From sequence record MW384823.1: 64,000 bases of DNA. One strand, given 5' to 3'. The notes beneath the pieces are model-generated. The model did not search any database, had not been told where the DNA came from, and worked only from the letters and a program-made list of their open reading frames with translations. Positions 1-64,000 of the stretch are shown piece after piece (within the stretch, counting starts at the first letter, position 1; every line of letters starts with the position of its first letter). The translations under genes were made by a program, and so were the position numbers.

Positions 1-1098
1 TTTCTTCTTATCATTCTCAGGGCCAGCGATTGCGATAGCGTTGAGCGACTTATAAATGCTCGGCAGGTCAGAAACTTCCGTGGTCGGTAACGGGATAGTG
101 CCGTTATTTTTCTCAGCAGCGGTGAGCGCGCGCCATTCGCCGAATTTGGAAATGGCTTTTACTTGGAGATCATATGGGAACAGGGGCAAATATAATGCCG
201 CGACGTCTTCTTGGTTTGGAATCCCTCGGATAGACCAGCCAGGAATGATGGTGAATTTGGTGGTGGTGAAAATTTCCGGGAAGACCGGCACCCAATCCTT
301 ATTCCCATAATCCGAGTTCGCCAGAATGTAATCACGTAGTGCTTGTTTCTGACGAGTTGGGTTCAAACCTGCCCGACCGTAGATTATGAGGGTCATTGGA
401 ATGATCAATGTCGCCTCGTAGTCCTCGCGGTCGTGCCAGGTGTAGTTGTGCGTTAAACGCGCCGTAAATGGATAACCGTCAGCGAGCACGTTGACTTTAT
501 CATCGTGGTCGGGTAAGTTGAAAGATTCCATCGCTTTTGCGACAACCGTTTTGACAGCTTGGAAAGTGTCAACCGGCATGATGGGCATCTGCACTTCAAT
601 TTCCCAGCCAAGATAGTCTTGATCAAAATCAGCGTCTGAGAACCAAACCATAATTTGGTTATCAACATCGGATGGACTTTCTACTTTGTCCGCCGTGGTT
701 TCGAATTTCCAGCTCACCCAGCGTGGGAACCAGTTACCGTTTGCCTGAATCATGGCACCCGTCTGCACATTGCTGATTGTGGTTTGGAATTGTCCCACTA
801 ACAAACGCTGAAACTCTGACTCGTCATTTTTCGTATTGCCCAGGATCGCTTGGTTATAAATCCACTGGGTCAATCCGAGGACGTGGTCAGTAAAGAGTGC
901 CGGTACTTTTATCTTCGTGTTGTCGCGAAGATACGTGAACGCCACTAATTCAACCTGAAGGTTAGCCTTTGCGAATTTTTGTTTATTCTTCGCAAAAGAC
1001 CAACTTTGATCGGATAACTCACCTACTGGAGCAACTGCACCTTCAGGAGCGTTATCGATTAGTGCCGGTATTTCGATGAAGCCTTGTAAATTGAACAT
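1..1098 (-). CDS. Partial CDS running off the window start; probable virion structural protein
   Basis: Not in the ORF track. ATG at 1098 (MFNLQGFIEIPALIDNAPEGAVAPVGELS...). The segments I translated by hand are open and in frame with position 1 (...AGPENDKKK). Structural role is inferred from context only. Confidence 0.7.
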   Translation of the reverse strand, partial: MFNLQGFIEIPALIDNAPEGAVAPVGELSDQSWSFAKNKQKFAKANLQVELVAFTYLRDNTKIKVPALFTDHVLGLTQWIYNQAILGNTKNDESEFQRLLVGQFQTTISNVQTGAMIQANGNWFPRWVSWKFETTADKVESPSDVDNQIMVWFSDADFDQDYLGWEIEVQMPIMPVDTFQAVKTVVAKAMESFNLPDHDDKVNVLADGYPFTARLTHNYTWHDREDYEATLIIPMTLIIYGRAGLNPTRQKQALRDYILANSDYGNKDWVPVFPEIFTTTKFTIIPGWSIRGIPNQEDVAALYLPLFPYDLQVKAISKFGEWRALTAAEKNNGTIPLPTTEVSDLPSIYKSLNAIAIAGPENDKKK

Positions 1099-1120
1099 AA
1101 AAATAAACTCCGAGGTGAGC

Positions 1121-1609
1121 ATGATAGCTGCAATTATTAAACTGCTTCCTTTTCTCCAGTTGCTTTTAGAAGCATTCAAGCCGGGGGATGGAGAAAAGGT
1201 AACCCGAGCCAATAAAATCACAGCACTCGCAATCGTTTTACTTCTGACGTATTCACTCTTTGTGTCGTACGCCTACGTTGACCAGTTTCATAAATTGGTT
1301 CAGATTCGAGAACACGACCAGTACGTCGCTCGCCAGAACGAGGAGCGTGGAGAGACCATCAAAACGCAGGCGGATGAGTTAAGGACGCTCTACAGCCGCA
1401 TTTTCGAATGCTTGAGCAATCGACCATATGATGGCGCGAAGGGCGCAGCAAGTGTCCCTCCTCCTGCACCGGTAGCGGTACCTCAAACACCGGTTCACAC
1501 CGAAACCAAAACCACCGACAATAAGCGCGAAGCTGCGGCGAAGCCGGTAGGTGTAGTAGATATGAGTCAGTTCCGTCAAGAACTGCTCAGGAACCTAAAC
1601 GAGGAGTGA
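1121..1609 (+). CDS. Putative inner-membrane spanin (i-spanin, Rz-like)
   Basis: GAGGTG RBS before ATG 1121. One hydrophobic segment (ITALAIVLLLTYSLFVSYAYV), then a coiled-coil-like region and a Pro-rich linker. Directly upstream of a lipoprotein gene. Confidence 0.6.
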   Translation: MIAAIIKLLPFLQLLLEAFKPGDGEKVTRANKITALAIVLLLTYSLFVSYAYVDQFHKLVQIREHDQYVARQNEERGETIKTQADELRTLYSRIFECLSNRPYDGAKGAASVPPPAPVAVPQTPVHTETKTTDNKREAAAKPVGVVDMSQFRQELLRNLNEE

Positions 1610-1611
1610 AA

Positions 1612-2076
1612 ATGAGGGTCATGCTAATTTGCTTATCGCTGTTGCTAACAGCGTGTAGCAGCTGGGCACCCGTCAAGACGACCACTGCAAATACCGAGTG
1701 GTCGGTTCGTGAACTTGGACCACCCCCTGTTTATCCACAAGGGGTAGTAAGTCTGGATGACCCGCGATACCGTTCGTGGGTGGCAGATGTTAATGCGTAT
1801 GCGTACTACGTGTTCGTGTACGCCCGTAATCTTAATGATTACGCCAGAGTTCACGGGTGGCGGCCACCGCAGGTTGCGCCCATTTGTGAGAAGTTTGATT
1901 TGTGGGTGGTTCATCCCATTCCACAACGCATTACCTTGGACGAAAGTGCTCGCCGTCCTGAGGACATCTCACGCGATTTGGCAACGCAGCTCAAGCGCAT
2001 CCTACTGAACTACCGTGAAGATCGTAAGTCTTTCCAAAAAGCATACGAAGCCCACCTTAGCACATGCCTTAACTAA
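1612..2076 (+). CDS. Lipoprotein; putative outer-membrane spanin (o-spanin, Rz1-like)
   Basis: GAGGAG RBS. Signal peptide MRVMLICLSLLLTA-C with an LTAC lipobox, followed by Pro-rich segments (LGPPPVYP, WRPPQVAP). Confidence 0.65.
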   Translation: MRVMLICLSLLLTACSSWAPVKTTTANTEWSVRELGPPPVYPQGVVSLDDPRYRSWVADVNAYAYYVFVYARNLNDYARVHGWRPPQVAPICEKFDLWVVHPIPQRITLDESARRPEDISRDLATQLKRILLNYREDRKSFQKAYEAHLSTCLN

Positions 2077-2079
2077 ACA

Positions 2080-2119
2080 CGACACCTATTCCTTCGGGGG
2101 TAGGTGTCGCTTTATTTTT
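2080..2119 (+). terminator. Intrinsic terminator with UUCG loop
   Basis: CGACACCTATTCC-TTCG-GGGGTAGGTGTCG followed by CTTTATTTTT, directly after the o-spanin stop. Confidence 0.85.
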
Positions 2120-2163
2120 ACACAACCAACCCATCTAATGTATACCCACAGGAGAGTTTAATC

Positions 2164-2919
2164 ATGACCGAAGTCGCCCCAACTAAACGCACACCGAATA
2201 TCTTCGATGCGCCCGACATCCATATCCCAACTATCGTCATCGGTATTGACGTCGAGACCAAGTCAACCCGCGCTGATGCGTATCCGGTTGCTATCGGCGC
2301 AGGGGCATGGGACATCGCCACGATGCGTCTGATTGCAACCCACTACCAGACCATCGACCCAAACGATGAAAAGGCAAAGGCCATCTTCCACGAAGACCCG
2401 TACACGATGGCGTGGTGGCGTGGGGAAGGGGACAACCCCGACTATGCACCGTCGCGTGAAGCTTACGCCGAAGCGTTCTCTGGCACCATGGCAATGCCAG
2501 AAGCCTTGTGGGGAATGTACAACTTCCTTGAGAAGTTCAAATCTCATAAGGTTGCACTGACTATGCGTGGCCCAGAATTCGACCAACCGATTCTGATGAA
2601 CGCTTTTGCCCAGTGTGATGTTCCAACCAGCCTCCTGAAACGTTTCTCGATGCTGGATTCTGACCGGACGGCGGAGCGTATTATGTACGCGTTTAACCTG
2701 ACGCCGGACTACCGCGCGGAGTCACACAACTGGACACGCGGCAAAGACGCCTATTTACACCACGCCTGCTTTGATGCGGCGCGTGAAGGCTATGTTACTG
2801 CCCGTATTTATCACTTAGCACTGATTGCACGTCTGCACGGCTTTGACCGTATGCTGGAAGCGCACAATCAACTGATGACCGGTGAATATACGGCGATGGA
2901 TTATCTGAGAGAGGAATAA
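2164..2919 (+). CDS. DEDDh (DnaQ-like) 3'-5' exonuclease
   Basis: Exo I IGIDVET, Exo II RGPEFDQPIL, Exo III HHACFDA. Start moved to ATG 2164 (GGAGAG RBS) because the track start lies inside the terminator. Confidence 0.75.
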   Translation: MTEVAPTKRTPNIFDAPDIHIPTIVIGIDVETKSTRADAYPVAIGAGAWDIATMRLIATHYQTIDPNDEKAKAIFHEDPYTMAWWRGEGDNPDYAPSREAYAEAFSGTMAMPEALWGMYNFLEKFKSHKVALTMRGPEFDQPILMNAFAQCDVPTSLLKRFSMLDSDRTAERIMYAFNLTPDYRAESHNWTRGKDAYLHHACFDAAREGYVTARIYHLALIARLHGFDRMLEAHNQLMTGEYTAMDYLREE

Positions 2920-4439
2920 TGGACGTTAAAGAGTACGATCATGTCGTCGTCTATACGGACGGTAGTCGTGTAGGCCCTCCTAATGGTACGGGGGGCGGTA
3001 TCCATGGATACGCTTTCAACACTGGGGTGTTAAATGAAAATACCCCGTACAGCCTGCCGGACGTAGAGGAGTGTGTCACGACCAACGGGTACAAAAAGTT
3101 CCCGAAGGACATTAAGAAGCCCACGGTGCCTGAAACAGTTGATTTCTTCGACTGTGTAATTCCCGTTCCGGCGGAATTCTGGTCGGACGTGGCAGAACTG
3201 ATGGCATTTATCAGTCTCTTTGAAAACTCACCTATCCTTGCCAAGAACTACACCGTCTATATCGATGCGTCTTACGTAGTCAATGCGTGGAACGATTGGA
3301 TGGACGGTTGGCGCAAACGTGGTTGGACGAAGGCAGACGGTACCCCAATTGCCAACGTGAATCTCATCAAGAAGATTGATGAAATTAAAACTCGCCTGCG
3401 TCAGGAAGGACGTTCTATCCGCGTGATCAAAATCAAAGGTCACGCTGGGTTCTACGGCAATGAGCGTGCGGACATGATGGCGCGTAAAGCTTCGTCGATG
3501 GTCGCTGCTGGTCAAGGGGTTGAGTATCGTCCGTTGTGGAGTGTTTCCGGCGAGCTGCCTCCAGAACCCGAAGCTGAGGTGATGGGCAGTGACGGCAGTT
3601 TACTCAACATGCCGAAAATCACCAACACGAAATTCTGCTATCCGTTGGTGAACGAAGAACACCCGACCATGTCCATTAACGGTGAAAGCTGGAAGTACAT
3701 GTTCGGTGGGAACCACGCAAAGAACAAGGAAGACATCGTGTTCATCGGCAAGATGATTCCCGATGCGCAGTTTGCGGTGTTCCTGAGTAAAGAGGGTTGG
3801 GATAACGTTTACCAGTTGGTCAATAAGCACAACGAGCTGGCGTGGGATAATGTCCCGCCGATGAAACGTTACGACCCGATTGCCATTGTGTACAACACGA
3901 TGATTAAGCGCAAGAAGTTCCAAGATGCCGCCAAAGAAGGGTTGCCGGTTAACCTGATGAAATTCAGTGAAGATGGTAACCTGTGGTTGTACGAAGACCT
4001 TGCGATTACCCGTGTCGTGCGCCCTGCGCTGCTCTCTTACCGTGCGTTGGAAATCCGTGATGAACTGGCTGCCTTTTTACGCGACGGCGTAGAAGACCGC
4101 CCAAGCGTTGTGCTGAACGATATCACGCATCTGCTGTTTGATGAGAAAGACAAACCGGTGAAGACTTTTTACCGTAATGTCGACGTCAGCTTCAACGTGA
4201 AGGTCAACTACCCCGAAAGCGACAAGCAGATTCCGATTATCCTGACCCGTAATATCGACATGCCGGATCGTACCGACATGAACCGTATCATGGAGCCGGG
4301 CGGTAAATGGTACGTGGCTTGTCGTCGTCCCCAGAAACGTTGCGTGGAGTTTGCTGTGGTCTATATTGGTAAGGAATACCATGGGCTGTGGTGTGGCTAT
4401 TACGCCAACAAACGCATCTTGAAAGAAGAGGAAGTGTAA
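2919..4439 (+). CDS. rnhA: Ribonuclease HI with long C-terminal extension
   Basis: VYTDGS, VAELMA, VYIDASYV, WRKRGWTKADGTPIAN, KIKGHAGFYGNERADMMA: all RNase HI catalytic motifs are present. Confidence 0.92.
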   Translation: MDVKEYDHVVVYTDGSRVGPPNGTGGGIHGYAFNTGVLNENTPYSLPDVEECVTTNGYKKFPKDIKKPTVPETVDFFDCVIPVPAEFWSDVAELMAFISLFENSPILAKNYTVYIDASYVVNAWNDWMDGWRKRGWTKADGTPIANVNLIKKIDEIKTRLRQEGRSIRVIKIKGHAGFYGNERADMMARKASSMVAAGQGVEYRPLWSVSGELPPEPEAEVMGSDGSLLNMPKITNTKFCYPLVNEEHPTMSINGESWKYMFGGNHAKNKEDIVFIGKMIPDAQFAVFLSKEGWDNVYQLVNKHNELAWDNVPPMKRYDPIAIVYNTMIKRKKFQDAAKEGLPVNLMKFSEDGNLWLYEDLAITRVVRPALLSYRALEIRDELAAFLRDGVEDRPSVVLNDITHLLFDEKDKPVKTFYRNVDVSFNVKVNYPESDKQIPIILTRNIDMPDRTDMNRIMEPGGKWYVACRRPQKRCVEFAVVYIGKEYHGLWCGYYANKRILKEEEV

Positions 4440-5194
4440 TGCAGAAGCTTTACAGTGAAACGCTCGTCATGCACACCACACGGTTGGTTGAAGCGATGGC
4501 GGACTACGCCTATATGCTTTACGTCAAAGGACGGGCGGATTGCGGTATCGGCGATGCAATACCAAACTTCGACTGCGGAGAGGTTGGGAAGCAGGCCATG
4601 GCGGAAGTCGTGGCTGAACTTCTTCTCGATGCAATTATGGGGATTAACGCGGGCACCGGCTATAGCTATCGTACCGTGGTGAAGATGCCCGTTATTCACA
4701 CGGAGAAATACCAGAACTGGCGAGACTCGGGCAACTGTGGGATGTTCACCATCCAAGAGATGTTTGACGCCCATTGTCGTGAGTTGCCATTGGGGCCGTT
4801 GATTGAGGGGGCGATTCGTTGGTATACCCGTGAGTTTGTCAACGAAGTGCATAGCATCATCAACAACGAATGGTATTGCGATCGGGAAAATGAACTTGTT
4901 ATCTTCACAACCCGTGAAATGCTAGTTCGGCAAATACTGAACGGGACGGTGGTGTTAGCGTTGCTGTCACGGGAAGATTACGAATTTGCGGCCGAGGCAG
5001 ATTGTCTTGCTGATATCCGCGATGAGGTTTTCCAATACCCGTATTCGTTCGTTACCCAAAATGACATGAAGGTATTACACGAACGGATTCCGTCCTTCAT
5101 TCTCTCGCCGGAAGACCAAGACTCAGATGAAGACCCTGGGGTTGAACTCTTTGTCTTGAAGCCAGAAACGATTGATGGAATCAAAAAACTCTGA
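4439..5194 (+). CDS. Hypothetical protein
   Basis: TAATG overlap with the rnhA stop gives start 4439; 251 codons; acidic. Confidence 0.7.
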   Translation: MQKLYSETLVMHTTRLVEAMADYAYMLYVKGRADCGIGDAIPNFDCGEVGKQAMAEVVAELLLDAIMGINAGTGYSYRTVVKMPVIHTEKYQNWRDSGNCGMFTIQEMFDAHCRELPLGPLIEGAIRWYTREFVNEVHSIINNEWYCDRENELVIFTTREMLVRQILNGTVVLALLSREDYEFAAEADCLADIRDEVFQYPYSFVTQNDMKVLHERIPSFILSPEDQDSDEDPGVELFVLKPETIDGIKKL

Positions 5195-5197
5195 GAT

Positions 5198-5215
5198 AGA
5201 TATTATCTTGGTGAG
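5198..5215 (+). promoter_or_regulatory. Putative early (virion RNAP) promoter
   Basis: AGATATTATCTTGGTGAG. Near-identical intergenic copies at 13935, 46144 and 62107. Resembles the phiKZ early TATATTAC core. Confidence 0.65.
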
Positions 5216-5236
5216 TAGTCTATAAGGAGTATCAAC

Positions 5237-5971
5237 ATGCTTCGTGTCAACACCCCCGAACTCCTTCTCTTTAACCCCTCGCTTGTCGAGGGGTTGTTCG
5301 ACAAGATGTGGGAGCGGTACTTTAGAGAGGAGATGAATTCTGACCCATGGTGGTATCGCTATCGGGGTGACTTCTTTCTTGACTCGTCGCAGATTACGCT
5401 GGATGTGTTCAGCCGCTGTGTCGAGGAAGTGGTACAAGCTGCAAACTTGCGTCGTCCGCTGGACTTCAATTACGTCACGTTTGATTTTTCATGGTACATG
5501 GACAATTACAACTACGAATGTGATTTGGGGATAGACGACCAAGAGAAGATTGAAAACAAAATGTTTGACTTCTTCCACTTCGTGATTAATCAACTGGTTT
5601 CGCAGGAGTTCTTAGATGCGGCAACGAAACGCTTGACACCCACATGGGAAGCCTTAACGGAACTCGTGGGCCAGCGTGGGATTGTGGGCTTCTGGTACGA
5701 ACCCTGTCAAGGCCAGATGAAGATGGACTCCGGACGTGACCACGTCTGGGCGGTACAGGAAGGGGATTACGACGCTGAGCTGTATGCTGAGTGGCAAGGT
5801 GCTCGTGCGGGCACACTCTTTTACCACGCCACCGTTGGCGATGGTAATGAGTTTTATTTATTTAATGGGTCGCTTATCCAAGACGGGCAATCACTTGACC
5901 ATATCCCATACGGGGAAATGGTGACGCTGTGTCGCCTGACTGAAAAAGCACAAACTACAATTGACCTTTAA
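5237..5971 (+). CDS. Hypothetical acidic, aromatic-rich early protein
   Basis: TAAGGAG RBS; 244 aa ORF directly after the promoter motif. Confidence 0.75.
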   Translation: MLRVNTPELLLFNPSLVEGLFDKMWERYFREEMNSDPWWYRYRGDFFLDSSQITLDVFSRCVEEVVQAANLRRPLDFNYVTFDFSWYMDNYNYECDLGIDDQEKIENKMFDFFHFVINQLVSQEFLDAATKRLTPTWEALTELVGQRGIVGFWYEPCQGQMKMDSGRDHVWAVQEGDYDAELYAEWQGARAGTLFYHATVGDGNEFYLFNGSLIQDGQSLDHIPYGEMVTLCRLTEKAQTTIDL

Positions 5972-5983
5972 GGAGTATCTACC

Positions 5984-6352
5984 ATGAAACTTGATCAAGC
6001 TATCCAACAGTATGTTACCCAATTTAACCGTCACGGTCTGTTCCTGCTGCGCTTTACCAACGAAGCCCAGTTGTTGGAACACAACCCAAAAACGTTTGCT
6101 GTGGTGTATGAAAACGATAGCATCGGCGAGCCTGAGCGTGACACCCTGCGTAAGCTGCGCGAAGATGCTATCGTCGCCGAAGTCGTGCATGTTCAGTCTG
6201 TTATCTGTGCCGAAGGTTGGCCGGGGAAACTCGATACCGAAGCGGACGTGGTGTTAGAAGTCGTACAGGAAGGGGACACTCGCACTCTGGTGCCGGTGAA
6301 ATGGCGTGCAGTCGATACCCTGCCTGAACCGATTGAGTTCACGGAGCTGTAA
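5984..6352 (+). CDS. Hypothetical protein
   Basis: TAAGGAG RBS; 122 aa; in operon. Confidence 0.75.
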   Translation: MKLDQAIQQYVTQFNRHGLFLLRFTNEAQLLEHNPKTFAVVYENDSIGEPERDTLRKLREDAIVAEVVHVQSVICAEGWPGKLDTEADVVLEVVQEGDTRTLVPVKWRAVDTLPEPIEFTEL

Positions 6353-6354
6353 GT

Positions 6355-7092
6355 ATGGATATGCGTCCAGTCAGGCTATATCTCCTGACGGCGCTTCACG
6401 ATCATTTGATGCGTCTCGGTGAGGCGCGTCATATCGCGAAGACAGCATACCTGATGATTGCGCGAGAAATCGCGCGGTCTGACTTGCGCTGCCGTCACAA
6501 GTGGTTGTTAACGGACGTCTGCGAGCGTTTAAAGGCAAGCGTCTATTCGGACGGACTGACCCGTGCCCTTTCTTACGTCTGGGTCTACGATGATATCCGG
6601 GGTGAATCCTTTATCGACAACAGTGCGCGTGTGGTTAAGTTAATCGAGCGGGTAACCAACGATTATTACGCCACCACGGGCGGTCTCACCACCGAAGTGA
6701 ATATCCAAAGCACCATCTTGGATTCGCTTCGCGAAACGGCCAATCATCTCGACGCCCCCATTCTTTTTTCTACCGACTACGACCTGTTGCGTTTCCGCAT
6801 CTGGTTTACCGGGGAAATGGACGATGTCGATATGCACGAGCTGTGGTGTCACGATGTGCACAGCATGGATGAATGGACAACCCTCCTTACCACCTACCCG
6901 TCAGAGAAATATCTGTGGCGTCAAGATCACGAGCCGTTGATTCCGGAAAGACTGAATGATGAAGGTTACGACATCGAAGCGTTCTGGAAAAACATCTCGA
7001 TTCTCAGTTTGGACAAGCTCTACGTGATGGCGAAGGAGCGTCTGTGTTCCGAGGATGACGACCGATGCGAACTGTACACAGCTATGCACTGA
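6355..7092 (+). CDS. Hypothetical protein
   Basis: 245 aa; closely packed in operon. Confidence 0.7.
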   Translation: MDMRPVRLYLLTALHDHLMRLGEARHIAKTAYLMIAREIARSDLRCRHKWLLTDVCERLKASVYSDGLTRALSYVWVYDDIRGESFIDNSARVVKLIERVTNDYYATTGGLTTEVNIQSTILDSLRETANHLDAPILFSTDYDLLRFRIWFTGEMDDVDMHELWCHDVHSMDEWTTLLTTYPSEKYLWRQDHEPLIPERLNDEGYDIEAFWKNISILSLDKLYVMAKERLCSEDDDRCELYTAMH

Positions 7093-7481
7093 TGATGTTT
7101 CAAGCGTGGTGGCCCAAACTCACGGACGGGATTATCGGCATTTCTGGGTGGGAATATGTGCTCGTGACCTCGTACCTGATTGAGTGTGCGAAAAACGGGC
7201 TTATCCTGCCCAGTGAGCGCCGACAGGCGATACTGATGGAGAAACTCGATTCCATGTATCCTGCCGCAATGTTCCAACACCGCAAGCATTTGTTCCATGC
7301 GGCGCTGGTTGAGTTGGGCGATGAACGCACCGCGATTATCGTGAAGAAAATACGCGATGAGATGGTTAATGTGTCACGCGAACTTAATCTGGTTTGGGTC
7401 GGTGTGACCTACACACCGTTAGATGTTGTTCGTTGTCGCTACCAAGTTAATTTCGCATCCAAGTCCAGAGGTGTTGCATGA
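7092..7481 (+). CDS. Hypothetical protein
   Basis: TGATG overlap with the previous stop; ATGA overlap with the next gene. Confidence 0.65.
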   Translation: MMFQAWWPKLTDGIIGISGWEYVLVTSYLIECAKNGLILPSERRQAILMEKLDSMYPAAMFQHRKHLFHAALVELGDERTAIIVKKIRDEMVNVSRELNLVWVGVTYTPLDVVRCRYQVNFASKSRGVA

Positions 7482-8017
7482 AAGTATTATTAGACTTCTC
7501 GTTATCAGAGTCACGGGCAAAGCTCGATGCGATTCTGCTGACGATGAAGAAGTCGTTGGAGTTCGAAGTCCACAACGCGCTGGCCGAATATGAGCGTTCG
7601 TTAAAAGTGGAAACGGGCGATGTCTACTGTCTGGTCGATGCCGAGGGGATTGTCAAAACCACGGTCGATTCGATGATTGATAAAGTCCGTAACGTTCTCA
7701 GTACCCCGCTGCCGGTGATGGTGGCGCACTGGGACGATGGGGCCGATGTGCTTGACCTGATTCGTGATGCCTTTGAAAAGGGTGCCGCGAACATGGAAAG
7801 TATGGCGCTAGGCGATGCGACCGAAGTGTACGTGACCGTCCCCATGAAAGAGGGCGGGAACAACTTCGAGATGGTGTCGCTGCACGAGGTGCTGAACACG
7901 GCCAATTCGCAGGCGATTGATAAGATACTGGACGATGCGTGTGTGAAAGTGCGCGACGTCTGTATCAAAGAGATTGTCTATATTCAGGAAAAACTCTTGA
8001 AGGGAGCTACCTGGTGA
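7478..8017 (+). CDS. Hypothetical acidic helical protein (possible paralog family)
   Basis: GAGGTG RBS; 179 aa; N-terminus resembles those of the two following genes. Confidence 0.7.
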   Translation: MKVLLDFSLSESRAKLDAILLTMKKSLEFEVHNALAEYERSLKVETGDVYCLVDAEGIVKTTVDSMIDKVRNVLSTPLPVMVAHWDDGADVLDLIRDAFEKGAANMESMALGDATEVYVTVPMKEGGNNFEMVSLHEVLNTANSQAIDKILDDACVKVRDVCIKEIVYIQEKLLKGATW

Positions 8018-8616
8018 AACTCCACATTAACCTGACCCCCAGCAACTTTGAAAAGCACTGGCCGGAAATGATGATGCAAATCCGTGAGTCGATGGATGCG
8101 TTCATGCATGAGTTTACCGGCTTGGCGGTAGAAGACAACAAACTTCTCACACTGCCACTCTGGTCGGTTTTGTTTGATCCGATATCGCGGTTGTCTAACT
8201 CCATGCTGACGTTTGAATTTGACAAGTCAGACATCGAAGATAAACGTATTGAGAAGAACATCGAGATTATCACCCTCGATACGAAACTCGACAGCGTGCT
8301 GGAAGACATTCGCGATGCGGTGAACTATGAGTTGAATGAGTTCAAGACGCACACCACTGCGAATGAAGCACTCAACGGATGGTTAAAAGAGATGTCTGAC
8401 GAAACCCGTGGTAAGTTGCGGGATGAGTTGGTTGGGTTGGTTCATCGACACATCTCGACACTACTCGACATCCTGTTCGCACAATTGACAGCGGAAATCA
8501 TCGAAATCTCGTTCCGCTTTCGCCCGCGCCCTGTGATGGTTGCCACTGACGGCGGTAAGCAGATGGTTGGTCGAATCTCGGACATGATTCAGGATGTCCC
8601 TGACGAACCGGCTTAA
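8014..8616 (+). CDS. Hypothetical acidic helical protein (possible paralog family)
   Basis: GTGA overlap start at 8014 with a GGGAG RBS. Confidence 0.7.
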   Translation: MKLHINLTPSNFEKHWPEMMMQIRESMDAFMHEFTGLAVEDNKLLTLPLWSVLFDPISRLSNSMLTFEFDKSDIEDKRIEKNIEIITLDTKLDSVLEDIRDAVNYELNEFKTHTTANEALNGWLKEMSDETRGKLRDELVGLVHRHISTLLDILFAQLTAEIIEISFRFRPRPVMVATDGGKQMVGRISDMIQDVPDEPA

Positions 8617-8618
8617 CC

Positions 8619-9098
8619 ATGAACGTTTATTTCGATTACGACGATTCGCATATCCGGCAGTTGTGGGTGGATGCGTTTGATAGCATCCGTATCGAGTTAC
8701 AAGAGTACCTGCGAAATCAGATGCGCGAGTGTTCGCATACGGAATCGGTTGTTCTGGCGCAAACGTTGCTACAACCCACCTATCTGGTGTTCTACAAGCA
8801 ACATGACACTGTGTTTCGTACCATTGTCGAAAAGGATGATTTGGATTCGACAGAGTACACCTTTGAGATTGACGATGAAGCGTACCGGAAACTTATCAAT
8901 CAGTCCATCGAAGAGTCGGTTGCGGAAACGAAAAAGGCATGGAACGTCAGAACGTTACCGGTGTTATTCGACCGGGAAATCGTTTGCCGAAAAATCGAAG
9001 CCATCCTCTTTGAGCATCTGGATGAGTTTGTCATGGAGCTGATTGGGTACATGGAAGCCTTTGTCAATGAACTGATAGAGCAACGTCGAAATAAATAA
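8619..9098 (+). CDS. Hypothetical acidic helical protein (possible paralog family)
   Basis: 159 aa; last gene before the bidirectional terminator. Confidence 0.7.
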   Translation: MNVYFDYDDSHIRQLWVDAFDSIRIELQEYLRNQMRECSHTESVVLAQTLLQPTYLVFYKQHDTVFRTIVEKDDLDSTEYTFEIDDEAYRKLINQSIEESVAETKKAWNVRTLPVLFDREIVCRKIEAILFEHLDEFVMELIGYMEAFVNELIEQRRNK

Positions 9099-9145
9099 AA
9101 AGCCTACCTACTCCCGAAGGAGTAGGTAGCTTTATTTTTTTTATT
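9092..9145. terminator. Bidirectional intrinsic terminator (repeat family)
   Basis: A-tract, CTACCTACTCC-CGAA-GGAGTAGGTAG (9104-9129), then T-tract, between convergent genes. Identical copy at 25599. Confidence 0.9.
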
Positions 9146-9896
9146 TTGAATTGGCCTTTAAGGCTTTCAGTCTATCCCCGGTCTGGCTTAATGCTTGAAT
9201 CAGCTCGTTGTTCTGTTTCATGAACAGCCCGAACAGCTCAACCCAATCGGATGCCATATCCAGCATCTTGACGATTTCAGCCGCGCACTGTGGATGCACC
9301 GGCGTTTCGGCTAATTCATCGGTGCTGGCCCCAATGCTACCGATCAACTTATCAATGTTGCGCTTGAGCTTTTCGGTAATCTCTTTGCTCAGTGCTTTGC
9401 TGCGGTTGAACGCCACATCAATTTCACCGGCATTGTGGAAGACCTTTTCAATCGGACGTTGGTCGACCGATGTGGTGGTGTAAGACGCGGCCAATTTCTT
9501 GACGAGGTCTTTCGGGTCCACATTTTTGAGGGGATACTTCAAATCTTTGAAGCGGAACCCGACAGGAACAGTGAGCATTCCTTTGTCGTGGGTAAACGCG
9601 GCCAGTTGGCGGTTTACCGGTTCCAGCACGCCATCAACCAAATTGTCCAATACCGACCATACCGACTCCAGACGCTGGATATGGTCAATCATGTACACGT
9701 TCAGGCCCGGCGGTACGGTGACAAGCATCCCGGAGAAATGCAGGAACTTCTCTTGCTGCATCCATTTGGACATTGCCGACATGTCATCGTAGTTTGCCGG
9801 TTTGATTTCTTGTTCGCTTCCGTTGAACATTTTAGGAAGCACAGCCGACACTTTCGAGGCAAAAGTAGAAAGCGCGGCAATCGGGTTCAGGTTCAT
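9141..9896 (-). CDS. Probable virion structural (head) protein
   Basis: GAGGTG RBS and ATG 9896. Lies divergent from the uvsX operon, as recalled for phiKZ-like phages. Function inferred from synteny. Confidence 0.6.
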   Translation of the reverse strand: MNLNPIAALSTFASKVSAVLPKMFNGSEQEIKPANYDDMSAMSKWMQQEKFLHFSGMLVTVPPGLNVYMIDHIQRLESVWSVLDNLVDGVLEPVNRQLAAFTHDKGMLTVPVGFRFKDLKYPLKNVDPKDLVKKLAASYTTTSVDQRPIEKVFHNAGEIDVAFNRSKALSKEITEKLKRNIDKLIGSIGASTDELAETPVHPQCAAEIVKMLDMASDWVELFGLFMKQNNELIQALSQTGDRLKALKANSK

Positions 9897-9919
9897 TTTC
9901 ACCTCGGTGGAAGGGTAGG

Positions 9920-9962
9920 CTACATACTAAGTCTTTTTACGGTTAAGCCCTGTGTTATGTAG
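9920..9962. promoter_or_regulatory. Divergent pair of putative late (TATG) promoters
   Basis: TATGTAG on the minus strand at 9920-9926 and on the plus strand at 9956-9962, each upstream of a gene. phiKZ late promoters carry TATG at the start site. Confidence 0.5.
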
Positions 9963-9987
9963 ACGACTAACCCCTGAGGAATTGAAG

Positions 9988-10263
9988 ATGCAAATCAAAA
10001 TGTTTACGCGTGCCTTGTCCGCGAAATTCGAACCTGAAATCTATTTTACCCCCCTTCGTAAAGACAACGAAGGTAATCGCCTGATGGTTGGTCGCATCCT
10101 GAAATCTGAAACGCTGGCAGACGGCAAGCGTCAGCTGACTATCGAAATCGACGACCGTAACAAAAACCGTTTCAAAGACGCGGGCGAAGAAGCTTGGGTC
10201 GAGCAGTATTTCGAAATCAATAATAAGCGTCGTCTGATGCTGCCTACCAAAAAACGCGCTTAA
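9988..10263 (+). CDS. Small basic hypothetical protein
   Basis: GAGGA RBS before ATG 9988; strongly biased codons; upstream of uvsX. Confidence 0.7.
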   Translation: MQIKMFTRALSAKFEPEIYFTPLRKDNEGNRLMVGRILKSETLADGKRQLTIEIDDRNKNRFKDAGEEAWVEQYFEINNKRRLMLPTKKRA

Positions 10264-10275
10264 CGGAGTTACGAC

Positions 10276-11775
10276 ATGGCAGGTCCAGCAAAACAAGTCA
10301 TGGGCGAAGTGATTCGTCCACGCTTCAACGTCTACACCATTATGGATCATGCGCTCGGTACGTATGTGAAAGGTGAGGACGGTCTCTACTACCTGAACGG
10401 TGGTTTTGCCCACATCATGGGCTTTGCGGGTCGCGGTAACACCTTTAAGTCGACGTTGATGGATTTCTGCATTTTCCAGATGCTTATCCGTTATAGCGCT
10501 GCATGGGGGTCGAAGTTCGATACCGAAGTCTCCGCAGCCCTCGACCGACTGGAGCAGGGCTATATCTCTGCGCAGAAAGCCAACGGTATTGAGGACGGTA
10601 CGTCTGTACTGAGCCTCATCGAGGAAGGACGTTATAACCTCGTCGGTTCCGATGTGATGCCGGGCGAAGAGTATTACGCCAGCTACATCCGTGACGAAGT
10701 AGAAGGTCGCTTTAAAGCGTACATGGGTGGTAAGGGTGTGCGTGAAACGCCTTTCCCTGATCCGGTACGCAAACGCAATAAGACCATGAACGACCCATGG
10801 TATTATTCCATCGACTCCCTGTCCGAGTGGCACTCGTCTAAGATTGAAGACAAGCACTCTGAAACCAAAGTCGGTGATTCAGAGCAGAACGCCCTGAACA
10901 TGCGTGACTCGCTGGAGAAATCCAACATGATGTCCCGCTGGCCGTCAGCGCTGGCTCGTGGTGGCTTCTTCTTAGCCTTCGTGGCACAGCTGGCTGATGA
11001 CTCCGGTAAAGCAATGTCGCAGGGTGGCAAAGGTGCGAAACCTGCTAACGCCAAACTGCTGGATGATGCGGGTGATGACTTGAAGTTCGCGGGCATCCCA
11101 CGTCGTCAGATTTCCTTCTTAACCAACTCCCTGCTGGTAGCGACCAAGTCCGGTGAGCTGAAACACGATGGCAGCTACGACGCGAAGACCGGTGTCAACG
11201 AAGAGTTGTATCCGACCAAGCGTTCGAAGGCAATGAACGCCTCAGTGAACGACCTGAAAGAAATCGTCTTCACGCAGTATCGTGCGAAGGGCGGCCATAC
11301 TGGTGTGAAATTCCGTATGGTGTTCTCTCAGGAGATGGGTCTGCTGTATCACCTCTCCCTGTGGCATTACCTCGATAAGGTACTGAAAACCGAATACGGT
11401 TACACTAGTTCCGGTTCCGGTAGCGCCATTAAAGAGCTGCACATCCTGCCCGGTTTGAAGTTCCAGCGCACCACTGTCCGTGATATGTGTGATGAGAACT
11501 TGCGTCTGCGTCGTGCACTGGAAATTACCGCTGCGCTGGCGTACATGCAGAACAACTACCACCGTCTGGAAATGAAGTATCACATCTCTCCTCAGGAATT
11601 GTATGAGAAGATCAACGAAAAGTGGGACTGGAACGAGATTCTGGATAACACCGTTGAGTATTGGATGTTCAAAGACCAGGAAGTCAAAGGTGGTAAACGC
11701 ACACTGACAGCAATGAGTCTGCTGGCAATGGCGGTGGATGGTCTGGAACCGAAGTTCTTAACCAAGAAAAAGTAA
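10276..11775 (+). CDS. uvsX: RecA/UvsX-like recombinase ATPase
   Basis: Walker A GFAGRGNTFKST followed by FDTE (RecA-like hhDxE), Walker B-like YSIDSLS and hhhhNQ-like FLAFVAQL. Size and position match the phiKZ-like UvsX. Confidence 0.8.
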   Translation: MAGPAKQVMGEVIRPRFNVYTIMDHALGTYVKGEDGLYYLNGGFAHIMGFAGRGNTFKSTLMDFCIFQMLIRYSAAWGSKFDTEVSAALDRLEQGYISAQKANGIEDGTSVLSLIEEGRYNLVGSDVMPGEEYYASYIRDEVEGRFKAYMGGKGVRETPFPDPVRKRNKTMNDPWYYSIDSLSEWHSSKIEDKHSETKVGDSEQNALNMRDSLEKSNMMSRWPSALARGGFFLAFVAQLADDSGKAMSQGGKGAKPANAKLLDDAGDDLKFAGIPRRQISFLTNSLLVATKSGELKHDGSYDAKTGVNEELYPTKRSKAMNASVNDLKEIVFTQYRAKGGHTGVKFRMVFSQEMGLLYHLSLWHYLDKVLKTEYGYTSSGSGSAIKELHILPGLKFQRTTVRDMCDENLRLRRALEITAALAYMQNNYHRLEMKYHISPQELYEKINEKWDWNEILDNTVEYWMFKDQEVKGGKRTLTAMSLLAMAVDGLEPKFLTKKK

Positions 11776-11781
11776 TCTGTT

Positions 11782-11801
11782 GTGGCGGGGCAACCCGCCA
11801 C
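11782..11801 (+). other. GC-rich GNRA hairpin without U-tract
   Basis: GTGGCGGG-GCAA-CCCGCCAC, perfect 8 bp stem between the uvsX stop and the next RBS. Confidence 0.7.
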
Positions 11802-11815
11802 TTGAGGAGCAACCC

Positions 11816-12097
11816 ATGCGTTATCAAAATGATATTGTCGAGCGGTTGCGTCAAGGTATTGCAGCAGTAAATCGTGAGGTGAGTGATCAGCTGGTTGTTG
11901 AGCTGAGTAAACCCCACCACAACCTCTCCGATTTTGCACAGTGTACGAATCAATTCTACACCAAGCTGCTCGGTACGAATGGCGCTAACCAACACGCGTT
12001 CAGTATTCCTGAGAATACGGATGCTATCCCGTTCTGGATTGAAGATCTGGAATCCGCAGTCTTGCCTGTCCTGCGTGTCGCGGGGGCAATGCAATGA
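11816..12097 (+). CDS. Hypothetical protein
   Basis: GAGGAG RBS before ATG 11816; ATGA overlap with the next gene. Confidence 0.7.
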   Translation: MRYQNDIVERLRQGIAAVNREVSDQLVVELSKPHHNLSDFAQCTNQFYTKLLGTNGANQHAFSIPENTDAIPFWIEDLESAVLPVLRVAGAMQ

Positions 12098-12762
12098 AAT
12101 TAGATCCTGCACGCCGTAAGAAGGCCGAAGCGTTTATCTATCAGCTGTTAACACTCATCGACCCATCAGGGATTAACACCGAAGCTGCGAAAGCATCGAT
12201 TCCGGGGTTAAGCGACGAAGACTTTAACAAGCTACGCCACGGCATTCCGATTTATAACCCGGCGGGCAGTAAGGTGCAAATCGACCACATGCGCAACGTA
12301 GAAATTTGTCGTGCGTTGGGGTTAGAGTTGTGCCAGCGTCTGTACTTTACGGAACCGAAGACGGGCTTAGTGCACCGGACTCGTTGGCCGCATATTGTCG
12401 TACCCTTACCGGTACGCCGACAGACGCAGATGCGAGAAAAGAAAATTGCTGTTGCGAAGAACGACCGTGTTCGCGACAAACTCTCTGGCCAAGTGGTCGG
12501 CCCATCCAAAGCGTCCGGGGTTTCGTTCCCTGAATCGTACATTATGTTCTCGGATGGTCTGGACAACAGCTTGGAAGAGTTCTTGCATGCGCGTGGAGGG
12601 AATGAAGCACTGCAACGTGCGTTCTACCAATCCATCCGACAAACTGGCCAAGGCCGTATCAAGATACCCGGTGCCGAACGCACCTCCAGTAAAGCCACTC
12701 GTACGTGGAGTGCCTATTACAAAGCCATGGGTATCGGTAACAACATGGGTTCCCCGCAATGA
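12094..12762 (+). CDS. Virion RNA polymerase beta subunit, C-terminal fragment
   Basis: RDKLSGQVVGPSKASGVSFPE aligns to the RpoB switch-3/clamp region ([22 protein letters not shown]). Position next to uvsX matches phiKZ gp149 / SPN3US gp218 as recalled. Confidence 0.75.
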   Translation: MKLDPARRKKAEAFIYQLLTLIDPSGINTEAAKASIPGLSDEDFNKLRHGIPIYNPAGSKVQIDHMRNVEICRALGLELCQRLYFTEPKTGLVHRTRWPHIVVPLPVRRQTQMREKKIAVAKNDRVRDKLSGQVVGPSKASGVSFPESYIMFSDGLDNSLEEFLHARGGNEALQRAFYQSIRQTGQGRIKIPGAERTSSKATRTWSAYYKAMGIGNNMGSPQ

Positions 12763-13487
12763 GAACAGGACGTCGCTATCTGGTAGATATAGATACACTT
12801 TTCGACACCCGCTTAGGTTGGGCGAAGGTCATTGCACCTGAGGCGTTGGAGAAGCTCGAATTAGATGCTTTCCGTAAACGTCACACCGATATCTGGGCAG
12901 AAGCGATTGGTATCCAAAACTGGTCTGAACAACTCAAACAACGTGACAAACGCGCGTTGTTCATGTCAGACCCGACAGAGTTTCTGTTGGGTTTGAAGAA
13001 TCAGGTGCTCGTTGACTTGACCACATTAGTAATGTCGTCGCCTATTGACCGACCGACTGTTACGATTAACATGTGGCCTTACACCGACCTCACGGCTGAA
13101 CAATCGGATGCGTTCTTGCAGAACTTCCGTCAGTTGTACAACGAGGTTAAGGTGGACATGGTCTATATCGATCACAAAGATCTTTCTCCCGGACGTCTCG
13201 ACAGCATGTGGGACATCTGGTACATGTTCGACTGGTTTAATTGGGTCACTGTCCATGCGGGAAATTTTGCGAAAAAAATACCCCAGTTTAAAATCCACCC
13301 GCCAGCGTTGCTGACGGACGGACTTACGACTGAGGCGATTGAAGCGATAGAGCGTGATGGGGTTAACCCGTTTAGCGCCCTGACACGGTTCATGGAAGAA
13401 CTGGTCACTATCGATCCGGTGGATGTCCGGCTGTATTCTATTCTTCGTCCGCTGAACCCCCAGGACGAGCAAACGCCACAGCCATAA
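12759..13487 (+). CDS. Hypothetical protein with HAD-like DxD motif
   Basis: N-terminal YLVDIDTLFDTR; other HAD motifs are not clear. Confidence 0.65.
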   Translation: MRTGRRYLVDIDTLFDTRLGWAKVIAPEALEKLELDAFRKRHTDIWAEAIGIQNWSEQLKQRDKRALFMSDPTEFLLGLKNQVLVDLTTLVMSSPIDRPTVTINMWPYTDLTAEQSDAFLQNFRQLYNEVKVDMVYIDHKDLSPGRLDSMWDIWYMFDWFNWVTVHAGNFAKKIPQFKIHPPALLTDGLTTEAIEAIERDGVNPFSALTRFMEELVTIDPVDVRLYSILRPLNPQDEQTPQP

Positions 13488-13902
13488 TGGCATTCACGTC
13501 AATCTTTTCGCCAACGGGTGCCAGCTCGCCTTCTTTGTGTTCCTGTTTAGGAACGTTAGGAAGCGCGGGTTGGTACCCGGTGTTTTCTTCGCTGTTATCG
13601 TCGTGACGTTGGATGCGTACACCCGGACGACCAAGCACGACCGAGTTCAGTGCATTGGCCACGTCTTGTGCAGCACCTGCGGTTTTCTGTGCCGCTTCGG
13701 CACGACGCTTACCGAGGATTTGCCTGTCGACACCCGACAGCATTTTCTCAAGGGAGTTGACGAGGTCTTTGTCTTTGTGGACATTGTCGTCTTCCATGAT
13801 GAGGTTAGCCACGCGAATACGGGCTTGGCGGGTTTGGCGGAGAAGCGACTCTTCGTCATCAACATCTCCGTCGAAGGCTTGGTACTTCACTTCTTCGCTC
13901 AT
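13438..13902 (-). CDS. Hypothetical coiled-coil protein
   Basis: AAAGAGGA RBS; 154 aa with natural composition; converges on and overlaps the previous gene by 50 bp. Confidence 0.65.
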   Translation of the reverse strand: MSEEVKYQAFDGDVDDEESLLRQTRQARIRVANLIMEDDNVHKDKDLVNSLEKMLSGVDRQILGKRRAEAAQKTAGAAQDVANALNSVVLGRPGVRIQRHDDNSEENTGYQPALPNVPKQEHKEGELAPVGEKIDVNAIMAVAFARPGGSADEE

Positions 13903-13934
13903 GGGTATTCCTCTTTTTAAAAAAGAACTCAGAC

Positions 13935-13952
13935 AGATATTATCTTGATGAG
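13935..13952 (+). promoter_or_regulatory. Putative early promoter
   Basis: AGATATTATCTTGATGAG, one mismatch to the copy at 5198. Confidence 0.65.
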
Positions 13953-13976
13953 ATTATCTCAACTAAGGATCAACTT

Positions 13977-14510
13977 ATGTTGTTCGAATGGCTCACGTTT
14001 CCTTTAAAGCGATACGCCCATAAGCGGCGTAGAAGCTATTTAGAGGCCGAGTTCCATAAGAATACCCAGAATACTTATCAGAGGGTCCTAATAGGCTTAG
14101 CGTTGCTTACAGAACCTCTGGAGTATAACGGTAATACTTACCGTGGTATTGACCTGATGGGTAATCTGGAACTCCGGTGTAAAAGCTTCGATATTGTTCA
14201 TCAGCGGTTTGCGTTTCTGCTGCGTGAATACGATCGGGTGCTGAACACCACTGGACGCAATCCAGACTGGAGTCCCTATCCTGCGGTGATTGACCCGCAG
14301 CAGGATAAACCGATGCTGCGCTGGTTCGATGAGTATTTCGGAACAAGCAGCAAGGATGTCGTACGGCAGAAGTTACGTCGAACGTACGAATTGTTAGAGA
14401 CTTATCGAGACGTATACAGCAGTAAAACCAACCCAGAACAGGATGTGCTGTTTAACTTGACACGCCATCTCGTTCGTGAGTTAGAGACCATAGTGGAACA
14501 CTACCTCTGA
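13977..14510 (+). CDS. Hypothetical protein
   Basis: TAAGGA RBS; 177 aa. Confidence 0.7.
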   Translation: MLFEWLTFPLKRYAHKRRRSYLEAEFHKNTQNTYQRVLIGLALLTEPLEYNGNTYRGIDLMGNLELRCKSFDIVHQRFAFLLREYDRVLNTTGRNPDWSPYPAVIDPQQDKPMLRWFDEYFGTSSKDVVRQKLRRTYELLETYRDVYSSKTNPEQDVLFNLTRHLVRELETIVEHYL

Positions 14511-14541
14511 CTCGTTCATCTCCTTGGAACAAGGGCGAACT

Positions 14542-15384
14542 ATGAGTAAGAAAAATAGCAAGTTGAAAAAGTTGCTGGCAGAAGGCGTCCCGGACGATAC
14601 CCCAATTGGGATATACCTTCGTACAGCGTACTGGAATCTCGTGAAACACGAAATGCGTTTAGCTCCGGTGGACTGGATGGTGTTGTTGAAAGCGTACGTG
14701 GCGGATGAGCGCTTCGTGGGTCGTTCAACAGCAGAGCCAAAGGAGCGTGAAAGTCGACTGATTAACGCCTTAACCGGTGGTTCGGTAAGGGGTGTCAGTG
14801 TTGACTTCACTTGGGTGCGGTTCATTGAAAGTTTGGTGATGTTGCGCATCGAAACGTTAACGTTAACTGCGAAAGCAACCCGTGGGAAGTTTGGGGCAGA
14901 GAAGGTTGTACACGGCTCTTGCAGTCCCAAACAGGATTTACTGCGGATTGTCAACGGAGAGGCGGACGAAGATCTGAAAGGGTCGGCGAGTCAAACGTTA
15001 AACGCGTTCTTCAAAGACCGGCAGCGCACTGCGTCGCAGGTCATGGAGCACATCTTACTCAAGGTCTTATGGGGTTTCTTTGTTGAATACAACATCGACT
15101 CTGAGATGTGGCGCAAACTGTCAACGGCCTATGTTAATAACCCGAAGAACTGTCCGGCACTGTCTAACCGACGCAACGACAAGCGGCACAATCTACAATC
15201 AGCGATTCGTTACACGAAGAAGATTTCGTGGAAGAAGTTCCTTGAGGCGCTGAAAGCGATTGATGTTCGTGAGTTTCGTTGCGCGTTCTTGTGTACCAAC
15301 GACAAGAACCAGTCCTTCGAGACAGAAATCGTCGTTGACCTAACCCAACTCGTTTTCTGGAGTAACCGCAATGAGTCTGAATAA
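14542..15384 (+). CDS. Hypothetical protein with an internal two-domain duplication
   Basis: The pattern W..L..AYV ... L..A ... W..F.E.L occurs in both halves. Confidence 0.7.
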   Translation: MSKKNSKLKKLLAEGVPDDTPIGIYLRTAYWNLVKHEMRLAPVDWMVLLKAYVADERFVGRSTAEPKERESRLINALTGGSVRGVSVDFTWVRFIESLVMLRIETLTLTAKATRGKFGAEKVVHGSCSPKQDLLRIVNGEADEDLKGSASQTLNAFFKDRQRTASQVMEHILLKVLWGFFVEYNIDSEMWRKLSTAYVNNPKNCPALSNRRNDKRHNLQSAIRYTKKISWKKFLEALKAIDVREFRCAFLCTNDKNQSFETEIVVDLTQLVFWSNRNESE

Positions 15385-16699
15385 ACTGAGCGGGTTTTCT
15401 AGCTCGCTTGAAAGCAAAGCGAGTGGTGCGATCGACCGGGTCAATAATGTCCAAAACGCGGCGGTGAATACGGTCAATAATGTACAGAACGGGGTGAACA
15501 ACGCCGTTAACCGTGTGCAGGATACCGTAGACGGTGTGGAGCGGGGCGTGCAGACGGCCCAGAACCTCTACAACGACACCGTGGACAAAGCCGGGAAAGC
15601 CTACGACAGCCTGACCAACGGGGCCAGCAGTATTAAGGATAAACTGGGCAACCTGTTTGGGGGCAGCGACTTAGCCACCTCCAATGCAGTCAAGGCACCG
15701 GGGTCTGCGGAGTCAGGCACTTCACCCGGTAGCCGTATCGCAGGCTTTTCAACCGATCCGAAAGAAACACTCCCGAGCATCAACCCGTTAAACCGTGAAG
15801 TGGCCGAACCGTTCAAACCCAAGAACGAAGCTGCTAACGGGGTGCTCGATTATCTGAAACCCGGCAAGGCAGGCAGTCTGCTGTCGCAAGGGTTCAGTAA
15901 GCTTACCGCGTTGCGTGACAGTGCGCTGGGTGCGATTGGTACCGACTATGCTTCTGTTAAGAAGCGCATTGAGTCGACCATGCAAGTCGCAGGCCAGTTA
16001 GCCCGTCTGCCGGGCGAGGTGCAGCAAGAGATTAACTCGTATGTCTCTGCCGTTAACCAAGCCCGTAATGAAATCACCGCGGTGATTGATGGGGCAACCC
16101 AAACCTTCAAGTCCTTCAAAGACTTCGATGATTATCTGGCGATTGACAGTTTCATTGAAAGCTTCAAGGGCAGCAACAGTCTGGCCAATTTTGACATTGG
16201 CACAACCTCTGGTCTCATCTACGGTTTATCCAGCAAACTGTCTGAGTACGGTCTGCCGGAGAAAACTGTGTCCATGGTCGATGCCATCACTGACCCGGTT
16301 GCCAAACGCGCCATGTACGGCGAGTTACTGGTACAGGCAGCCAGTGTCGGGAACATCGACACCGTGGAGTTCTATCTGACCAAACTCGAACCCGGTCAAG
16401 GGTTGGAGCTGGCCAACGATGTTATCCAGAAATTGTTCGGGAGCCTGCAAGTCGACACCGGCGTAGGGTTAAAATCTTACGGCACGCGCTTGCTGAGCAT
16501 CTGTAATTCACTCGACCCGAATTGGGATAAGACGAAAGTCGCCCCGGTACGTACTGAGTTGCTGAATTACACGTACTGCAATATCAATGCATTGCAGGCA
16601 CTGTTAACGACTGACAAACGCAAATATGTGTGCGCGGCAGGTAGCCGTCGCTTGCAACGTGCGGATGTGTTAGTCAATCAGTTCTTCCCGGCAGCCTGA
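15371..16699 (+). CDS. Probable virion structural protein
   Basis: 442 aa with N/V/Q-rich N-terminal repeats (NNVQNAAVNTVNNVQNGVNNAVNRVQ). Function is inference. Confidence 0.6.
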   Translation: MSLNKLSGFSSSLESKASGAIDRVNNVQNAAVNTVNNVQNGVNNAVNRVQDTVDGVERGVQTAQNLYNDTVDKAGKAYDSLTNGASSIKDKLGNLFGGSDLATSNAVKAPGSAESGTSPGSRIAGFSTDPKETLPSINPLNREVAEPFKPKNEAANGVLDYLKPGKAGSLLSQGFSKLTALRDSALGAIGTDYASVKKRIESTMQVAGQLARLPGEVQQEINSYVSAVNQARNEITAVIDGATQTFKSFKDFDDYLAIDSFIESFKGSNSLANFDIGTTSGLIYGLSSKLSEYGLPEKTVSMVDAITDPVAKRAMYGELLVQAASVGNIDTVEFYLTKLEPGQGLELANDVIQKLFGSLQVDTGVGLKSYGTRLLSICNSLDPNWDKTKVAPVRTELLNYTYCNINALQALLTTDKRKYVCAAGSRRLQRADVLVNQFFPAA

Positions 16700-16711
16700 A
16701 GGTAAAAGATT

Positions 16712-17746
16712 ATGACAAACGTTGAAATGAGAGAACTGCGTGACCTGATTGCACTGGTGCGCAGTTCAGACTGGGAACCCGAAGTACGCGATCGCATTGT
16801 GGCGCGGTTAATACTGGCTCAACTCCAAGGGCCGAACTGGACACATGCGTTCAATAAATCACTGCCACTCGAAGAACGGGTGATGGGGTTTAATTCAACC
16901 GCAATGGACAGAACCTTAGCGAGTAGACTGGCGACATCGCTGGGCTTATCGTTGGTCGAGAAAATCGGCCAGTTCGACCCACTCTGGTTTGATGGGGAAC
17001 TTTCCTACTTGTCTGTGAACCCACAGTTCCGGGAGAAGATTGTGCGTCGTTTGCGCTCGGTCGGTTATCGGAGCTTGGCCACAGACGCGATACCGTCGAC
17101 CGACGGTCTCAACCATTACAACATTTATTCGCAGTCTCGCAACCCGGTAGGGCAATTGGCAAGTAACTTTGCCTCCAGTCCAGACGGGTCGTACTTTGAT
17201 ACCCCACATGGCCCGTATCGTACGCTGGAAGGTTACTACCATGTTCTGCGTGTGCTGGATTACTTTCTGCACATTGATGCCGAGGAGGAAATCTCTGATT
17301 ACCCCCTCCATCAGTTCAATGGTGATCCTGTCGAACGTGACCTGTTTATCCTTGAATGCTTCAGCATGAAGTTTCCTGAGATTGACAGAATGCGTGAGGT
17401 CGACGGGGCAGAAGGGATACGGGCAGGTCGGCTGTTGAAGAAAGCGGTTTACGGTGGGTCACGTTACCGTCCGGGTGCATTCTCTGAGCATGTCGAGCGC
17501 TGTTTTATGAAGGCGGTCGTGCACAAGTTGCATAAACTTAAACTGGATGGCGTGTGTCTTGGGAATATCATGGCGGAGATTCATCAGCAAGGTATTCCGT
17601 TTGAGCACTACTACGTGATGAACGGGAAGATTCACATTCCAAACCATGCGGACTGGTTACCCGGTCTGTACACGCGGATTGTGGAAAACATCGACCCGTA
17701 TGCCGTGGACTTCGACCCAGAGGACGTCATCAAACAACTGGGGTAA
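16712..17746 (+). CDS. NADAR-superfamily (T4 gp30.3-like) domain protein
   Basis: LASNFASSP...GPYRTLEGYYH...DRMREVDGAEGIRAGR parallels T4 30.3 as recalled (ALSNFAQWP...LEGFLQ...RIFGLSGLAAQQAGR). Confidence 0.6.
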   Translation: MTNVEMRELRDLIALVRSSDWEPEVRDRIVARLILAQLQGPNWTHAFNKSLPLEERVMGFNSTAMDRTLASRLATSLGLSLVEKIGQFDPLWFDGELSYLSVNPQFREKIVRRLRSVGYRSLATDAIPSTDGLNHYNIYSQSRNPVGQLASNFASSPDGSYFDTPHGPYRTLEGYYHVLRVLDYFLHIDAEEEISDYPLHQFNGDPVERDLFILECFSMKFPEIDRMREVDGAEGIRAGRLLKKAVYGGSRYRPGAFSEHVERCFMKAVVHKLHKLKLDGVCLGNIMAEIHQQGIPFEHYYVMNGKIHIPNHADWLPGLYTRIVENIDPYAVDFDPEDVIKQLG

Positions 17747-17752
17747 ATCGAT

Positions 17753-18412
17753 ATGTCATTTCTTGACACCATTGATGAACTGGAACGGGGTGAAGAAGAA
17801 GGTGTCATGAAAGTGGCACGGGAATCTATCTCGACCGAAACTGAGAAAGAGTATTGTCTTTGGGTGAAGCCAACCGAAGAAGGTTGGAACTGGTTACGTG
17901 AGCAACAGGGTTCGATGTACGTTGATACCCTGATGCCCATCAACCGGGGCAAGCGTCGCGTGCGCTTAACCGAAGACCATAAAGCCGTGCTGACCGTGAA
18001 GCGTTTTGCTGACGAAGGGTGTGTCGAAGAAAACTCCGATATTGGGTTTGATACGGCACTCACCTTCTATCAGGACGACTTCGTGTCGCATTTGGTCAAA
18101 CGCATCCATCTACCCGCGGGTGAGTTAGAAGCCAAAGGCGGTAAGCATTGGGACATTGATGTGTTCTACCGTGCCGGTGGCCATCCACAGCTGCTGAACA
18201 CAGACGACTACGACGCACTGCTTAACACCATGAAGCAGGGCAGCTCGTACGGCGAGTGGGTGAAGGTCGAGTTGGAAGTTGATCGGTTTGAGATGGAATC
18301 GATTCGCGAACATATCCCGTTTGCGGTCGAAGATGTCATCCCGTCGCGCCCAACCAAGCCTGAAGACCAGGAGTTCATTCGTAACTACTGGGACGTGGAC
18401 ACACGTCTGTAA
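17753..18412 (+). CDS. CYTH / triphosphate tunnel metalloenzyme family protein
   Basis: N-terminal ExExE (ETEKEY), RVR..LTVK, WDIDVF and VELEV match the CYTH motif order. Confidence 0.7.
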   Translation: MSFLDTIDELERGEEEGVMKVARESISTETEKEYCLWVKPTEEGWNWLREQQGSMYVDTLMPINRGKRRVRLTEDHKAVLTVKRFADEGCVEENSDIGFDTALTFYQDDFVSHLVKRIHLPAGELEAKGGKHWDIDVFYRAGGHPQLLNTDDYDALLNTMKQGSSYGEWVKVELEVDRFEMESIREHIPFAVEDVIPSRPTKPEDQEFIRNYWDVDTRL

Positions 18413-18418
18413 CAGATG

Positions 18419-18450
18419 ACCACTCCTTCGGGAGTGGTTTTCTTTTTTCT
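18419..18450 (+). terminator. Intrinsic terminator
   Basis: ACCACTCC-TTCG-GGAGTGGT followed by TTTCTTTTTT. Confidence 0.9.
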
Positions 18451-18471
18451 TTTTACGCCATGATGGCTAAC

Positions 18472-18478
18472 TATGTAG
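18472..18478 (+). promoter_or_regulatory. Putative TATG-type promoter
   Basis: TATGTAG, the same heptamer as at 9920 and 9956, between the terminator and the TAAGGA RBS. Confidence 0.45.
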
Positions 18479-18499
18479 AAATCCTAAGGAATAACTAAA

Positions 18500-18928
18500 A
18501 TGAATACACTGTCTTTCGAAGCGGGTAAAGGGTTAAGCGTCAACGGACATCTGGTGCCGGACACCAACAACCACCATTTTGAGAAGCTCTATCGCCGTAT
18601 CGGTGTGGGGCGTAAGGTCAACCTGAAAGTCACCAACGAGATTGCCCTCAATGGCAACGTGGCGGCTTTAGGCCCGATGTATGGCTTCCGCCCAAGTCAA
18701 GATGCCGCGGCTGCTCTGTTGCAGCACGGCGAGTTTAGCAGTGGTGTGTACGCGTTCCGTTTACTCGGTTCGCTCCGTCGTGTGTCAAACAAACACGTCG
18801 GTCAGGGCATGACACCAACCGTTTTACAATCCGGCGAAATTATCGTCCTCGTACATTCCAATCACGAACACGCTTCGGGCTTGGATTTCATGATTAGCTA
18901 TTCCGAAGTGGAGAGTGCAGATGTCTGA
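18500..18928 (+). CDS. Hypothetical protein
   Basis: TAAGGA RBS; 142 aa. Confidence 0.7.
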   Translation: MNTLSFEAGKGLSVNGHLVPDTNNHHFEKLYRRIGVGRKVNLKVTNEIALNGNVAALGPMYGFRPSQDAAAALLQHGEFSSGVYAFRLLGSLRRVSNKHVGQGMTPTVLQSGEIIVLVHSNHEHASGLDFMISYSEVESADV

Positions 18929-19805
18929 CAGAATTTACCCCGTCTTAAAGAACTTTGAACGTGTCGATACGTGGAACACCGAATCCGACATTTATCGTCA
19001 CGGTAATGTACATCAGCAGTCACTGAAAATGTACCGCCATCTCGGTGAGCTGTGTGAAGGCGTCCAGAAGATGAAGCAGCTGGAAGTGGCTTCGGCGATG
19101 GGCAAGTTTGTGGTGGCGCTGGTCGGGGTGGCTTCGTTTGCAGGAGTCGATGCACAGGAGCTGGATGAGCTTTACAGCTACGCGGGCAGAAAGGCTACGC
19201 CATGCACCCCAGCGCAAGCTGCGTGCAATCTGGTGCGTTCTACGACCTCTATGGTCAACGATATCAACCAGTGGTTGTCTCCGGCCGGGACGCAAATGGC
19301 ACGGGCCATTGCGACGTCCTCTATCTGTGAAGTTTTCTGCCTGCTCAAGCAGAACGCTTCCCTGAATGCGGTGGTGTTAGACCGCACGATTGAGAACGCC
19401 ACAAACGTACTCTGTGCGAAGAAAGGCAAGATGGATGAGTTCGGTCTGTTTCACGCGGAAGAAACTACCATTGCCACCTCCAGAACCGGTTTTGTCCATC
19501 GTGGTGTGGGCGAGTGGATTAAATTGGCTATCAACCGAGATTTGGAAGGCCGCTTCGCAGAGCTGACCTCGCAGTTGCAGTTCGAATCGAACACCGATGA
19601 AGTCAGACTGCGGGTTGAGGAGACGATGAACAGCCATCTTGAGTTTTCTTTGACCAAACACGTTCGCATGAAGCCTGCCGTTAAGCACATTCTTAATGGC
19701 CTTACCCCGGCGGTCGTAGTTTCGCAAGAAGGCAACCGTCTCGAAGTTACGTCTAACAGCGATCTGCAAACGTTGTTCACTGAATTGGAAAAGGTAACCG
19801 AATAA
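18921..19805 (+). CDS. Degenerate MazG-like (NTP pyrophosphatase fold) protein with extra C-terminal domain
   Basis: Aligns along ~165 aa to 22954..23787, but EExGE is RHLGE and DGIGD is SAMGK. Confidence 0.65.
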
Positions 19806-20872
19806 TGAAACAGTATTTAGAACTGATACACACTGTGTTGAATGATGGTCATGAAAAAGCTGACCGTACCGGCACAGGCACCATCTCTATTTTCGGTCAC
19901 CAGATGCGCTTTGACCTGCGCAAAGGTTTCCCGCTAGTCACCACCAAAAAGTTGCATCTGCGTTCTATCATTCACGAACTGCTGTGGTTCCTGAACGGCG
20001 ACACCAACATCCAGTATCTGAAAGACAATAATGTCAGTATCTGGGATGAGTGGGCGGATGAAAACGGCGACCTTGGTCCTGTTTACGGCAAGCAGTGGCG
20101 TGAATGGAACGCCGACAAAATGGTGTCCATCGACGACATGAACCTTCGTCAGCATTTGGAAGACGAAGGGTATATCGAGCGTGACATGATGTCTATCGAA
20201 GGGGAGCACTATTTCCTCTACAGTAAGACCATCGATCAGATCCAGACCATCATCGACCAGCTGCGTAACGACCCTGACAGCCGTCGCATCATCGTCAGTG
20301 CATGGAATGTGGGGGAGCTTGACCAGATGGCGTTAGCGCCGTGCCATTCCTTCTTCCAGTTCTATTCTCGTTCGATGATGGGTAAAGAATTGGATGCGTA
20401 TCTGGCTGAGTACCTTAAAACCGATACGCGGTTGGCTGAGAAATACGCCGAGCAGGTTGCCCTTTGTGAAGCAGACCCCGATGGCGATCACGTCAGCTCA
20501 CACATGTTCTGCCTGACCAACGATATACCGACCCGCGTCCTGTCCTGTCAGTTGTACCAGCGTAGTGCAGATGTATTTCTCGGTGTGCCGTTTAACATCG
20601 CGTCTTACGCGCTTCTTACCCACTTGGTCGCGCACCACGTTGGCATGGTGGCGGGTGATTTCATTTGGACAGGCGGTGATACTCATCTGTACACTAATCA
20701 CCTCGAGCAGGCCACTTTGCAGCTGACTCGCGTACCGCACCCGCTACCAAAACTGCGAATCGTTAATACAAACGGCGTACTTCCTAAAACGATCTTTAAT
20801 CACGCTTTCGAAGATTTCGTGATTGAGGACTACGAAAGCCACCCCGCAATTAAGGCACCGGTTGCCATCTAA
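19805..20872 (+). CDS. thyA: Thymidylate synthase with two insertions
   Basis: [78 protein letters not shown]. Confidence 0.98.
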
Positions 20873-20881
20873 GGAACATGT

Positions 20882-21382
20882 ATGGCCGACAACGTACTGA
20901 AGTTTCCCGGTAAACCGAACGCTCACCCGGTCGTTGTCGCGCCTCGTGAGTATCGCGCACACTTTCCTATTCAGACCCGCGATGGGAAAGTGGATTCGTT
21001 TACAGTACCGGCGGGTGATATGTATTGGTGGGCGGCGATTTACGAACAAGTTGCTGCGACCAACCCGTTTTTTGAAAACGTCTTTTACTTTTACTCCGAA
21101 CCTTACGGCTGGCAGAATCAATCCTTTGCGAAACGTAAAACATCGTGTGAATTGACGATTGACCGCCGAACCCAGATGGAAATATTGAAAGCGGTGTCTT
21201 ATACGCACGTTCTGTCTTTTGATAGCCTTCTGAACGACGACGATTACCATCTTGTCCATGATAACGCCATGATGGTGTTGACTGACGATTTGGAAATCGA
21301 TTATGCAATGGGGATATTCATGTCCCCGACAACGAACCCCGACCGGTTCATCATTAATTTCGTGGAATGCCATAATGACTGA
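20882..21382 (+). CDS. Hypothetical protein
   Basis: TAAGGA RBS; 166 aa. Confidence 0.7.
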   Translation: MADNVLKFPGKPNAHPVVVAPREYRAHFPIQTRDGKVDSFTVPAGDMYWWAAIYEQVAATNPFFENVFYFYSEPYGWQNQSFAKRKTSCELTIDRRTQMEILKAVSYTHVLSFDSLLNDDDYHLVHDNAMMVLTDDLEIDYAMGIFMSPTTNPDRFIINFVECHND

Positions 21383-22250
21383 CAAACTCAATAACCTGTA
21401 TTTCTTCTCTGACCGTTTCTACACCATGCCGGGTGACAGCTACTCCTTCGGTGTTGTTGCTGCGAAAGACACGGCCGAAGCCAAACTGATGCTGGGTACC
21501 GAACTGGTTGATGGTCTGCCACTGGGCACCACGAACGCATCCGGCCAGATTCTGTGTGCGGAAGAAATTCGCCACATCGAACCGCGTGCCGACAGCGTAG
21601 CGAAAACCGTGGTTGCTGAGCTGTGGAAACTGAACGATGGCGTGGATGTTTCCGAGCGTGTGAAGTACCTGCGCGAAACCATTTCGAAAATGCAGGGTAT
21701 TGACTGTAGCAATCTGGAAGTGGACTTCACGCGTTGCCTGCGTATTCCGGGCGGTTGTACCAGCACCGGCAGTGACCTGTGGCGCATCATGGTGAAACAC
21801 CCGGACTTCCCAAACACTGTACCGATCATGCTGTCTGCGCAGGGCGACGGTTCAATCACCGGTAACGACGATGTGAACTTCACCAAACTTGGTGAAACCG
21901 AAGAGTACACCTACCACGAAAACGTGGATCGTGTGCTGACGCCTGAGTGGCTCATGCTGGACTTGTTGGAACAACACGGCCTGACCCCAGAAGACTGGTA
22001 CGTTATCGCCGGTACGGCGCGTGCAGCAGCCTATAGCGCTGCTCCGGTGGACGGCTGGGAAGAGGTGGCTGAGGTATACGGCCAGAATGAAAGCGCGCAC
22101 GTTATCCGCTTCTGGCTGAACCCAGACTGGCAGAATCTGATTGTGGCGGCTGTGGCGAAAGTGGTTGAGTCCATGCCAAAAGAGCCGTTGCCAGAAAACC
22201 TCGCCGACGAGCTGGCGGGTTCCGAATCTGCGGACGAAACCGCAGAGTAA
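21375..22250 (+). CDS. Hypothetical protein
   Basis: ATG 21375 overlaps the end of the previous gene; strong high-expression codon bias (CTG, GAA, ACC, AAC). Confidence 0.75.
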   Translation: MTDKLNNLYFFSDRFYTMPGDSYSFGVVAAKDTAEAKLMLGTELVDGLPLGTTNASGQILCAEEIRHIEPRADSVAKTVVAELWKLNDGVDVSERVKYLRETISKMQGIDCSNLEVDFTRCLRIPGGCTSTGSDLWRIMVKHPDFPNTVPIMLSAQGDGSITGNDDVNFTKLGETEEYTYHENVDRVLTPEWLMLDLLEQHGLTPEDWYVIAGTARAAAYSAAPVDGWEEVAEVYGQNESAHVIRFWLNPDWQNLIVAAVAKVVESMPKEPLPENLADELAGSESADETAE

Positions 22251-22272
22251 CTTAACTGAAAAGGTGAATAAA

Positions 22273-22725
22273 GTGTCTAAGACTCTAATCAATTACGATT
22301 TAGTAGTGCAAGAACTTTCCAAAGGCTTGATTGCTCTCGACAGTGAAACGGCGTTGCGTTGCAATATGCTTCCCCATATCGCGCTAAGTGAGTTCCGCAC
22401 GATTCGTTATGGTGCCGGTCGCCAAAAAGGCGTCACCGAATACATTTCGAAGTTAGCCGCGGGGCACAATGGACCGGTATTGGTTCTGACGCATGCCGTG
22501 GCGCTACGGGACGAATTCATGTTCCGTGTCGAAGGTAACTTTCCGGGTAAAGACAACATCACATCGTTATGTGGCTACTTCCCCGACAATTGGCGAGTTG
22601 AAAAGTTCAGCCTCGTTATTGTTGATGAAGCCGGTTTCTTCTTTAAGAAGTTTGGCTACGATAAAATCTATCGCAGTCTGGCAACACAAACGACTGATGA
22701 TGTAGTGATTCACCTGATTAACTGA
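22273..22725 (+). CDS. Small stand-alone P-loop/ASCE-like protein (terminase/SF2 ATPase-like, degenerate Walker A)
   Basis: IRYGAGRQKGVT (cf. GRQxGKT), VLVLTH strand and Walker B LVIVDEA. Start is GTG 22273 or 22264. Confidence 0.55.
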   Translation: MSKTLINYDLVVQELSKGLIALDSETALRCNMLPHIALSEFRTIRYGAGRQKGVTEYISKLAAGHNGPVLVLTHAVALRDEFMFRVEGNFPGKDNITSLCGYFPDNWRVEKFSLVIVDEAGFFFKKFGYDKIYRSLATQTTDDVVIHLIN

Positions 22726-22733
22726 GGTTTGTA

Positions 22734-22898
22734 ATGTCCCAAGTAGAGAAAGAAGTCATCGCACAAGCAGATAACGCTTCACTGGACGATTTGTTCGGTG
22801 GTGATATTCCGGGTGTGGACGAGAACGCAGTGGTTGAAGGCGGTGTTGATGCTGGCGCTGAAGACGACAACTGCGCAGGCGGTGCCTGCAAAATTTAA
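22734..22898 (+). CDS. 54-aa acidic peptide ending in an NrdA-like CxxxxC tail
   Basis: Missing from the ORF track. GAGGT RBS, ATG 22734, TAA 22898. Translation MSQVEKEVIAQADNASLDDLFGGDIPGVDENAVVEGGVDAGAEDDNCAGGACKI. Followed by a hairpin. Confidence 0.8.
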   Translation: MSQVEKEVIAQADNASLDDLFGGDIPGVDENAVVEGGVDAGAEDDNCAGGACKI

Positions 22899-22905
22899 CA
22901 AGAGC

Positions 22906-22925
22906 GGGTGTCCTTATGGACACCC
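22906..22925 (+). terminator. Hairpin / weak intrinsic terminator
   Basis: GGGTGTCC-TTAT-GGACACCC followed by CTATTTCATTTTTT. Confidence 0.65.
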
Positions 22926-22953
22926 CTATTTCATTTTTTAAGGACTATCAGAA

Positions 22954-23787
22954 ATGCAACAGACTTTTGAGTTACCGATTGAACACAAAGCCGTCATCCT
23001 GAACAGTGCCATCTTAGATTTCGTCATGCCTCAGTTGGCGGCGGCCGGTAAACGGATGTCTCGCATTACGCGTCTGGCAATCAGTAGTGAAGGCCCACAG
23101 ACGCTGGTTAACGGTTTTACCTTCGAAGGTGAACCGGCAGAATTCCACGCAATGCTGCGCTATCACACCGGTCTCGAGTTCCACAAAGAGCCGGTCTACC
23201 ATAACCGCATCGTCCCGCTGTACCGTGTGTCGCAGTGTGTGGCTAAAGTCATCGGCTGGTCAACTGACCGCGGTATTCTGGAAAACGGCCGTTGGGACTC
23301 ACAGGGTACCAAGCTGTATGAAGAAGACGGCGAAGCAGCAACCGGCGTGGGTAAAAACAAAAAGCGTCTGATCATCGACGGCATCGGTGATGCACTGGTT
23401 GTACTGGTCAACGTACTGGAACTGACCAGCATCGATGCGGCAGAAATTGCCCACATTTATCAGTTGGTGCGTGACACCAGAACTGTGGTGGACAACCCGC
23501 ACTACCATTTCCACAAAATGCGCAAGAACCTGACCGAAGTGGTCGATGTGGTTTACGAATGTGAAGCCATTGACTCACCGAAGAAAGTGGAAATCGGCCG
23601 CTTAACGCACGACGAACGTCAGCAGATGCTGGGTCATGCACAACAGGCTATCCATCACGCTAACCAGTTGGCGCGCCACTACGACTACTCGCTGGACGAG
23701 TGCTTCTCTCTGGCGTGGGATGAAATCAAAGACCGTAAAGGTTTCCTGAGCGCTGACGGCGTGTTCATCAAAGAAGCCGACGCTTAA
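22954..23787 (+). CDS. MazG-like nucleotide pyrophosphohydrolase
   Basis: W..DRGI...Q..KLYEEDGE...IIDGIGDALVVL...DECF..AWDEIKDRKG..DGVFIKE, the phage MazG-like signature with acidic ligands intact. Confidence 0.85.
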   Translation: MQQTFELPIEHKAVILNSAILDFVMPQLAAAGKRMSRITRLAISSEGPQTLVNGFTFEGEPAEFHAMLRYHTGLEFHKEPVYHNRIVPLYRVSQCVAKVIGWSTDRGILENGRWDSQGTKLYEEDGEAATGVGKNKKRLIIDGIGDALVVLVNVLELTSIDAAEIAHIYQLVRDTRTVVDNPHYHFHKMRKNLTEVVDVVYECEAIDSPKKVEIGRLTHDERQQMLGHAQQAIHHANQLARHYDYSLDECFSLAWDEIKDRKGFLSADGVFIKEADA

Positions 23788-23819
23788 TTCACGTCCACTA
23801 ACAATGCAGGAGTAGGACA

Positions 23820-24674
23820 ATGGAATACCAATTATTTCTCATCACGAACGACTTTACCAAATCCCATGTGGATGAGTCGTTTCATGCCACGGTAGTCGCA
23901 CCGACAGAAGCGGCTGCTCGTTGGATTGTTGCCCAGCAATGCACAAACCTCGCCATGCGCGAAGTGCAGGCTGCGGTAGCTTTTGCAGTGGGTAAGATTG
24001 ACGCCCCTGCTGAGGGAATAATTTCGTTCGAGTATGGACGGCGTAATCGCTTCCCGGTACTCAGCCTCGATGAGTATAAGCTCCAAGATGTGTTTATTGA
24101 GGTTGAGCTGCACGGTGGTATTCAGCCGACGCACAGTATCCACCCGCCGGTGCCGGGTGCTGTTGTCAGATGCTTCGCCAGCAAAGAACACCCACGCATC
24201 GTACTGATTCGCAGCACGCTCAAGACCACCGTTCCAACGGTCGTTGAGGAAGTGGGTGTAACTAACGAAGCGACGTCGATTCAACTCTACACCGTTCACT
24301 CACCGTCGGCTTACACCGAAGTTCCGAAAGGTGAAGTCTTCACCACCGAATACATTAACCTGTTTGGGCGTGAAGATGTGTTGTTGTTCCGTTCGCTGAT
24401 TATCCGTAATACGGAATTGGCCTACCAGAACAAGCGCACGGAAGAACTGCTGCATGAGCTGCAATCTTTCTTCGCCGAAGGTGGTGACCGCAACAGCATG
24501 GACGCGGGTATCAGTTACTATCCGGGTCAAAAGCTGACCATTGCCGATCCCAGCAAGTTGGTGCTGTGGGTGATGTCGTTGCCGCAGGTTATTACGCTTG
24601 ACCGTATCATTACGGAAGAAAGCCTCAAGCCGATTGCAGGCACTAACTGCCAGACCCTGAATACGGGAGAGTAG
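23820..24674 (+). CDS. Hypothetical protein
   Basis: AGGAG RBS; 284 aa. Confidence 0.7.
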   Translation: MEYQLFLITNDFTKSHVDESFHATVVAPTEAAARWIVAQQCTNLAMREVQAAVAFAVGKIDAPAEGIISFEYGRRNRFPVLSLDEYKLQDVFIEVELHGGIQPTHSIHPPVPGAVVRCFASKEHPRIVLIRSTLKTTVPTVVEEVGVTNEATSIQLYTVHSPSAYTEVPKGEVFTTEYINLFGREDVLLFRSLIIRNTELAYQNKRTEELLHELQSFFAEGGDRNSMDAGISYYPGQKLTIADPSKLVLWVMSLPQVITLDRIITEESLKPIAGTNCQTLNTGE

Positions 24675-24675
24675 C

Positions 24676-25182
24676 ATGTTTGATGTGAACGTCGTCCCCC
24701 GGTTGGACGAGTTCGTCGTGCAGATAAACAACGAAGTTATCTGTGTCTGCGACGAACAACGGGCCAACTTCTGGCGCTGTTGTATGGGTGCGGATAAGGT
24801 CTTCGTCAGTTGTGATGTCGGTGTGTCGTTTGGTGAAGAACCGCTGCGCCTCTGCAAGTTCCGTATCAGTGAAGCGGAGATGCGCACGTTACTCAGTCAG
24901 GTGGTGTATACCTTCGACCACCTTGATAATGAAAACCGCGTGGGTTGGGCAGAGATTGACCCGTCGATTACACGGATGCTGCGTCAAGGGGCTGAGGAGA
25001 TTGTTGAGTCACAAAGCATGTGGCTTGATGAAGATGATGTGTACCCGAAAGGTGTACCGTTTATCCTTATCCATCCTGACCGCAATACCCGCACGGGTGA
25101 AGCCTTCATCGAACTGATGTTCATCGAAATGCCGGAGAACCATGATGTCGAAGAAAAAGAATCAGCTGACCTTCAATGCTGA
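24676..25182 (+). CDS. Hypothetical protein
   Basis: GGGAG RBS; 168 aa. Confidence 0.65.
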   Translation: MFDVNVVPRLDEFVVQINNEVICVCDEQRANFWRCCMGADKVFVSCDVGVSFGEEPLRLCKFRISEAEMRTLLSQVVYTFDHLDNENRVGWAEIDPSITRMLRQGAEEIVESQSMWLDEDDVYPKGVPFILIHPDRNTRTGEAFIELMFIEMPENHDVEEKESADLQC

Positions 25183-25588
25183 TAGTCAGACCATCAGTGT
25201 AAACGGGAAGAACTGGGGGAACCTCGGGTTGGCAGCATGGGTGCTGGAACGTCTGGCGAACCGCTCTACCCGTTTTGGGGGTCTTGACTTCGTTATTATC
25301 GACGAACCGCTCAAGTACGAACCGTGGCAGAACTTCCATGCCATTGAAATGTACAGCGCGATTCCGAACATGATAATCACAAAAGTGTTGGCAGAGCAGA
25401 ACTACCGTGGTGGATTTACCAACCACCACTTCGCCCTGACCTCCAGTCAGAAGTACGGCGTTGAAGTGCCATTGCTGAATAAAGTCCCAACGGACATCGG
25501 TGAAGATGCGTTGGTCTTCTTCTTCTCGTACGACCATGCGGAACCCAACAGCGAGTTCCAGTGGACGATGCTCCATCAGATGCGTTAA
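25142..25588 (+). CDS. Hypothetical protein
   Basis: GGAG RBS; contains the Walker-B-like GLDFVIIDE; ends at a terminator. Confidence 0.6.
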   Translation: MMSKKKNQLTFNADSQTISVNGKNWGNLGLAAWVLERLANRSTRFGGLDFVIIDEPLKYEPWQNFHAIEMYSAIPNMIITKVLAEQNYRGGFTNHHFALTSSQKYGVEVPLLNKVPTDIGEDALVFFFSYDHAEPNSEFQWTMLHQMR

Positions 25589-25638
25589 ATAAAAAAGACT
25601 ACCTACTCCCGAAGGAGTAGGTAGCTTTATTTTTTTTG
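25589..25638. terminator. Bidirectional intrinsic terminator (repeat family)
   Basis: CTACCTACTCC-CGAA-GGAGTAGGTAG at 25599-25624, identical to 9104-9129, with A- and T-tracts. Confidence 0.9.
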
Positions 25639-25639
25639 C

Positions 25640-27829
25640 TTACAGGTCACCACGGGCCGTACCGGTGAACGCCGTGAAGACGTTCGCCACCATACGGGCA
25701 GGCGGGAGGTCGAAGAACTTGTTCATTATCGCACCCTGCGAGAAGGCAGACTTCCATGACTGGAACTGCACGTTCGCATTCTGCGTGGCTTTCGCCCAAC
25801 CACTGGTACGTTGGTGTAAGGTTGCGGAACCCAGCACCGCCATGAAGTCGGAGAACTTGTTATCGTCATCCCATACGCCAGTATCGGTTACGATAGGCAT
25901 GTACATGGTACGCGACATGTCGCGGATAGTGACGTTAATGTCGCAAGACAAAGGCACACCGTCCGTACGCCATCCCAGACCACCGACACCGAAGTTCAGA
26001 CTCACGTTCGTCACCATGGCGTTACGCATCGAGTAGCGACCTCGAGAGTAGGCTTCCAGATAGAACGGGTGTGTGAACGACTGTTTACCAGTGGCTAATG
26101 GGCAGACTGCGGCTAACCAGAAGGCCACAGGGAGAATCAGGTCTTGGAAGACGTCCAAGTCCCCACCCGACCAACAGCGGCACGGGATGGTAAAGGAGAT
26201 GTCATCGCCGGATGTATCGGATGAATCCCACACTTCGGGGAAGTCAATCACTGATGAGTTGTACAGTGACATAATCCCTGAGAGATGAAGGAAGTCCAGT
26301 GCCCCTGCAAAGGCTGACTTCAATCCAGTAATTAACCCATCCACACCATCAATACCGGTTTTACCACCCGCCAGACTCACCTCGAGCGAGCGAGCTTTCT
26401 GGGTAGCGGAGTTCACCGTACCGGAAATCTCTGGCTCTTTGGTGGAGTTGCTGAACGTACGGGTAGTGGTGTCACGGCCGTTAATCTTCCACGTCACCCA
26501 CTGCGAACCGTTACTGAGTTCATCACCGGCTTGCTGCACAATCCCATCGGTAATCTTCGAGAATTCCCCGAACATCGTTCCGAAGGTACTCTTCTCCCCT
26601 TCGCGCATCCAGTTCTCAATTTTACCGGTGTCTTTTGCCAACGCTTCGCCGTTATCGTCCGCCCCATTGTTGTTCGCCATGGTTTGGGCTTGGAGTTGCT
26701 GTTGGGCAACGTCTGCCGATTTGAGGAACTGTTGCTCGCCCCCACCTGCACTGTCCGCGTCTGCGAACTTCGCGGTCATGTTATCCAACACTTGGTCTTC
26801 AGTCATGTCCGGGTTCTCAACGCCTTTATAACCGGCACTGGTGCGCGCAAGTTGTTCAAGGGTTGACAGCGAGACTTCAAACGAAGCAGCCTTGTCCAGA
26901 TACTGGCGACTGTACGTCATGGTCTTGTAGAACGACTGTATCTTCGTGGCCATCTCTGCTTCGGTGTTTGAGGTGGCTTTGATTTCGGCAATCGTCTTCG
27001 CTTGGAAGTTGGCAAGGGTTTGATAGCGGTTAATCATTCGATAGATATCGAATTCCCCGTTAGACTTCCAGATGTCCGGCAGTCCGGCGTAGATGTCTTC
27101 CTTGTTCGCGTTGAAATTTTTGTTTTTGTCCTCATCGTTCTTGGCGAGCCCAAATGAGGCAAGAATCCCCGTGGGTACCAAACGACGATAAAGCAACTGC
27201 GTGTTGACGATGTTCTGCACGGCACGGAGGTACAGGTGCATGGTCGGTTTCACGTAGTAATACTTCGAAGACTGTTTGTCGAGCACGGCTTTCATGATTC
27301 GTGGGGTAATCAGGATAAGCGCGAACGCAACCGTACCCACAGTCGCCCAGATAGCAGCGGCGGCGGTGTACGAGGCCAGTGAACGAATGACGCCCGGATA
27401 GTCACCCGTACGGGCGAGGTATGCGAGTTTCGAGTCGTACATGTTGGCAAAGAACGCGGCAACGCCGAGATAGCGCGGCTTGCCGAAACGACAGTGCAGA
27501 TAGAAGGCGTTCTGCTCAATGGATTCGTAGTAATACGCGCCTAAGCGGTACGACCCTTGGGCAGAGAACGACTCAAACCACCGGCGGTTGCTCTGCGGTC
27601 CGGGGGCTTCTTTGGGTACCGCTAACGCACCGGTAATCGGTGGGTCAGCAAAGAACGTAAATTGGGGTGGTGCGTTTAACGCAGCGTTACCGCCCACGGT
27701 GGTGTCACTGAATGACAGCAGCGCGTCGGAGTACGTGCGTGTGTTGTAGAAACGGGTATCCCGTGGCAACTTCATACTGCCAAACAATCCGTTCACCCAC
27801 GTTGTGTCGTTGAGCGATCGTGTATCCAC
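25640..27829 (-). CDS. Virion tail/baseplate structural protein (phiKZ gp182-like position)
   Basis: 729 aa; GTG start with GAGG RBS; directly downstream of the tape-measure gene. Call rests on synteny. Confidence 0.65.
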   Translation of the reverse strand: MDTRSLNDTTWVNGLFGSMKLPRDTRFYNTRTYSDALLSFSDTTVGGNAALNAPPQFTFFADPPITGALAVPKEAPGPQSNRRWFESFSAQGSYRLGAYYYESIEQNAFYLHCRFGKPRYLGVAAFFANMYDSKLAYLARTGDYPGVIRSLASYTAAAAIWATVGTVAFALILITPRIMKAVLDKQSSKYYYVKPTMHLYLRAVQNIVNTQLLYRRLVPTGILASFGLAKNDEDKNKNFNANKEDIYAGLPDIWKSNGEFDIYRMINRYQTLANFQAKTIAEIKATSNTEAEMATKIQSFYKTMTYSRQYLDKAASFEVSLSTLEQLARTSAGYKGVENPDMTEDQVLDNMTAKFADADSAGGGEQQFLKSADVAQQQLQAQTMANNNGADDNGEALAKDTGKIENWMREGEKSTFGTMFGEFSKITDGIVQQAGDELSNGSQWVTWKINGRDTTTRTFSNSTKEPEISGTVNSATQKARSLEVSLAGGKTGIDGVDGLITGLKSAFAGALDFLHLSGIMSLYNSSVIDFPEVWDSSDTSGDDISFTIPCRCWSGGDLDVFQDLILPVAFWLAAVCPLATGKQSFTHPFYLEAYSRGRYSMRNAMVTNVSLNFGVGGLGWRTDGVPLSCDINVTIRDMSRTMYMPIVTDTGVWDDDNKFSDFMAVLGSATLHQRTSGWAKATQNANVQFQSWKSAFSQGAIMNKFFDLPPARMVANVFTAFTGTARGDL

Positions 27830-27850
27830 GTTAACCTCACTTATGGAAAT

Positions 27851-27870
27851 GGGGGAGGTTTCCCTCCCCC
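27851..27870 (-). other. GC-rich GNRA hairpin between tail genes
   Basis: Minus strand GGGGGAGG-GAAA-CCTCCCCC, perfect 8 bp stem, no clear U-tract. Confidence 0.7.
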
Positions 27871-27874
27871 GTTG

Positions 27875-30800
27875 TTAGCCCGTCTTACGTGAGACGTTCA
27901 GACTTGGGGCTGGTTGTGGGTATGTCTGCGTTGATTTCGGTGCCGGTCCACTCGGTGGGCTGGACGGCCCCATCGGTGTACCCGTCTGCATCAGTTTCCG
28001 CATGTCCTCCAGAATCGCTTTGATATCTTTCGTGACTTGCAGTTGCTGATCGGCAACCGTGGCGTTAGAGAACCCACCTGCGGCTGGCGACATATCCGAA
28101 GACAACGGTGCTTGACCCCCGCCTCCGGCTTGTGCAGTGCGTTGTGCTGCCCCCGCTTTGACCTTCTCCACATCCTTCGGAGAGAGGCCATCGGCGGCTG
28201 CCTGTTTCGCAACCTCATCGGCAACGTTCGACATATCGGAACTGCCTGACGCCGTACCACCCGGTAGCGCAGGGCCATTTGACATGGTAGCGACTGCATT
28301 GTCTGCGGCCATTGCCCCTTTTGTCTCCATAGCCCCGTCTCGGCGGTTTTCGTTATCGGCGGGCAGGTTTTGGCCTGCACCGGCCGCGGTACCTTCCATG
28401 GACGGGTCGTTTGCAGCAGCACCCGAGGACACCGCAGGACTTGATGACGTCGGCGCATTCGGAGACAATCCACTGATAGCTTGTTTTGTCTTCGACGGGT
28501 CAGCCGTCATTTCGCTCGCGGTGACCGAACCCATACGGCCATTCAGTTCACGAATGACCTCATCCAGCGTACGAAGTCTTCCTTGTTTGGTGTAGAACAC
28601 ACTCTGGTTGCCTGCCAACACTTTCCGGGTAACCGGTGGTGCCGCAGTTGCCGGTGCGTTCGGATTCTTCGCCCATGCTTGCATGAACTGACGTCCACCA
28701 CCCGGACCTAAGAAGTGGTAGAGGTATGCCACCGCAGGCGGTGGTGCCTTACCACCCAAGTCTTTCTGGGCTTTCATGATGTTATCACGAATGAACTGCA
28801 CACCCAGAATGGTGTTCGCATGTGGGTCGAATTGCCCCCCGGAACTTGCCATCAGCTGTCCCGGAATACCAAACTGTCGTCCATATTGCCCCAGTTGTGA
28901 ATCCCAAGTGGAGTTAATGAACTGGAAGAGACCAGCGGCAGACGCATACGGGTTTTTCGCCTTGTAGTTAAACTTCGACTCGGCGTACGCCATCCCCAAT
29001 GCCACACTCGGTGGTACCCCCATGGAACGCGCAACATCAGAGATCATCTGCTTGATACGCTCCTCACTGTTCAGTGAGCCAATCGGGTACTTCTCTGCCA
29101 ACTGCTTGTAACTACCCGGTTCCACATCCCCGAGCTTAATACCAACACTGCCCGTGGAGATAGCCGCGTAGTTCTTCGCACCCCCCATCGCATCCACAGC
29201 TTGGTTAATGTCCGTTGGTGTGCCAGTAAAGGTACCACCACCGAAGTTCCCTGCTGCTTTTGCGGCCTTCTGGTCTTCTGCCGTGAAGAACGTTGACTCA
29301 CCATCGTCCTTGGTCTGGTAGAAGCTCGTGTTGGTGTTCTTGTCCGCCCACTTCGCACGCTTGCCCATCGGCTTTTTGTCGTTGAGTAAGTTGCGCACCG
29401 CAAGGTCAGCCTCTTTCGAGAGCACCTTCAAGGTTTCCAGTTCTTTCGAGACAGAACTCGGGTCCATGTTGGGGTCTTGACCAAACGGGTTAATTGCCAC
29501 TTCCCAGACAGACTGACGAATATCCGCTTTCATGTTGTAAGCACGGCTGGTTAATAAGCCCAGCTCAAACAGATACCCACCTGTCAGCTTCAGGTTTAAC
29601 GGATCGCCCGTTGGGACGAATCGATGGAAACCACAGACGTAGAACATAAAGGTTGGCAGGAAACGACTGGTGAACCACAGGCGCAGTTTTTCGCTACGGT
29701 GTGGGTCTTTCCATCCTTGAGGTTCGATAACATCCATCGCCTCTGTCCATTTCCCTTTGTACGACGCATTTTTAATGTCGATGTTCGGCAACACGAAGCG
29801 TTCCAGCATTTTCAGCTGGCCCACAATCGCAGGGTCGAGTTCCTTCAAACCGTACGTTTTGAAACGCAGAGATTCAAGGGCATCCACATCTTTCTGATTC
29901 AAGACCGCAAAGTTATCGACCTGAATCTGAATTTGCTCCGTACCGTCCTCCCACCCGTTTGGACGTGGGGCGTTCTCACGGTTTTCTTTGTCGCTGGTTG
30001 CCAGTGCGCTAAAGGCTTCTTTTACACCAGACTCTTCAATACCACGGGCTTCCATTGCGCCTTTGTTGAATTTCCGGTTCTTCTTGTCTTCCATACGGCG
30101 GTTAATGCCACGGAGCACATCTTCCTGAATGTCCATGACATCGTCGGCGTCGAGTAAGTCAGGTGAGGTGAAGGTCACCGCATCCTTGAACTTCTGCCAC
30201 AAACTCCGGTCAATGTTACGAGGGTCAGTCAGCGCACGCAGATGTGGGGCATCTTTGGTGAGCTGGACTTTGTTGAAGATGGACTTCATCTCGGACTTAC
30301 TGACTTTGTTTGCGTTCCCGACATCCGCTAACTGGATATCGCGCTCTTGGGCATAGAGCGCTGACAACCAACGCAGATAAATCGGGATAAAGCGCTGGAG
30401 CATCATCGCTTGGAAGGCGAGCATCCCGGACTTGTCATCCTCGGCCACACCGAACCCAACGGCTAACTCCTGCACCTCTTTCCCGCCTAAACCACGACAA
30501 GTGGCTTGTCCCGTTTCATTGAAGCTCACGTATTGCTTCAACTGTTTCTCAAGGTAACGTGCTTTGGCACCGTCGTCCGACGACCACTTATCGTAGTCTT
30601 GGAAACCGTACTGTGCCAGACGTAGGGTGTCGAGGTATTCGGTGTAGGTCGTGGTCGCAATCTTAAAGGCTGCCCATGTCAGGCCAACCACTGCACCCAC
30701 GGCCAGAATCACCGGCCAACCGACCGCCGTGACTACCGCACCCGCTGCTGTCGCAACCGGCATGATAAGTCCACGCATCGCAGCGCCCCCGAGCATACGG

Positions 30801-33800
30801 GCACCCCCTTTCGCTAACCACCACGCACCTTGGCCTAACAGCTTCGCTGGTTTCAGGATACCCCATTTCGCAATGGTGCCCATGACCGACGCAACCGTAC
30901 CCAGAATGCTCACCAATGGCCCAATGACCGGGATGGACTTGAACATGTCCATAATCCCTTTGGCCTTTCCACCGGAGCGACCACCGGAACCCGCAGAGGT
31001 CCCTTCGTGATCAGCCCGCTTACGGCGGAACCATTGGAGGTAGTCGCGTTTCTCACCCCCCTCTTTGAACTTCATGCGACGCGAGAACTTGGCATACATG
31101 CCACGGATGAACCCTTCTTGGGCCCCGCTCTCTTCCAGCGACGAACGCATGGTGTTGAACCAACTGACTTCTTGCAGGTTCACCATCCGGTTCATACGGT
31201 CTAAGAGTTTTGACCCGATAGACTGGGCTTTCCCTTTGGCCGCATTGAGCGCTTCGGAACCGGCTTCACCGGCTGCCGCGATATCGTCGTGGATCGCATC
31301 TTTGAACTTGTTCCGGCTGAACTTGCCTTTACGGTGCAGACGACTGCGATAGAAATCGGCAGTCTCGTCGTCACGACCCGCTAATCGGCGTTCTACTTCA
31401 TAGCGGGTACCGATGTCATGTTCCGACTCACGCATGGAATCACTGAAGTTGTTAAAGCGGTCACGCACCCCGCCTGCCCAACCCATGAACCCATCACGTT
31501 TACCCCGGAACCAATCGGACACACTGGCACGCCCGTTACGGAAACGACGGCCCCAACGGCGGTTCAGACGGGCTTTCACCCCGCGACCGAATCGTTGTGC
31601 GGATTTGAATGCATCTTTCACACCCGCTCCGCCCCCGGTGCCTTTCTCCATTTCCTCTGTCCAACCTTCATCCTCCGGTTCCCCCGGCATACGGCGGTTC
31701 AGGAGTTTGTAGATGCGGATAAGGATATGGTTGGTTTTCTTGCCGGTGGTGTTCAGGCCACCAAACAGGGAGTTGTTGCTGAAGAAGTCACCTCCTCCTT
31801 TCCCTTTAAACCAATTGGCAATCGGGTTGTTGGTTGCCAGATGTTTGAGCTTCCCGGCCCCTTTGCGGAGCATATCCGGGATACCCATCACAATGTCTTT
31901 GCCGCGAGACAACAGACTGCCGACACGTCCGATGATACGCTGGAGTGGTGACTTGATATCACGCCCCCATTTGTCCACCAGTTTGAAGTCCGGGTTCTGC
32001 ATCTCTTGCGCGGTAATAATGTCGTTACCGGCATCGTCCACGATTGGCCCGGTGATGTCCTTCACAGAGAAAACCGGGGTCTTCGTGGCTTTCAGCAGGT
32101 ACTTGCCTTGACGCATCAGCATGGACGTCATGCGTGGGAAGGTTTCCCCTTTCACGTAGATGTCCGGTGCCGTGGTAAACCACTCTTTGATGCTCTTGGC
32201 TTTCGGGGACAGGCGATCGAGTACCTTCTTCGGTGCGCCGATGACTTTTCGCAGGAAGCTACCGGATTTGTGGGACATCGCTTTGAACAGCGACTGGAGT
32301 TTCCCGCCTTTGTAGTAACTGAGTTTCCCCGCTGCTGCTAAATCGGCCGCAGAGAGAATCACATTACCGGCGTTGTCAAGGATGTCCATCCCCAACTGAA
32401 TCTCGTCCAACGTTTTCGGGTTGTGGAGGTGGTTGCCGTCTTCGCTCAGTTGCCAGTATTCCCCGGCTTCTAAACGTTTGCCTTGCAGCACCACCTTGCC
32501 CCGCTCGTCGTACACATCGCGCACCCCAAGCAGACCTTTCCCGAATTCCAGTGCCGAACCAAAGGCACCCGAAATACTGCCGGTGGTTAAGCCTTTGAGT
32601 TTGGAGAAGATACTCGGACCGTCGCCCGCGGCAAACTTGCCCCTTGCCCAACTGCCAAACTTCCCTAAGCGGTCTTTGGCACCCAAGACACCGCGTTTGG
32701 CCAGATTGAACCCGCCACTCGCCGTATCAAACAGAATACCGCCCCAACGACGCAATAGGCCGGACTCACCGAGGACGATACGACGACGGCGTGGACCACC
32801 CCCGCGTGGGGCAGGACCATCCCCATCACCACCACCGGTGCCAGCTTCATCAGGGCCACTTCCGCCTTCCAGAGACGCCAACAAGACACCTTGCTCATCC
32901 ATGTTCTTCACATGTTTGAGAATCTCTTGGACGTAGGTCGTTACGTTCGTGGCACGGATAGCCTCTATAAGCCTGTCAGTCTCGCCTGACGCGTTTTTAC
33001 GGTCTTGACCACCTAAGAGGTCGACTAAGTTCGTCTCGGTCTCTCCGTAGAGCACACGCGCCATTTGACGGGCTGTAATACCACCGCCATAACGCCCCTT
33101 ACCTCCGGCCACATCGTTCAGTGCTGAACCGGCGGATAGCGTGTCTTCTATTCCACCGTCTTCACCAAACTTACGACGGATGTAATCCGCTGTCGCAGAA
33201 CCGTTTTGCAGTTTGCGTTGCAGTTCTTGCTCACGGGTCAATGCACGACCGGAACGGGTCTTGCCCATGCGGGTGTCATTGAACATCGTGTACGGGTCAA
33301 CGAAATCTTTATCCACGCCAAAGACATTGTTCTTCTTGTCGTAGTTAAAGATACCGGCATCACGGAGGATACGTTCCCCGTAGATGGTCGCGGCTTGGTC
33401 GACGGCTTCCTGACGGCGTTTGTAGTGCACCTGTACCGACGAGATACGATCGTGCAACTCGTTCGACACTCCCCAGTTCTCGCCCGCGGTTCCCGCCGCC
33501 ACATGTTTCAGGGCATCGACGACCTTACGGGCTGTGGTGCCTCCCATGTAACGGTGGAGCTGCGATTGGTCTTTGATGATGGCATCGACATCCATGGACT
33601 TGCCGGTCGCAGCACGCGACTCGATGTAGTCCGCCAGTTGTTGGCGCTCTTTCGGTTCAAGCGTTTTCTTCTGGTCGATGTAATCAACGACGCTATTGAT
33701 GGACTCCTGTGTCCTCTGCCGCCCTTTATCGTCTGCTAACCCTTTACGGACACGGTCGGCTAAATCGCGACGACTGGTGATACCACGGGTGGTCATGTCG

Positions 33801-35263
33801 TATTCAACATCGGCGTGTTCGCCGTAACCACGACGAATCGATTTGTTGATTTCAGACAGCAACGCCGGAAGCGATTCGACCACGGTGAGATAGAACTTGC
33901 GGTCAAACTTCGCTGACCGGTTCAGGTTCTCGACATTACGCTCATCGAGGAACACGTTCTCCCGTTTCAGGGGATCGACGACACCGAGGGTGTTCCCCAT
34001 GCGGAACAGGTTCGCTAAGAACCCTTCGCTTTCTCCCGCAATCGCGGAGTTGGCAATCGTCCCGTCAGTGGCACCCCGCGCCAAGAACTTCGCGCGCTCA
34101 ATTGCGGACATCGCCTGCGGGTTATCTTCTAACCACGCTTTGGATTTCCCTTGGCCCTTTTCAACCAGTGGCCCCAACAGTTTCTTAGCAAGGAACTTGG
34201 TGGCCCAGCCGGTGGCTTTGTCACGACCGTTCTTCTTACGGGCATCCGGCGACAGGGAGGAACTGTCTTCCATCCCAAAGTCGTCTTCAACACCCATCCC
34301 CATTATCGTCTCAAGAATCCCACGACCGTCAGAGAAAGCACCCGAGATTTTCTTCGTGGCTTTCTGACGAATGGAGTCCATGAACCCTTCGGCGTATTTC
34401 AGGGGGTTCATCCACTCAGCGGCTTGACGACGAACGTGTGCCCAGCGAACTTCTGAGAAATCCTCTTTGGCATAGTCCGGCAATGCGGTGTTTTTGACAA
34501 TGGCTTCAAGCGCCGGGGTATTACGGTCAAACTCGGTTTGCTTGAGTTTGGATAAATCTTGCAACGCAAACAGGGTGCGGTACTGGAGTTCCAGTTGCTT
34601 ACGTTCAACGTTCAGCAACACCCCGCGGGTTAGCGCAGCCGTGGAGTTCGTATCACGGGCAATACTCAGTACAGCATTGAGCATCGCATCGGACTTCATG
34701 TCCTTCACGCCATCACGAATACGATCTTCGGTGGCCTGTTGCTGCGCATCGCGTTGTTCTTGCGCGGTCATCGGGGCCTCACCGCCGCCACCCTGACCGT
34801 TAAAGACTTCCGCCATCATGCGGTCTAAACCAGCCTGTTCAGGATCGTATTTGCCGCCCTGAATCTCGTCACTGCGTGCCCACTTATCTACTCGACGTGT
34901 AATCGCATCGGGTAAATATTTCTTCATTGTTGGGCCAAGCTGACGGGCTTGGTTCTTAATTACACGCTCAGTCTTGACCAGCTCGTCTTTGGTATGAGCG
35001 TAAACATCTTTTGCGACCGATTTGGCGTCTTGATAGCCCTTGTACGCATCGGTGGCAGAATCGGGCATACCTTTTAAAATGACCTGGTCGCGTTTGCCTT
35101 CTGGCCAAATTGCTGACAGTGCGGAACGCTTAATCGTGCGACCGGTCTCCAAGATTGGGTTACGTTTTTTGTCTTTGTTCCGAGGCGGCTCGTCAAAGTC
35201 ATTCCAATCAAGATCAAGGTTGTCGAAGTTAAAATCGTCGACACCATTTTTCTTTTTTGCCAT
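27875..35263 (-). CDS. Tail tape-measure protein with lytic transglycosylase (SLT) domain (phiKZ gp181-like)
   Basis: ~2460 aa and mostly helical. SLT motifs ALGMAYAESKF, AAGLFQFINSTW, DPHANTILG and AYLYHFLGPG at ~28700-29047. Divergent from the vRNAP genes. Confidence 0.88.
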   Translation of the reverse strand: MAKKKNGVDDFNFDNLDLDWNDFDEPPRNKDKKRNPILETGRTIKRSALSAIWPEGKRDQVILKGMPDSATDAYKGYQDAKSVAKDVYAHTKDELVKTERVIKNQARQLGPTMKKYLPDAITRRVDKWARSDEIQGGKYDPEQAGLDRMMAEVFNGQGGGGEAPMTAQEQRDAQQQATEDRIRDGVKDMKSDAMLNAVLSIARDTNSTAALTRGVLLNVERKQLELQYRTLFALQDLSKLKQTEFDRNTPALEAIVKNTALPDYAKEDFSEVRWAHVRRQAAEWMNPLKYAEGFMDSIRQKATKKISGAFSDGRGILETIMGMGVEDDFGMEDSSSLSPDARKKNGRDKATGWATKFLAKKLLGPLVEKGQGKSKAWLEDNPQAMSAIERAKFLARGATDGTIANSAIAGESEGFLANLFRMGNTLGVVDPLKRENVFLDERNVENLNRSAKFDRKFYLTVVESLPALLSEINKSIRRGYGEHADVEYDMTTRGITSRRDLADRVRKGLADDKGRQRTQESINSVVDYIDQKKTLEPKERQQLADYIESRAATGKSMDVDAIIKDQSQLHRYMGGTTARKVVDALKHVAAGTAGENWGVSNELHDRISSVQVHYKRRQEAVDQAATIYGERILRDAGIFNYDKKNNVFGVDKDFVDPYTMFNDTRMGKTRSGRALTREQELQRKLQNGSATADYIRRKFGEDGGIEDTLSAGSALNDVAGGKGRYGGGITARQMARVLYGETETNLVDLLGGQDRKNASGETDRLIEAIRATNVTTYVQEILKHVKNMDEQGVLLASLEGGSGPDEAGTGGGDGDGPAPRGGGPRRRRIVLGESGLLRRWGGILFDTASGGFNLAKRGVLGAKDRLGKFGSWARGKFAAGDGPSIFSKLKGLTTGSISGAFGSALEFGKGLLGVRDVYDERGKVVLQGKRLEAGEYWQLSEDGNHLHNPKTLDEIQLGMDILDNAGNVILSAADLAAAGKLSYYKGGKLQSLFKAMSHKSGSFLRKVIGAPKKVLDRLSPKAKSIKEWFTTAPDIYVKGETFPRMTSMLMRQGKYLLKATKTPVFSVKDITGPIVDDAGNDIITAQEMQNPDFKLVDKWGRDIKSPLQRIIGRVGSLLSRGKDIVMGIPDMLRKGAGKLKHLATNNPIANWFKGKGGGDFFSNNSLFGGLNTTGKKTNHILIRIYKLLNRRMPGEPEDEGWTEEMEKGTGGGAGVKDAFKSAQRFGRGVKARLNRRWGRRFRNGRASVSDWFRGKRDGFMGWAGGVRDRFNNFSDSMRESEHDIGTRYEVERRLAGRDDETADFYRSRLHRKGKFSRNKFKDAIHDDIAAAGEAGSEALNAAKGKAQSIGSKLLDRMNRMVNLQEVSWFNTMRSSLEESGAQEGFIRGMYAKFSRRMKFKEGGEKRDYLQWFRRKRADHEGTSAGSGGRSGGKAKGIMDMFKSIPVIGPLVSILGTVASVMGTIAKWGILKPAKLLGQGAWWLAKGGARMLGGAAMRGLIMPVATAAGAVVTAVGWPVILAVGAVVGLTWAAFKIATTTYTEYLDTLRLAQYGFQDYDKWSSDDGAKARYLEKQLKQYVSFNETGQATCRGLGGKEVQELAVGFGVAEDDKSGMLAFQAMMLQRFIPIYLRWLSALYAQERDIQLADVGNANKVSKSEMKSIFNKVQLTKDAPHLRALTDPRNIDRSLWQKFKDAVTFTSPDLLDADDVMDIQEDVLRGINRRMEDKKNRKFNKGAMEARGIEESGVKEAFSALATSDKENRENAPRPNGWEDGTEQIQIQVDNFAVLNQKDVDALESLRFKTYGLKELDPAIVGQLKMLERFVLPNIDIKNASYKGKWTEAMDVIEPQGWKDPHRSEKLRLWFTSRFLPTFMFYVCGFHRFVPTGDPLNLKLTGGYLFELGLLTSRAYNMKADIRQSVWEVAINPFGQDPNMDPSSVSKELETLKVLSKEADLAVRNLLNDKKPMGKRAKWADKNTNTSFYQTKDDGESTFFTAEDQKAAKAAGNFGGGTFTGTPTDINQAVDAMGGAKNYAAISTGSVGIKLGDVEPGSYKQLAEKYPIGSLNSEERIKQMISDVARSMGVPPSVALGMAYAESKFNYKAKNPYASAAGLFQFINSTWDSQLGQYGRQFGIPGQLMASSGGQFDPHANTILGVQFIRDNIMKAQKDLGGKAPPPAVAYLYHFLGPGGGRQFMQAWAKNPNAPATAAPPVTRKVLAGNQSVFYTKQGRLRTLDEVIRELNGRMGSVTASEMTADPSKTKQAISGLSPNAPTSSSPAVSSGAAANDPSMEGTAAGAGQNLPADNENRRDGAMETKGAMAADNAVATMSNGPALPGGTASGSSDMSNVADEVAKQAAADGLSPKDVEKVKAGAAQRTAQAGGGGQAPLSSDMSPAAGGFSNATVADQQLQVTKDIKAILEDMRKLMQTGTPMGPSSPPSGPAPKSTQTYPQPAPSLNVSRKTG

Positions 35264-35292
35264 TGTATTTACTTCCAATTCAGGAGCTTAAC

Positions 35293-36906
35293 GTGAAGAA
35301 GCTAAACTGGGTTGACATTTACTTGTTAAACGTCAACAAGTCCCTGGTGTCTCAGCTAAGACAAATTACTACTACCGACACGTTCCAAGGTATGACGAAA
35401 AACTTCCACCCGGAAGGACTTTACTCAACCGAAATCTTCGGCCTGACAGGTAGCGAGCAACGTGACGCAAGCTGGGCATACATCGATGTTAAATTAGACA
35501 TCATTTCTCCAACGGTTTGCTTAGGGCTGTTTGGCCTAAAGAAACTCTATGAGGACATTTGCGCAGGCAAACGCTTTGCGGTGTGGAATGAGAAAGAAAA
35601 AGATTTTGAACCGGCCCTGCCCAGTGATAAAGGCGCAGACACCGGTTATAATTTCTTCTTGTCCCATTACAAGGAACTGGCCCCCGCCCGTAACGACTCG
35701 TTACGCCGTGACGACTCACTCGACTTCTTCTTCAAATTCCGCGACGTCAGCCTCAGCCGCTATGTGCTGGTTCTGCCCGCAGGTCTGCGTGACCTGATCG
35801 TGCGCGAAGACGGCCGTGACCAAGAAGAAGAAATTGGGGGGATGTATCGCCGACTCATTTCGTTGGCGCGTGCAGTGCCTGACCGCAACGTCCGTACCGA
35901 ATTGACTGACCCGGTTCGCTGGAAACTCCAGCAAGCCTACAACGACATCTGGATGTACTTCTTTAACATCCTCGATGGGAAAGGCGGCTTTGCACGACGC
36001 AAGGTCACCTCTCGTAAGTTGCAGAACGGCACACGTAACGTGTTGTCCTCGTTCTCGACCGGGTCGAAGGTCATGGGTCGTGAAGACCAAGTGCGTGCCA
36101 CAGACACCCGTATCGGTCTGTACCAAGGTTTGAAATCACTCTTGCCGGTGGCGCAGTATAACATTCGCGAACGTTATCTGTCCCAAATCCGTGCCGGTGA
36201 TGGCAACCTGTATGGTATCAACACCAAAACGCTCAAACGCGAACTCCTCGAAGTACGCGGGAAGGTCTATGACCTGTTTACCACCGATGACGGTATTGAG
36301 CGGTTGATTAACCGACTGGAAGTGACTGAGGCTCGCCACCAACCGTTGATGATTGACAAAGACCACTATGTTGCGCTGATTTATCAGGACAACAAACATT
36401 TCAAAGTGTTCTTCGACATCGACGATTTGCCAGAAGCCTTCGACCGTAAAAACGTTCGGGGCATCAGTTTAGGTGAACTGCTATACCTGTCAGGGTATGA
36501 CCTCTGGAATGACTACTTCATGTTCGTGACGCGCTATCCGATTATCGGGCGCGGTTCGACGTACTCCTCGACCATAAGATTGGAGACCACCATCTCTTCC
36601 CTCTATATTCACGAGCTGGAAGATGACTGGTTAACGCCCAAGAAGAAAGGGGCAATCTCCTTCCCCGACAACCGCGTTGCGACGTGGGTCGAATCTATGG
36701 CACCGCACCCTTCACGACTGAAAGGGTTGAACGGGGACTACGACGGCGATATGGGTTCAGGCAACGTGCCGTTCTCAATTGAAGCATTAGAGGAAAACCG
36801 TCGTTGGGTAAACTCCAAGAACTACTGGTTCTCGACGGATGGCAGTTTCAAAGTGCAGCCTATAAATGACGTGATAGAACGGTCGATTAACGCGCTGTTA
36901 TTGTAA
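35293..36906 (+). CDS. Virion RNA polymerase beta' subunit fragment carrying the catalytic loop
   Basis: GLYSTEIFG at the N-terminus, RYP motif and LNGDYDGD (variant of NADFDGD). GTG 35293 with AGGAG RBS. Confidence 0.9.
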   Translation: MKKLNWVDIYLLNVNKSLVSQLRQITTTDTFQGMTKNFHPEGLYSTEIFGLTGSEQRDASWAYIDVKLDIISPTVCLGLFGLKKLYEDICAGKRFAVWNEKEKDFEPALPSDKGADTGYNFFLSHYKELAPARNDSLRRDDSLDFFFKFRDVSLSRYVLVLPAGLRDLIVREDGRDQEEEIGGMYRRLISLARAVPDRNVRTELTDPVRWKLQQAYNDIWMYFFNILDGKGGFARRKVTSRKLQNGTRNVLSSFSTGSKVMGREDQVRATDTRIGLYQGLKSLLPVAQYNIRERYLSQIRAGDGNLYGINTKTLKRELLEVRGKVYDLFTTDDGIERLINRLEVTEARHQPLMIDKDHYVALIYQDNKHFKVFFDIDDLPEAFDRKNVRGISLGELLYLSGYDLWNDYFMFVTRYPIIGRGSTYSSTIRLETTISSLYIHELEDDWLTPKKKGAISFPDNRVATWVESMAPHPSRLKGLNGDYDGDMGSGNVPFSIEALEENRRWVNSKNYWFSTDGSFKVQPINDVIERSINALLL

Positions 36907-36926
36907 CGTCTCTTTAAGGACTACCA

Positions 36927-39900
36927 ATGCTTCTCATCAAACAATTCAACCAGCGTTTCTCTGTGCGCCGCACGGATGAGTTCGGGAAACCGCGCATCAT
37001 CCCGCTTGAGAAACTCCAGATCCCGCGTGGGTCTGTTTTCCACACGGTCGACCTTGACCAAGTGGTGCTGGCTCCGCCGGTGACCACACCGTATTTCCAA
37101 GAGCTGGAGAAGCCCGCTCAAATTCGCCACCACTATCGTCTGCCGGAAGATGGGATTTCCGGTAAGCCGATTCCGGTACCGGTACAAGGTCAGGAACGTC
37201 AGATTCTGGCCTACCACCGTGCGAACCGTCGCTTCCGTCGCCTGACGGACGACACCTTAGTTCGCCGCGATCCGAAAGTGCTGCTCATCGAGAACTACAC
37301 CCCGATGCTGCCGCACTACCGTTATCCCGACACCCTGATGTCGTGGTACGATCGTCTGCGTAACATTCAGGTGTTAATCGCGAACCAGTTTAAATACGAT
37401 ACCGCCGAGTATCTGCGTCAGAACTACATCATTGTTAACCTCGGCTCCACCCTGCCGTCGTTTGATAAGTTCAAAACCACCTACAACAACCGTATCAAGA
37501 ACAAACTGGAGCACTTCCAGTCCATCGAGCTGCTGTGGCTGCTCGATCTGTTCGGTTGGGCGCGTGGTGACCAGAAAGATACTTTGTTCGCAGGCATGGA
37601 CATGACTCAACTGTCCCGCATGAACTTTATCTTCACCCACAACAGCGGCTTTACGTCGATGAACATGGGTGTAGTGGAGCGTATGCGTAAATCTGCCGGT
37701 GGTCGTTTAACAGATGATGTCATGTCGCGTCACTTTTATCGTACTCTGATTCAAGTGATGACCACCCAACCGTCTGATAAATTCGAAACTGAGTTTGTCA
37801 CGCCGGAAGGGGAAGAACAGACTGTCATGCACGATGTTGAGAACGACGACATCGTTGAAGGTTCTGATGACATCACCGATGAAGATATCATCAACGAAGA
37901 ACCGGTTGTGGATGATGATGTCGTGGACTTTGACACCAATGAAGACTTGGTGATTGAAGCGCCGAAAGAAGACATCAAGCCGACCACCATCGTCGTTGAG
38001 AAAACCATTGATCACGCGGCAGTGATTAAGCAAGAAGTCGAGAAGTTGGCCGAAGCCGGGCGTGTCACTGCGAAAGCATACAAGTTCCTGAACGAATCCA
38101 ACCAACGCTTCAACCAATTACCGAACCCGTACAATCCAAAAGAGACGTACGAGCAAGCGTTAACCTATTCGGTGAAAGACATTGAAGTCAAGCCGAAGAA
38201 AACGCTGGTTAAACCCCTTGTCACAACCGAAGACTGGACGCAGTCAACTGTTGATGCCATGGACAAGCAGTACAACAGCGTCGTGTTGCCGAAAGACATC
38301 CTGTCTGCTGTTGCGTCATCCCAGCGTTTGGGGATGGCGATTCATGACCACAAAGTGGAGAAAGAGATTTCCGTTACCGGGAATATCGAACACCACACGA
38401 TTCGTCTTCAACCAATCGGCGGGGAGCCAGTAACGGTCCGTTTCCAGACTCCTGCATTGACCGAAGATGGAACGTGGATGGCAAATGGTACTGAATACAC
38501 CATGCGCCGACAGCGTGTTGATTTACCGATTCGTAAAGTCGATTTCGACACGGTCGCTTTAACCACTGCCTACGGTAAAAATTTTGTAAGGCGTAGCGAT
38601 AAGGTAGCGAACGATTACGGTCGTTGGTTAACGAACGCGATTATCGTACAGGCGGTTGACCCGAAGAACACCAGCGTCACGGATGCGAAACTCGCAAACG
38701 TGTTCGACCCGCTCAATACGCTACCACGGCAATACACCATGGTAGCGCGGCGTGTATCCGGCTTTAACGCAATGGGTTATCAGTGGAACTTTGATTCGAA
38801 GAAACTCAACGAGTTCTTCGGTGAAGAGGGCGTGAAGAACCTTGAGGCGAAAGAGCTGTTACCAGTCGCGAAGATGCGTGGGAACAAGTTCATCGGGATG
38901 GATGAAAACTCGCAGCTCTATAAAGTCGACGGTGACAAGATGGAACCACAGGGTGACCTGGCCGACTTCTTAGGGGTGGATGCGTCGAAGTCTCCACGCG
39001 AGATGACCGAGTTGTCGCTGATGGGAACATCGCTGACATTGGGCTTCATTTTCTCCTACTACCTCGGTCTTACCGGTATGCTCAAACACTTCGGGATTCG
39101 TTACGAGGTACTGCCGCCGGGTAACCGCATCGATAAAACGCTGTACGATTCTGTTATTCGTTTAGCAGACTCGAAGATTGTAGTGATTTGTGACAATGAC
39201 AAACAAAGGATGATTGTCAACGGTCTGGATAAGTATCTGAAACTCCTGACCACCTACACGGAATCGGAAGTTGATCGTGAAGACATTTACCTGAACTTGA
39301 TTCGGGATGCAGATGGCCTGACACCACGGTACATCAATGAGCTTCGGTTAATGCGGACCGCATTCGTCGATGACATGCACGCTCGTATCCTCAGGAAGAT
39401 GGGGGAACCGGAAACCTTTATCGGGTTGTTGGAACGCGCTAACGAAATGTTGCTGAACGACTACACGAAACCGGAAATCAACGGCGATGAAATGATGTTC
39501 ATCGGCAACCAACGTATTGCGTACCACGTCTATACGGCGATGGTGAGAGCAATGCGTAACTATCAAAACGCACCGGGCAGTAACCGTCGCTTTGAATTGA
39601 GTCAGGATATGGTGTGGGGCGCTATTAACTCTGACCCAAGTGTGCTGCTGGCACCGGGTGCAAACCCGATTCAGTGCACCAAAGAAAAAGACGTCGTTAC
39701 CATGGGCGGGACGGGTGGTCGTAACCGTAAGACGATGGTGTACCATACGCGTGAGTTCCAGGAATCAGATCTGGGCATTGTGTCGGGTAACACGGTCGAT
39801 AACGGGGACGTGGGCATAACCGCCTTCCTGACCAACAACCCACGTTTTGATACGGTTGATGGCACCACCTTCACTCGCAGTAAAGAAGGTGAGGATCACA

Positions 39901-41114
39901 AGCCGGGCGAAGTGCTGTCGTTTATCGACGGTCTTGTACCGGACACGCTGATGGATGATGCGAAGCGTCAAAACTTCGTGGGTATCCAATATGGTTCGAC
40001 CACAACGGTCGTGGGGGCAATGGTACCACCTTATCGAACTGAACAGGAGAAAGCGGCTGCACATCGTACGTCTGTGAAGCACGCCCGTGGTATCGATAAA
40101 CCAGGTAAAATCGTGATGAAGACGGATGAGTTCATCCGTATCAAGTACGATGACGGCGAAGAAGAGACCTTCGAACTGGGTCGCTGGTATGGCGCACACG
40201 AGGGGACGTATTACCCACACACCGTTATCAGTAAATGGAAGCAGGGTGACAAACTGCCTGCGGGGTCTATCATCACCTTTAACGGTGATCACTTTGAACC
40301 GGATCTCTACGATCCGACACAGGTTTGCTTGAAAGAATCCATTCTGGCTAATGTCGCGTTGATTGAAGCGGAAGAGGTTATTGAAGACTCGAATGCAATT
40401 AGTGAGCGGTTCGCTGCGAAAGCACAGTCTGATGTGACCAAAATCAAAGAAGTCACGATTGGCTTTAACCAGAACATGTTGGAAATGGTGAAGGAAGGCG
40501 ACCATGTAGATGTGGAGTCAATTCTATGCACCTTCAGCGACAACCTGAACGACGATATGAGCGGTTTCAGTAAAGAAGCTGCCCAAACCCTGTACGAACT
40601 GAGTTCGTTCTCACCGCAAGCCGGTGTGCGGGGACACGTCGATAAAATCGAAGTGGTTTACCATGGTGACCCAGAAGACCTGACTCCATCGCTGAAAACG
40701 TTGGTGAATGGGAAAGACCGTCAACGTCGTAAACTGGCTAACGCACTGGGCAAAGACATTCCAACGTCCGGCAGCGTGAATGGGGATTACCGTGTAGACG
40801 GCGTGCCGTTAGCGTACAACACGTTGTGTGTGAAGTTCTATATCACGCACCGTGTGGACATGGCGGCGGCTGACAAAATGGTTATCGCTAACCAGTTGAA
40901 AACCACGGTACAAGAATTGATGCGCGGCGAAAACTACACTGAACGTGGAGAGGAGCTGGACATCATCTTCGGCCGTAACTCGGTGGATGCCCGTATCGTA
41001 GGTTCACTGATGCGTATCGGAACATGTAACGCCGCCGGTTTCCACGGCGGTCTTTGTGTCGGGAAGATTTTAGACGGTGAGGCCGTTCCTGAACTACCTG
41101 CTAAAATCAAATAA
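36927..41114 (+). CDS. Virion RNA polymerase beta subunit, N-terminal/main fragment
   Basis: RpoB-like motifs DDAKRQNF (cf. DDANRALM), WYGAHEGT, EDSNAISERF, GDHVDVESIL and DKMVIANQLKTTV...ELDIIFGRNSVDAR. Confidence 0.9.
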   Translation: MLLIKQFNQRFSVRRTDEFGKPRIIPLEKLQIPRGSVFHTVDLDQVVLAPPVTTPYFQELEKPAQIRHHYRLPEDGISGKPIPVPVQGQERQILAYHRANRRFRRLTDDTLVRRDPKVLLIENYTPMLPHYRYPDTLMSWYDRLRNIQVLIANQFKYDTAEYLRQNYIIVNLGSTLPSFDKFKTTYNNRIKNKLEHFQSIELLWLLDLFGWARGDQKDTLFAGMDMTQLSRMNFIFTHNSGFTSMNMGVVERMRKSAGGRLTDDVMSRHFYRTLIQVMTTQPSDKFETEFVTPEGEEQTVMHDVENDDIVEGSDDITDEDIINEEPVVDDDVVDFDTNEDLVIEAPKEDIKPTTIVVEKTIDHAAVIKQEVEKLAEAGRVTAKAYKFLNESNQRFNQLPNPYNPKETYEQALTYSVKDIEVKPKKTLVKPLVTTEDWTQSTVDAMDKQYNSVVLPKDILSAVASSQRLGMAIHDHKVEKEISVTGNIEHHTIRLQPIGGEPVTVRFQTPALTEDGTWMANGTEYTMRRQRVDLPIRKVDFDTVALTTAYGKNFVRRSDKVANDYGRWLTNAIIVQAVDPKNTSVTDAKLANVFDPLNTLPRQYTMVARRVSGFNAMGYQWNFDSKKLNEFFGEEGVKNLEAKELLPVAKMRGNKFIGMDENSQLYKVDGDKMEPQGDLADFLGVDASKSPREMTELSLMGTSLTLGFIFSYYLGLTGMLKHFGIRYEVLPPGNRIDKTLYDSVIRLADSKIVVICDNDKQRMIVNGLDKYLKLLTTYTESEVDREDIYLNLIRDADGLTPRYINELRLMRTAFVDDMHARILRKMGEPETFIGLLERANEMLLNDYTKPEINGDEMMFIGNQRIAYHVYTAMVRAMRNYQNAPGSNRRFELSQDMVWGAINSDPSVLLAPGANPIQCTKEKDVVTMGGTGGRNRKTMVYHTREFQESDLGIVSGNTVDNGDVGITAFLTNNPRFDTVDGTTFTRSKEGEDHKPGEVLSFIDGLVPDTLMDDAKRQNFVGIQYGSTTTVVGAMVPPYRTEQEKAAAHRTSVKHARGIDKPGKIVMKTDEFIRIKYDDGEEETFELGRWYGAHEGTYYPHTVISKWKQGDKLPAGSIITFNGDHFEPDLYDPTQVCLKESILANVALIEAEEVIEDSNAISERFAAKAQSDVTKIKEVTIGFNQNMLEMVKEGDHVDVESILCTFSDNLNDDMSGFSKEAAQTLYELSSFSPQAGVRGHVDKIEVVYHGDPEDLTPSLKTLVNGKDRQRRKLANALGKDIPTSGSVNGDYRVDGVPLAYNTLCVKFYITHRVDMAAADKMVIANQLKTTVQELMRGENYTERGEELDIIFGRNSVDARIVGSLMRIGTCNAAGFHGGLCVGKILDGEAVPELPAKIK

Positions 41115-41118
41115 CACT

Positions 41119-41141
41119 CTGGGCGGGTCGCTACCGCCCAG
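41119..41141 (+). other. GC-rich hairpin without U-tract
   Basis: CTGGGCGG-GTCGCTA-CCGCCCAG, after the vRNAP beta stop. Confidence 0.65.
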
Positions 41142-41160
41142 TCAAACTCCGGAGTAAGGT

Positions 41161-41454
41161 ATGTCAATTTTAGAACAAATCCGTATGCGCCACAATTTGC
41201 CGGTCTCCGACAATGTGCAGTCGCAAGAGACGGACAGTTTTTCACCGGTGCAGCGCATGAATGCGATTACACTGGCGAATGCCGTGGAACTGACCACGGA
41301 AGTTATCCACGGGTTAATGCGTGGGAATAACGGCCTCGATGGTCACATGGGCGAACAGCGTTTGCTCAAGCGTGATATCGCCGACATGGTCGGCGGTCGT
41401 CTGGCAGGTCGTGTGCAGGATGTTATCAGCACCGTGAAGGGGAACAACCAATGA
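41161..41454 (+). CDS. Small probable head protein
   Basis: GGAG/TAAGGT RBS; 97 aa; lies between the vRNAP beta and head genes. Call rests on synteny. Confidence 0.6.
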   Translation: MSILEQIRMRHNLPVSDNVQSQETDSFSPVQRMNAITLANAVELTTEVIHGLMRGNNGLDGHMGEQRLLKRDIADMVGGRLAGRVQDVISTVKGNNQ

Positions 41455-42914
41455 TCAATCTGTACTCTGTTAACGCAACCACCAACGCCATGCGTTTGCT
41501 GAAACAAGCAAACCTGCGTTTAAGTGCGGATGAAGGTTCACCGATTGCGCTGCTGAACAAAGCCACGAACCAAGGGTCGGTGTTTGACTCTGCCATCACT
41601 GATGAGCAGTTCTTCCAAACCCTGCCACAAATCACGGCACTGCGTCAGCCTGCCCACGGTACCGGCGAAGACAACGTGGTCGTTGATACGGCTGCCGGTG
41701 CGGAGTCTATTCGTGTGGAAGACCACGAACCGACCCTGTATGAGCTGAAGCGCATGATCAGCCAACGTTGTGCGGGGATGCTGGACTTCTCCCGTAACGT
41801 GATTCAGCCGTTCGTGCAGGACGTGTTGAAAAACAACCAGATTGCACCGGTGCAGGAAGTCAAAGAAGACTGGCAACTGGTGCCGGTTGATACCGACCCG
41901 TGCATCAACGAACCGATTGTGCAGGCGCTGATTAACAAACTCGACAACCCGACCGGCATGGGCTTCTCGCACGACGCGCTGGACGTGAGCGTGCCGGATG
42001 TGATTGACGTACCAGAAACGGGTCGTAAGACCTTTGACCAGTTGGTGGGCAAACTCCTGACTGAGCTGGGTCTGTCCATGTCCGAAGCGATGCGTACGCT
42101 GTGTGCCGGTAACGCGGTTGTGCCGAACTCTGCACAGGCTCCGCACTACATGAAGCAGAATGTGCTGTTCCTGCTGCTCAGTGCGTACTTCCTGGAAAAC
42201 CCGTGGGCAAACTCTGGCGTCAGCGTTGACCGCTGGAAAGCCCAGTTCACCAAAGCCCACTACAGCTACTGTGGTTGGGTGTATCTGTACGCCGAAGCGG
42301 TTGTGGTGCGCACCAAACTCGGTAACATCGTCTATTCCTACGATGCCAACGACAAGAAAGTGTACATCTGTCAGGAAGCGCTGGACAGTTACCTGAACGA
42401 TAACGGCACGGTGGAAGCCCTGCTGGGTGCACTCTACCTGCTGGACGACGGTGACACCACGGCGTCAACCAACAAGCAATCGCTGTTGGACAAACAGGAT
42501 GCGTATGTGGCCGCGTGGGATCGTCGCAGCTCCATTCGCCGTATGGCGGCCGACACCGATTGGCTGACCAGCAACCGTCAGGCGTTGAAGACCGCGTTTA
42601 ATCTGTCTATCGATACCCTCGATCCGGATTACCTGTCCTCTATCGGCGAAAACAAAAAGCTGACCCCGCAGGAGGCGAAGCTGGCCTGTGCGTCATCTAT
42701 CGACCACTTGTTCAATCGCAGCACCACTGACATCACTGCATTCATTATTCGTACTGCGTGCTGTGAAGTGTTCGGCGAGTATGAGCTGTCCAATCTGATG
42801 CTTTCGATTCATGAAGGCATGATTGAAGGTCAGAAGCCGGATGCGGTTGCCTCAACGTGGATTACTAACTACGTTCTGGATTGGCTGTTGCAGGGTGTGC
42901 TGATCGAAGAATAA
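41451..42914 (+). CDS. Probable abundant internal head protein
   Basis: 487 aa with strong codon bias and a candidate protease site AAGAE-S near aa 84. Synteny resembles SPN3US gp243. Confidence 0.65.
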   Translation: MINLYSVNATTNAMRLLKQANLRLSADEGSPIALLNKATNQGSVFDSAITDEQFFQTLPQITALRQPAHGTGEDNVVVDTAAGAESIRVEDHEPTLYELKRMISQRCAGMLDFSRNVIQPFVQDVLKNNQIAPVQEVKEDWQLVPVDTDPCINEPIVQALINKLDNPTGMGFSHDALDVSVPDVIDVPETGRKTFDQLVGKLLTELGLSMSEAMRTLCAGNAVVPNSAQAPHYMKQNVLFLLLSAYFLENPWANSGVSVDRWKAQFTKAHYSYCGWVYLYAEAVVVRTKLGNIVYSYDANDKKVYICQEALDSYLNDNGTVEALLGALYLLDDGDTTASTNKQSLLDKQDAYVAAWDRRSSIRRMAADTDWLTSNRQALKTAFNLSIDTLDPDYLSSIGENKKLTPQEAKLACASSIDHLFNRSTTDITAFIIRTACCEVFGEYELSNLMLSIHEGMIEGQKPDAVASTWITNYVLDWLLQGVLIEE

Positions 42915-42927
42915 CGGAGGGTGTGGC

Positions 42928-43650
42928 ATGAGTGCCATTGAAACCGCACGCCGCGATCCGCGAAAGATCCATGCTGACTTGGTCGACGAGGGCACTGCCA
43001 CTATTACCAAAGGGGGGTGTTATCTTTACATCCCCGTTGGGTATACCTCGAAAGAATTGGCGTTCATTTCCTCGACGATTGAAATCGTGGGGATGTTCGC
43101 CATTTCGACTGACCGTAAGACGTACGGTGTCTCGAACGTCACGACGTTTATTGAGATTACGCCGTCTTCGTTTGAAGAAGTGGATGTTGCAGGTGAACCT
43201 TACTACGAGTTCCGCTTTGACCCCGGTACGGTTGTCTTTCCGAACCGTATGTTGCAAGTGGTTTCCAACCCGGTGTATAACATCGCCTCCTACGTGTACG
43301 ACTTTGGTAACCGTCCGTTTTGGTTCACTATCGTAGACGATGCTGAGCTGTTGTCCGATGCACCGCTGTGGAATGGTTTTCGGGTCTTTGCTGACCAGAT
43401 TACCGCAGACTGTTACGCGGCACACACCCAACGCAAGAAAGGTGACCCGCGTACGTTCTTCCGTTACACGCTGAAAAAAGACAGCGATATGTTTGGTCCC
43501 GTCCAGTACATCCCGCTTCGAGATGGTTCGCTTAACAAAACCTCTCGACTGGCGAAGCTTGCTGACGTTGAACTGAAACGCGGGATTCGTTCCGCGCTCA
43601 GTGTCGATCCGGTGCGAGCTGAACCGCTTGAGGATCTCTTCATGAGATGA
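42928..43650 (+). CDS. Virion RNA polymerase beta' C-terminal fragment
   Basis: 240 aa ending PLEDL. Position directly before the prohead protease matches the fifth vRNAP subunit (SPN3US gp244 / phiKZ gp176) as recalled. Confidence 0.65.
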   Translation: MSAIETARRDPRKIHADLVDEGTATITKGGCYLYIPVGYTSKELAFISSTIEIVGMFAISTDRKTYGVSNVTTFIEITPSSFEEVDVAGEPYYEFRFDPGTVVFPNRMLQVVSNPVYNIASYVYDFGNRPFWFTIVDDAELLSDAPLWNGFRVFADQITADCYAAHTQRKKGDPRTFFRYTLKKDSDMFGPVQYIPLRDGSLNKTSRLAKLADVELKRGIRSALSVDPVRAEPLEDLFMR

Positions 43651-43707
43651 TGGGTAACGGCATCTTCGCCGGTGCCGTTATTCACCGACAATTAACTGGG
43701 GTAAACA

Positions 43708-44514
43708 ATGGATTCGAATTTAACCATGCGTTACAACTGCGTAGCGCTTGCGGGGGTAAACAAAGGGCAGACGCTCCAGAAGGACGCGGACGGGTATTAC
43801 TACGTTCTGCTGGGTGCGTTGAACATTTTCAACTCGGAAGGTATCTTCTACGCGTTTAACGAATCGAAGCACGTCTTTGACCGTTCAAGCGTGTTCATGC
43901 GCAAGGTACAAGCCGGTAACCTGTTTGGGGAAGAAGACCACCCGCCGTTTGAGCCGGGGATGTCAGAAGCCCAATGGATTGAACGCAACGAGTGGATTGA
44001 AACCAAAAACGTTGCCATGCACATTCGTGAAGTCGAATTAAAACCGACTGACCAAGTGTGTAACGGTATGCCGGTGGTGGAAATCTGGGGCTGGATTAAA
44101 CCGAACCGCGATCGTGGTCCGTATCTGGCCGAGGCATTAGAGAACCCGCACCAGAACGTGTGCTTCTCTCTGCGTGCCATCGTTCGCGAAGGTCGTATCG
44201 GTGGTACCCTGTGTCGTCGTATTGACCGTATGGTCACCTTCGACTGGGTTATCGAAGACGGCCTGCAAATCTGCAACAAATACTCCGCCATTGAACGCGG
44301 CAGTAAAGTTGCCCGTGAAAGTACCCGTACGTTTGTCGACCGTCCTATCCATCGTCGTACGCTGGAAGAGATGGCCTTCAACCCGCATGCGACGTCTAAG
44401 ATTGCGACAGAGTCCCGTCGTGGTGCTGCACGTCAGATTGCACGCGAGTACCTGAACTATTCCGAGGCCCGTCCTCATACGCGTGTTGTGGGGTTAGGGA
44501 AGGGGAGCTGGTAA
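43708..44514 (+). CDS. Prohead core protease (phiKZ gp175 / T4 gp21-like)
   Basis: GEEDHP (catalytic His), CFSLRA (catalytic Ser) and VTFDWV. C-terminal A-X-E self-cleavage candidates ARE-S and ATE-S. Confidence 0.88.
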   Translation: MDSNLTMRYNCVALAGVNKGQTLQKDADGYYYVLLGALNIFNSEGIFYAFNESKHVFDRSSVFMRKVQAGNLFGEEDHPPFEPGMSEAQWIERNEWIETKNVAMHIREVELKPTDQVCNGMPVVEIWGWIKPNRDRGPYLAEALENPHQNVCFSLRAIVREGRIGGTLCRRIDRMVTFDWVIEDGLQICNKYSAIERGSKVARESTRTFVDRPIHRRTLEEMAFNPHATSKIATESRRGAARQIAREYLNYSEARPHTRVVGLGKGSW

Positions 44515-45129
44515 ATGGCTGAACATGATGCTTCCTTGGATAAGTGGTTTGAAAACCAGCTACCTCGTGTTGCGAAGAAACTCGCGATAAAAGGGATAGA
44601 GACACCACCCCTACACATCGGTGGCAAGGTGCGTGTCTTTACGCCGCGGTTGCCTAACAACCCGGCACCTGGGGAAGATCAGACCATTCCACGCGTTTGC
44701 TGCTCGTTAACAATCAAGAACTGTTGTGTGGGTGCTCGCCACAACTTTCAGTTCGCAAACGAGAACCCACGGTTGTACATTTACGCGTTCGATGAACGCA
44801 GTGTTGTGCAGCCGTCCGTTGAGGTCACAAAGGAACCGAACCGGGCAGGGGAAGTTTGGATTGTTCCACACCGTATGGCTAACTGGGAAATCAAGCCTCG
44901 TGTGATTGGTGAGATGCGCCTGGCCAATATGGCGAAGGACTACACTGAATTGGACTATGTCCTGATGGTGTCCGAACCCACGGTGTGGGAGAATGGTACA
45001 ATGTTGAAACCCGACACGGCCTATCACTTCAAAGTGACATGGTCGCCAGAGTTTCGCTTCACGGAACCTAAAGCGGTGCCTGTGGATGTCTATCACGATG
45101 CCCTGAATGCGTATACCGTCACCCGTTAA
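44515..45129 (+). CDS. Probable virion protein; candidate ADP-ribosyltransferase-like fold
   Basis: LHIG...FTPRLP...EDQTIPRVCCS...LYIY...GEVW. Fold call is inference. Confidence 0.5.
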   Translation: MAEHDASLDKWFENQLPRVAKKLAIKGIETPPLHIGGKVRVFTPRLPNNPAPGEDQTIPRVCCSLTIKNCCVGARHNFQFANENPRLYIYAFDERSVVQPSVEVTKEPNRAGEVWIVPHRMANWEIKPRVIGEMRLANMAKDYTELDYVLMVSEPTVWENGTMLKPDTAYHFKVTWSPEFRFTEPKAVPVDVYHDALNAYTVTR

Positions 45130-45177
45130 GTAAGTTCGTGGTCTGCAAATCACACTTACTACACTGGAGGCAGTAAC

Positions 45178-45474
45178 ATGAAAGCGGTAAACATTGTGAT
45201 ACCTCCTAGCCTTAACATGTTTTCCCCAGAGGAGCTGAGGGCTGTTGCCCTTCATGCGATTCAGGGAAGGGTGGGTAAAAACGTCTTAGCCGAAGTGTTG
45301 TCTGTACGGTTGGATACGAAGCGGAAGATCAATAATGTCATCGCGGCGATTCCACAGCAAGACCTCACGAATTTCTATCTCGACCTGCAAACAGCCGGTG
45401 CGACGATCGACTATAGCCGGACGTTCTTTTTACATACCGAGCTATACCGCCGTATTGTTACTGTGAAGCAGTAA
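45178..45474 (+). CDS. Hypothetical protein
   Basis: GGAGG RBS; 98 aa. Confidence 0.65.
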   Translation: MKAVNIVIPPSLNMFSPEELRAVALHAIQGRVGKNVLAEVLSVRLDTKRKINNVIAAIPQQDLTNFYLDLQTAGATIDYSRTFFLHTELYRRIVTVKQ

Positions 45475-45530
45475 TAAAAAAATACAGCATTACATGTTTT
45501 TGTGCGGGGACTTTTTAAGGATAACAAAAA

Positions 45531-46088
45531 ATGATTTATTTGGATAGCGATGGCGTGTTCGCCGGTTGGCGCTTGTACGCACTGCCCAAATACTTTCCGA
45601 CGATGACTTCACACGAGTTTAACAAACTACCAGAACTGAAGCGCCGTGGGTTGATGCGTGACATGTATCAACAGGAGCCTAACCTCTTCTATAACCTTCC
45701 ACCAAACAAAGCAATGATTCAAGTTCTTGAATTCATTGAGAAATCATGTTTACCGTGGTCTATTCTTACCTCCGGGTCAGAAGATCATTTCGACCATGAT
45801 TTGGTGGTGGATTGCAAAGAGCGCTGGTTTGATAAACACTTTGGTGTTCCAGCAGACAAAATCATCGTAACTGAAAACTCAGGGGCGAAGGCGGCGTATG
45901 CGGGACGAGGGAAACTGCTTGTTGACGATTACGGACGCAATTGTCGCGAGTGGGCACTCAAAGGTGGAACCGCCTATTGGGTTCACACAGATGAACCGAA
46001 TGTGCGGGATCTCATTCGCCACATTGGTGCTTTTGCAGAAGATCCTAACATGCTCTGTGGGTCCATCCTACAGATACAAGCCGGTTAG
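45531..46088 (+). CDS. HAD-family 5'(3')-deoxyribonucleotidase-like phosphatase
   Basis: Motif I IYLDSDGV, motif II ILTS, motif III Lys in AKAAY and motif IV LLVDD...NCREW..KGG. Confidence 0.85.
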   Translation: MIYLDSDGVFAGWRLYALPKYFPTMTSHEFNKLPELKRRGLMRDMYQQEPNLFYNLPPNKAMIQVLEFIEKSCLPWSILTSGSEDHFDHDLVVDCKERWFDKHFGVPADKIIVTENSGAKAAYAGRGKLLVDDYGRNCREWALKGGTAYWVHTDEPNVRDLIRHIGAFAEDPNMLCGSILQIQAG

Positions 46089-46096
46089 GTGTTAAG

Positions 46097-46140
46097 GTGG
46101 CCATCCCTCAAAAGGTGGCCACGTATTCTATATTTTTTTG
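46097..46140 (+). terminator. Intrinsic terminator
   Basis: GTGGCCA...TGGCCAC stem (46097-46122) with a T-rich tail. Confidence 0.6.
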
Positions 46141-46160
46141 GATATATATTACCTAGGTGA
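46141..46160 (+). promoter_or_regulatory. Putative early promoter (TATATTAC core)
   Basis: GATATATATTACCTAGGTGA, identical over 20 bp to 62104-62123. Contains the phiKZ early motif TATATTAC. Confidence 0.8.
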
Positions 46161-46204
46161 ACTTACAACATTAAGTTTTTCAATCGACTATCAAGGGGTA
46201 CATC

Positions 46205-46396
46205 ATGAGTGAATTATTACGCAGCTTTTTGAAACTGCACGACGGTTCTAAAGACGCCTGCAAAGCATTCGAAGCACAGTCCACGATGGATGTGCGTGCG
46301 GTACTGGTCAGGAAACTGGCTATCGCTGTAAACGATAAAGATACCGTACGTGAAGCTGAAATCCGTAAACAACTTTTTGGGACTGTGAACAAATGA
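46205..46396 (+). CDS. Small hypothetical early protein
   Basis: AAGGGG RBS; 63 aa; first gene after the early promoter. Confidence 0.65.
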   Translation: MSELLRSFLKLHDGSKDACKAFEAQSTMDVRAVLVRKLAIAVNDKDTVREAEIRKQLFGTVNK

Positions 46397-47070
46397 ATCC
46401 ACAAGACGTACGTAAACTGACTGAGCAAGTTATCCGCCACTTCTACGACTTCTATCGTTATACAGACAGTGCGCACCGCATCGACCATATCCGTTCGGTT
46501 ATCAGCAACGTGATTCGTATCTGTTACACCAACGGTTGGCAAGAGCATCTCAAGCTGGCGATTATTGCAGCGGGCGCGCACGACATCTTCTCTACCAAAG
46601 AGCTGAGGGCAGAACACCACATCAAAGGTTTTACGTGGGTACTGGACAACAAACCTCTGCTGATGCGTAAATACAAACTTACCTCCGACGAGTGCTACAC
46701 CATCGCGTATGCGGTGATGGAACACCGTGGCAGTTTTAAAGGGAACTACAACAGCATCGTCTCCGAGATTGTGGCGGCAGCTGACCGTGGGATTCCATCT
46801 AAGGATGATGTGACTAACTACATCAGTCGCAGCTACTTGTATGCTCGCGACAACTTAGAGAAAAGTATTTCGAATGCGAAGTTCCACGCGGTGGCTCACA
46901 TTCAGGATAAGTTTGGACGCAACGCATATGCGAAAGTTCCAGACTGGTACCACGATATGTTCGCCAGAGAACTGGCTGAACGTCGTGACATTATCGACAT
47001 GCTCGATATCGACTTCTTTACACCAGACTTGGTGGAAGATTTAGAACGTAAACTCAATAACAACCCGTAA
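46393..47070 (+). CDS. HD-domain metal-dependent phosphohydrolase
   Basis: AHRIDH, AHD, EHH, EHR and AADRG give the H...HD...D metal-ligand pattern. Confidence 0.85.
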   Translation: MNPQDVRKLTEQVIRHFYDFYRYTDSAHRIDHIRSVISNVIRICYTNGWQEHLKLAIIAAGAHDIFSTKELRAEHHIKGFTWVLDNKPLLMRKYKLTSDECYTIAYAVMEHRGSFKGNYNSIVSEIVAAADRGIPSKDDVTNYISRSYLYARDNLEKSISNAKFHAVAHIQDKFGRNAYAKVPDWYHDMFARELAERRDIIDMLDIDFFTPDLVEDLERKLNNNP

Positions 47071-47082
47071 GGATTATCAAAG

Positions 47083-47586
47083 ATGGCTAAGATGACTTCT
47101 GTTAAAGACCTGATCGCAGACCTGAACGCTGGCGCTAAAACTGAGCTGGTAGAGCGTCGCCTGACCGAAGAGTCCGTTACCAATCTGGTACGTGGCTTCG
47201 AAGAAGGTACACCGACTATCAAAGTCACCCCGAACGAAAAGGGTGAACACAAATTGACTATCGCGGACATGGATACCATGGATCAGTATCGCGCTAACTT
47301 CCATGAAGCGTTCGGTAGCATCACCAAAGACCTGATTGGTGAAGAAGCGCGTAAAGACCCAGAGCTGGGTGCGATGGAAGTGACGCTGGATATCGGCAAG
47401 ACCACCTTCTCGACTGCGTTCGCCCGCCCAACCGGCGATGCGCCTTCGCAGAAAGAATGGGCTGCCGCCATCGGCTTCGGCTACAGCACCATCAAGAACA
47501 AAGCGCTCGAAGGCGCGCTGCGTCGTGACTTCGCCAAAGGCTTCCTCGAAGTAGAAGAAGGTGAGGACGAAGAAGACGAAGAGTAA
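47083..47586 (+). CDS. Hypothetical protein with acidic C-terminal tail
   Basis: TAAGGA RBS; strong codon bias; ends EVEEGEDEEDEE. Confidence 0.8.
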   Translation: MAKMTSVKDLIADLNAGAKTELVERRLTEESVTNLVRGFEEGTPTIKVTPNEKGEHKLTIADMDTMDQYRANFHEAFGSITKDLIGEEARKDPELGAMEVTLDIGKTTFSTAFARPTGDAPSQKEWAAAIGFGYSTIKNKALEGALRRDFAKGFLEVEEGEDEEDEE

Positions 47587-47759
47587 TGGTTAAGATAATC
47601 ATCGACCATCACCCTGACGTTATTCCGTTCACGGCAATCCGTAAAGACGGCACGATTGCATCACCCGACGAAGTGGGTGTAACAGTCCGCGTTGTCAAGT
47701 CGCCAACACCAAAGCCGTTGGATGGCGTAGCAAAACTCTATCGCCGGAAACGACGGTAG
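47586..47759 (+). CDS. 57-aa peptide with basic C-terminus
   Basis: Missing from the ORF track. TAATG coupling to the previous gene. MVKIIIDHHPDVIPF...VAKLYRRKRR. Confidence 0.5.
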   Translation: MVKIIIDHHPDVIPFTAIRKDGTIASPDEVGVTVRVVKSPTPKPLDGVAKLYRRKRR

Positions 47760-47819
47760 GGTTACAAGAGAGAGCTGTCTTATGACAGCTTTCTTTTTTT
47801 TGATCTTGAGAGAAACTTT

Positions 47820-48356
47820 ATGAACGAAATGATGAGTCCCATTACCAATGGGGCGCTGCCCTGCACATTGTCCCGTGAAGAAATCATTACCCGTGTTGGT
47901 TTGCTGGCTGAAATCCACATTCGTGGTTTGCTCTCTTCGCTGACCTTACCGGAATTCACTGAGATTGCTGAGTACCCGGTTGAAATCATGACCTGTACCG
48001 CCAACGGCTATCAGCGATTCTTATCTGAAACTACCGCGACGATCATTCAGAAAACCGCCGGGTTTATCCTGCGTTATAAATCAGCACTGGTTTATGAGTT
48101 GGGTGAAAGTGTGATGAATGTTCTCGAGAAGGAACACATCAAGCTGAATGGTTCCGACTTAAACAAACTTGAAGGTGGCGACAAGAACCTCCTGACATTG
48201 TGGTCAGTTGCCAACCCAACCTTGGTGGATGTCGCGCCATCCTCACGTTATGACGTCTTCGCCACCTTCTTGTTTATCAGCCACGTTAAATGGTTGGTCA
48301 TCCGCTTAGAAGCGGAAGGTGAGAAACCGCCTGCTGTGTCTGAACCAAAAAAATAA
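47820..48356 (+). CDS. Hypothetical protein
   Basis: 178 aa; ends at a bidirectional terminator. Confidence 0.7.
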   Translation: MNEMMSPITNGALPCTLSREEIITRVGLLAEIHIRGLLSSLTLPEFTEIAEYPVEIMTCTANGYQRFLSETTATIIQKTAGFILRYKSALVYELGESVMNVLEKEHIKLNGSDLNKLEGGDKNLLTLWSVANPTLVDVAPSSRYDVFATFLFISHVKWLVIRLEAEGEKPPAVSEPKK

Positions 48357-48402
48357 AAAAGCCACCCACTCCCGAAGGAGTGGGTAAGCTTATCTTTTTT
48401 TG
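48354..48402. terminator. Bidirectional intrinsic terminator (repeat family variant)
   Basis: ACCCACTCC-CGAA-GGAGTGGGT (48364-48385) with A- and T-tracts, between convergent genes. Confidence 0.88.
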
Positions 48403-48404
48403 CC

Positions 48405-49280
48405 TTAGGCCAGCTGGTTCGCTTTCTGTTCTTCGGAAACAGAGTTGAAACCACCCGCAGTCGCTTGGACATCCGGGTTGATACCATCGTACTGCTGAGA
48501 CGGAGTCAGCCACAGCTTACGCGTCATAGGACGCAGGCCGTAGAGCTTCATACGTTCCAGTTCAGACTGAGCGGCCTGCATCGGACCCCAACCCGTCCAT
48601 TGCTGGCTGGTGAAGGTGATGGACAGTTCGTTCGTCTGAGGACCGGCGTTCGGATCACGCTCACCGGTATCCTGACCCGCAGTTTCAGGGATCATGTTGG
48701 TCAGCCACCAAGCGTTCTGCGCTTTACGCTGATACGCATCCGGCTCAATGTACAGCACAGTGAGACTATACATATCCGGCAGGTGGTCTGGCACGTTCGG
48801 GTTGATTGCCACAATACCCGGATGACCGGTTTGTGGGTCACAGATCCCGTAGACCAGCCACGCAGCCAGCATGTTCTGGAACACTTTACCGTACTTATCA
48901 GGACTGGTGTGGGTCACAGAGGACTGTGCTTCCGTTACCAGACCGGCTTCGTACTGAATACGGTTGTTACGACCCTGTTGGGTCTGAACCGCTTCGTGGC
49001 TCAGTGTTTTATCCAGACCGGTGATGGTGGTGTGGACTTCGATGAAGGACTTAATAGCCTGACGCCACAGGGACGGGTTCGGCATGTAGTCCACCCAGCG
49101 CGGGAATTCCATGACGCGCGCGATAACATTACGACGCAGGCGGTGGGCGTTCGTGACGAACTTACCGACCTGTCCGACCGGGCCGTTCTGGCCCGATGCG
49201 AATGGGTTAACCATGTCGTAAGTACCACCGTCAAAGTGGAACCCCTGGTTGGGTTGAATCAAACGATCTTTGATAGCCAT
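48405..49280 (-). CDS. Major tail tube protein (phiKZ gp30-like)
   Basis: 291 aa directly downstream of the sheath gene; NELSITFT...W strand typical of tube proteins. Confidence 0.8.
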   Translation of the reverse strand: MAIKDRLIQPNQGFHFDGGTYDMVNPFASGQNGPVGQVGKFVTNAHRLRRNVIARVMEFPRWVDYMPNPSLWRQAIKSFIEVHTTITGLDKTLSHEAVQTQQGRNNRIQYEAGLVTEAQSSVTHTSPDKYGKVFQNMLAAWLVYGICDPQTGHPGIVAINPNVPDHLPDMYSLTVLYIEPDAYQRKAQNAWWLTNMIPETAGQDTGERDPNAGPQTNELSITFTSQQWTGWGPMQAAQSELERMKLYGLRPMTRKLWLTPSQQYDGINPDVQATAGGFNSVSEEQKANQLA

Positions 49281-49283
49281 TTA

Positions 49284-51326
49284 TCAGCTCTCCCGACGGT
49301 AGACTTTGATAGTGGTGTTGACCTGAGTCAGCAGCACGCCACCGTAAGCAAGCAGATCCAGCGTTACAGAGTAACCGTTCGATTTGTCTTCTGCGGTGAA
49401 GTACGCTTTCGGTACAATATCCGCGATACCGTCCAGACGACCTTCCAACGCTTCGATGATCTTATCTTCCAGCATCTTCGCGCGTTCCGCATCGGTCATG
49501 CGGTCTTCACCGGACATTGCCGCCCACACACGGTCAGAGACACGGTAGACGTAAGCCATGATGAAGTTGAACATCGCGTTGTTCAGGACAGATCGTTCTT
49601 CGTTGTAGATGGACTGAATCGCCGGGATGAAGTCACGGTAGTAGTCGTAGCTACGCGCAGTGATCAGGGACACGTCCCAGTCAGAAGCGTACACGTCCAT
49701 ACCTTTCCACGGCATACTCAGGTCGGTCAGGTCGGTGATAATGGTGAGTTCGCCACGACCGAAACGTTTCTCCGGTTTAGCGTAACCATTGCCTGCACCC
49801 AGATACTGCGAGAACATGTTCGCCAGGGTGTAGTTCATCGGCACCGGCTTCTTGTAAGAGGAGCCGCGGATGAATGCAGATTGACCGGTGACCATACCAC
49901 GCGCTGCTGGGGTACCGTATTTCACGGACTCCGGCACGGAGGTGATCATCTCAATCAGGGCCACCTTCGCACTCTCCTCCGTTTGGAGGTCGTTGCGGCC
50001 TTCGTTATAAACGTGGGTCGCCAGAGTGAGGAAGGTATTGCGTGACTTACCGATAAAGTTCACACAAGCCGATTTGGTGTCGAAGCTGAAACCGGAGTCC
50101 CAGAAACAACCCAGTGAGTATTTCAGTTCGTTGTCATAACGAACTTGGCCACGGTCGGGGAACAGCAGCATTTCACGACGAACGAGTTCATCGTACGCAT
50201 CGTTACCCATCGTGCCATCGGAACCGCCTTGCAGGAAGTGAATGTTGCTGCTGCCGAAGACCGCTTTACCGGTTTCCGTGGCAGGGTTCACTTGCAGACC
50301 GTCGTACGGCTGGCCAATCAGATCCAGACCACCGAAGATATCAATGAGATATTTATCGGTAGGTGCGTTCGTCATGCTACCCGCAGCCAGGTCAAGCACC
50401 GCTTCAAGTTGGTCATGATAAACGTGGAACGTTTTGAACGGACCGTAATTTGGCAGCTCGCCAACATCCGGGCTAACCTTACGGTAAGCATCGGCAACAA
50501 CCACTTCGAAGTCCAGCTGCGTTCTCATCGGCTGATAGTATGCGTCAGGTAAGAAACTGAAGTTCACACTTGACATACTGTTCAGGGTCTTCCAGATGAC
50601 CGCAGACGAGACTCCCGCCAGTGTTTCAAACCACTGGAGGTTGTAAACACGTCCACCGACTTTCGTCTGGTAGGCCGAACCCAGCGCCGGAGAGGATTTC
50701 TCACTCAACGGTACCAGTTTGAAACCGAAGCCGTTCGCATCAGCACCCGCGTAAGGCGCTTCAATATCGAACAGTGGGTACATCTTCGACTTCGCGCCGC
50801 CTTCACCGGTCAGTGTACCGTCGATAGGTACCGCAGCGCCGATGGCAGGACTGTTGCTGTCGATAACCACGCTGCGCAGTACGATGAGCAGGCCATCAAC
50901 CTGAGCTTCGACTTTCGCTTTACCGGTGTTATCGTACTGCACGGTGCCGCCCGCATCACGCACGTACTTCGGCACTTTCGTGGCGATTACGTCAGCGTAG
51001 AAACGGATGGTGGCCGTTTTCGCATCATCAGGGATAAGACGCTGATACATCCCCTCGTTGGCGTTGGCATTGAACATCGCTTGGTACGGTGTGTTGAACG
51101 TCGCGTATGGGCCGCGGAGATCGAAGATGCCTCGGCCCATTAAGTCGAGGGCATTGTCGCCACTCAACGGGAACGCTTCGTCACCAACGCCGCGTGCGCC
51201 AAAGGTGAAGATCAGCGGCTTATGAATCGGGTCACCCGTAGGTGCCCTCACAAGGGCGGGTACGGAAATGTCTTCCATCCCTTCCTTGTAGTTCACGGGC
51301 GCGCCGTTACGTGGAATATAGCTCAT
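49284..51326 (-). CDS. Major tail sheath protein (phiKZ gp29-like)
   Basis: 680 aa with FLQGGSDG, FWDSGF and a C-terminal sheath-like domain; precedes the tube gene. Confidence 0.88.
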   Translation of the reverse strand: MSYIPRNGAPVNYKEGMEDISVPALVRAPTGDPIHKPLIFTFGARGVGDEAFPLSGDNALDLMGRGIFDLRGPYATFNTPYQAMFNANANEGMYQRLIPDDAKTATIRFYADVIATKVPKYVRDAGGTVQYDNTGKAKVEAQVDGLLIVLRSVVIDSNSPAIGAAVPIDGTLTGEGGAKSKMYPLFDIEAPYAGADANGFGFKLVPLSEKSSPALGSAYQTKVGGRVYNLQWFETLAGVSSAVIWKTLNSMSSVNFSFLPDAYYQPMRTQLDFEVVVADAYRKVSPDVGELPNYGPFKTFHVYHDQLEAVLDLAAGSMTNAPTDKYLIDIFGGLDLIGQPYDGLQVNPATETGKAVFGSSNIHFLQGGSDGTMGNDAYDELVRREMLLFPDRGQVRYDNELKYSLGCFWDSGFSFDTKSACVNFIGKSRNTFLTLATHVYNEGRNDLQTEESAKVALIEMITSVPESVKYGTPAARGMVTGQSAFIRGSSYKKPVPMNYTLANMFSQYLGAGNGYAKPEKRFGRGELTIITDLTDLSMPWKGMDVYASDWDVSLITARSYDYYRDFIPAIQSIYNEERSVLNNAMFNFIMAYVYRVSDRVWAAMSGEDRMTDAERAKMLEDKIIEALEGRLDGIADIVPKAYFTAEDKSNGYSVTLDLLAYGGVLLTQVNTTIKVYRRES

Positions 51327-51384
51327 GGAACATCTCCATAAATTCGTCTTTTAAGACCAAACGGTCATACTAAGGTATCAACTC

Positions 51385-52293
51385 ATGGCACTTGAAAACG
51401 CTTACACAGGCAACGTCTTCCGTAGCTTTGACCTGAATTCACTCGCGGCCAGCATTGAACTGGCACGTAAACTCAACCAAACTGTCGCGCAATCTGACGA
51501 GGTTCACTACGTTGTTGAGACAGCCGATGTAAAATCGTTTCCTTTACCGATTGTTATCGGCGACGACGTGTATGTAGATGCACGCACGTTTACCTCATTG
51601 GACAGAAACAATGAGCTAAAAATTCGAAACCCAATCGAACACGCATTGCGTCTCGATCAGGCTCGTTGGGAATTAGTGTGGAAACGAAACAATAGTCGGC
51701 TCGGTGCTTTGATGGCACAGCTTCCATACCACCATGAGATTTATAGCAAATGGGTAGGCGATGCGATTACGCATGCTTACGCACTCACTCCATATCAAAG
51801 CGGGCAAATCCGTGCGGCGGCTGCTTTGTTCTCTGTGGGCCAGTTCTACAACAACTTCGAAGACGAGATGAAGATGCTGCGTTTGCAGCAGGAATTGTCC
51901 CGTCAACTCGGCACGCCGTTTGAGATGTTCGAAGCGATTACCGGCCACACCGACTACCTCTTCCCACGTAATGTCGAAGAGTTCGTTGAGATGGTGAAAC
52001 TGGCCGACATCACACCGCGTCTGAACGACTTTAGCGTGTTGGCGTTGCAGCAAATGCTGAACACCAGTTTCTTCGGGGTTAGCTATGAGAAGCAGTTGTG
52101 TACCAGTGCGCTGGAATACCCGCCTTCTCTGCTGGTCATGACGCGTGCTGCCCTTGAGAACAACATGTTCAACCGTTCTCGTCTGGGTGGCACGATTAAG
52201 AAGTCTGACACCGCGAAGAAGAAAGACAAGTTCTTGTTCACGTACGAACTCATCATGAACCAGAACACCAAACCCACTAACATCAAAGGTTAA
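51385..52293 (+). CDS. Probable virion structural protein (phiKZ gp28-like position)
   Basis: 302 aa; divergent from the sheath gene; synteny. Confidence 0.6.
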   Translation: MALENAYTGNVFRSFDLNSLAASIELARKLNQTVAQSDEVHYVVETADVKSFPLPIVIGDDVYVDARTFTSLDRNNELKIRNPIEHALRLDQARWELVWKRNNSRLGALMAQLPYHHEIYSKWVGDAITHAYALTPYQSGQIRAAAALFSVGQFYNNFEDEMKMLRLQQELSRQLGTPFEMFEAITGHTDYLFPRNVEEFVEMVKLADITPRLNDFSVLALQQMLNTSFFGVSYEKQLCTSALEYPPSLLVMTRAALENNMFNRSRLGGTIKKSDTAKKKDKFLFTYELIMNQNTKPTNIKG

Positions 52294-52304
52294 GAGGTTC
52301 CATT

Positions 52305-54830
52305 ATGGAGAACTGGCTGGTCGCCCACGCGGTTGACAACGCTTGGCAGCGTCCGAACCTTGATCGGGCACTGATTATTGAACCGTATCGTATCACGCCA
52401 AAAACCGGCGCGACCGGCTTTGTCCGTAACGGGCCTGTGTCTGTATCTTTACCTGACACAGGTTGGTGGCACGCATACGTGGTGGATAAACTCCACATGA
52501 ACTGGGGGAACCTCAACATTCCCCCGAACCGTTGGAAACGGGTATCCGCTTGCGTGAATGCGTTCAGTACCTTCATGCAGCTGTACAATGAGAACGGCAG
52601 AACGTTCCCGGTAACAAACGCCTTTGTAATGCGACGCGATACCGGGGAGATCCTGCTGGCGATTCCGCAGACTGACCGCTACAAGTGGTTGGACACCGAC
52701 GACATTTATTGGCGCATCTTCCCCGGCTACACCGGGACGATTGTCGCGAATCAGGTGCACCCGACATTTGTCGAGTTCTTTGAAACGCCCAATGCCAACA
52801 AAATCAAAGATGCGGTAGACCGCTATAACACACTGGTCGGGCAGAACAACGGCTACGTGAGTTTCTGGGTCAACGGTTCGTTGGTTATCAACCCAACTCC
52901 GGCGGACATTTCGACATGGGACGATGTCGAGATTGTGGTAGATGGGCGGGGGATTCGTGTGGTCGATTTCCGTTGTGGGGATTTGCCGACCTTCCAGTCA
53001 ACGCTGGATGGGAAACGTAAATACCTGCTGCACTTCCCGAAAACAGCGGACATGGTGTGGATCTTCAACAACGACGTTGAGATTCAAATCCTGAATGGTC
53101 GTGAGGGGCGTTACTACCACCGTCATCGTCATCTGGCAATTCGTCAGGTGACCTTCAACGACATCAGCATCCCAACGGATCGGTTAAGCCAACTGCGTAA
53201 CGCGTTCAGTAAGCCGATTACCGATTTGGATGATGTGGTTATCCGTGTGGTTATCCGTGAGGACTACCTTGCGATGGCTCCGTTGTTCAATGCCAGTCAC
53301 ATTCACGACCTGTACAAGATGCCCGACAACGACATCATTGCAGCGATGGTGGGTGCGAACGCTACTGTGCCGGAGTGGACGGCGAAGGTGTTGGAAGATG
53401 CCGCCTTCAATAAGGTTGCCGCAGCGAAGATGTCCAACATCACCCGCGATTTGGCCACCGCGGCGTACGGGTACAATGCGGTAACGCGCTATGCCGCCGA
53501 CACGCCACAGAAGTTGGTATTGGACAATGGGAAATGGACAACCACGTTACCCGACCTGTTGGCCACACGTTCAGCGGTGTATGAATACGACGCGACTGGA
53601 CAACTGCTCGGCTGTTATCCGAACCGCAACGCAGCAGTCTACACGGCGAAGAACGCTACCGCACGCTACATCGAGGGGATTGCCGGTGATGTCGATACGG
53701 CGATGAACATCACGGACAACGCGCCCGATTTCTCAATTGCAGAAGGAGAAAACGTTGCACTGTGGATTCGTAAGGTGGTCAGTGGTGTCGGTACCAACGA
53801 GTACACCGAAGCCGTAGAAGGGACGGACTACAAACGGGAAGGCAACGCCATTCGTTGGAACGTTGACCGGACACGTCGTTGGCCAACCGTGGTGCGCGAT
53901 GACCGCCACCTGTTCTTCAGCCAGACCGTGAAGGTCAAAGAAGGGCAACTGCGTATCCCGATTCTGGGACGTTCAAACAGTGAGGCGATTCGCACGCTGT
54001 GGACACCGATGGAAACGGTGGAAGTTTGGTTAAACAAACGCCCACTGGTCTTTGGGATTGACTATGTCGTTGTCTGGCCAGAGATCGTGATTGTTTGTAA
54101 GGTCTGGGCCAGTGATACCGACGAGAACGTGGTGGATGTTCGTGCGCGTGGCGTGACCGGTAAACTGCATGTGCCGAAGACCGGGTTTGTCTCCAGCGGA
54201 TTGCTGTCTAACAACAGTCACTTCGACGTGCGTGATGACAAAGTCATTCGCATCGTGGCCGGGGGTCGCATCCTGACCCGCAACGAAGTGGTCTTCCGTG
54301 AAGACAACACGGTGGGTACCGATATCGTGCCGGACGGCTTCCCCTTCTCAGTGGATGACCCGACTGTACCTCTGCGGACACTCATCTCTGGGGACACGTA
54401 CGCGTTACGTGACGTATCACGCGACATCGATGCACGTACAGAGGATTATCTGTCGGCTTGGTATCCAACCCCGCCACCGGTCAATCCGGTACCGTTGAAA
54501 AGCTGGTATCATCTCTACAGCCCACTGTTGAACAAAGTGCTGTGGGATTACAAGCAAGGGTACCTCCATTTGGTAGAAGACGATCCTGAATATCGGATTT
54601 CGACTTCACAGCTGGACATCGTCATGGAGGGTTATCTTGACCTGCTGAACTTTGACCCGGCATTCATTGGCTACGATAAAGCCTTTGTGCGTGTGCACCC
54701 GCATTCGCAATACCAGGTTGTAGAGGTTGATGAATTGGGCTTTGCTTTCATGGACCGTGTGAATCAACGGTATCTGAAAGGTGAGGTGCAACTTAACCAG
54801 TATCTGAAAATCAAAGGTTCTAAAGCATGA
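52305..54830 (+). CDS. Virion structural protein (phiKZ gp27-like position)
   Basis: 841 aa; begins MENWLVAHAVDNAWQRP; synteny with the sheath and terminase genes. Confidence 0.7.
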   Translation: MENWLVAHAVDNAWQRPNLDRALIIEPYRITPKTGATGFVRNGPVSVSLPDTGWWHAYVVDKLHMNWGNLNIPPNRWKRVSACVNAFSTFMQLYNENGRTFPVTNAFVMRRDTGEILLAIPQTDRYKWLDTDDIYWRIFPGYTGTIVANQVHPTFVEFFETPNANKIKDAVDRYNTLVGQNNGYVSFWVNGSLVINPTPADISTWDDVEIVVDGRGIRVVDFRCGDLPTFQSTLDGKRKYLLHFPKTADMVWIFNNDVEIQILNGREGRYYHRHRHLAIRQVTFNDISIPTDRLSQLRNAFSKPITDLDDVVIRVVIREDYLAMAPLFNASHIHDLYKMPDNDIIAAMVGANATVPEWTAKVLEDAAFNKVAAAKMSNITRDLATAAYGYNAVTRYAADTPQKLVLDNGKWTTTLPDLLATRSAVYEYDATGQLLGCYPNRNAAVYTAKNATARYIEGIAGDVDTAMNITDNAPDFSIAEGENVALWIRKVVSGVGTNEYTEAVEGTDYKREGNAIRWNVDRTRRWPTVVRDDRHLFFSQTVKVKEGQLRIPILGRSNSEAIRTLWTPMETVEVWLNKRPLVFGIDYVVVWPEIVIVCKVWASDTDENVVDVRARGVTGKLHVPKTGFVSSGLLSNNSHFDVRDDKVIRIVAGGRILTRNEVVFREDNTVGTDIVPDGFPFSVDDPTVPLRTLISGDTYALRDVSRDIDARTEDYLSAWYPTPPPVNPVPLKSWYHLYSPLLNKVLWDYKQGYLHLVEDDPEYRISTSQLDIVMEGYLDLLNFDPAFIGYDKAFVRVHPHSQYQVVEVDELGFAFMDRVNQRYLKGEVQLNQYLKIKGSKA

Positions 54831-56467
54831 CCACTTTATTGACTGATCTTATCGACAAAGACCGCGGCTTTCGCGTCTGGGGAGAAAACGACCTCTACGA
54901 CGAAAAGACTGGCACCGGTTTTGTCCCCAATCCGAAAGACTGGATTGTGCACGACGACAACATTGTTGAGCGTGTCTTAACAGTGAACTACGCAACCCCG
55001 TCCTGGACGGTGGAAGTGATCAACGCCATTCCGGTGAAGAACACGGACAAGATTAACGGTGGACATTACCCCCTCCGTTCTGACAAGTACCGCATCTACT
55101 TCGACACCACGAAGAACCCTGCGACCATGGTGGTGGATAACAACATCACGTTCAACGGGCCAGATGTGGACGGGATTCGTATCTTCCGTGGGACGGACAT
55201 TTCGGACAACGGGGAGATTCTGTCGGGTTTCTACAAAAACGGACGCCTTGACAAGAACTACCTGCCGATGCAGACCATCTCCAAAGACGGTGTGGACACC
55301 GTGGTCAAATCACCGTTACCGGGAAGTTTGTTAGCACCGGTAGAACACGGTGAGTCGTTCAGCTACGTCGTCTATGCTGACTCCGGGGACATCATCGAAA
55401 TCGGTACCGGGTACTTCATCAAGACCAACCTCGTCATGCCGCAAGACACGGCGAGTCGTCAGGTGCTCGATATCAAACTGGTCTCGCCGTTCATCGTGGA
55501 TGACAACGGTACGGTACTGACGTTGCCGATTAACATCCCGCTGGACTCTATCCCGCTGTCGGTTGTGGTGAAATACTCCGACGGTGAGAAGAAGATGAAC
55601 ATCGACGGTTCCCGTGTCATCCTGAACGGGATTCGTAACGCCGGTTCCCACGACACCTATTACCTCTCCACCAACGCCGGTAACGAGCTGCCACTGACGC
55701 TCAGCTACCTGTTGGCCAAGGGGGAAACGTACCTTGGGGAAAACCTCATCAACGGGACAATCTTCAAAGATTACACCGCGGTGACGGAAACGGTGGACGG
55801 GGCGTACTCGATGAAACTGTTTGTGGTGCCGAAGTGGCTCAATGCCAACCAAGGTTACCGCCTCCAGTATTACCTGTACAACTTGACCCGTGGTCAGGTT
55901 TACGACGCGACGGCTGCGTGTACGTTGACGGGCGGTCAGGCGTTTGACCCAATGCTGTACGGGGTTAAGCAACGTCTGAATGTCCAGTGTGATATTTCCA
56001 AAGTGGATGCGAAGTTCCGTGCGTTTATTCAGGCACAGTCCTTCTCCATCACGCTGGTCAATCCGGGTACAGAACTGAACACCAACTACTTCCTCGAGTA
56101 TCTGCCCGATGGGCTGAAATACGGTGAAGGGATTTGGGCTACGTTCAAATACTCGAACGTCAACTACTCGGAAATCGATGTGCGTTGTGGTAAGGCGACG
56201 AAAGCCGAATGGCTGGCGGCGCTCTACGACCCATCGTACCCGCTGTACGATCGCCGTAACGAGTCCGGGCCACTGGAGCCGACCCACTTCGAAATCCACG
56301 TCGGTGGTCAAGTGGTGACCGCAGCGGTGGACGACTGGATGAGTGCCAAGGTGGTGAACTACAAAGTGGGGCTTGACGATACGCTGGTGATTCGCTGGTT
56401 ACGCCGTACTCCAACGGACACCCTGCAACTCGCTTGCTCACCGATGTTGGCACACAACATCAGCTAA
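54827..56467 (+). CDS. Virion structural protein (phiKZ gp26-like position)
   Basis: 546 aa; beta-rich; ATGA overlap; directly before the terminase gene. Confidence 0.7.
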   Translation: MTTLLTDLIDKDRGFRVWGENDLYDEKTGTGFVPNPKDWIVHDDNIVERVLTVNYATPSWTVEVINAIPVKNTDKINGGHYPLRSDKYRIYFDTTKNPATMVVDNNITFNGPDVDGIRIFRGTDISDNGEILSGFYKNGRLDKNYLPMQTISKDGVDTVVKSPLPGSLLAPVEHGESFSYVVYADSGDIIEIGTGYFIKTNLVMPQDTASRQVLDIKLVSPFIVDDNGTVLTLPINIPLDSIPLSVVVKYSDGEKKMNIDGSRVILNGIRNAGSHDTYYLSTNAGNELPLTLSYLLAKGETYLGENLINGTIFKDYTAVTETVDGAYSMKLFVVPKWLNANQGYRLQYYLYNLTRGQVYDATAACTLTGGQAFDPMLYGVKQRLNVQCDISKVDAKFRAFIQAQSFSITLVNPGTELNTNYFLEYLPDGLKYGEGIWATFKYSNVNYSEIDVRCGKATKAEWLAALYDPSYPLYDRRNESGPLEPTHFEIHVGGQVVTAAVDDWMSAKVVNYKVGLDDTLVIRWLRRTPTDTLQLACSPMLAHNIS

Positions 56468-56473
56468 CACCTT

Positions 56474-56497
56474 CCTCCTCCCCGCTTGGGGAGGAGG
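56474..56497 (+). other. GC-rich hairpin directly before the terL RBS
   Basis: CCTCCTCCCC-GCTT-GGGGAGGAGG, perfect 10 bp stem, no U-tract. Confidence 0.75.
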
Positions 56498-56509
56498 CTA
56501 GGAGGAACC

Positions 56510-58621
56510 ATGATATTACGTGAACGTGATTGGGGTTTCTATCCGGGCGCTTTGGCGGATGATACCACCAAGAACAAACACTTTATGTATTTCGCCGATA
56601 CCTTAAAAGGGCTCGGTGTAAAGCACTGGTATTTGCATCTTGCACTTCTCGACCCGGAACTGCAAGGTGTTGATCCGCACGATCCACACCTGACTGTTGA
56701 ACAACAGGCGCGTGTGATTGCAGAATGTGCACGTAACCCATGGTACTATATCCGTGAATGCCTGCGCGTTCCTGCGGATGGTACTGACGGCGTACCCTTT
56801 AAGATTGACCGCGGTAACTTTGCGATGTTTTGGATCTTCTTCAACAACATCGACGTGGCCATCGAATTCCTTCGTCAGCACGGTAAGACCGTAGGGATGT
56901 GTTCGCTCCTGAGTTGGCTGCTGCGTTTCCTTGAGAAGTCGCGTACGATTCTGGTCACCAAAGGGCCAGTCCTGCGTGAGGAAACTATCACCAAACTGAA
57001 AGAGCTGCGCAACTGCCTGCCGAAATACCTGTGGCCTATCCACCCGGATGACCCTGACAACAAAGAAGCCTTTGCGTGTATGGCGCAAGGTAACAAACTG
57101 ATTACTGCGATTGGTCAGAACGATGAGCAATCCGCAAACGGTGTGGGTCGTGGTTTAACCGCCGGTCGTCTGTTCTCGGATGAGGGCCCCTTCACCAACA
57201 ACATCCACATCATTCTTCCGGCCGCACTGGCATCCGGTACGGCTGCCCGTAACATCAACGAAGAATCCGGTGTGCCTTACGGTAACGTGTTCGCAACAAC
57301 GCCTGGCGATCTGGCGACCCCAGAAGGTCAGTACATGTACGACCTGATGACCTCTGGGATTAACTGGGATGAGCGTTACATCGACATCCCAACCCGTCAG
57401 CAGCTGATTGACCTGATTCGACACAACTCCACGTCGAAGATGCCACGTATCATGTTTTACGCGAAGTTCAACCACCGTCAACTGGGTACCTCCGATGCGA
57501 AGCTCGCAGACATGATTGCGAACGCCACGGGTAGCCCAGACCAAATCCGCCGTGACTTCGGTGGTGAATGGACAACCGGTGGTTTCAACAAACCGTTCTC
57601 CGGTGACGATGCCCGTCGCATGAACGGCTCGCGTATGCGTGCCACGTACAAAGACATCAGTCCGGCCAACTACATCACCGATTGGTATTACAGCGAAATG
57701 GAGATGGCGACGAAACTCCACGACCGCCACATCATCGGGCTGGATACGTCGGAGGCGGTAGGTCGAGATGCGATTGCGATGTCGATTGTCAACTCGGTCA
57801 CTGCGGAGTATGCCGGGAAGATGACCGTGAACGAAACCAACGTTATCGGTTTTGCCATTCACTTGGCAGACTTCATGGAACGCTTCCCGAACACGGTACT
57901 TATCCTAGAACGTAAGTCCACGGGTTCGTCGGTTGCCGATGCCATTATCCTGCAACTGCAATCGCGTGTGCGTGACTTGCACCGTCGTCTGTATGTCAGG
58001 ATAACGGATACCAACAGCCGTAACGACGATTTGTATAAGGAGTATGCTCGCGGACCGGCAGGTGGTAACGCTGAACGGTTCTGGGACAAATTCCGTAAAT
58101 ACATTGGCTTCACTACGGACGGTGATAAGCGTCGGAAATTATATGGTGAGGTCTTCACCATGGCTCTCCGTTTATCAGCACACTTGTTACGCAGTGGCGA
58201 ACTCATTGACCAAATCCTTGGTCTGGTAGAACGCAGTGGACGTATTGACCACCAGAAATCCGGTCACGATGACTTGGTCATCTCTTGGTTACTGGCAATG
58301 TGGCTGCTTTTGTTCGGTAAGAACCTGAACCACTATGGGATTACCAACAACCGGCTAATGATTCGAAATCGCAATATCCTTGTAGGTGGAGATGTTACTG
58401 GAGACGAGGACGCGATGGTTGAAGAGGAGGAGAAGCAACAGCAACTGATGGGTGAGATTGAAGAAGTGATGAAGCAAAGTGTGGGCGTGACGTGTCCTGT
58501 TCGCCAAATGACCTTGCGTAATCGCCTCCAGTCCCTTATCGCTCAACTTAACACTGATATGCGCAACGTCGCATCGATGGAAAGCTTGAAAGAGCTTATC
58601 CAACGCCAGAGGATGAAGTAA
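56510..58621 (+). CDS. terL: Terminase large subunit
   Basis: Walker A LRQHGKT, Walker B LFSDEG, coupling motif ATTP, and nuclease motifs IIGLDTSEAVGRD and GHDDLV. Confidence 0.93.
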   Translation: MILRERDWGFYPGALADDTTKNKHFMYFADTLKGLGVKHWYLHLALLDPELQGVDPHDPHLTVEQQARVIAECARNPWYYIRECLRVPADGTDGVPFKIDRGNFAMFWIFFNNIDVAIEFLRQHGKTVGMCSLLSWLLRFLEKSRTILVTKGPVLREETITKLKELRNCLPKYLWPIHPDDPDNKEAFACMAQGNKLITAIGQNDEQSANGVGRGLTAGRLFSDEGPFTNNIHIILPAALASGTAARNINEESGVPYGNVFATTPGDLATPEGQYMYDLMTSGINWDERYIDIPTRQQLIDLIRHNSTSKMPRIMFYAKFNHRQLGTSDAKLADMIANATGSPDQIRRDFGGEWTTGGFNKPFSGDDARRMNGSRMRATYKDISPANYITDWYYSEMEMATKLHDRHIIGLDTSEAVGRDAIAMSIVNSVTAEYAGKMTVNETNVIGFAIHLADFMERFPNTVLILERKSTGSSVADAIILQLQSRVRDLHRRLYVRITDTNSRNDDLYKEYARGPAGGNAERFWDKFRKYIGFTTDGDKRRKLYGEVFTMALRLSAHLLRSGELIDQILGLVERSGRIDHQKSGHDDLVISWLLAMWLLLFGKNLNHYGITNNRLMIRNRNILVGGDVTGDEDAMVEEEEKQQQLMGEIEEVMKQSVGVTCPVRQMTLRNRLQSLIAQLNTDMRNVASMESLKELIQRQRMK

Positions 58622-58848
58622 TGACTCAACTCTTTTATTTAGCGGTAGCAATCGTTTGGATCGCCATGTTTGTGTCCATACACCACATTCATGGCGTTGT
58701 TAAACAACATGCCATTCAGAACAATCTCTCCACGATGGTCTTGCTTCGATCGCAAGCCTTTGCGATTACCGGGATGATTGTACTGGGTGCCATCGCGACA
58801 TCAGGGATGCATTACGTTTATACACTACACCAACTCTCGGTTCTGTAA
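58621..58848 (+). CDS. Small membrane protein (2 predicted TM helices)
   Basis: TAATG coupling to terL; two hydrophobic stretches in 75 aa. Confidence 0.6.
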   Translation: MTQLFYLAVAIVWIAMFVSIHHIHGVVKQHAIQNNLSTMVLLRSQAFAITGMIVLGAIATSGMHYVYTLHQLSVL

Positions 58849-58865
58849 GTCCGTCTGCTGGCAAG

Positions 58866-58925
58866 ATAAAAAAGAATAGGCACCTACCCCCAAAAGGAGT
58901 AGGTGCCGTTCTTTTATTTTTTTTT
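58866..58925. terminator. Bidirectional intrinsic terminator (repeat family variant)
   Basis: GGCACCTAC...GTAGGTGCC (58879-58907) with A- and T-tracts, between convergent genes. Confidence 0.82.
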
Positions 58926-60303
58926 AGCTTGCGATAGCCCGCACGAGGAAATAGAGCAACAACGCGTTACGCACCGCCGCCAGTGCCGCGGTGTGTGTCA
59001 GGTGTGTCTCTTTCTTCACCAGTTTCTCTAAGCGGTCACGTAACGACAAGACGTATTCGTTGGTGGACTTCGAGGATTGGTAGAGGGCCCGCATTCGGTT
59101 CAACAGGAAGGCCACGTCTTTGAAGTTGATGCGGTTAGTCACAATCAAATCAAAGGCATGGGCCAATGCGTCGTTCATGATGCTCTCGACTTCACTGCGT
59201 TGTTTACCGAGCGGCAAAGAGGCGATGTAGAACAGCACAGTCTTCATGGCCACCGGGGAGGCTTTCGGTACCATCTCAAGGGCTACACGCGCCAACTCTT
59301 CTTTGTAGAAGTTGTTGATGTCGTACGACGAATCAATTAGCGTTTGTTTCGCGGTGTTCAGGGCAGTGACCTTGTCGCGGATAATCGACTCCCCGTCCAA
59401 ATCGATGCGGGATGATTGACTGAGCACACGCGCATTAGACCGGCGTACCGCATCCAGTACCGCGTAGTAGTCCTTCACCGTTTGTTTGGTACGGGTGTTC
59501 AAGTCGGTGATAAACCGGATGAGTAGATCGGGGTGGTTAAACGCTTTGACTTCGTTGTAATGCGGACACTCCTTAGACACGAAGTATTCCGCACGATCGG
59601 TCATGTGCAGGCCCCAGTTCCCCATGCGACGAATGTCGAACTTCAACGACAGCATGGAGTAGGCCGCTTCGGCCGCAGGCAGGTCAACCGGTTTCGGGAA
59701 GAAGTGGTAATAGATACTCGAGTAGAATTTGAACTGGAGCAGCTTCACCAAATCCACGGCGGCTCCGTAAATCTCTTTGTCGGAGAATTTCGGGTACATA
59801 GCATGTATCATGTACGCAATGGTCAGGTTGAAGGTGTTACCCGCCACGGCCCAATCCGCATTGATGGTTTTGGTTTGGGCAATCTCGGCTTCCAGCAAGT
59901 CCTCGTCCACTTCGAGCACTTCATCGAACAGGCGATTACGGTCACTGTCGTAGAAACGGATGGTGTGCACTCCAAGAAGGTTGGAGCCGAACCACTCGAC
60001 ATTACCTTCGCGGTTGAACACGCCGGAAACGTACAGGCGAATTTTGGTGGCCAGACGTCGGTCAATGGTCACATTCTTAAAGACGCCGTCGAACGCCTTA
60101 CGAAGGGCTTCGGTCTTGACAGCCTCAGAGGCCACAAGCTGGCCAGCAGGGATATACCCGCCTAAACCGTAGTCGTAAATCAACCCGTTATCCAGAGGAA
60201 TGTCCCACTCATCTGGAATGCGATTACGAGACGATTCGCCGACCGCTAACTCTTTTCCGTCACGATAACAACCCGTCGTGAAGTCAAAAATAAGTTCGGA
60301 CAT
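58924..60303 (-). CDS. Conserved jumbo-phage protein, probable processed head protein
   Basis: AGAGGA RBS; 459 aa; candidate A-X-E site LVASE-A ends a ~60-aa N-terminal segment. Function is inference. Confidence 0.65.
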   Translation of the reverse strand: MSELIFDFTTGCYRDGKELAVGESSRNRIPDEWDIPLDNGLIYDYGLGGYIPAGQLVASEAVKTEALRKAFDGVFKNVTIDRRLATKIRLYVSGVFNREGNVEWFGSNLLGVHTIRFYDSDRNRLFDEVLEVDEDLLEAEIAQTKTINADWAVAGNTFNLTIAYMIHAMYPKFSDKEIYGAAVDLVKLLQFKFYSSIYYHFFPKPVDLPAAEAAYSMLSLKFDIRRMGNWGLHMTDRAEYFVSKECPHYNEVKAFNHPDLLIRFITDLNTRTKQTVKDYYAVLDAVRRSNARVLSQSSRIDLDGESIIRDKVTALNTAKQTLIDSSYDINNFYKEELARVALEMVPKASPVAMKTVLFYIASLPLGKQRSEVESIMNDALAHAFDLIVTNRINFKDVAFLLNRMRALYQSSKSTNEYVLSLRDRLEKLVKKETHLTHTAALAAVRNALLLYFLVRAIAS

Positions 60304-60329
60304 AACGATTCCTCTAAATTTTTACGGAT

Positions 60330-60346
60330 AGATATTATCATTTTGA
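60330..60346 (+). promoter_or_regulatory. Early-promoter-like variant
   Basis: AGATATTATCATTTTGA shares its first 10 nt with the copies at 5198 and 13935. Confidence 0.45.
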
Positions 60347-60371
60347 TAATACCATAAGGAGTTTTTAAACC

Positions 60372-61502
60372 ATGAAGAAATTACTCAGAAAACAAGACTG
60401 GAATCAAAAGTACCATTCCCCAGCGTTCGACAAATCCACCCCAGTGGTTGTCTGGAAACTCGACCACGGTTGCCTGTGCACACTGCGCAACGTGGGCGGA
60501 ATGGTCGTGATTGAAAATGGCACCTATTCTGCCGCCAACACCTTACTGGCTCGCTTGCTGTCCGAAGCGGGTATTACCGGCGACATCACTATTCATACCA
60601 CAGCACTGATTCCACAAAACGTGTCTCGTTGGTTGACGTGGTGGTTGTCAACAGAGCCGGAAGAGGATGACCCGCATCTGCGGACTCTCACTGTTTCAAC
60701 AATGGGGCAGATTCCGAAAAAGAAATTGCCCTTCCAAGTAAACGTAATTAAACCTGCGACAATGGAAGCATGCGAAGTCCTTGACTACGTACGCCAAAGT
60801 TCTCGCAACCCTTCTGTCTCCCAATTTCTTGTGGAGCACGAGGGACAGGTATACCGTCTGGAACCAGAACGTCGGACGGAGGCAAAGATTGTCGACTGTA
60901 CGTCACGCGGATATGTTTTACGTACCCAGTCCAATCACGTCTTCTTAACGAATATGGTCTCGAGACGGATACAGGCGCAACTCAAGGCTAAGAACTTGAG
61001 GCCCGAAAACCTCATCGGTGCCACCGTGAGGGTAGAGTACACAATGTTTACTGACGGGAACCGTCTGTGTAACTATAAGTCACCCATTGTGTATCGCTGT
61101 ACCGATTTGGACACATTGTGTCCAGATGCCATCCCCCCATACGATGGTCCCTTCATGTTCATTAGTAACCAGCCATCCAACAACGCGCTGTTGACAGCCA
61201 CTCGATGTGGACGGGCGAGGATTACGCAAAACGGGGATTCTATCATTGGGTGCGATGGGGAGTCCGATCTGCAACTGTTCCGCTTCACCAGGGGCGTTGA
61301 GGATGGCTGCTATGCAGCTACCCTCGAACGACAAGGGCAGTCGGAGGATTGGCGTTTTGAATCTGATTTGGCTACAGACGCACTCGATCCGGATGCGTTC
61401 GTACGTTGTGTGGAAAACCACCTTTACCACACGACAGGGTATCGCCTACAGGGAATCAGACTCAAATACGTTGATAGGACAAACACCCCAACGATGACAT
61501 AG
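60372..61502 (+). CDS. Divergent ATP-dependent DNA-ligase-like protein (NTase + OB remnants)
   Basis: WKLDHG (cf. KxDG), ITGDI (cf. LDGEL), TEAKIVD, and LIGATVRVEYTMFTDG..KSP..YR (OB-like). Several catalytic motifs are absent. Confidence 0.5.
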   Translation: MKKLLRKQDWNQKYHSPAFDKSTPVVVWKLDHGCLCTLRNVGGMVVIENGTYSAANTLLARLLSEAGITGDITIHTTALIPQNVSRWLTWWLSTEPEEDDPHLRTLTVSTMGQIPKKKLPFQVNVIKPATMEACEVLDYVRQSSRNPSVSQFLVEHEGQVYRLEPERRTEAKIVDCTSRGYVLRTQSNHVFLTNMVSRRIQAQLKAKNLRPENLIGATVRVEYTMFTDGNRLCNYKSPIVYRCTDLDTLCPDAIPPYDGPFMFISNQPSNNALLTATRCGRARITQNGDSIIGCDGESDLQLFRFTRGVEDGCYAATLERQGQSEDWRFESDLATDALDPDAFVRCVENHLYHTTGYRLQGIRLKYVDRTNTPTMT

Positions 61503-61513
61503 GAGTAAACGCT

Positions 61514-62035
61514 ATGCTTGCTACACCTACCTGTACTGCCCAAAACGTAAACGGTCTGCGTGTAGTTTGCCAGGATAACCGACTGGCAAATCTGTGTGAT
61601 GAGGGTATCATCACCGCCATGATTAACTATAACCCATTGGGTGACTATGGTCGTCGCAACCCCACCGAACTGCTAACTATCGCAGCGGTACTCAAGCGCA
61701 TCTTCGGTAGCCTCACGGTTGCGGAATTTAGTCGCTTCATCGACAGCCGAGAAGATATCTCGGTCGGTTTCTTAGCCCTGCTGCAAGACGGTGCAGCCTC
61801 ATTCGAAATGGGCTTAGGTAACTTCCTTGACTTTGAGTCAGGATTCGAAAACGGGGTGTTCTTCGTAAGTCGAGACCGCTACAATGGCGTTTGGGATTTT
61901 CTGGCTAGATCAGGCGTTAACGTACCGCCGAGTATCCGCAATATGCAGCTGTATGATATCAACCTCTTCGGGGAGCCGGGGCTGTGGATTAAACCTGTGT
62001 ATCTAGGAACTGACGGTTCGAGTATCCGTTCTTAA
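61514..62035 (+). CDS. Hypothetical protein
   Basis: TAGGAG RBS; 173 aa. Confidence 0.7.
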   Translation: MLATPTCTAQNVNGLRVVCQDNRLANLCDEGIITAMINYNPLGDYGRRNPTELLTIAAVLKRIFGSLTVAEFSRFIDSREDISVGFLALLQDGAASFEMGLGNFLDFESGFENGVFFVSRDRYNGVWDFLARSGVNVPPSIRNMQLYDINLFGEPGLWIKPVYLGTDGSSIRS

Positions 62036-62040
62036 CGGCT

Positions 62041-62078
62041 GACTGTGCTGCCTTCGGGTGGCACAGTCTATTTTTTTT
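62041..62078 (+). terminator. Intrinsic terminator
   Basis: GACTGTGCTGCC-TTCG-GGTGGCACAGTC followed by TATTTTTTTT. Confidence 0.9.
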
Positions 62079-62103
62079 GTTTGTTTGAATAAAAAAGATT
62101 TCA

Positions 62104-62123
62104 GATATATATTACCTAGGTGA
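62104..62123 (+). promoter_or_regulatory. Putative early promoter (TATATTAC core)
   Basis: GATATATATTACCTAGGTGA, identical to 46141-46160. Confidence 0.8.
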
Positions 62124-62173
62124 GATTGGCCTATCAATCTTAACTCAACCTATTGACTATCGAGGAAAACTTC

Positions 62174-62818
62174 ATGACTAACTTCACCCGCGTTGAATCC
62201 CTGAAAGCTGTACTGCCGTCTGATTTCGAGTCAGCGTTCTTAGAAGCCATTGACCGCGTCGAAAACGTGGCCAGCGATTCGGTCATTCTCACCCGTTGGG
62301 TGTTGATGAACGAAGGGCGTCCTGAGAAGGTCGCTATGGCGCTTCAGGAAGGCAACAACGTAACGTTCCCCTTCTTCCTAGGGGTTACCCTTCCTGAGAT
62401 GGAAGACATCGCCAAAGCGGCTTACAGCGACGTTAAACATGTGGTCGTCTTTACCAAAGACCAACTGCCGAATGCGGAAGGCTGGCAGATGCTCACTTGC
62501 AACTACACCCCGCTGAAGAAGTTCACCACAGACCAACCGTACACCGTCACGAAGAAAGAGGGTGGTGCGCTGGCTGAGGTTACTACCGCGGCAGGTGGCG
62601 CACTGATGGTAATAGCACCGGGATGCAGTGCACTGGTATTGGGTGACGAGCAGCCGACTGACCAAGTCTGGGCGTTGGTTGAAGAACTCGCGGCGGTTTC
62701 AAATGCAGAAGGTCTGGAGTTCTCGGTGCAAGCCATGAGCCCGCAGTGGTCAATGCTGTTGGATGAGCATCCTGACTATGACCTGAACAATGTCACCTTG
62801 GCAAAAACCATCCACTAA
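62174..62818 (+). CDS. Hypothetical early protein
   Basis: GAGGA RBS before ATG 62174; monocistronic between a promoter and a terminator. Confidence 0.75.
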   Translation: MTNFTRVESLKAVLPSDFESAFLEAIDRVENVASDSVILTRWVLMNEGRPEKVAMALQEGNNVTFPFFLGVTLPEMEDIAKAAYSDVKHVVVFTKDQLPNAEGWQMLTCNYTPLKKFTTDQPYTVTKKEGGALAEVTTAAGGALMVIAPGCSALVLGDEQPTDQVWALVEELAAVSNAEGLEFSVQAMSPQWSMLLDEHPDYDLNNVTLAKTIH

Positions 62819-62824
62819 AAAACG

Positions 62825-62850
62825 GGGAGCTTCGGCTCCCTATTTTTTTT
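62825..62850 (+). terminator. Intrinsic terminator
   Basis: GGGAGC-TTCG-GCTCCC followed by TATTTTTTTT. Confidence 0.9.
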
Positions 62851-63071
62851 TGTTTTTTTGTTAACTGACGGCAATGTCCAGTTGAGAATTGTACACTTTT
62901 TAACCATGGGTCAAATTCGCTCTAAAAACGGTTCTGAGATGGTCGACCTCCTACCCAGTACACTTGGGTTCCTGATACCCCATTCGTGCAGCAGAGAATC
63001 GCACAGCGCGAAATTGGGCCGGTTGCAAATCGGTTTCCGGGGCAGGGGTCGGCTGCGCGACCGCCGATGCC

Positions 63072-63491
63072 GATCAAACGTTGGGGTGCGCTTGCGCGTT
63101 TTCAGGATCAAATTCAGGAATTCAGGGCAAACGAATCTTCGTGAGTTTGGCTGAATTTGGTTGTTTTTTAACCGCTTACTCTCCCCGGCCTTTAGCCGGG
63201 ATCGAGATCCGCTTAATTTAAAAATTTTTATTTTAAAAACAAAGACTTAGTTAGGATTATCCCCCCGATCCTGAACCCCCTCTGGGGTTCAGTTAAAAAG
63301 TCCTTTCATTATACGCGTGCACGCGCACGCCATTTCCTACAGGATCTTTTAAAAGAATTAATAATATTATTAAATATATATATCCCGTAGGGATAATATT
63401 AATAATTTAAATATATATATAAACCCTACGGGTTTTAAATAACTAACGCGCGTGATCCTTATTACGAGATCTAATCCGGGAAACGGGGATC
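63072..63491. other. Non-coding, GATC-rich, palindromic AT-rich element (candidate replication origin or cis-acting site)
   Basis: 9 GATC in 420 bp, several perfect palindromes and a duplicated TAAATATATATAT+hairpin module. Confidence 0.45.
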
Positions 63492-63524
63492 GGGGGAAAG
63501 TCGAATTACAAGTTTTCCCAGTTC

Positions 63525-63952
63525 TATGCACGACGAACCAAACGCTTGCCCGAATCATCCTCGGGCCTTTTTCGAGAATCCACGATGCGGGTTCTGGACA
63601 AAGCCAGCGGGACAGCCTAACACTTCCCAACGCGTTTCAGGTTCTGGTCAGAGACTCGGTGGTCGCCACCGACGAGACCGGTACCGTGGTAGCCCCACGG
63701 GAGACTCACCGCTTTCGGGCCGTCACCCGATACGTCATCGACGAACTTACCGTCGGTCTGCTGTGAACTCTCCCTGGGGTGTGACCAGATTTCGAATTCG
63801 GCTTGCGGCCGATAACCGTACACGGTTTAGCCCCGTGTACACCGGAGAAGTCTCCAACGGAGGATGATCCAACCATCTTGGCGGCTCGGAAAGACGAGAG
63901 GGGGGTGCCCCCACGCTGCGAAGCGCTAGGGTGTCGCTGAATGTGATTTTTT
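63525..63952 (+). ncRNA. Candidate structured non-coding RNA (~430 nt)
   Basis: TATG at 63525, about a dozen consecutive hairpins, a terminal T6 and no credible ORF. The strand is inferred. Confidence 0.45.
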
Positions 63953-64000
63953 ACAAACTTGGGTGTTCCTGTGTTCAAACCACAGCACCGGAGATAAACC

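Follow-up and report, generated by a model that had tools for sequence, protein, structure and literature searches.

Directly upstream of the thymidylate synthase gene thyA, the jumbo phage DNA analysed here encodes a protein (A) that, judging from its sequence, is very likely an inactivated and selectively maintained paralog of an intact MazG-like NTP pyrophosphohydrolase (B) of the same phage. The whole reading, according to which A is a non-catalytic pseudoenzyme descendant of B that serves as a nucleotide-binding, non-hydrolysing sensor or adaptor in thymidylate supply, is given a probability of about 0.5, and its part that assigns to A a specific ThyA-linked binding role is rather tentative. 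The DNA, in the following termed the window, comprises 64,000 nucleotides of the sequence record MW384823.1, whose source is the Erwinia jumbo phage pEa_SNUABM_43/42 (Machinavirus). A preliminary description of the window had claimed open reading frames for both copies, and both are present (Table 1), with the GenBank start of A being the ATG at 18921 that follows a ribosome binding site, GGAGAG, 7 nt on its 5' side. It had also been claimed that the two genes flank thyA, of which A directly adjoins thyA, while B follows only after 2.1 kb, past four genes and a stem-loop. No published description of a dead MazG-like paralog beside a phage thyA was found.

Table 1. Features of the thyA region, with positions counted from the first nucleotide of the window.
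Feature	Position	Strand	Basis
Terminator-like stem-loop, then T-run	18418..18439	+	consensus scan only
142-aa gene, phrog_9744, function unknown	18500..18928	+	ORFs, PHROG, GenBank, synteny
Gene A, pEaSNUABM43_00243, 294 aa, phrog_10269, very likely inactivated all-alpha NTP-pyrophosphohydrolase paralog with C-terminal extra domain	18921..19805	+	
A residues 1-185, helical MazG-like / dimeric-dUTPase-like domain	18921..19475	+	predicted structure, fold matches
A residues 39-50, R39-H40 and E-G-V-Q-K	19035..19070	+	alignments
A residues 58-62, S-A-M-G-K, in place of D-G-I-G-D of B	19092..19106	+	
A residues 155-177, R155, N159, G169...G175-x-F177 hairpin	19383..19451	+	alignments
A residues 196-290, variable alpha/beta C-terminal domain	19506..19790	+	
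TAATG, one-base overlap of A stop and thyA start	19803..19807	+	
thyA, thymidylate synthase, 355 aa	19805..20872	+	Pfam/PHROG, residue check
Four conserved genes between thyA and B, function unknown: phrog_9376, phrog_10453, phrog_2586, 54-aa peptide gene	20882..22898	+	
Perfect 8-bp GC-rich stem-loop, located between thyA block and B	22906..22925	+	consensus scan only
Gene B, pEaSNUABM43_00249, 277 aa, phrog_7855, intact MazG-like NTP pyrophosphohydrolase	22954..23787	+	
B residues 1-88, beta-rich N-terminal extra domain	22954..23217	+	predicted structure
B residues 123-146, E-E-D-G-E ... D-G-I-G-D, metal-binding acids	23320..23391	+	alignments
B residues 255-271, W-D-E-I-K-D-R-K-G-F-L-x-A-D-G-x-F, last helix and hairpin, nearly invariant	23716..23766	+	

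The gapless alignment of A and B that had been described is recovered by BLASTP over 81 residues (A 5-85 vs B 89-169, 31% identity, E 9e-7), and the family profiles of the two proteins align over 184 columns (A 4-188 vs B 88-277; hhalign, probability 97.5%, E 5.9e-12), in an alignment that also includes the C-terminal signature K-G...G-x-F noted before. Among the PHROG profiles, B matches the mazG family phrog_7855 at 2.4e-119 and phrog_715 at 5.5e-24, A matches the same two profiles at 6.7e-13 and 3.4e-8, and B in addition matches the family of A, phrog_10269, at 1.4e-11. By this profile homology, both proteins belong to the all-alpha NTP pyrophosphohydrolase superfamily (MazG / HisE / dimeric dUTPase). 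With Pfam MazG, B reaches 15.5 bits, which is under the 22-bit cut-off, A has no match in Pfam, and the profile of B matches the PDB structure of MazG 1vmg weakly (E 0.011). Common to A and B is a helical domain of about 185 residues, to which each copy adds an extra domain of its own, as had been stated, which in the models is a beta-rich one in B (residues 1-88) and an alpha/beta one in A (residues 196-290).

The AF2 models of A and B (pLDDT 83 and 94) have an identical order of secondary structures, which in A are helices at residues 8-21, 30-49, 53-73, 78-87, 97-118, 125-148 and 153-166, followed by a hairpin at 169-179. The top three fold matches in VIA-align are in both cases the dimeric dUTPases 1w2y, 5myd and 2yay, with Z values of 10.2, 10.1 and 9.2 for A and 8.2, 9.0 and 7.7 for B over 138-152 aligned residues, and as helical bundles can match one another by chance at a Z of 8-10, the fold is assigned from these matches and the sequence evidence taken together. 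MazG 1vmg comes next with both models (Z 6.8-7.0, 83 residues aligned), and the MazG and HisE structures 1vmg, 2yxh, 1yvw, 3c90 and 7yh5 match at Z values of 5.4-7.0. Foldseek searches with both models against the PDB alone gave no significant match, and a search of BFVD with the A model returned B (E 4e-8, rmsd 3.1 A, 186 columns) as well as phage NTP-PPase and dUTPase models. Both models contain the helical fold with the four-helix basic module of the superfamily, and with regard to the concern that A might not model as a MazG fold, its model matches dimeric dUTPases, MazG, and B. The helical domain of A and B is predicted to be a MazG core with three extra helices, as in dimeric dUTPases. 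Membership of A or B in the dimeric dUTPase family itself was set aside, as the likeness is structural only and Pfam dUTPase_2 (PF08761) has no match in A or B at E values up to 1, and none in the whole phage record.

The difference between the two copies lies in the metal site. In B, the acids E123, E124, E127, D142 and D146 are invariant in the 8 phages of an 8-genus alignment and nearly invariant in 33 sequences, and in a profile alignment the EE..E and D...D of B fall on the acidic motifs of MazG structures. B has the superfamily pattern EExx(E/D) + (E/D)xx(x)D on helices 2 and 3, of which the equivalent acids bind Mg in M. tuberculosis MazG and C. jejuni dUTPase (PMC10014863), and A does not have it (R39, H40, E43, S58, K62). 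The substitutions had been described correctly: E123-E124 of B correspond to R39-H40 of A, and D142..G145-D146 of B to S58..G61-K62 of A. The metal-binding acids are missing from A in 9 aligned phages of 4 genera, and among the A-family clusters (n=17 at 50% identity, among 1.84 billion representatives) all 17 miss the EE pair and the first Asp of D...D; 15 of them have Arg (R39) instead of the first Glu, and the second D...D position is K, R, N or Q in 14 and Glu in two. As the acids are lost across the family, two-metal NTP hydrolysis by A appears to be impossible. By its sequence, A would thus qualify as a pseudoenzyme, a homolog of an active enzyme that lost the catalytic residues in all orthologs, and it counts as a member of the NTP pyrophosphohydrolase superfamily by structure, without being one of its canonical enzymes. 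A metal site that is diminished or changed is conceivable via E43, which is kept in part (acidic in 9/17 clusters), and E46, which is a gained residue that is invariant in 9-phage and 12-sequence alignments and kept in 16/17 clusters. The most invariant family motif is E-G-V-Q-K, at the end of helix 2 and in the following loop; R155 and N159 are invariant on the last helix, the G169...G175-x-F177 hairpin is found also in B, and in total about 24 residues of A are invariant across four genera.

The presumably inactive copy is under purifying selection in three close pairs. For residues 1-185, dN/dS is 0.036 in comparison to Machina and 0.13 in comparison to Huxley, and the more degenerate allele of the SPN3US type gives 0.11; together with the family-wide loss of the acids and the fold in common with B, these values of 0.04-0.13 give good support to A being an inactivated paralog of B that selection has kept. 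In the tree, A sequences form a clade (support 100/100) with a stem of 3.46 substitutions per site, which is nested inside a clade of B-like two-domain proteins (support 99/98). All 17 clusters have full-length open frames. Between genera, identities are 23-40% for A, 41-53% for B, and 53-68% for thyA. The A allele of SPN3US/SPFM lacks R39, the E-G-V-Q-K motif and the hairpin motif and is still under selection, so that in this lineage the function must be independent of them. Between EC001 and SPN3US, the B proteins are 98.4% and the A proteins 38.8% identical, in the pair of Asesino and phiEaH2 the A distance is 0.15 and the B distance 0.46, and the trees of A and B are incongruent. The C-terminal domain of A is missing in five family clusters and is found as a stand-alone ORF elsewhere; its identity with the Huxley copy is only 42%, at a saturated dS, which is a mosaic pattern, and the divergent parts have a high dS that speaks for an exchange between old alleles by recombination, not for positive selection. 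The co-occurrence of the two copies, which had been suggested as a check, holds in part: A and B are found together within one conserved block in four genera, but Derbicusvirus phages (CR5, Phobos) have thyA and a well-conserved B while A is absent.

In every context examined, A is located directly upstream of thyA, usually with overlapping stop and start codons. This applies to the window, Machina, Huxley, ChrisDB, Caitlin, SPAsTU, EC001, SPN3US, SPFM17, Asesino, phiEaH2 and Kwan, and also to three metagenomic contigs. From the nucleotide sequence, A is operonic with thyA and, by the TAATG at the junction, translationally coupled with it, not with B, and the same or similar overlaps are found in other genera. 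Neighbouring genes with overlapping stop and start codons are frequent in densely packed phage genomes and are no proof that A and thyA belong together functionally, and the distances of A track those of the 5' neighbour (r 0.80) better than those of thyA (0.66). The phrog_9744 gene, which shares its last 8 nt with the start of A, is by synteny the conserved upstream partner of A. The stem-loop in front of it likely is the upstream boundary of a g242-A-thyA transcription unit and the one before B possibly is a terminator or processing site, with the number of terminator-like sites in the consensus scan being not above shuffle expectation. ThyA has kept the catalytic Cys, the dUMP-specifying Asn and the C-terminal APVAI, which are the residues of a true thymidylate synthase and not of a hydroxymethylase, and it contains two lineage-variable insertions. 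B is the only intact MazG-like NTP pyrophosphohydrolase in the phage genome, in which no trimeric dUTPase, dCMP deaminase or ribonucleotide reductase large subunit was found.

A probably binds nucleotides without cutting them. It has kept K36, the loop lysine K50 and R155-x3-N159, which, by analogy to relatives, may contact phosphate and sugar, and the basic residues that now occupy the former metal site would suit a metal-free binding of a phosphorylated ligand, which is why A is taken as a nucleotide-binding, non-hydrolysing protein. As a sensor or adaptor, A would be made in a fixed ratio with ThyA and would act in the phage thymidylate supply, for which B would provide dNMP. A would not be an obligate subunit of B, and its variable C-terminal domain would be a separate module. 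With this, A would represent a modest new viral pseudoenzyme family.

Another way to make use of a dead copy would be a hetero-oligomer in which A adjusts the activity of B. As in dimeric dUTPases, where a loop of one protomer enters the active site of the other, the invariant loop lysine of A might complete or block the B site in an A:B dimer. The two are paralogs of the same predicted fold in one conserved block of four genera, and in the phiDI Dut the alpha2-alpha3 'latch' brings catalytic residues into the neighbouring protomer (PMC5608427), with the putatively equivalent stretch being the most conserved one in A (E-G-V-Q-K) and conserved also in B (G-V/I-x-K). However, A and B alleles assort independently, as seen with EC001/SPN3US and Asesino/phiEaH2, the trees do not agree, CR5 and Phobos keep B and thyA without A, and A is coupled to thyA instead of B, from which it is separated by four genes and a stem-loop. 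This circumstantial evidence speaks against an obligate pair, and such a regulation of B is regarded as unlikely. Just as little weight is given to the idea that A is a counter-defence sponge that sequesters, without cleavage, (p)ppGpp, cyclic oligonucleotides, or an ADPR-derived or dNTP-related signal. It would profit from the precedent of Atd1, an active phage MazG-like protein that removes (p)ppGpp and protects against TIR effectors (bioRxiv 10.1101/2022.06.09.495361), and it would agree with the now basic metal site in a fold that is kept, with the very fast, mosaic allele turnover relative to neighbouring genes, and with an accessory distribution and a variable C-terminal module. On the other hand, the constant position before thyA points to nucleotide metabolism and not to an anti-defence island, the high dS of the divergent parts reflects the recombination of old alleles rather than positive selection, and there was no sponge protein among the fold-search matches of A in PDB and BFVD. 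We know of no sponge with this fold, and known sponge families such as Tad1, Tad2 and Acb2 showed no relation to A in PDB/BFVD folds, PHROG, Pfam and NCBIfam.

Less likely still is that A remains an enzyme, either a one-metal hydrolase that uses E43 and E46 or a metal-independent phosphohydrolase or transferase that acts on another nucleotide. The widely kept E46, the acidic position 43 in about half of the clusters, the E-x-x-E spacing on helix 2, and the strong purifying selection on a polar set (Q32, Q33, K36, R39, E46, Q49, K50, R155, N159) would be compatible with this, but the metal ligands of the superfamily come from two helices, and nearly all A members have lost the two acids of the second one. 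In addition, Mg2+ was called indispensable for the activity of M. tuberculosis MazG from a mutational analysis (PMC10014863), and the SPN3US allele lacks E46 and R39. Finally, A could be a functionless, decaying duplicate whose frame is kept only for the translation of thyA, in line with its divergence between genera that is far faster than that of B or thyA, with the eroded motifs in the SPN3US/SPFM lineage, and with its absence from Derbicusvirus. This is very improbable, since dN/dS is low in all three independent close comparisons, the degenerate allele included, and the frames are intact throughout the family with about 24 residues being invariant across four genera.

The non-catalytic, nucleotide-binding paralog that is preferred here can be compared with several known systems. 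Like Atd1, which is the precedent behind the alarmone idea, A is a MazG-like phage protein, and Atd1 acts against host defence, but it does so as a (p)ppGpp pyrophosphatase whose catalysis depends on twin acidic motifs that A does not have (bioRxiv 10.1101/2022.06.09.495361). With MazG enzymes (S. solfataricus 1vmg, M. tuberculosis 7yh5, PHROG 7855/715/1992), A and B have the four-helix core in common, and like M. tuberculosis MazG, B has an N-terminal extra domain (PMC10014863). A and B differ from MazG by the C-terminal hairpin and by three additional helices that lie between helix 3 and the last one, and A differs also by the loss of its metal-binding acids. The best whole-domain structural matches of both are the dimeric dUTPases (C. 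jejuni 1w2y, L. major 2yay, S. aureus phage phiDI 5myd), and R155-x3-N159 of A resembles, by analogy, the motif V K154-x3-N158 of phiDI (PMC5608427). Phage dimeric Duts, which have a second role as SaPI derepressors, can use the fold as a protein-binding signalling module, with a binding that depends on the nucleotide state (PMC5608427). The staphylococcal Duts remain catalytically active, whereas the metal site of A is lost.

Inactive paralogs of dUTPases that have been redeployed for other tasks are the dUTPase-related proteins of herpesviruses. As proposed for A, a large DNA virus has duplicated a nucleotide-sanitising enzyme and kept one copy that is non-catalytic and serves another function, but the herpesvirus proteins have the unrelated, beta-rich fold of trimeric dUTPases and belong to animal viruses, whereas A is all-alpha, comes from a jumbo phage and is tied to thyA. 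In phage T4, the dCTPase/dUTPase gp56 works with the ThyA-family enzymes gp42 and Td in a dNTP-synthesising complex, which is again a case of an all-alpha NTP-PPase-type protein of a large phage that associates, in function and physically, with an enzyme of the thymidylate synthase family. Unlike what is predicted for A, gp56 is an active enzyme, and its complex may serve as a model for how B, as a supplier of dNMP, and perhaps A, as an adaptor, could relate to ThyA.

The two MazG-like genes of Erwinia phage pEa_SNUABM_43, here called A and B, are the only ones of this type in the whole phage record. This phage and pEa_SNUABM_42 are jumbo phages (241.9 kb, genus Machinavirus) with Erwinia amylovora as host, and the 6.2-kb region 18500-24700 of the window is 100% identical to both. 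In the window, the stop codon of A and the start codon of the thymidylate synthase gene thyA overlap in the sequence TAATG, and the start of A overlaps by 8 nt with the preceding gene and has a GGAGAG site upstream. Two stem-loops, detected by pattern scan only, bracket the stretch from a 142-aa gene to the gene of a 54-aa peptide and set this block apart from B. Another stem-loop, located between convergent gene blocks and flanked by T-runs on either side, is likely a bidirectional terminator.

Features of the region around genes A and B, with strand where recorded
Feature	Position	Strand	Description
Stem-loop	18418-18439		pattern scan only
Gene A	18921-19805		pEaSNUABM43_00243, 'hypothetical protein', 294 aa
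Recombination hot spot	19476-20872		A C-terminal domain and thyA
thyA	19805-20872		thymidylate synthase (ThyA), 355 aa
phrog_2586 gene	22273-22725	+	150-aa protein
Acidic peptide gene	22734-22898	+	54 aa, just 5' of B
Stem-loop	22906-22925		pattern scan only
Gene B	22954-23787		pEaSNUABM43_00249, 'putative nucleotide pyrophosphohydrolase', 277 aa
Likely bidirectional terminator	25599-25624	both	perfect 11-12-bp stem-loop, pattern scan

The preliminary description had regarded A and B as paralogs with a common C-terminal signature, and both claims hold far beyond chance. BLASTP aligned 81 residues without gaps at 31% identity (E 9e-7). Each protein also matches the family of the other: A, assigned with E 1e-129 to PHROG 10269 (unknown function), matches the mazG family PHROG 7855 at 6.7e-13, and B, a member of PHROG 7855 (2.4e-119), matches PHROG 10269 at 1.4e-11. 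When profiles of nine A and eight B sequences from four genera were compared with hhalign, 184 columns were aligned (A 4-188, B 88-277; probability 97.5%, E 5.9e-12), among them those of the C-terminal hairpin K-G...G-x-F, which constitutes the signature. Single-sequence phmmer searches of the PDB gave no match for either protein, the A profile had no credible match in the PDB, Pfam and NCBIfam had no match for A, and a word-index search with A returned only six close relatives. B can be classed as an ordinary, though divergent, phage MazG-like enzyme.

AlphaFold2 models computed from the alignments (pLDDT 83 for A, 94 for B) have the same order of elements in both helical domains, with helices 8-21, 24-27, 30-49, 53-73, 78-87, 97-118, 125-148 and 153-166 and hairpin 169-179 in A, and helices 92-105, 108-111, 114-134, 137-157, 164-172, 182-201, 219-242 and 247-258 and hairpin 263-273 in B. 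Each copy also has its own extra domain, as had been proposed, which is modelled as beta-rich in B (1-88) and as alpha/beta in A (196-290). With Foldseek, neither model matched a PDB entry at E <= 0.001. In an exhaustive VIA-align comparison, the dimeric dUTPases 1w2y, 5myd and 2yay were the top three chains for both models (Z 10.2, 10.1 and 9.2 for A, and 8.2, 9.0 and 7.7 for B, over 138-152 residues), followed by MazG 1vmg (first 83 residues, Z about 7) and then by HisE and other MazG chains; such values are weak by themselves for helical bundles, and here they are consistent between the two models, above unrelated rows, and in line with the sequence evidence. Among the predicted viral structures of BFVD, the first matches of the A model are orthologs of A; B is next, with E 4e-8 and an rmsd of 3.1 A over 186 columns, ahead of numerous phage models labelled 'NTP-PPase' or 'dUTPase'. 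On the basis of VIA-align, BFVD and sequence profiles, both proteins are thus predicted to have the all-alpha NTP-pyrophosphohydrolase fold of the long, dimeric-dUTPase-like type, in agreement with the MazG-type fold initially suggested for A. The name dimeric dUTPase was set aside, since Pfam dUTPase_2 matches neither protein. ESM Atlas searches with the A C-terminal and B N-terminal domains gave nothing usable, and a tail-sheath-like nature of A 194-291 (VIA-align Z 5.6-6.1) was rejected as being within noise. The 1087-aa protein P0089 of the representative library contains seven separate matches to the last helix and hairpin of A (149-180), a short element that is thus present there as a repeat.

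The acidic motifs E-E-x-G-E and D-G-I-G-D of the B profile align with those of the solved MazG structures 1vmg, 2gta and 5ie9. In Mycobacterium tuberculosis MazG, Glu119, Glu122, Glu138 and Asp141 bind Mg, and Mg2+ was called indispensable for activity after mutational analysis; the counterparts in the Campylobacter jejuni dUTPase are Glu46, Glu49, Glu74 and Asp77 (PMC10014863). The metal-binding acids are invariant in the B alignments. In A, E123-E124 of B correspond to R39-H40 and D142 and D146 to S58 and K62, while E127 is kept as E43, and the acids are absent in A of all nine phages aligned, so the replacements noticed at the outset are real. In a profile search, 1.84 billion representative proteins yielded 17 clusters of the A family, 16 of them with E below 1e-30 and one with 7.3e-30, before a sharp gap to ordinary MazG-like proteins, which begin at 2e-10. 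All 17 are without the canonical acids and the EE pair, and 15 have Arg as the first residue of this pair. The D...D positions are occupied by S/A/G/K and by K/R/N/Q/G, and in two clusters the last of them is Glu. The loss thus goes back to the beginning of the A family.

Despite this, A is under selection: dN/dS of residues 1-185 is 0.036 in comparison to phage Machina and 0.13 in comparison to Huxley, which can be compared with 0.011-0.018 for the helical domain of B and 0.07-0.11 for thyA. The allele of phages SPN3US and SPFM is also without R39, the E-G-V-Q-K motif and the hairpin motif, and even this allele has a dN/dS of 0.11 (14 non-synonymous and 32 synonymous differences). By these low values, A is evidently a functional gene and no wreck. 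The preliminary view of A as a dead copy can therefore be specified as that of an inactivated paralog under selection. As to its origin, the helical domains of 10 A and 11 B sequences and of 5 distant two-domain relatives were placed in a maximum-likelihood tree, with 6 short MazG-like proteins as outgroup and the fragment P0060 omitted. The A sequences form one clade (100/100), the stem of which measures 3.46 substitutions per site, and this clade is nested within a two-domain B-like clade (99/98), which is not expected from long-branch attraction, as such an artefact would draw A towards the outgroup. A and B also have a three-helix insertion in common that the short MazG-like proteins lack. 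From nesting and insertion, A is recognizable as a duplicate of a B-like gene after a burst of change.

In nine phages, A has the invariant residues W18, Y25, G28, Q32, Q33, K36, Y38, R39, G42, E46-G-V-Q-K50, G61, R155, N159, G169, G175 and F177, and of these the W, a Q, K36 (K120 in B), a Y, glycines, K50 (K134 in B) and the hairpin are common to both proteins. In the Dut of phage phiDI, a loop known as the latch follows helix 2 and brings residues into the active site of the neighbouring protomer, and K154, R161 and the deoxyribose-holding N158 lie on helix 8 (PMC5608427). By position, E-G-V-Q-K and R155-x3-N159 of A would be the counterparts of this latch and helix 8. A can be described as a new branch, predicted to be inactive, of the MazG/dimeric-dUTPase superfamily with an invariant motif of its own.

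In the genera Machinavirus, Seoulvirus, Erskinevirus and Wellingtonvirus, the gene order of the block is conserved as [142-aa gene]-A-thyA-[3 to 5 small genes]-B, and thyA directly follows A in all contexts seen, including three metagenomic contigs. The pairing of A and B therefore holds in four genera, but not in Derbicusvirus (CR5, Phobos), where thyA and a well-conserved B are present and A is absent. No other gene of the block is exchanged as readily as A: between EC001 and SPN3US, which are one species, the upstream gene is 98.6%, B 98.4%, thyA 85.7% and A 38.8% identical. The C-terminal domain of A has 42% identity to that of Huxley with saturated dS, which indicates an allele replacement and not fast point change, and it is wholly missing in 5 A-family clusters. 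One metagenomic contig has an EC001-type A, a stand-alone 112-aa SPN3US-type C-terminal domain and thyA in that order, and the additional domain looks like a scar of allele exchange. This extra copy between A and thyA is on contig L025, where positions 4141-6379 correspond to the recombination hot spot of the window; dS is 2.8 for A 186-294 versus Huxley, 1.3 for thyA versus Machina, and 0.2-0.4 for flanking genes. In Wellingtonvirus (Erwinia phage Kwan, L008:8437-9819, and the loci L014 and L016), the B ortholog has 460-467 aa with a C-terminal extension of ~150 residues that is absent elsewhere, and the A ortholog is a bare 191-aa domain.

The ThyA protein extends about 90 residues beyond the span of the Pfam model, with insertions at residues ~102-140 and ~188-243 that have fixed sites after W101 and F-Q-F-Y187 and vary in sequence and length between genera, whereas the catalytic core is invariant; in ChrisDB, the first insertion is longer and at another site. 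A function as hydroxymethylase for a modified base was rejected, as ThyA has retained both the Asn that specifies dUMP and the C-terminus of a TS. A trimeric dUTPase, dUTPase_2, dCMP deaminase and RNR large subunit are all absent from the whole phage record, and B would thus be the sole phage candidate for providing the ThyA precursor from dUTP or dCTP. The 54-aa peptide, the gene of which has a conserved position throughout the related phages, ends with C-A-G-G-A-C-K-I, which resembles the redox-active tail at the C-terminus of class Ia NrdA; in a phage without RNR large subunit, it could be a tail mimic aimed at host RNR, thioredoxin or glutaredoxin. The phrog_2586 protein has a V-I-V-D-E-A-G-F-F stretch reminiscent of Walker B in thymidine kinases, but the idea of a degenerate thymidine-kinase-like P-loop protein found no support in a PDB sequence search or NCBIfam.

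The comparisons establish A as a paralog that is, by its residues, inactivated, kept by selection and tied to thyA. With the acids of both helices gone, a two-metal hydrolysis would be impossible, and basic residues at the old metal site together with the kept phosphate- and sugar-contact positions suggest a metal-free nucleotide binding. These features favour A as a putative binding-only sensor or adaptor that is co-produced with ThyA and acts in thymidylate supply, and the strict coupling to thyA also suggests such a role. A main rival is a regulatory heterodimer of A and B, as the preliminary description had envisaged, which is mechanistically attractive through the latch. Against this, A and B alleles combine freely (the Asesino/phiEaH2 distance is 0.15 for A and 0.46 for B, with the opposite for EC001/SPN3US), there are phages with B but without A, and the operon layout speaks against it as well. 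Mirror-tree correlation of the distance matrices did not meaningfully separate A-thyA from A-B co-evolution, and A tracks its 5' neighbour best. The other main rival is a hypothetical sponge that would counter host defence, an idea in keeping with the turnover of A alleles. The amber-mutant genetics of SPN3US make the hypothesis of a binding-only protein in thymidylate supply tractable. In a further-reaching reading, A would be a metal-free nucleotide receptor on a dead dUTPase-like scaffold, which reads a deoxyuridine or thymidine nucleotide or sequesters a host alarm or immune nucleotide, and this state would be relayed by the swappable C-terminal domain to ThyA or a host target; this reading is rather unlikely, with a probability of about 0.15. 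If true, the fast-exchanging A alleles would be an arms-race module inside the thymidylate operon of SPN3US-like jumbo phages.

For PHROG 10269, so far of 'unknown function', the analysis provides an identity as a dead MazG/dimeric-dUTPase branch in four genera of SPN3US-like jumbo phages. In the literature, no paper on this gene was found, nothing relevant on gp228, gp229 and gp235 of SPN3US, and no comparable dead paralog of the all-alpha fold in phages. Inactive paralogs of enzymes (pseudoenzymes) are common as such, and herpesviruses are known to have redeployed inactive paralogs of dUTPase, but these have a trimeric fold that is unrelated to the all-alpha fold predicted for the phage protein A. 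In staphylococcal phages, dimeric Duts have a second function in signalling (PMC5608427), but they are active enzymes, whereas A is without the metal-binding acids.

Follow-up and report, generated by a model that had tools for sequence, protein, structure and literature searches.

A 54-residue phage peptide with a class Ia NrdA-type redox tail and its possible role as a free-standing arm for host ribonucleotide reductase

The pEaSNUABM43_00248 gene of the Erwinia phage pEa_SNUABM_43 encodes an acidic peptide of 54 residues, annotated as a hypothetical protein, whose C-terminus (DDNCAGGACKI, directly followed by the stop codon) is, judged by its sequence, the redox tail of the large subunit (NrdA) of class Ia ribonucleotide reductase (RNR). 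In E. coli NrdA, the cysteines of this arm (C754 and C759) receive electrons from glutaredoxin (Grx) or thioredoxin (Trx) and re-reduce the active-site disulfide at each turnover. To our knowledge, the re-reduction arm has only ever been regarded as belonging to the α subunit. Other small proteins ending in the same tail are described below, and we give close to an even chance to the proposal that such mini-proteins form a widespread, unrecognized class, which occurs in RNR-less phages infecting Enterobacterales and Vibrio, in numerous uncultivated phages and, within the isc operon, in all Neisseriaceae sampled. Members of the class would plug into the relay from Trx/Grx to RNR, and through them RNR-less phages would control the re-reduction of the host enzyme.

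The peptide gene and its setting

The DNA analysed (the window) is the terminal 64 kb of the record MW384823.1 of pEa_SNUABM_43 (Machinavirus), a 241.9 kb jumbo phage and a relative of Salmonella phage SPN3US; window coordinates equal record coordinates minus 177904. The features discussed are collected in Table 1. The peptide gene is the last of a same-strand string in the order thyA, a 166-residue gene, a 291-residue gene (phrog_10453), a 150-residue gene (phrog_2586) and the peptide gene itself, which thus lies three genes downstream of thyA. Its GAGGT ribosome-binding site is spaced 5 nt from the ATG; it shares nucleotides with the TGA stop of the preceding gene, pointing to translational coupling of the two. 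On the 3′ side of the ORF, a hairpin with an 8 bp stem containing six G–C pairs (22906..22925) is followed by a T-rich run, and the MazG-like gene lies directly downstream. The peptide contains 13 Asp and Glu residues against two Lys and Arg, has a pI of ∼4 and two cysteines, and its chain is probably disordered. A preliminary description of this DNA, made from the letters alone, had noted the short ORF with its own ribosome-binding site and hairpin, the acidic chain with its characteristic ending and the location between thyA and a MazG-like gene in a nucleotide-metabolism context. The sequence, the translation and composition, and the annotation and PHROG assignments, respectively, confirm these points, and the ORF is an annotated gene.

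Table 1. Coordinates of the peptide gene, its neighbours and related tail ORFs. Positions refer to the window unless another stretch is named.
Feature	Position	Strand	Basis
Thymidylate synthase (thyA), first gene of the string	19805..20872	+	Annotation
291-aa gene (phrog_10453)	21375..22250	+	PHROG, homologues
150-aa gene (phrog_2586), upstream of the peptide gene	22273..22725	+	PHROG, predicted model
GAGGT ribosome-binding site of the peptide gene	22724..22728	+	Read from sequence
Acidic-peptide gene pEaSNUABM43_00248, 54 aa	22734..22898, stop included	+	ORF reading, annotation, homologues, selection
Conserved 30-residue module, residues 25–54 (IPG.D ... GGVD ... tail)	22806..22895	+	Alignment, substitution pattern
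NrdA-type tail DDNCAGGACKI	22863..22895	+	PDB sequence and profile matches, tblastn, column tally
Tail cysteine Cys47	22872..22874	+	Within the NrdA-type tail
Tail cysteine Cys52	22887..22889	+	Within the NrdA-type tail
Terminator-like hairpin and T-rich run, end of the thyA-to-peptide string	22906..22939	+	Read from sequence
MazG-like nucleotide pyrophosphohydrolase, opens the next transcription unit	22954..23787	+	Annotation, PHROG
ICP2 gene 68	3357..3569 of the stretch examined		
Tail ORF, N. meningitidis	5063..5191 of the stretch examined		Genome scan
Tail ORF, Neisseria contig	3167..3295 of the contig stretch		IMG/VR pattern scan

The gene content of pEa_SNUABM_43 includes thymidylate synthase, DHFR, dTMP kinase and MazG. 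The string from thyA to the peptide gene is flanked by two MazG-like paralogues, one at 18921..19805 (phrog_10269) and the other being the downstream gene in Table 1 (phrog_7855). The thymidylate synthase of the window has 355 residues and matches the 266-position Pfam profile in two stretches, indicating an insertion of ∼90 residues; relatives reach 416–420 residues. A strong bidirectional terminator-like hairpin with an 11–12 bp stem lies between convergent genes at 25598..25625.

Identity of the tail and absence of an RNR gene

The last 20 residues of the peptide gave a single match against all PDB chain sequences (E ≤ 10), to the C-terminus of 7mdi_A, a 773-residue class Ia RNR α subunit whose last eight residues are identical to those of the peptide. 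A profile of nine homologues gave 14 matches against all PDB sequences, all of them (14/14) to class Ia NrdA and aligned to the final residue; these include E. coli R1 (positions 747–761, ending DDGCESGACKI), 7mdi, 8vhp and 1qfn_B, a 25-residue NrdA peptide deposited with glutaredoxin. The individual NrdA matches are weak (E of about 0.1–0.8) owing to the short matched length of only 11–15 residues, which is offset by the restriction of the hits to NrdA and by their anchoring at the chain end. By our own estimate, the chance expectation for seven fixed residues at a chain end is ∼1e-4 in 1.8e5 sequences. The presence of 1qfn_B among the matches implies that an isolated NrdA tail is a ligand of redoxins; we take the NrdA peptide of this entry to be in a mixed disulfide with Grx1. 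The same terminal letters are shared by viral NrdAs with the full Pfam architecture (ATP-cone, all-alpha and barrel) and by the annotated RNR large subunit of Cronobacter phage CR3.

In the peptide, the tail has the layout C47-AGGA-C52-K-I at the extreme C-terminus. A tally of tail positions, in which invariance at the positions fixed by the search pattern arises by construction, shows that the remaining positions also agree between the stand-alone tails and those of NrdA (D at −11 and −10, G/N/D at −9, E/A at −7 and G/S at −6). For the acidic positions ahead of the cysteines, Asp occurs at −11 in 46/62 stand-alone tails and 23/26 NrdA tails and at −10 in 52/62 and 20/26, respectively. The earlier assignment of the ending to the NrdA redox tail is therefore upheld, with PDB searches returning only the C-termini of class Ia RNR α subunits, matched end to end. 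Searches of Pfam, NCBIfam and PHROGs gave no functional name for the peptide.

The absence of nrdA, previously noted for the window, holds for the window and extends to the whole 241.9 kb genome. No RNR is annotated in the record and no RNR domain was found in 20 large hypothetical ORFs of pEa_SNUABM_43. In tblastn against the whole record, a full 781-residue NrdA matches only through its residues 763–781, on the peptide, and blastn against E. coli genomes detected no nrdA-derived DNA. No Pfam profile, the RNR profiles PF02867, PF00317 and PF03477 included, gave a match, even at E ≤ 10, in the peptide and its three upstream neighbours; a viral NrdA analysed as a control yields all three domains. 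A reading of the four ORFs after thyA as a fragmented divergent RNR is unsupported by the Pfam and NrdA tblastn searches. The absence of RNR was examined in two phages, pEa_SNUABM_43 and ICP2 (see below). As there is neither a recognizable RNR gene nor an nrdA remnant, the peptide gene is not an nrdA pseudogene. The possibility raised at the outset, that the ORF might be the broken 3′ end of an nrdA gene, is contradicted: the flanks lack nrdA similarity and synonymous changes far exceed nonsynonymous changes.

Conservation and distribution of the family

Homologues were found by tblastn in 71 phage records with the full 54-residue query and in 84 with the last 30 residues. Among them are homologues from Machinavirus, Seoulvirus, Erskinevirus, Alexandravirus, Derbicusvirus, Cronobacter phage CR5 and Proteus phage 7; phiKZ, which encodes an RNR, gave no tblastn match to the peptide. 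Protein searches recover few of these, with only two near-identical proteins from a word-indexed search with the 54-residue query and 11 from a full HMMER scan, and most family members were obtained by tblastn and DNA pattern scans. An alignment of nine genera or types shows variation in the N-terminal half and 14 invariant columns in the last 30 residues, with C-x-G-G-A-C-K-I constant throughout. The two cysteines, the spacing between them and the terminal K-I do not vary in nine homologues found by similarity or in nine further representatives. Such invariance would suit full dithiol/disulfide cycling. Within the 30-codon module, synonymous sites are saturated (pS of 0.6–0.8) compared with pN values of 0.17–0.26. 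Against the nearest relatives the module shows six to seven synonymous and zero to one nonsynonymous changes, and third bases differ among relatives in the codons of the invariant last eight residues. This pattern clearly points to strong purifying selection on the peptide gene. The carriage of homologues by 71–84 phage records and the synonymous bias of the changes together argue that the ORF is not a chance one, and both the ORF and its cysteine pair, the conservation of which in relatives had been in question, are kept across genera. A 973-residue protein resembles residues 8–39 of the peptide, its acidic middle, in seven repeated stretches but has no tail, which is probably a low-complexity similarity.

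The N-terminal half contains the motif SLDDLFG, which is confined to the Machinavirus copies in the nine-genera alignment, and the N-terminal 34 residues match nothing in the PDB at E ≤ 10. The suggestion that SLDDLFG might provide a second docking site of the clamp-binding type is not supported, given this restriction to one genus and the lack of a PDB match. An NrdB-tail-like or clamp-type docking motif was likewise considered for the N-terminal half and rejected for want of PDB matches. A loose acidic–hydrophobic stretch ahead of the tail is common to many of the family groups.

The predicted model of the phrog_2586 protein shows a single RecA/helicase-like P-loop domain with weak Foldseek matches, and its profile has no match in the PDB. 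This gene adjoins the peptide gene only in Machinavirus, Seoulvirus and Erskinevirus; it was rejected as a universal partner, as hhalign shows the upstream genes in Alexandravirus and CR5 to be unrelated, and on the same hhalign comparisons of upstream genes no phage-encoded partner is universal. The model of the phrog_10453 protein is of low confidence (pLDDT of 58) and its Foldseek hits are meaningless. Proteins of this family have no conserved cysteine and only one invariant column. In two metagenomic relatives the tail module forms the C-terminus of a phrog_10453 homologue and the phrog_2586 gene is absent between them; these fused homologues lie at 3059..4126 and 1777..2721 of their respective contig stretches. 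At the end of the window's own 291-residue protein there is an acidic stretch, and it aligns to the beginning of the extension in the fused homologues.

The family extends well beyond the tblastn set. A profile scan of IMG/VR detected stand-alone copies in jumbo contigs and, as a second group, 36–49-residue ORFs in contigs of ∼60 kb, where the ORF lies between a 277-residue gene of unknown function and a dNMP kinase gene, with ThyX nearby. The DNA pattern C-x-x-G-A-C-K-I-TAA matched 104 stretches in IMG/VR, of which 80 were read. These contain 43 short open frames (two without a start codon and chance-like, and one a C-terminal NrdA fragment), leaving about 40 small stand-alone tail ORFs of 26–120 residues in at least nine sequence groups. 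The pattern scan also returned about 30 full-size NrdAs and, of intermediate size, three proteins (263, 296 and 360 residues) ending in the tail without a match to any Pfam or PHROG family; the three (at 1052..1843, 3025..3915 and 3661..4743 of their stretches) are mutually unrelated. In Vibrio phage ICP2, a 50 kb podovirus with no annotated RNR, the 70-residue gene 68 directly follows MazG and thymidine kinase (TK) genes and encodes a zinc-ribbon/rubredoxin-like CxxC...CxxC unit and then an NrdA-type tail. In Alexandravirus a dCMP deaminase gene is near the peptide gene. Across independent lineages the neighbours are thyA/MazG, dCMP deaminase, dNMP kinase/ThyX, TK/MazG and ThyA-like genes; some family members adjoin replisome genes and not nucleotide genes. 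A circular 'plasmid' of E. coli strain 98232 from a clinical assembly (NZ_CP173450.1; 221.9 kb) carries thyA, a phrog_2586-like gene, a 47-residue tail peptide and a MazG-like gene in the phage order, and resembles a jumbo-phage genome that was entered in the database as a plasmid.

One supposedly viral IMG/VR contig proved to be Neisseria, as recognized by the uptake-sequence repeats flanking the tail ORF. Here, the ORF encodes an acidic peptide of 42 residues with an NrdA-type tail between iscS and iscU; across Neisseria, Eikenella and Kingella its length is 42–45 residues. A genome scan gave 39 stretches, essentially all from Neisseriaceae (Neisseria species, Eikenella and Kingella), with the ORF just upstream of iscU in 39/39 and iscS on the other side wherever the stretch reaches it. 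The protein cluster of the Neisseria peptide has 210 members, and those with names are called 'hypothetical' except for one automatic lantipeptide label. The isc genes of N. gonorrhoeae are down-regulated anaerobically and up-regulated with peroxide (PMC3032703). The peptide had been regarded as a jumbo-phage product; its occurrence in jumbo phages stands, but this scope was too narrow, as other phages and bacterial chromosomes carry it too.

Possible function and comparison with known systems

We tentatively favour the explanation, at a probability somewhat below one half, that the peptide is a free-standing, trans-acting NrdA dithiol arm that supports host RNR. The phage would express the arm (Cys-x4-Cys-Lys-Ile-COOH) as a small acidic disordered peptide, the dithiol of which would be recharged by host Grx or Trx. 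The peptide would then act in trans on the active site of host NrdA and add reducing capacity during the period of high phage dNTP demand. The partners (host NrdA and Grx1 or Trx) and the stimulatory direction are what we infer from the sequence comparisons. The host is taken as the common denominator since no phage-encoded partner is universal, and a supporting arm is favoured because the phages depend on host RNR, both cysteines are kept and the neighbouring genes feed DNA-precursor supply. Against this, a free peptide must compete with the tethered arm of NrdA, so that a net boost is kinetically uncertain. The weakness of each single NrdA match, the place of the Neisseriaceae copy in the isc operon and the family members that adjoin replisome genes also count against it.

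The main rival, which we regard as unlikely although appreciable, is a competitive mimic, in which the tail would block the entrance to the NrdA active site or soak up Grx/Trx. Free peptides corresponding to RNR subunit tails inhibit RNR in trans, and in yeast, Sml1 reportedly competes with the tail of R1. The identity of the motif with that of NrdA suits a mimic as well as it suits a supporting arm, the peptide is small, acidic and of low complexity, and the Neisseriaceae copy, in a stress-responsive operon, could brake RNR. However, these phages lack an RNR of their own and blocking the host enzyme would starve a 240 kb genome of precursors; the gene is located among dNTP-supply genes, and a simple blocker has no need for both cysteines to be invariant.

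A little less probable again is a portable arm, rechargeable by redoxins, that would serve clients other than RNR, either fused or neighbouring proteins or, in Neisseriaceae, IscS/IscU in Fe–S assembly. The tail does end phrog_10453 homologues on two contigs, ICP2 gene 68 and the three unrelated mid-size proteins, and the constant position upstream of iscU, with iscS opposite, in organisms whose NrdA has its own tail hints at a non-RNR client. The lack of a conserved cysteine in the phrog_10453 proteins, with their single invariant column, speaks against such clients, as do fusion partners that are mutually unrelated and match no family, the lack of a universal partner and a tail that is letter-for-letter NrdA rather than a generic CxxC.

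A RiPP precursor, in which an acidic leader would precede a Cys/Gly-rich core, is very improbable. In its favour, the peptide is short, acidic at the N-terminus and rich in Cys and Gly at the C-terminus, one Neisseria copy is automatically named 'FxLD family lantipeptide' in UniRef and the phage has two radical SAM genes ∼60 kb from the peptide gene, but maturase, protease and exporter domains are absent from every neighbourhood examined, the would-be leader (the N-terminal half) is variable and the 'core' has the same sequence as the C-terminus of a housekeeping enzyme. The two radical SAM genes (PF04055 plus a 4Fe–4S single-cluster domain) are adjacent at record positions 138669..140905, outside the window, and adjoin small hypothetical ORFs; no link to the peptide was found. 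A functionless relic of a lost nrdA 3′ end, or a chance ORF, has a negligible probability: NrdA similarity is indeed confined to the very end of the ORF, but a full NrdA query has no other match in the genome, the gene is equipped with its own ribosome-binding site and terminator, 71–84 phage records and many contigs keep it, and its dN/dS pattern shows strong constraint.

Literature searches gave no description of NrdA tails that stand alone, and none of the family members has a name in Pfam, NCBIfam, PHROGs, NCBI or UniRef. The tail module is known; the separate gene family appears to be new. The presence of a separately encoded, strongly selected arm in several unrelated RNR-less phage lineages, and in a bacterial family with two human pathogens among its members, suggests that the final electron transfer in dNTP synthesis is open to supply or interception in trans. 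If the support of host RNR by a free arm is correct, it would represent a new and very compact tap on host nucleotide metabolism in phage biology and would offer RNR enzymology a natural trans-acting tail for study. For annotation, the tail supplies a name for at least four PHROG families and a conserved Neisseria ORF, all labelled 'hypothetical'.

Among known systems, yeast Sml1-type regulators, which are small, disordered and active on the large subunit, resemble the peptide. Sml1 is not known to have the cysteine pair, and its only known action is inhibitory; searches of PDB, Pfam, NCBIfam and PHROGs gave no Sml1-type sequence relationship. The C-terminal domain of long class II RNRs has a zinc finger that has been proposed to position the cysteine pair for reduction of the active site (PMC9669993), and ICP2 gene 68 shares this layout of a zinc-ribbon-like unit followed by a terminal cysteine pair. 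The comparison is one of layout only, and gene 68 differs in being stand-alone and in carrying a tail of the class Ia type; the window peptide has no zinc ribbon. The closest similarity is to the class Ia NrdA tail itself (E. coli and N. gonorrhoeae 7mdi), which is alike in its C-terminal place, its acidic D-D/E and its Cys-x4-Cys-K-I end; nine of the last 11 residues are shared with E. coli, compared with identity over the last eight for 7mdi_A. Unlike NrdA, the peptide lacks the RNR barrel, is a 54-residue product of a genome without RNR and contains an IPG.D ... GGVD region with no NrdA counterpart. Chain B of 1qfn is, like the phage product, a free peptide carrying the tail and gives the same end-to-end alignment, but it is a laboratory fragment of NrdA, whereas the phage peptide is the product of a natural, selected gene.

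Follow-up and report, generated by a model that had tools for sequence, protein, structure and literature searches.

A conserved GATC-rich intergenic element with an easily unwound AT core as a candidate replication origin of SPN3US-like jumbo phages

Introduction

Where does replication start inside the phage nucleus of phiKZ-related jumbo phages? The locus described here raises this question, as both oriC and P1 oriR are built of an AT-rich unwinding element beside clustered GATC sites. The original prediction, which proposed an oriC-like and possibly methylation-gated element, remarked that origins are poorly defined in such phages; the literature we searched defines none for this group, nor does it describe a pac site or a methylome for these phages.

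Results

Locus and feature assignment

The window, i.e., the whole 64-kb stretch of DNA that was analysed, is the 3' terminal 64 kb of the Erwinia jumbo phage pEa_SNUABM_43 (Machinavirus, SPN3US-like). The genome (241,904 bp) is that of a phiKZ-related jumbo phage, as had been supposed. The element resides within a 1.18-kb gap without genes, the left border of which is formed by the intrinsic terminator of gene 279, kept in six out of six close relatives. The large terminase gene is located ~4.4 kb upstream of the element, and a ParB-like gene, annotated as such without Pfam support, 3.6 kb downstream. The following features were assigned in the gap (a dot denotes no strand):

62824..62852, +, intrinsic terminator of gene 279 (GGGGAGC-TTCG-GCTCCC followed by a T-run), left gap border
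63060..63500,., conserved cis element in full, comprising the left arm, the AT core and the right GATC block
63071..63085,., block CGATCA.ACGTTGGG with GATC no. 1 (63072; ca. -260 relative to the anchor GATC)
63087..63098,., inverted repeat h1, GCGC/GCGC; in other genera CCGC/GCGG, GCAC/GTGC or ACGC/GCGT (co-variation)
63125..63152,., inverted repeat h2, CAAAC...GTTTG
63184..63200,., inverted repeat h3, CCCGGC/GCCGGG, then the GATC pair 63200 and 63206
63213..63249,., conserved A/T tract TTAATTTAAAAATTTTTATTTTAAAAACAAAGACTTA, core TTTTAAAA.CA...ACTTA, single copy in the genome
63271..63292,., inverted repeat h4, CTGAACCCC/GGGGTTCAG, with GATC 63267 just before it
63310..63330,., alternating purine-pyrimidine run of 21 nt, the longest in the genome, containing the loop-less palindrome CGCGTGCACGCG; Z-DNA-prone
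63333..63358,., near-invariant block TTTCCTACAGGATCTTTTAAAAGAAT with the anchor GATC (63343), at the left edge of the AT core
63345..63445,., AT core, candidate unwinding element, 84% A+T
63446..63491,., right block with the (CG)n-like palindrome ACGCGCGT, followed by the conserved GTGATCCTTATTACGAGATC and lastly by GGGGATCGGGG
63490..63945, +, separate conserved module with a terminator-like hairpin (63548-63566), then CTTTTTCGAG

The neighbouring genes (277-279 and 1-2) belong to no Pfam family, their PHROGs matches are all of unknown function, and the ESM Atlas gave no usable lead; no recognisable small terminase or terminase-like family is present among them. The record ends ~500 bp from the element. 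Where records start is set by the SPN3US convention (PMC5690319), and this nearness is without meaning; the element is found mid-record in several database records, and is therefore not an end artefact. Several public records break within the element, with 37-63 bp missing there. The breakpoints are scattered (-162/-104, -3/+35, +33/+49, +41/+105 and +96) with bases missing or overlapping, which is typical of assembly failure at palindromes and extreme AT content and not of one terminus; the record ends, although clustered at the element, look like assembly artefacts and were not accepted as physical termini. Metagenomic contigs of relatives from public runs (at the contig level, uninformative on ends and transcription) cross the element without a break.

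The GATC cluster

All nine GATC sites listed in the original prediction are present, i.e., at 63072, 63106, 63200, 63206, 63267, 63343, 63454, 63468 and 63488. The enrichment is real, yet its estimate from about 1.6 expected sites was too low, because GATC is depleted about threefold in this genome (415 sites, 1.72 per kb, observed/expected 0.33); the window holds 128 sites compared with 258 ± 15 in shuffles. Genome-wide, the nine sites in 420 bp constitute the maximum, and the runner-up has six. When 415 sites are placed uniformly over the genome, the probability of a maximum of nine or more is 3.5e-4, and under a first-order Markov model of the region 1.28 sites are expected, nine being reached in 0 of 20,000 simulations (P < 5e-5). 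Were GATC not depleted (~1250 sites), it would be common for such a genome to have nine sites clustered at some place (P = 0.74). What carries the signal is the contrast to the depleted background together with recurrence in relatives. The extended motif GGATC/GATCC occurs at 7 of the 9 sites, but its enrichment is marginal and weaker in Seoulvirus, for which reason no claim is drawn from it. The P1 hexamer TGATCA/G fits a single site, 63072, as TGATCG on the minus strand.

The AT core and the alternating tract

The proposed AT-rich core was confirmed, with 16.8% G+C at 63345-63445, as were the perfect palindromes CGCGTGCACGCG (63314-63325), TCTTTTAAAAGA (63345-63356) and TTAATAATATTATTAA (63358-63373). 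The core is the AT-richest and least stable 50-100-bp duplex of the 242-kb genome (dG -100.5 compared with a mean of -143.4, s.d. 6.2, i.e., ~7 s.d.), and the AT-richest 60, 100 and 200 bp of the genome are located at this locus. Two further palindromes within it, TATCCCGTAGGGATA (63381-63395) and AACCCTACGGGTT (63422-63434), both co-vary. The alternating run spans 15-24 nt in relatives, where the property is kept while the sequence differs. Four genome-wide extremes, i.e., GATC density, AT content, duplex instability and the alternating purine-pyrimidine run, coincide within ~420 bp. The CATTATACGCG... tract resembles the centre of the N15 telomere-resolution site; no protelomerase is annotated in the phage, and the sequence of the tract is not conserved.

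The left arm and its inverted repeats

The stems CCCGGC/GCCGGG (63184-63200) and CTGAACCCC/GGGGTTCAG (63271-63292) had been pointed out and are indeed formed by h3 and h4. Since short stems were not registered by RNAalifold or MAFFT, co-variation was assessed by per-genome folding and structure-registered counts. In other genera h2 reads GTAACCGACA/TGTCGGTTAC, GTAATTCGCA/TGCGAATTAC or GAGAGAC/GTCTCTC, and among seven lineages each of its seven innermost pairs shows two to three pair types, with one G.T. For h3 the alternatives are GCCAGC/GCTGGC, ATCCCC/GGGGAT or CCGGCC/GGCCGG, with Watson-Crick pairing in 30 of 30 pair cells, and for h4 they are CCTACCCC/GGGGTAGG, CCCGCC/GGCGGG or TTGCTAACC/GGTTAGCAA. 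Altogether, five inverted repeats co-vary between genera, with almost exclusively Watson-Crick pairs and with no consistent strand bias, and there is consequently no evidence that the hairpins act as RNA. They are not followed by T-runs. In three genera the left arm folds better than its shuffles (z = -3.4, -6.3 and -5.3). The three TTCAGG copies at 63101-63126 exist as described; they are not conserved even among close relatives and are probably incidental.

The right block and the adjoining module

The right block carries the GATC sites 63454, 63468 and 63488, with two to four sites at shifted positions in other genera. The adjoining module is possibly a structured non-coding RNA or leader. 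Support for this comes from compensatory changes, from two U.G pairs that can form on the plus strand only, from indels that shift the frame and from the loss of 137 nt in SNU6. The module contains hairpin-plus-T-run units on the plus strand; its folding z-scores are weak on both strands. A scan of the gap against Rfam 15 gave no family, merely two sub-threshold chance matches (E > 0.5), and a tRNA scan of the gap found none.

Conservation across genera

Eighteen genomes from four genera carry the element, always at the same place in the gene order, and E. coli-infecting relatives (EC001 and Lh1B) also have it. The anchor block TTTCCTACAGGATCTTTTAAAAGAAT occurs exactly once in each of the 18 genomes, while 33 anchor-motif matches in IMG/VR are chance matches with just one to four GATC each. 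Compared with Machina, the left arm is 92.5% and the core 98.5% identical, whereas genes 277, 278 and 279 reach 85%, 94% and 43%, respectively; by this measure, the gap element is better conserved than the flanking genes. The relatives have 7-11 GATC within ~430 bp vs 0.4-2 per kb in the flanks, and an AT core of 75-96% AT. Two GATC sites are invariant while the remaining ones move between genera, and GATC no. 1 is retained in 16 of 17 aligned genomes. GATC density is kept while sites move, just as hairpin potential is kept while stems change. The element has no second copy in the genome, and purifying selection on it is strong.

The cluster is conserved in 14 of 18 relatives. In the Caitlin subclade, which represents the sole such loss, the element and the Dam gene are kept and most GATC sites are gone, indicating that the cluster is dispensable for the core function there. 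Presence or absence of Dam was rejected as the cause of the weak Caitlin cluster, as Dam is found in all relatives.

A phage-encoded Dam methylase

The product of gene 117 matches PF02086 (4e-52) and scores above the TIGR00571 cutoff. It aligns over its full length with E. coli Dam (2G1P; 4e-59), including the DNA-contact and DPPY residues, which suggests an orthologue-like Dam with GATC specificity. The gene is present in all relatives and co-occurs with the element. The proposal of methylation gating is plausible given that the phage encodes its own Dam orthologue.

Initiator and promoter motifs

The DnaA-box pattern TTWTNCACA (box TTATNCACA) has 18 matches in the genome on either strand and none in the gap, and the element holds no conserved iterons or direct-repeat family. 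An early-promoter consensus was derived de novo (~24 copies, all on the plus strand), and a position weight matrix built from 21 of the sites scored at best 10.4 bits in the gap, compared with 34-54 bits at its source sites; it located three further plus-strand sites at 22-40 bits. The next copy of the motif lies ~7 kb downstream. Two other candidates were rejected as promoter classes, ATTTTTTAC as not recurrent and the A/T-tract motif as unique in the genome. A sigma-70 scan gave only weak matches, on the minus strand of the AT core, which are irrelevant since the phage uses its own polymerases. The suggested GC-skew analysis did not support an origin: cumulative skew tracks gene orientation and does not switch at the element. 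Because this makes it rise steadily along the record, a minimum at the record start is to be expected and carries no information.

Discussion

A tentative assignment as a replication origin

We tentatively assign the element as cis-acting DNA, not a gene, and as a replication origin with GATC sites marked by the phage Dam, a reading to which we give somewhat less than an even chance. At present no better candidate for a replication origin, or a packaging start, is at hand in these phages. We infer unwinding of the core, methylation of the GATC sites and initiation of replication at the element. In such a mechanism, the 100-bp AT core would be the site of duplex opening, and the strand-symmetric inverted repeats and the Z-DNA-prone tract would extrude as hairpins, thereby absorbing or stabilising the unwound supercoiled state. 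The single-stranded hairpins might provide landmarks for the phage replication machinery. The phage Dam would methylate the surrounding GATC sites, the state of which (un-, hemi- or fully methylated) would report whether and when the DNA has been replicated, and would gate or time initiation.

The claim of an oriC-like element holds in part. A conserved non-coding cis element with an easily unwound AT core and a GATC cluster is present; however, the lack of DnaA boxes, iterons, repeated P1-type hexamers and the early-promoter motif means that it is not oriC-like in the strict sense. As in enterobacterial oriC, the AT-rich unwinding element is bordered by and contains a dense GATC cluster, and methylation state may serve as a replication timer. 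The left edge of the core starts with GATCTTTT and resembles the GATCTnTTnTTTT 13-mer over its first eight positions, i.e., partially. Unlike oriC, the element has about half the GATC density; where oriC has initiator boxes, it is flanked by inverted repeats that co-vary and by a Z-prone tract. The methylase is encoded by the phage, and such phages are believed to replicate in a protein shell from which host factors such as SeqA are kept out. P1 oriR has an AT-rich region with several GATC sites within the origin, and the likeness extends to lambda ori and plasmid oriV; these have iterons and an adjacent initiator gene, neither of which is recognisable at the phage element.

Against the assignment as an origin stand the absence of DnaA boxes and conserved iterons, the loss of most GATC sites in the Caitlin subclade, and the lack of a recognisable initiator gene among the adjoining genes (277-279 and 1-2). 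In T4-like phages with UvsX, replication can proceed mostly through recombination, and a single strong origin may be absent. Moreover, nucleus-forming phages should keep host Dam and SeqA out, and the sequestration logic of oriC cannot therefore simply be transferred.

Alternative explanations

A GATC cluster can equally gate packaging, as in the P1 pac site, a 161-bp region with seven GATC-containing hexamers and Dam-dependent cleavage in a phage that has its own Dam (PMC10028697, PMC12707154). By analogy, the terminase would cut the element late, when its GATC sites are fully methylated, and headful packaging would follow. The clustered sites to the left and right of a central region fit such a site, as do the phage Dam and the large terminase gene ~4.4 kb upstream; headful packaging is assumed for SPN3US-like phages (PMC5690319), and many database records break within the element. 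The scatter of these breaks, however, resembles assembly failure and not one terminus, and the relatives' metagenomic contigs run through uninterrupted. P1 pac lies inside pacA and is built of TGATCA/G hexamers, whereas the present element spans ~440 bp, has the hexamer at one of nine sites, and is intergenic, outside any small-terminase gene and with none recognisable nearby. Its centre is a 100-bp core of 84-96% AT with palindromes, the least stable DNA of the genome, which is unusual for a pac site. On balance, a Dam-gated pac site is a serious but less likely alternative. Another proposal is that promoters or upstream elements for the non-virion RNA polymerase in the core and its flanks serve the rightward RNA and the HslV-tRNA genes, with the GATC sites switching them according to Dam methylation, as happens at the promoters of Mu mom, pap and IS10. 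With gene 279 closed by a strong terminator and the next early promoter ~7 kb away, gene 1, the tRNA genes and the right module need a promoter inside the gap. The hairpin/T-run units and U.G pairs of the right module on the plus strand are consistent with transcription, as is the presence of 57-58% of the SPN3US gap words in four transcriptomic runs, and middle and late promoters in these phages are poorly defined (PMC7598289). Known promoter motifs are nevertheless absent from the element, and the folding z-scores of the right module are weak on either strand. Without the early-promoter motif, and with hairpins that have no T-runs, the element is not simply a promoter or a terminator array. 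A promoter would also leave unexplained the five co-varying strand-symmetric repeats over 300 bp, the Z-prone tract and the GATC sites on both sides of the core; Mu mom, pap and IS10 have two to three GATC overlapping the binding site of one regulator beside a defined promoter, in contrast to 7-11 sites that extend over 430 bp to the left and right of a core of the unwinding type. Transcription control as the main role is likewise a serious but less likely alternative. T4 oriF/oriG and the T7 primary origin combine a promoter with a downstream unwinding element and R-loop priming, and transcription control is for this reason compatible with an origin. In common with these origins and the ColE1 pre-primer RNA system, the phage has its own RNA polymerases, RNase H and UvsX (a primase is unannotated), a unique A/T-tract motif ~100 bp upstream of the AT core, and a hairpin series upstream of the melting region; it differs in that a promoter was not found at the element and in that the hairpins lack a consistent strand bias.

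An architectural or topological role, i.e., as a supercoil sink, as a genome-organising, partition or anchoring site in the phage nucleus, or as the leading end in ejection, would involve no direct part in starting replication or packaging. The combination of cruciform-, Z- and melt-prone DNA, unique in the genome, and the ParB-like gene 3.6 kb downstream are in line with it, but neither a parS-like motif nor any other repeated motif for protein binding is present, Pfam lends no support to the annotation as ParB-like, and no specific prediction of this idea is borne out by the data; we regard it as very unlikely. Finally, that the element has no function, the cluster being due to chance in a junk spacer or an artefact arising from where the record was opened, could be argued from the frequency of nine-site clusters if GATC were not depleted and from the proximity to the record end. 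The comparative data effectively refute such a functionless origin of the cluster: the element is better conserved than the genes beside it, it is shared by four genera in which sites have turned over and stems have changed in a compensatory way, it is mid-record in several records, and both the scan statistic and the local-composition model (P = 3.5e-4 and P < 5e-5) speak against chance.

Implications

Returning to the assignment as an origin, a further-reaching claim is rather doubtful at present: that the element would be the first defined origin of a nucleus-forming (phiKZ-related) jumbo phage, free of protein boxes and composed of an extreme AT core, hairpins selected for their structure and a Z-DNA-prone tract, with its firing, or a combined origin/packaging switch, timed by the phage Dam inside a compartment that excludes host Dam and SeqA. 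On the practical side, the element breaks or truncates genome assemblies, which is why several public records lack 37-63 bp, and it marks a region to avoid or to include in phage engineering. For the question of where phiKZ-related jumbo phages start replication inside the phage nucleus, it offers a single, sharply bounded candidate of ~440 bp. Mutations could be aimed at the two GATC sites that are invariant, at the AT core or at the hairpins, with the phage Dam gene as a second target, and the element makes the start of replication or packaging, and any timing by methylation, directly testable.

A gene-free gap between gene 279 and gene 1

The sequence is identical to the final 64 kb of Erwinia phage pEa_SNUABM_43 (pEa43; MW384823.1, 241,904 bp, genus Machinavirus; window position = record position - 177,904), an SPN3US-like, phiKZ-related jumbo phage that encodes split multisubunit RNA polymerases, a phiKZ-like internal head protein, UvsX, RNase H and two DNA polymerase genes. 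Record gene 10 (L002:3643-3969) is annotated 'putative chromosome binding protein, ParB like'; Pfam support for it is absent at E <= 0.01, and its PHROG family is one of unknown function. The element described here, a ~440-bp non-coding segment (63060-63500), sits within 1,182 bp that hold no credible gene, and the genes flanking this gap matched no family with known function.

Landmarks of the gap
62818, end of gene 279
62824-62841, strong intrinsic terminator closing gene 279
63617-63823, - strand, small annotated ORF (gene 280), reading frame not conserved
directly past 64000, start of gene 1 of the circular record (HslV-like), followed by a tRNA cluster

ORF annotations within the gap vary among relatives and are interrupted by frameshifting indels (gene 280; Machina gp279, L006:3004-3417), so they probably do not represent genuine genes. 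Base 1 in SPN3US-like records is set by alignment to SPN3US, which makes the closeness of the element to the record end meaningless, and headful packaging in these phages is assumed from terminase homology only (PMC5690319).

GATC enrichment and genome-wide extremes

The original prediction had read 63072-63491 as an oriC-like GATC cluster serving as a replication origin, packaging start or PhuZ/nucleus attachment site. Its coordinates for GATC sites, palindromes, stems and repeats are all correct, and the enrichment is larger than was estimated because the genome strongly avoids GATC: the window holds 128 sites against 258 +/- 15 in dinucleotide shuffles, and the whole genome 415 (1.72 per kb; observed/expected 0.33 under a Markov model).

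Anatomy of the element
63071-63085, block CGATCA.ACGTTGGG
63087-63098, inverted repeat h1
63125-63152, inverted repeat h2
63184-63200, inverted repeat h3
63213-63249, conserved A/T tract occurring once in the genome
63271-63292, inverted repeat h4
63310-63330, alternating purine-pyrimidine tract with the loop-less palindrome CGCGTGCACGCG
63333-63358, near-invariant block TTTCCTACAGGATCTTTTAAAAGAAT
63345-63445, AT core with two internal palindromes
63446-63471, short (CG)n-type palindrome and conserved GTGATCCTTATTACGAGATC
63488, last GATC

The 420-bp window from 63070 is the genome maximum with nine sites, the next best having six. At least nine sites in a window arose in 0.035% of simulations with 415 sites placed uniformly; the region's own first-order Markov model expects 1.3 sites, and nine were never reached in 20,000 trials. 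Without GATC depletion, finding such a cluster in 242 kb would be no surprise (P = 0.74); what makes it significant is its contrast with a background poor in GATC, together with the comparative data, and we regard a chance cluster as highly improbable. The same ~420 bp contain the AT-richest 60-, 100- and 200-bp windows of the genome, its least stable duplex at lengths of 50 and 100 bp (-100.5 kcal/mol vs a genome mean of -143.4, sd 6.2) and its longest alternating purine-pyrimidine run (21 nt, 63310-63330). A second GATC-rich stretch, 18 sites in 2.4 kb (L009:7029-9429; record 57029-59429), lies outside the window within coding genes 69 (the phiKZ-like internal head protein) and 70.

Conservation across genera

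In a comparison of six close Machinavirus genomes, conservation of the gap exceeds that of the adjoining genes. Identity to Machina is 98.5% in the core block (63301-63500) and 92.5% in the left arm, compared with 85%, 94% and 43% for genes 277, 278 and 279, respectively. A sensitive search found 63302-63423 kept at ~78-84% identity, always unannotated, in three further genera.

Carriers of the 63302-63423 homologue
Seoulvirus: SPN3US, SPFM phages, SPAsTU
Erskinevirus: phiEaH2, Stratton, Asesino
Wellingtonvirus: Kwan, Wellington, SNU11

Every genome examined has, in the same syntenic place between gene 277-279 homologues and the HslV/tRNA-Trp block, a gene-free gap of ~1.1 to 1.8 kb. The anchor CAGGATC(T/A)TTT, whose GATC lies at 63343, occurs exactly once in 18 of 18 genomes (Kwan variant, CAGGGATCTTT). 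An exact-pattern scan of IMG/VR for the anchor returned seven true homologues, one of them a new 237-kb relative, together with 33 chance matches that served as negative controls.

Gene gain and loss concentrate at the right end of the gap: Machina, Parshik, pSal-SNUABM-04 and SNU10 have an insertion of one or two additional small genes at ~63945, and Kwan has an HNH endonuclease gene nearby. About half of the SPFM records (SPFM1, 5-10, 12, 14, 15, 20) match the SPFM4 element as 18-21 short pieces of 98-99.8% identity, as if differences were regularly spaced, which may be a sequence-quality or formatting fault of the records.

GATC turnover and the phage methylase

GATC counts from -280 to +150 around the anchor GATC
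pEa43: 9
SNU10, SNU6: 11
Machina, pSal04: 8
Parshik: 7
SPFM4: 8
SPAsTU: 11
SNU29: 8
phiEaH2, Stratton: 9
Asesino: 8
Kwan, SNU11: 7
Caitlin, ChrisDB, SNU4, SNU9: 2-4 in all

Flanking DNA has 0.4-2 GATC per kb. Two positions are essentially fixed, the anchor and CGATCA at ~-260, the latter present in 16 of 17 aligned genomes and absent in SNU11. The remaining sites shift by genus: a pair at -143/-137 in pEa43 is found at -68/-59 in Seoulvirus, and the right-hand group (+90 to +152) consists of two to four sites at shifted positions. The chance IMG/VR matches have one to four GATC, although their flanks are GATC-richer. That density is kept despite site turnover, in genomes otherwise purging GATC, argues for selection on GATC itself within the element.

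Gene 117 (record 98010-98831) encodes a D12-class N6-adenine methyltransferase (PF02086, E = 4e-52) that scores above the TIGR00571 'dam' cut-off (237 vs 115 bits). Its best solved relative is E. coli Dam, over the full length (E = 4e-59), followed by DpnM, both of which are GATC-specific. In the alignment it keeps the DPPY motif and counterparts of E. coli K9, Y119, N120, L122, R124 and P134, residues whose roles we take to be those in the published Dam-DNA structure. All SPN3US-like relatives carry the gene (49-100% identity), those of the Caitlin subclade (Caitlin, ChrisDB, SNU4, SNU9) among them. This subclade keeps the element, the AT core, both fixed GATC sites and the Dam gene, and has lost the GATC cluster; its alternating run is 7 nt (L013, L014, L018, L023), whereas the tract is conserved as a property, at 15-24 nt, in all other lineages. 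As a single evolutionary event, this joint loss is only suggestive.

Structure-selected repeats in the left arm

The five left-arm repeats (h1-h5) are five unrelated sequences within one genome, so that no one sequence-specific protein can bind them all. In other genera each is swapped for a different, perfectly complementary arm pair; for h2 these are ACAAAC/GTTTGT, GTAACCGACA/TGTCGGTTAC, GTAATTCGCA/TGCGAATTAC and GAGAGAC/GTCTCTC. When stems are registered by structure, every h2-h5 position shows two or three Watson-Crick pair types across lineages, with two G.T pairs among ~130 cells; by strand, G.T is in + excess in h1 and h2, in - excess in h3 and equal in h4 and h5. In three genera (z = -3.4, -6.3 and -5.3), the left arm folded as single-stranded DNA is more stable than every one of 200 dinucleotide shuffles, and none of the element's hairpins has a T-run directly behind it. 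Arm replacement, mixed G.T strands and fold stability together indicate that selection acts on structure, not sequence, and strand-symmetrically, a pattern no less suited to DNA inverted repeats, whether as cruciforms or as single-strand hairpins, than to RNA.

Known motifs and promoters

There are no DnaA boxes in the gap and no conserved iterons were found in the element; the TTCAGG triplet of the original prediction is lost already in a close relative. The P1 hexamer TGATCA/G is fitted by only one of the nine GATC sites. Rfam and tRNA searches of the gap were empty.

The phage early-promoter consensus, derived de novo, is roughly tttCAGATAnATATTAYCtnGGTGAg (longer version, nnnAAAnnnTnTCAGATAnATATTAYCTnGGTGAg). 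Its ~24 copies lie without exception on the + strand, most of them a short distance upstream of a gene; those in the window are at 5200, 13937, 46146, 60332 and 62109, with about 19 more in the rest of the genome. Scores are 34-54 bits at the 21 building sites and 22-40 at three further + strand sites; the best score in the gap is just 10.4 bits. The core resembles the phiKZ early-promoter core TATATTAC, and seven copies have in common a longer form, GATATATATTACCTAGGTGAGA, with a conserved leader.

Record ends inside the element

The element is an assembly breakpoint in public records. The SPN3US record opens 104 bp left of the anchor and closes at -162, with ~57 bp missing (L024/L025), and Proteus phage 7, SPFM16, SPFM2, SPFM17, JN03, Lh1B and EC001 independently end or begin inside the element, with varying offsets and different junction defects.

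Junctions
SPFM2 (L066): 17-bp overlap across the core palindrome
SPFM16 (L067): 63 bp missing
Proteus phage 7 (L068): ~37 bp missing

The record ends were rejected as evidence for a defined terminus, as scattered offsets and varied defects reflect assembler behaviour at palindromes and extreme AT. Contigs of environmental relatives cross the gap without interruption.

The neighbouring right module

A separate conserved unit, not part of the element, occupies 63490-63945.

Right-module features
hairpin with loop AATTACA
block containing TATG
63548-63566, terminator-like hairpin, then CTTTTTCGAG

Further hairpins are preserved through compensatory changes, including two U.G pairs workable only on the + strand. 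Close relatives differ by 1-nt indels, and SNU6 has a 137-nt deletion (63691-63827), which shows that the module is not coding; the Caitlin subclade carries ~270 nt extra with two additional hairpin-plus-T-run units. On either strand the folding z-scores are weak, and Rfam gave no match to the module, which may be a + strand non-coding RNA or the leader of the HslV-tRNA block. In each of four small transcriptomic RNA-Seq runs of a single study (X35-X38), 57-58% of sampled words of the SPN3US gap (L047:1-1185) are present.

Discussion

The element is unique, strongly constrained, non-coding DNA, and its selected properties are easy melting, hairpin/cruciform and Z-DNA potential, and dense target sites of a methylase encoded by the phage. 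Both oriC and P1 oriR are built around an AT-rich unwinding element accompanied by clustered GATC, and the element likewise pairs an AT-rich core with clustered GATC. The element lacks initiator boxes and has structure-selected hairpins, which points to a mode of site recognition different from that of initiator-box origins. Loading could be structure-specific, or initiation could be primed by transcription, as it is at T4 oriF/oriG or T7; the latter would be in keeping with a phage that encodes RNA polymerases and RNase H and has no annotated primase. On the shared design and the fit of these modes we rank first, tentatively, a replication origin with Dam-dependent timing.

In P1 the same ingredients have been shown able to gate packaging (PMC10028697, PMC12707154), and a pac site gated by Dam methylation is the corresponding reading here; the non-P1 context of the GATC sites, the extreme AT core and the artefactual record ends speak against it, and we consider it unlikely. 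Some form of transcription control is required, given that the downstream genes have no recognisable promoter, and such a role, to which we give a similarly low probability, would be compatible with a transcription-primed origin. An architectural role appears less likely still.

For SPN3US-like and other phiKZ-related phages, the searchable literature reports neither a mapped origin or pac site nor a methylome, and a description of this element was not found there. If the element is an origin or a pac site, it would be a Dam-marked cis site with an AT core and no protein boxes, made of structure-selected repeats and served by the phage's own Dam, in a phage whose replication is believed to take place within a nucleus-like shell.
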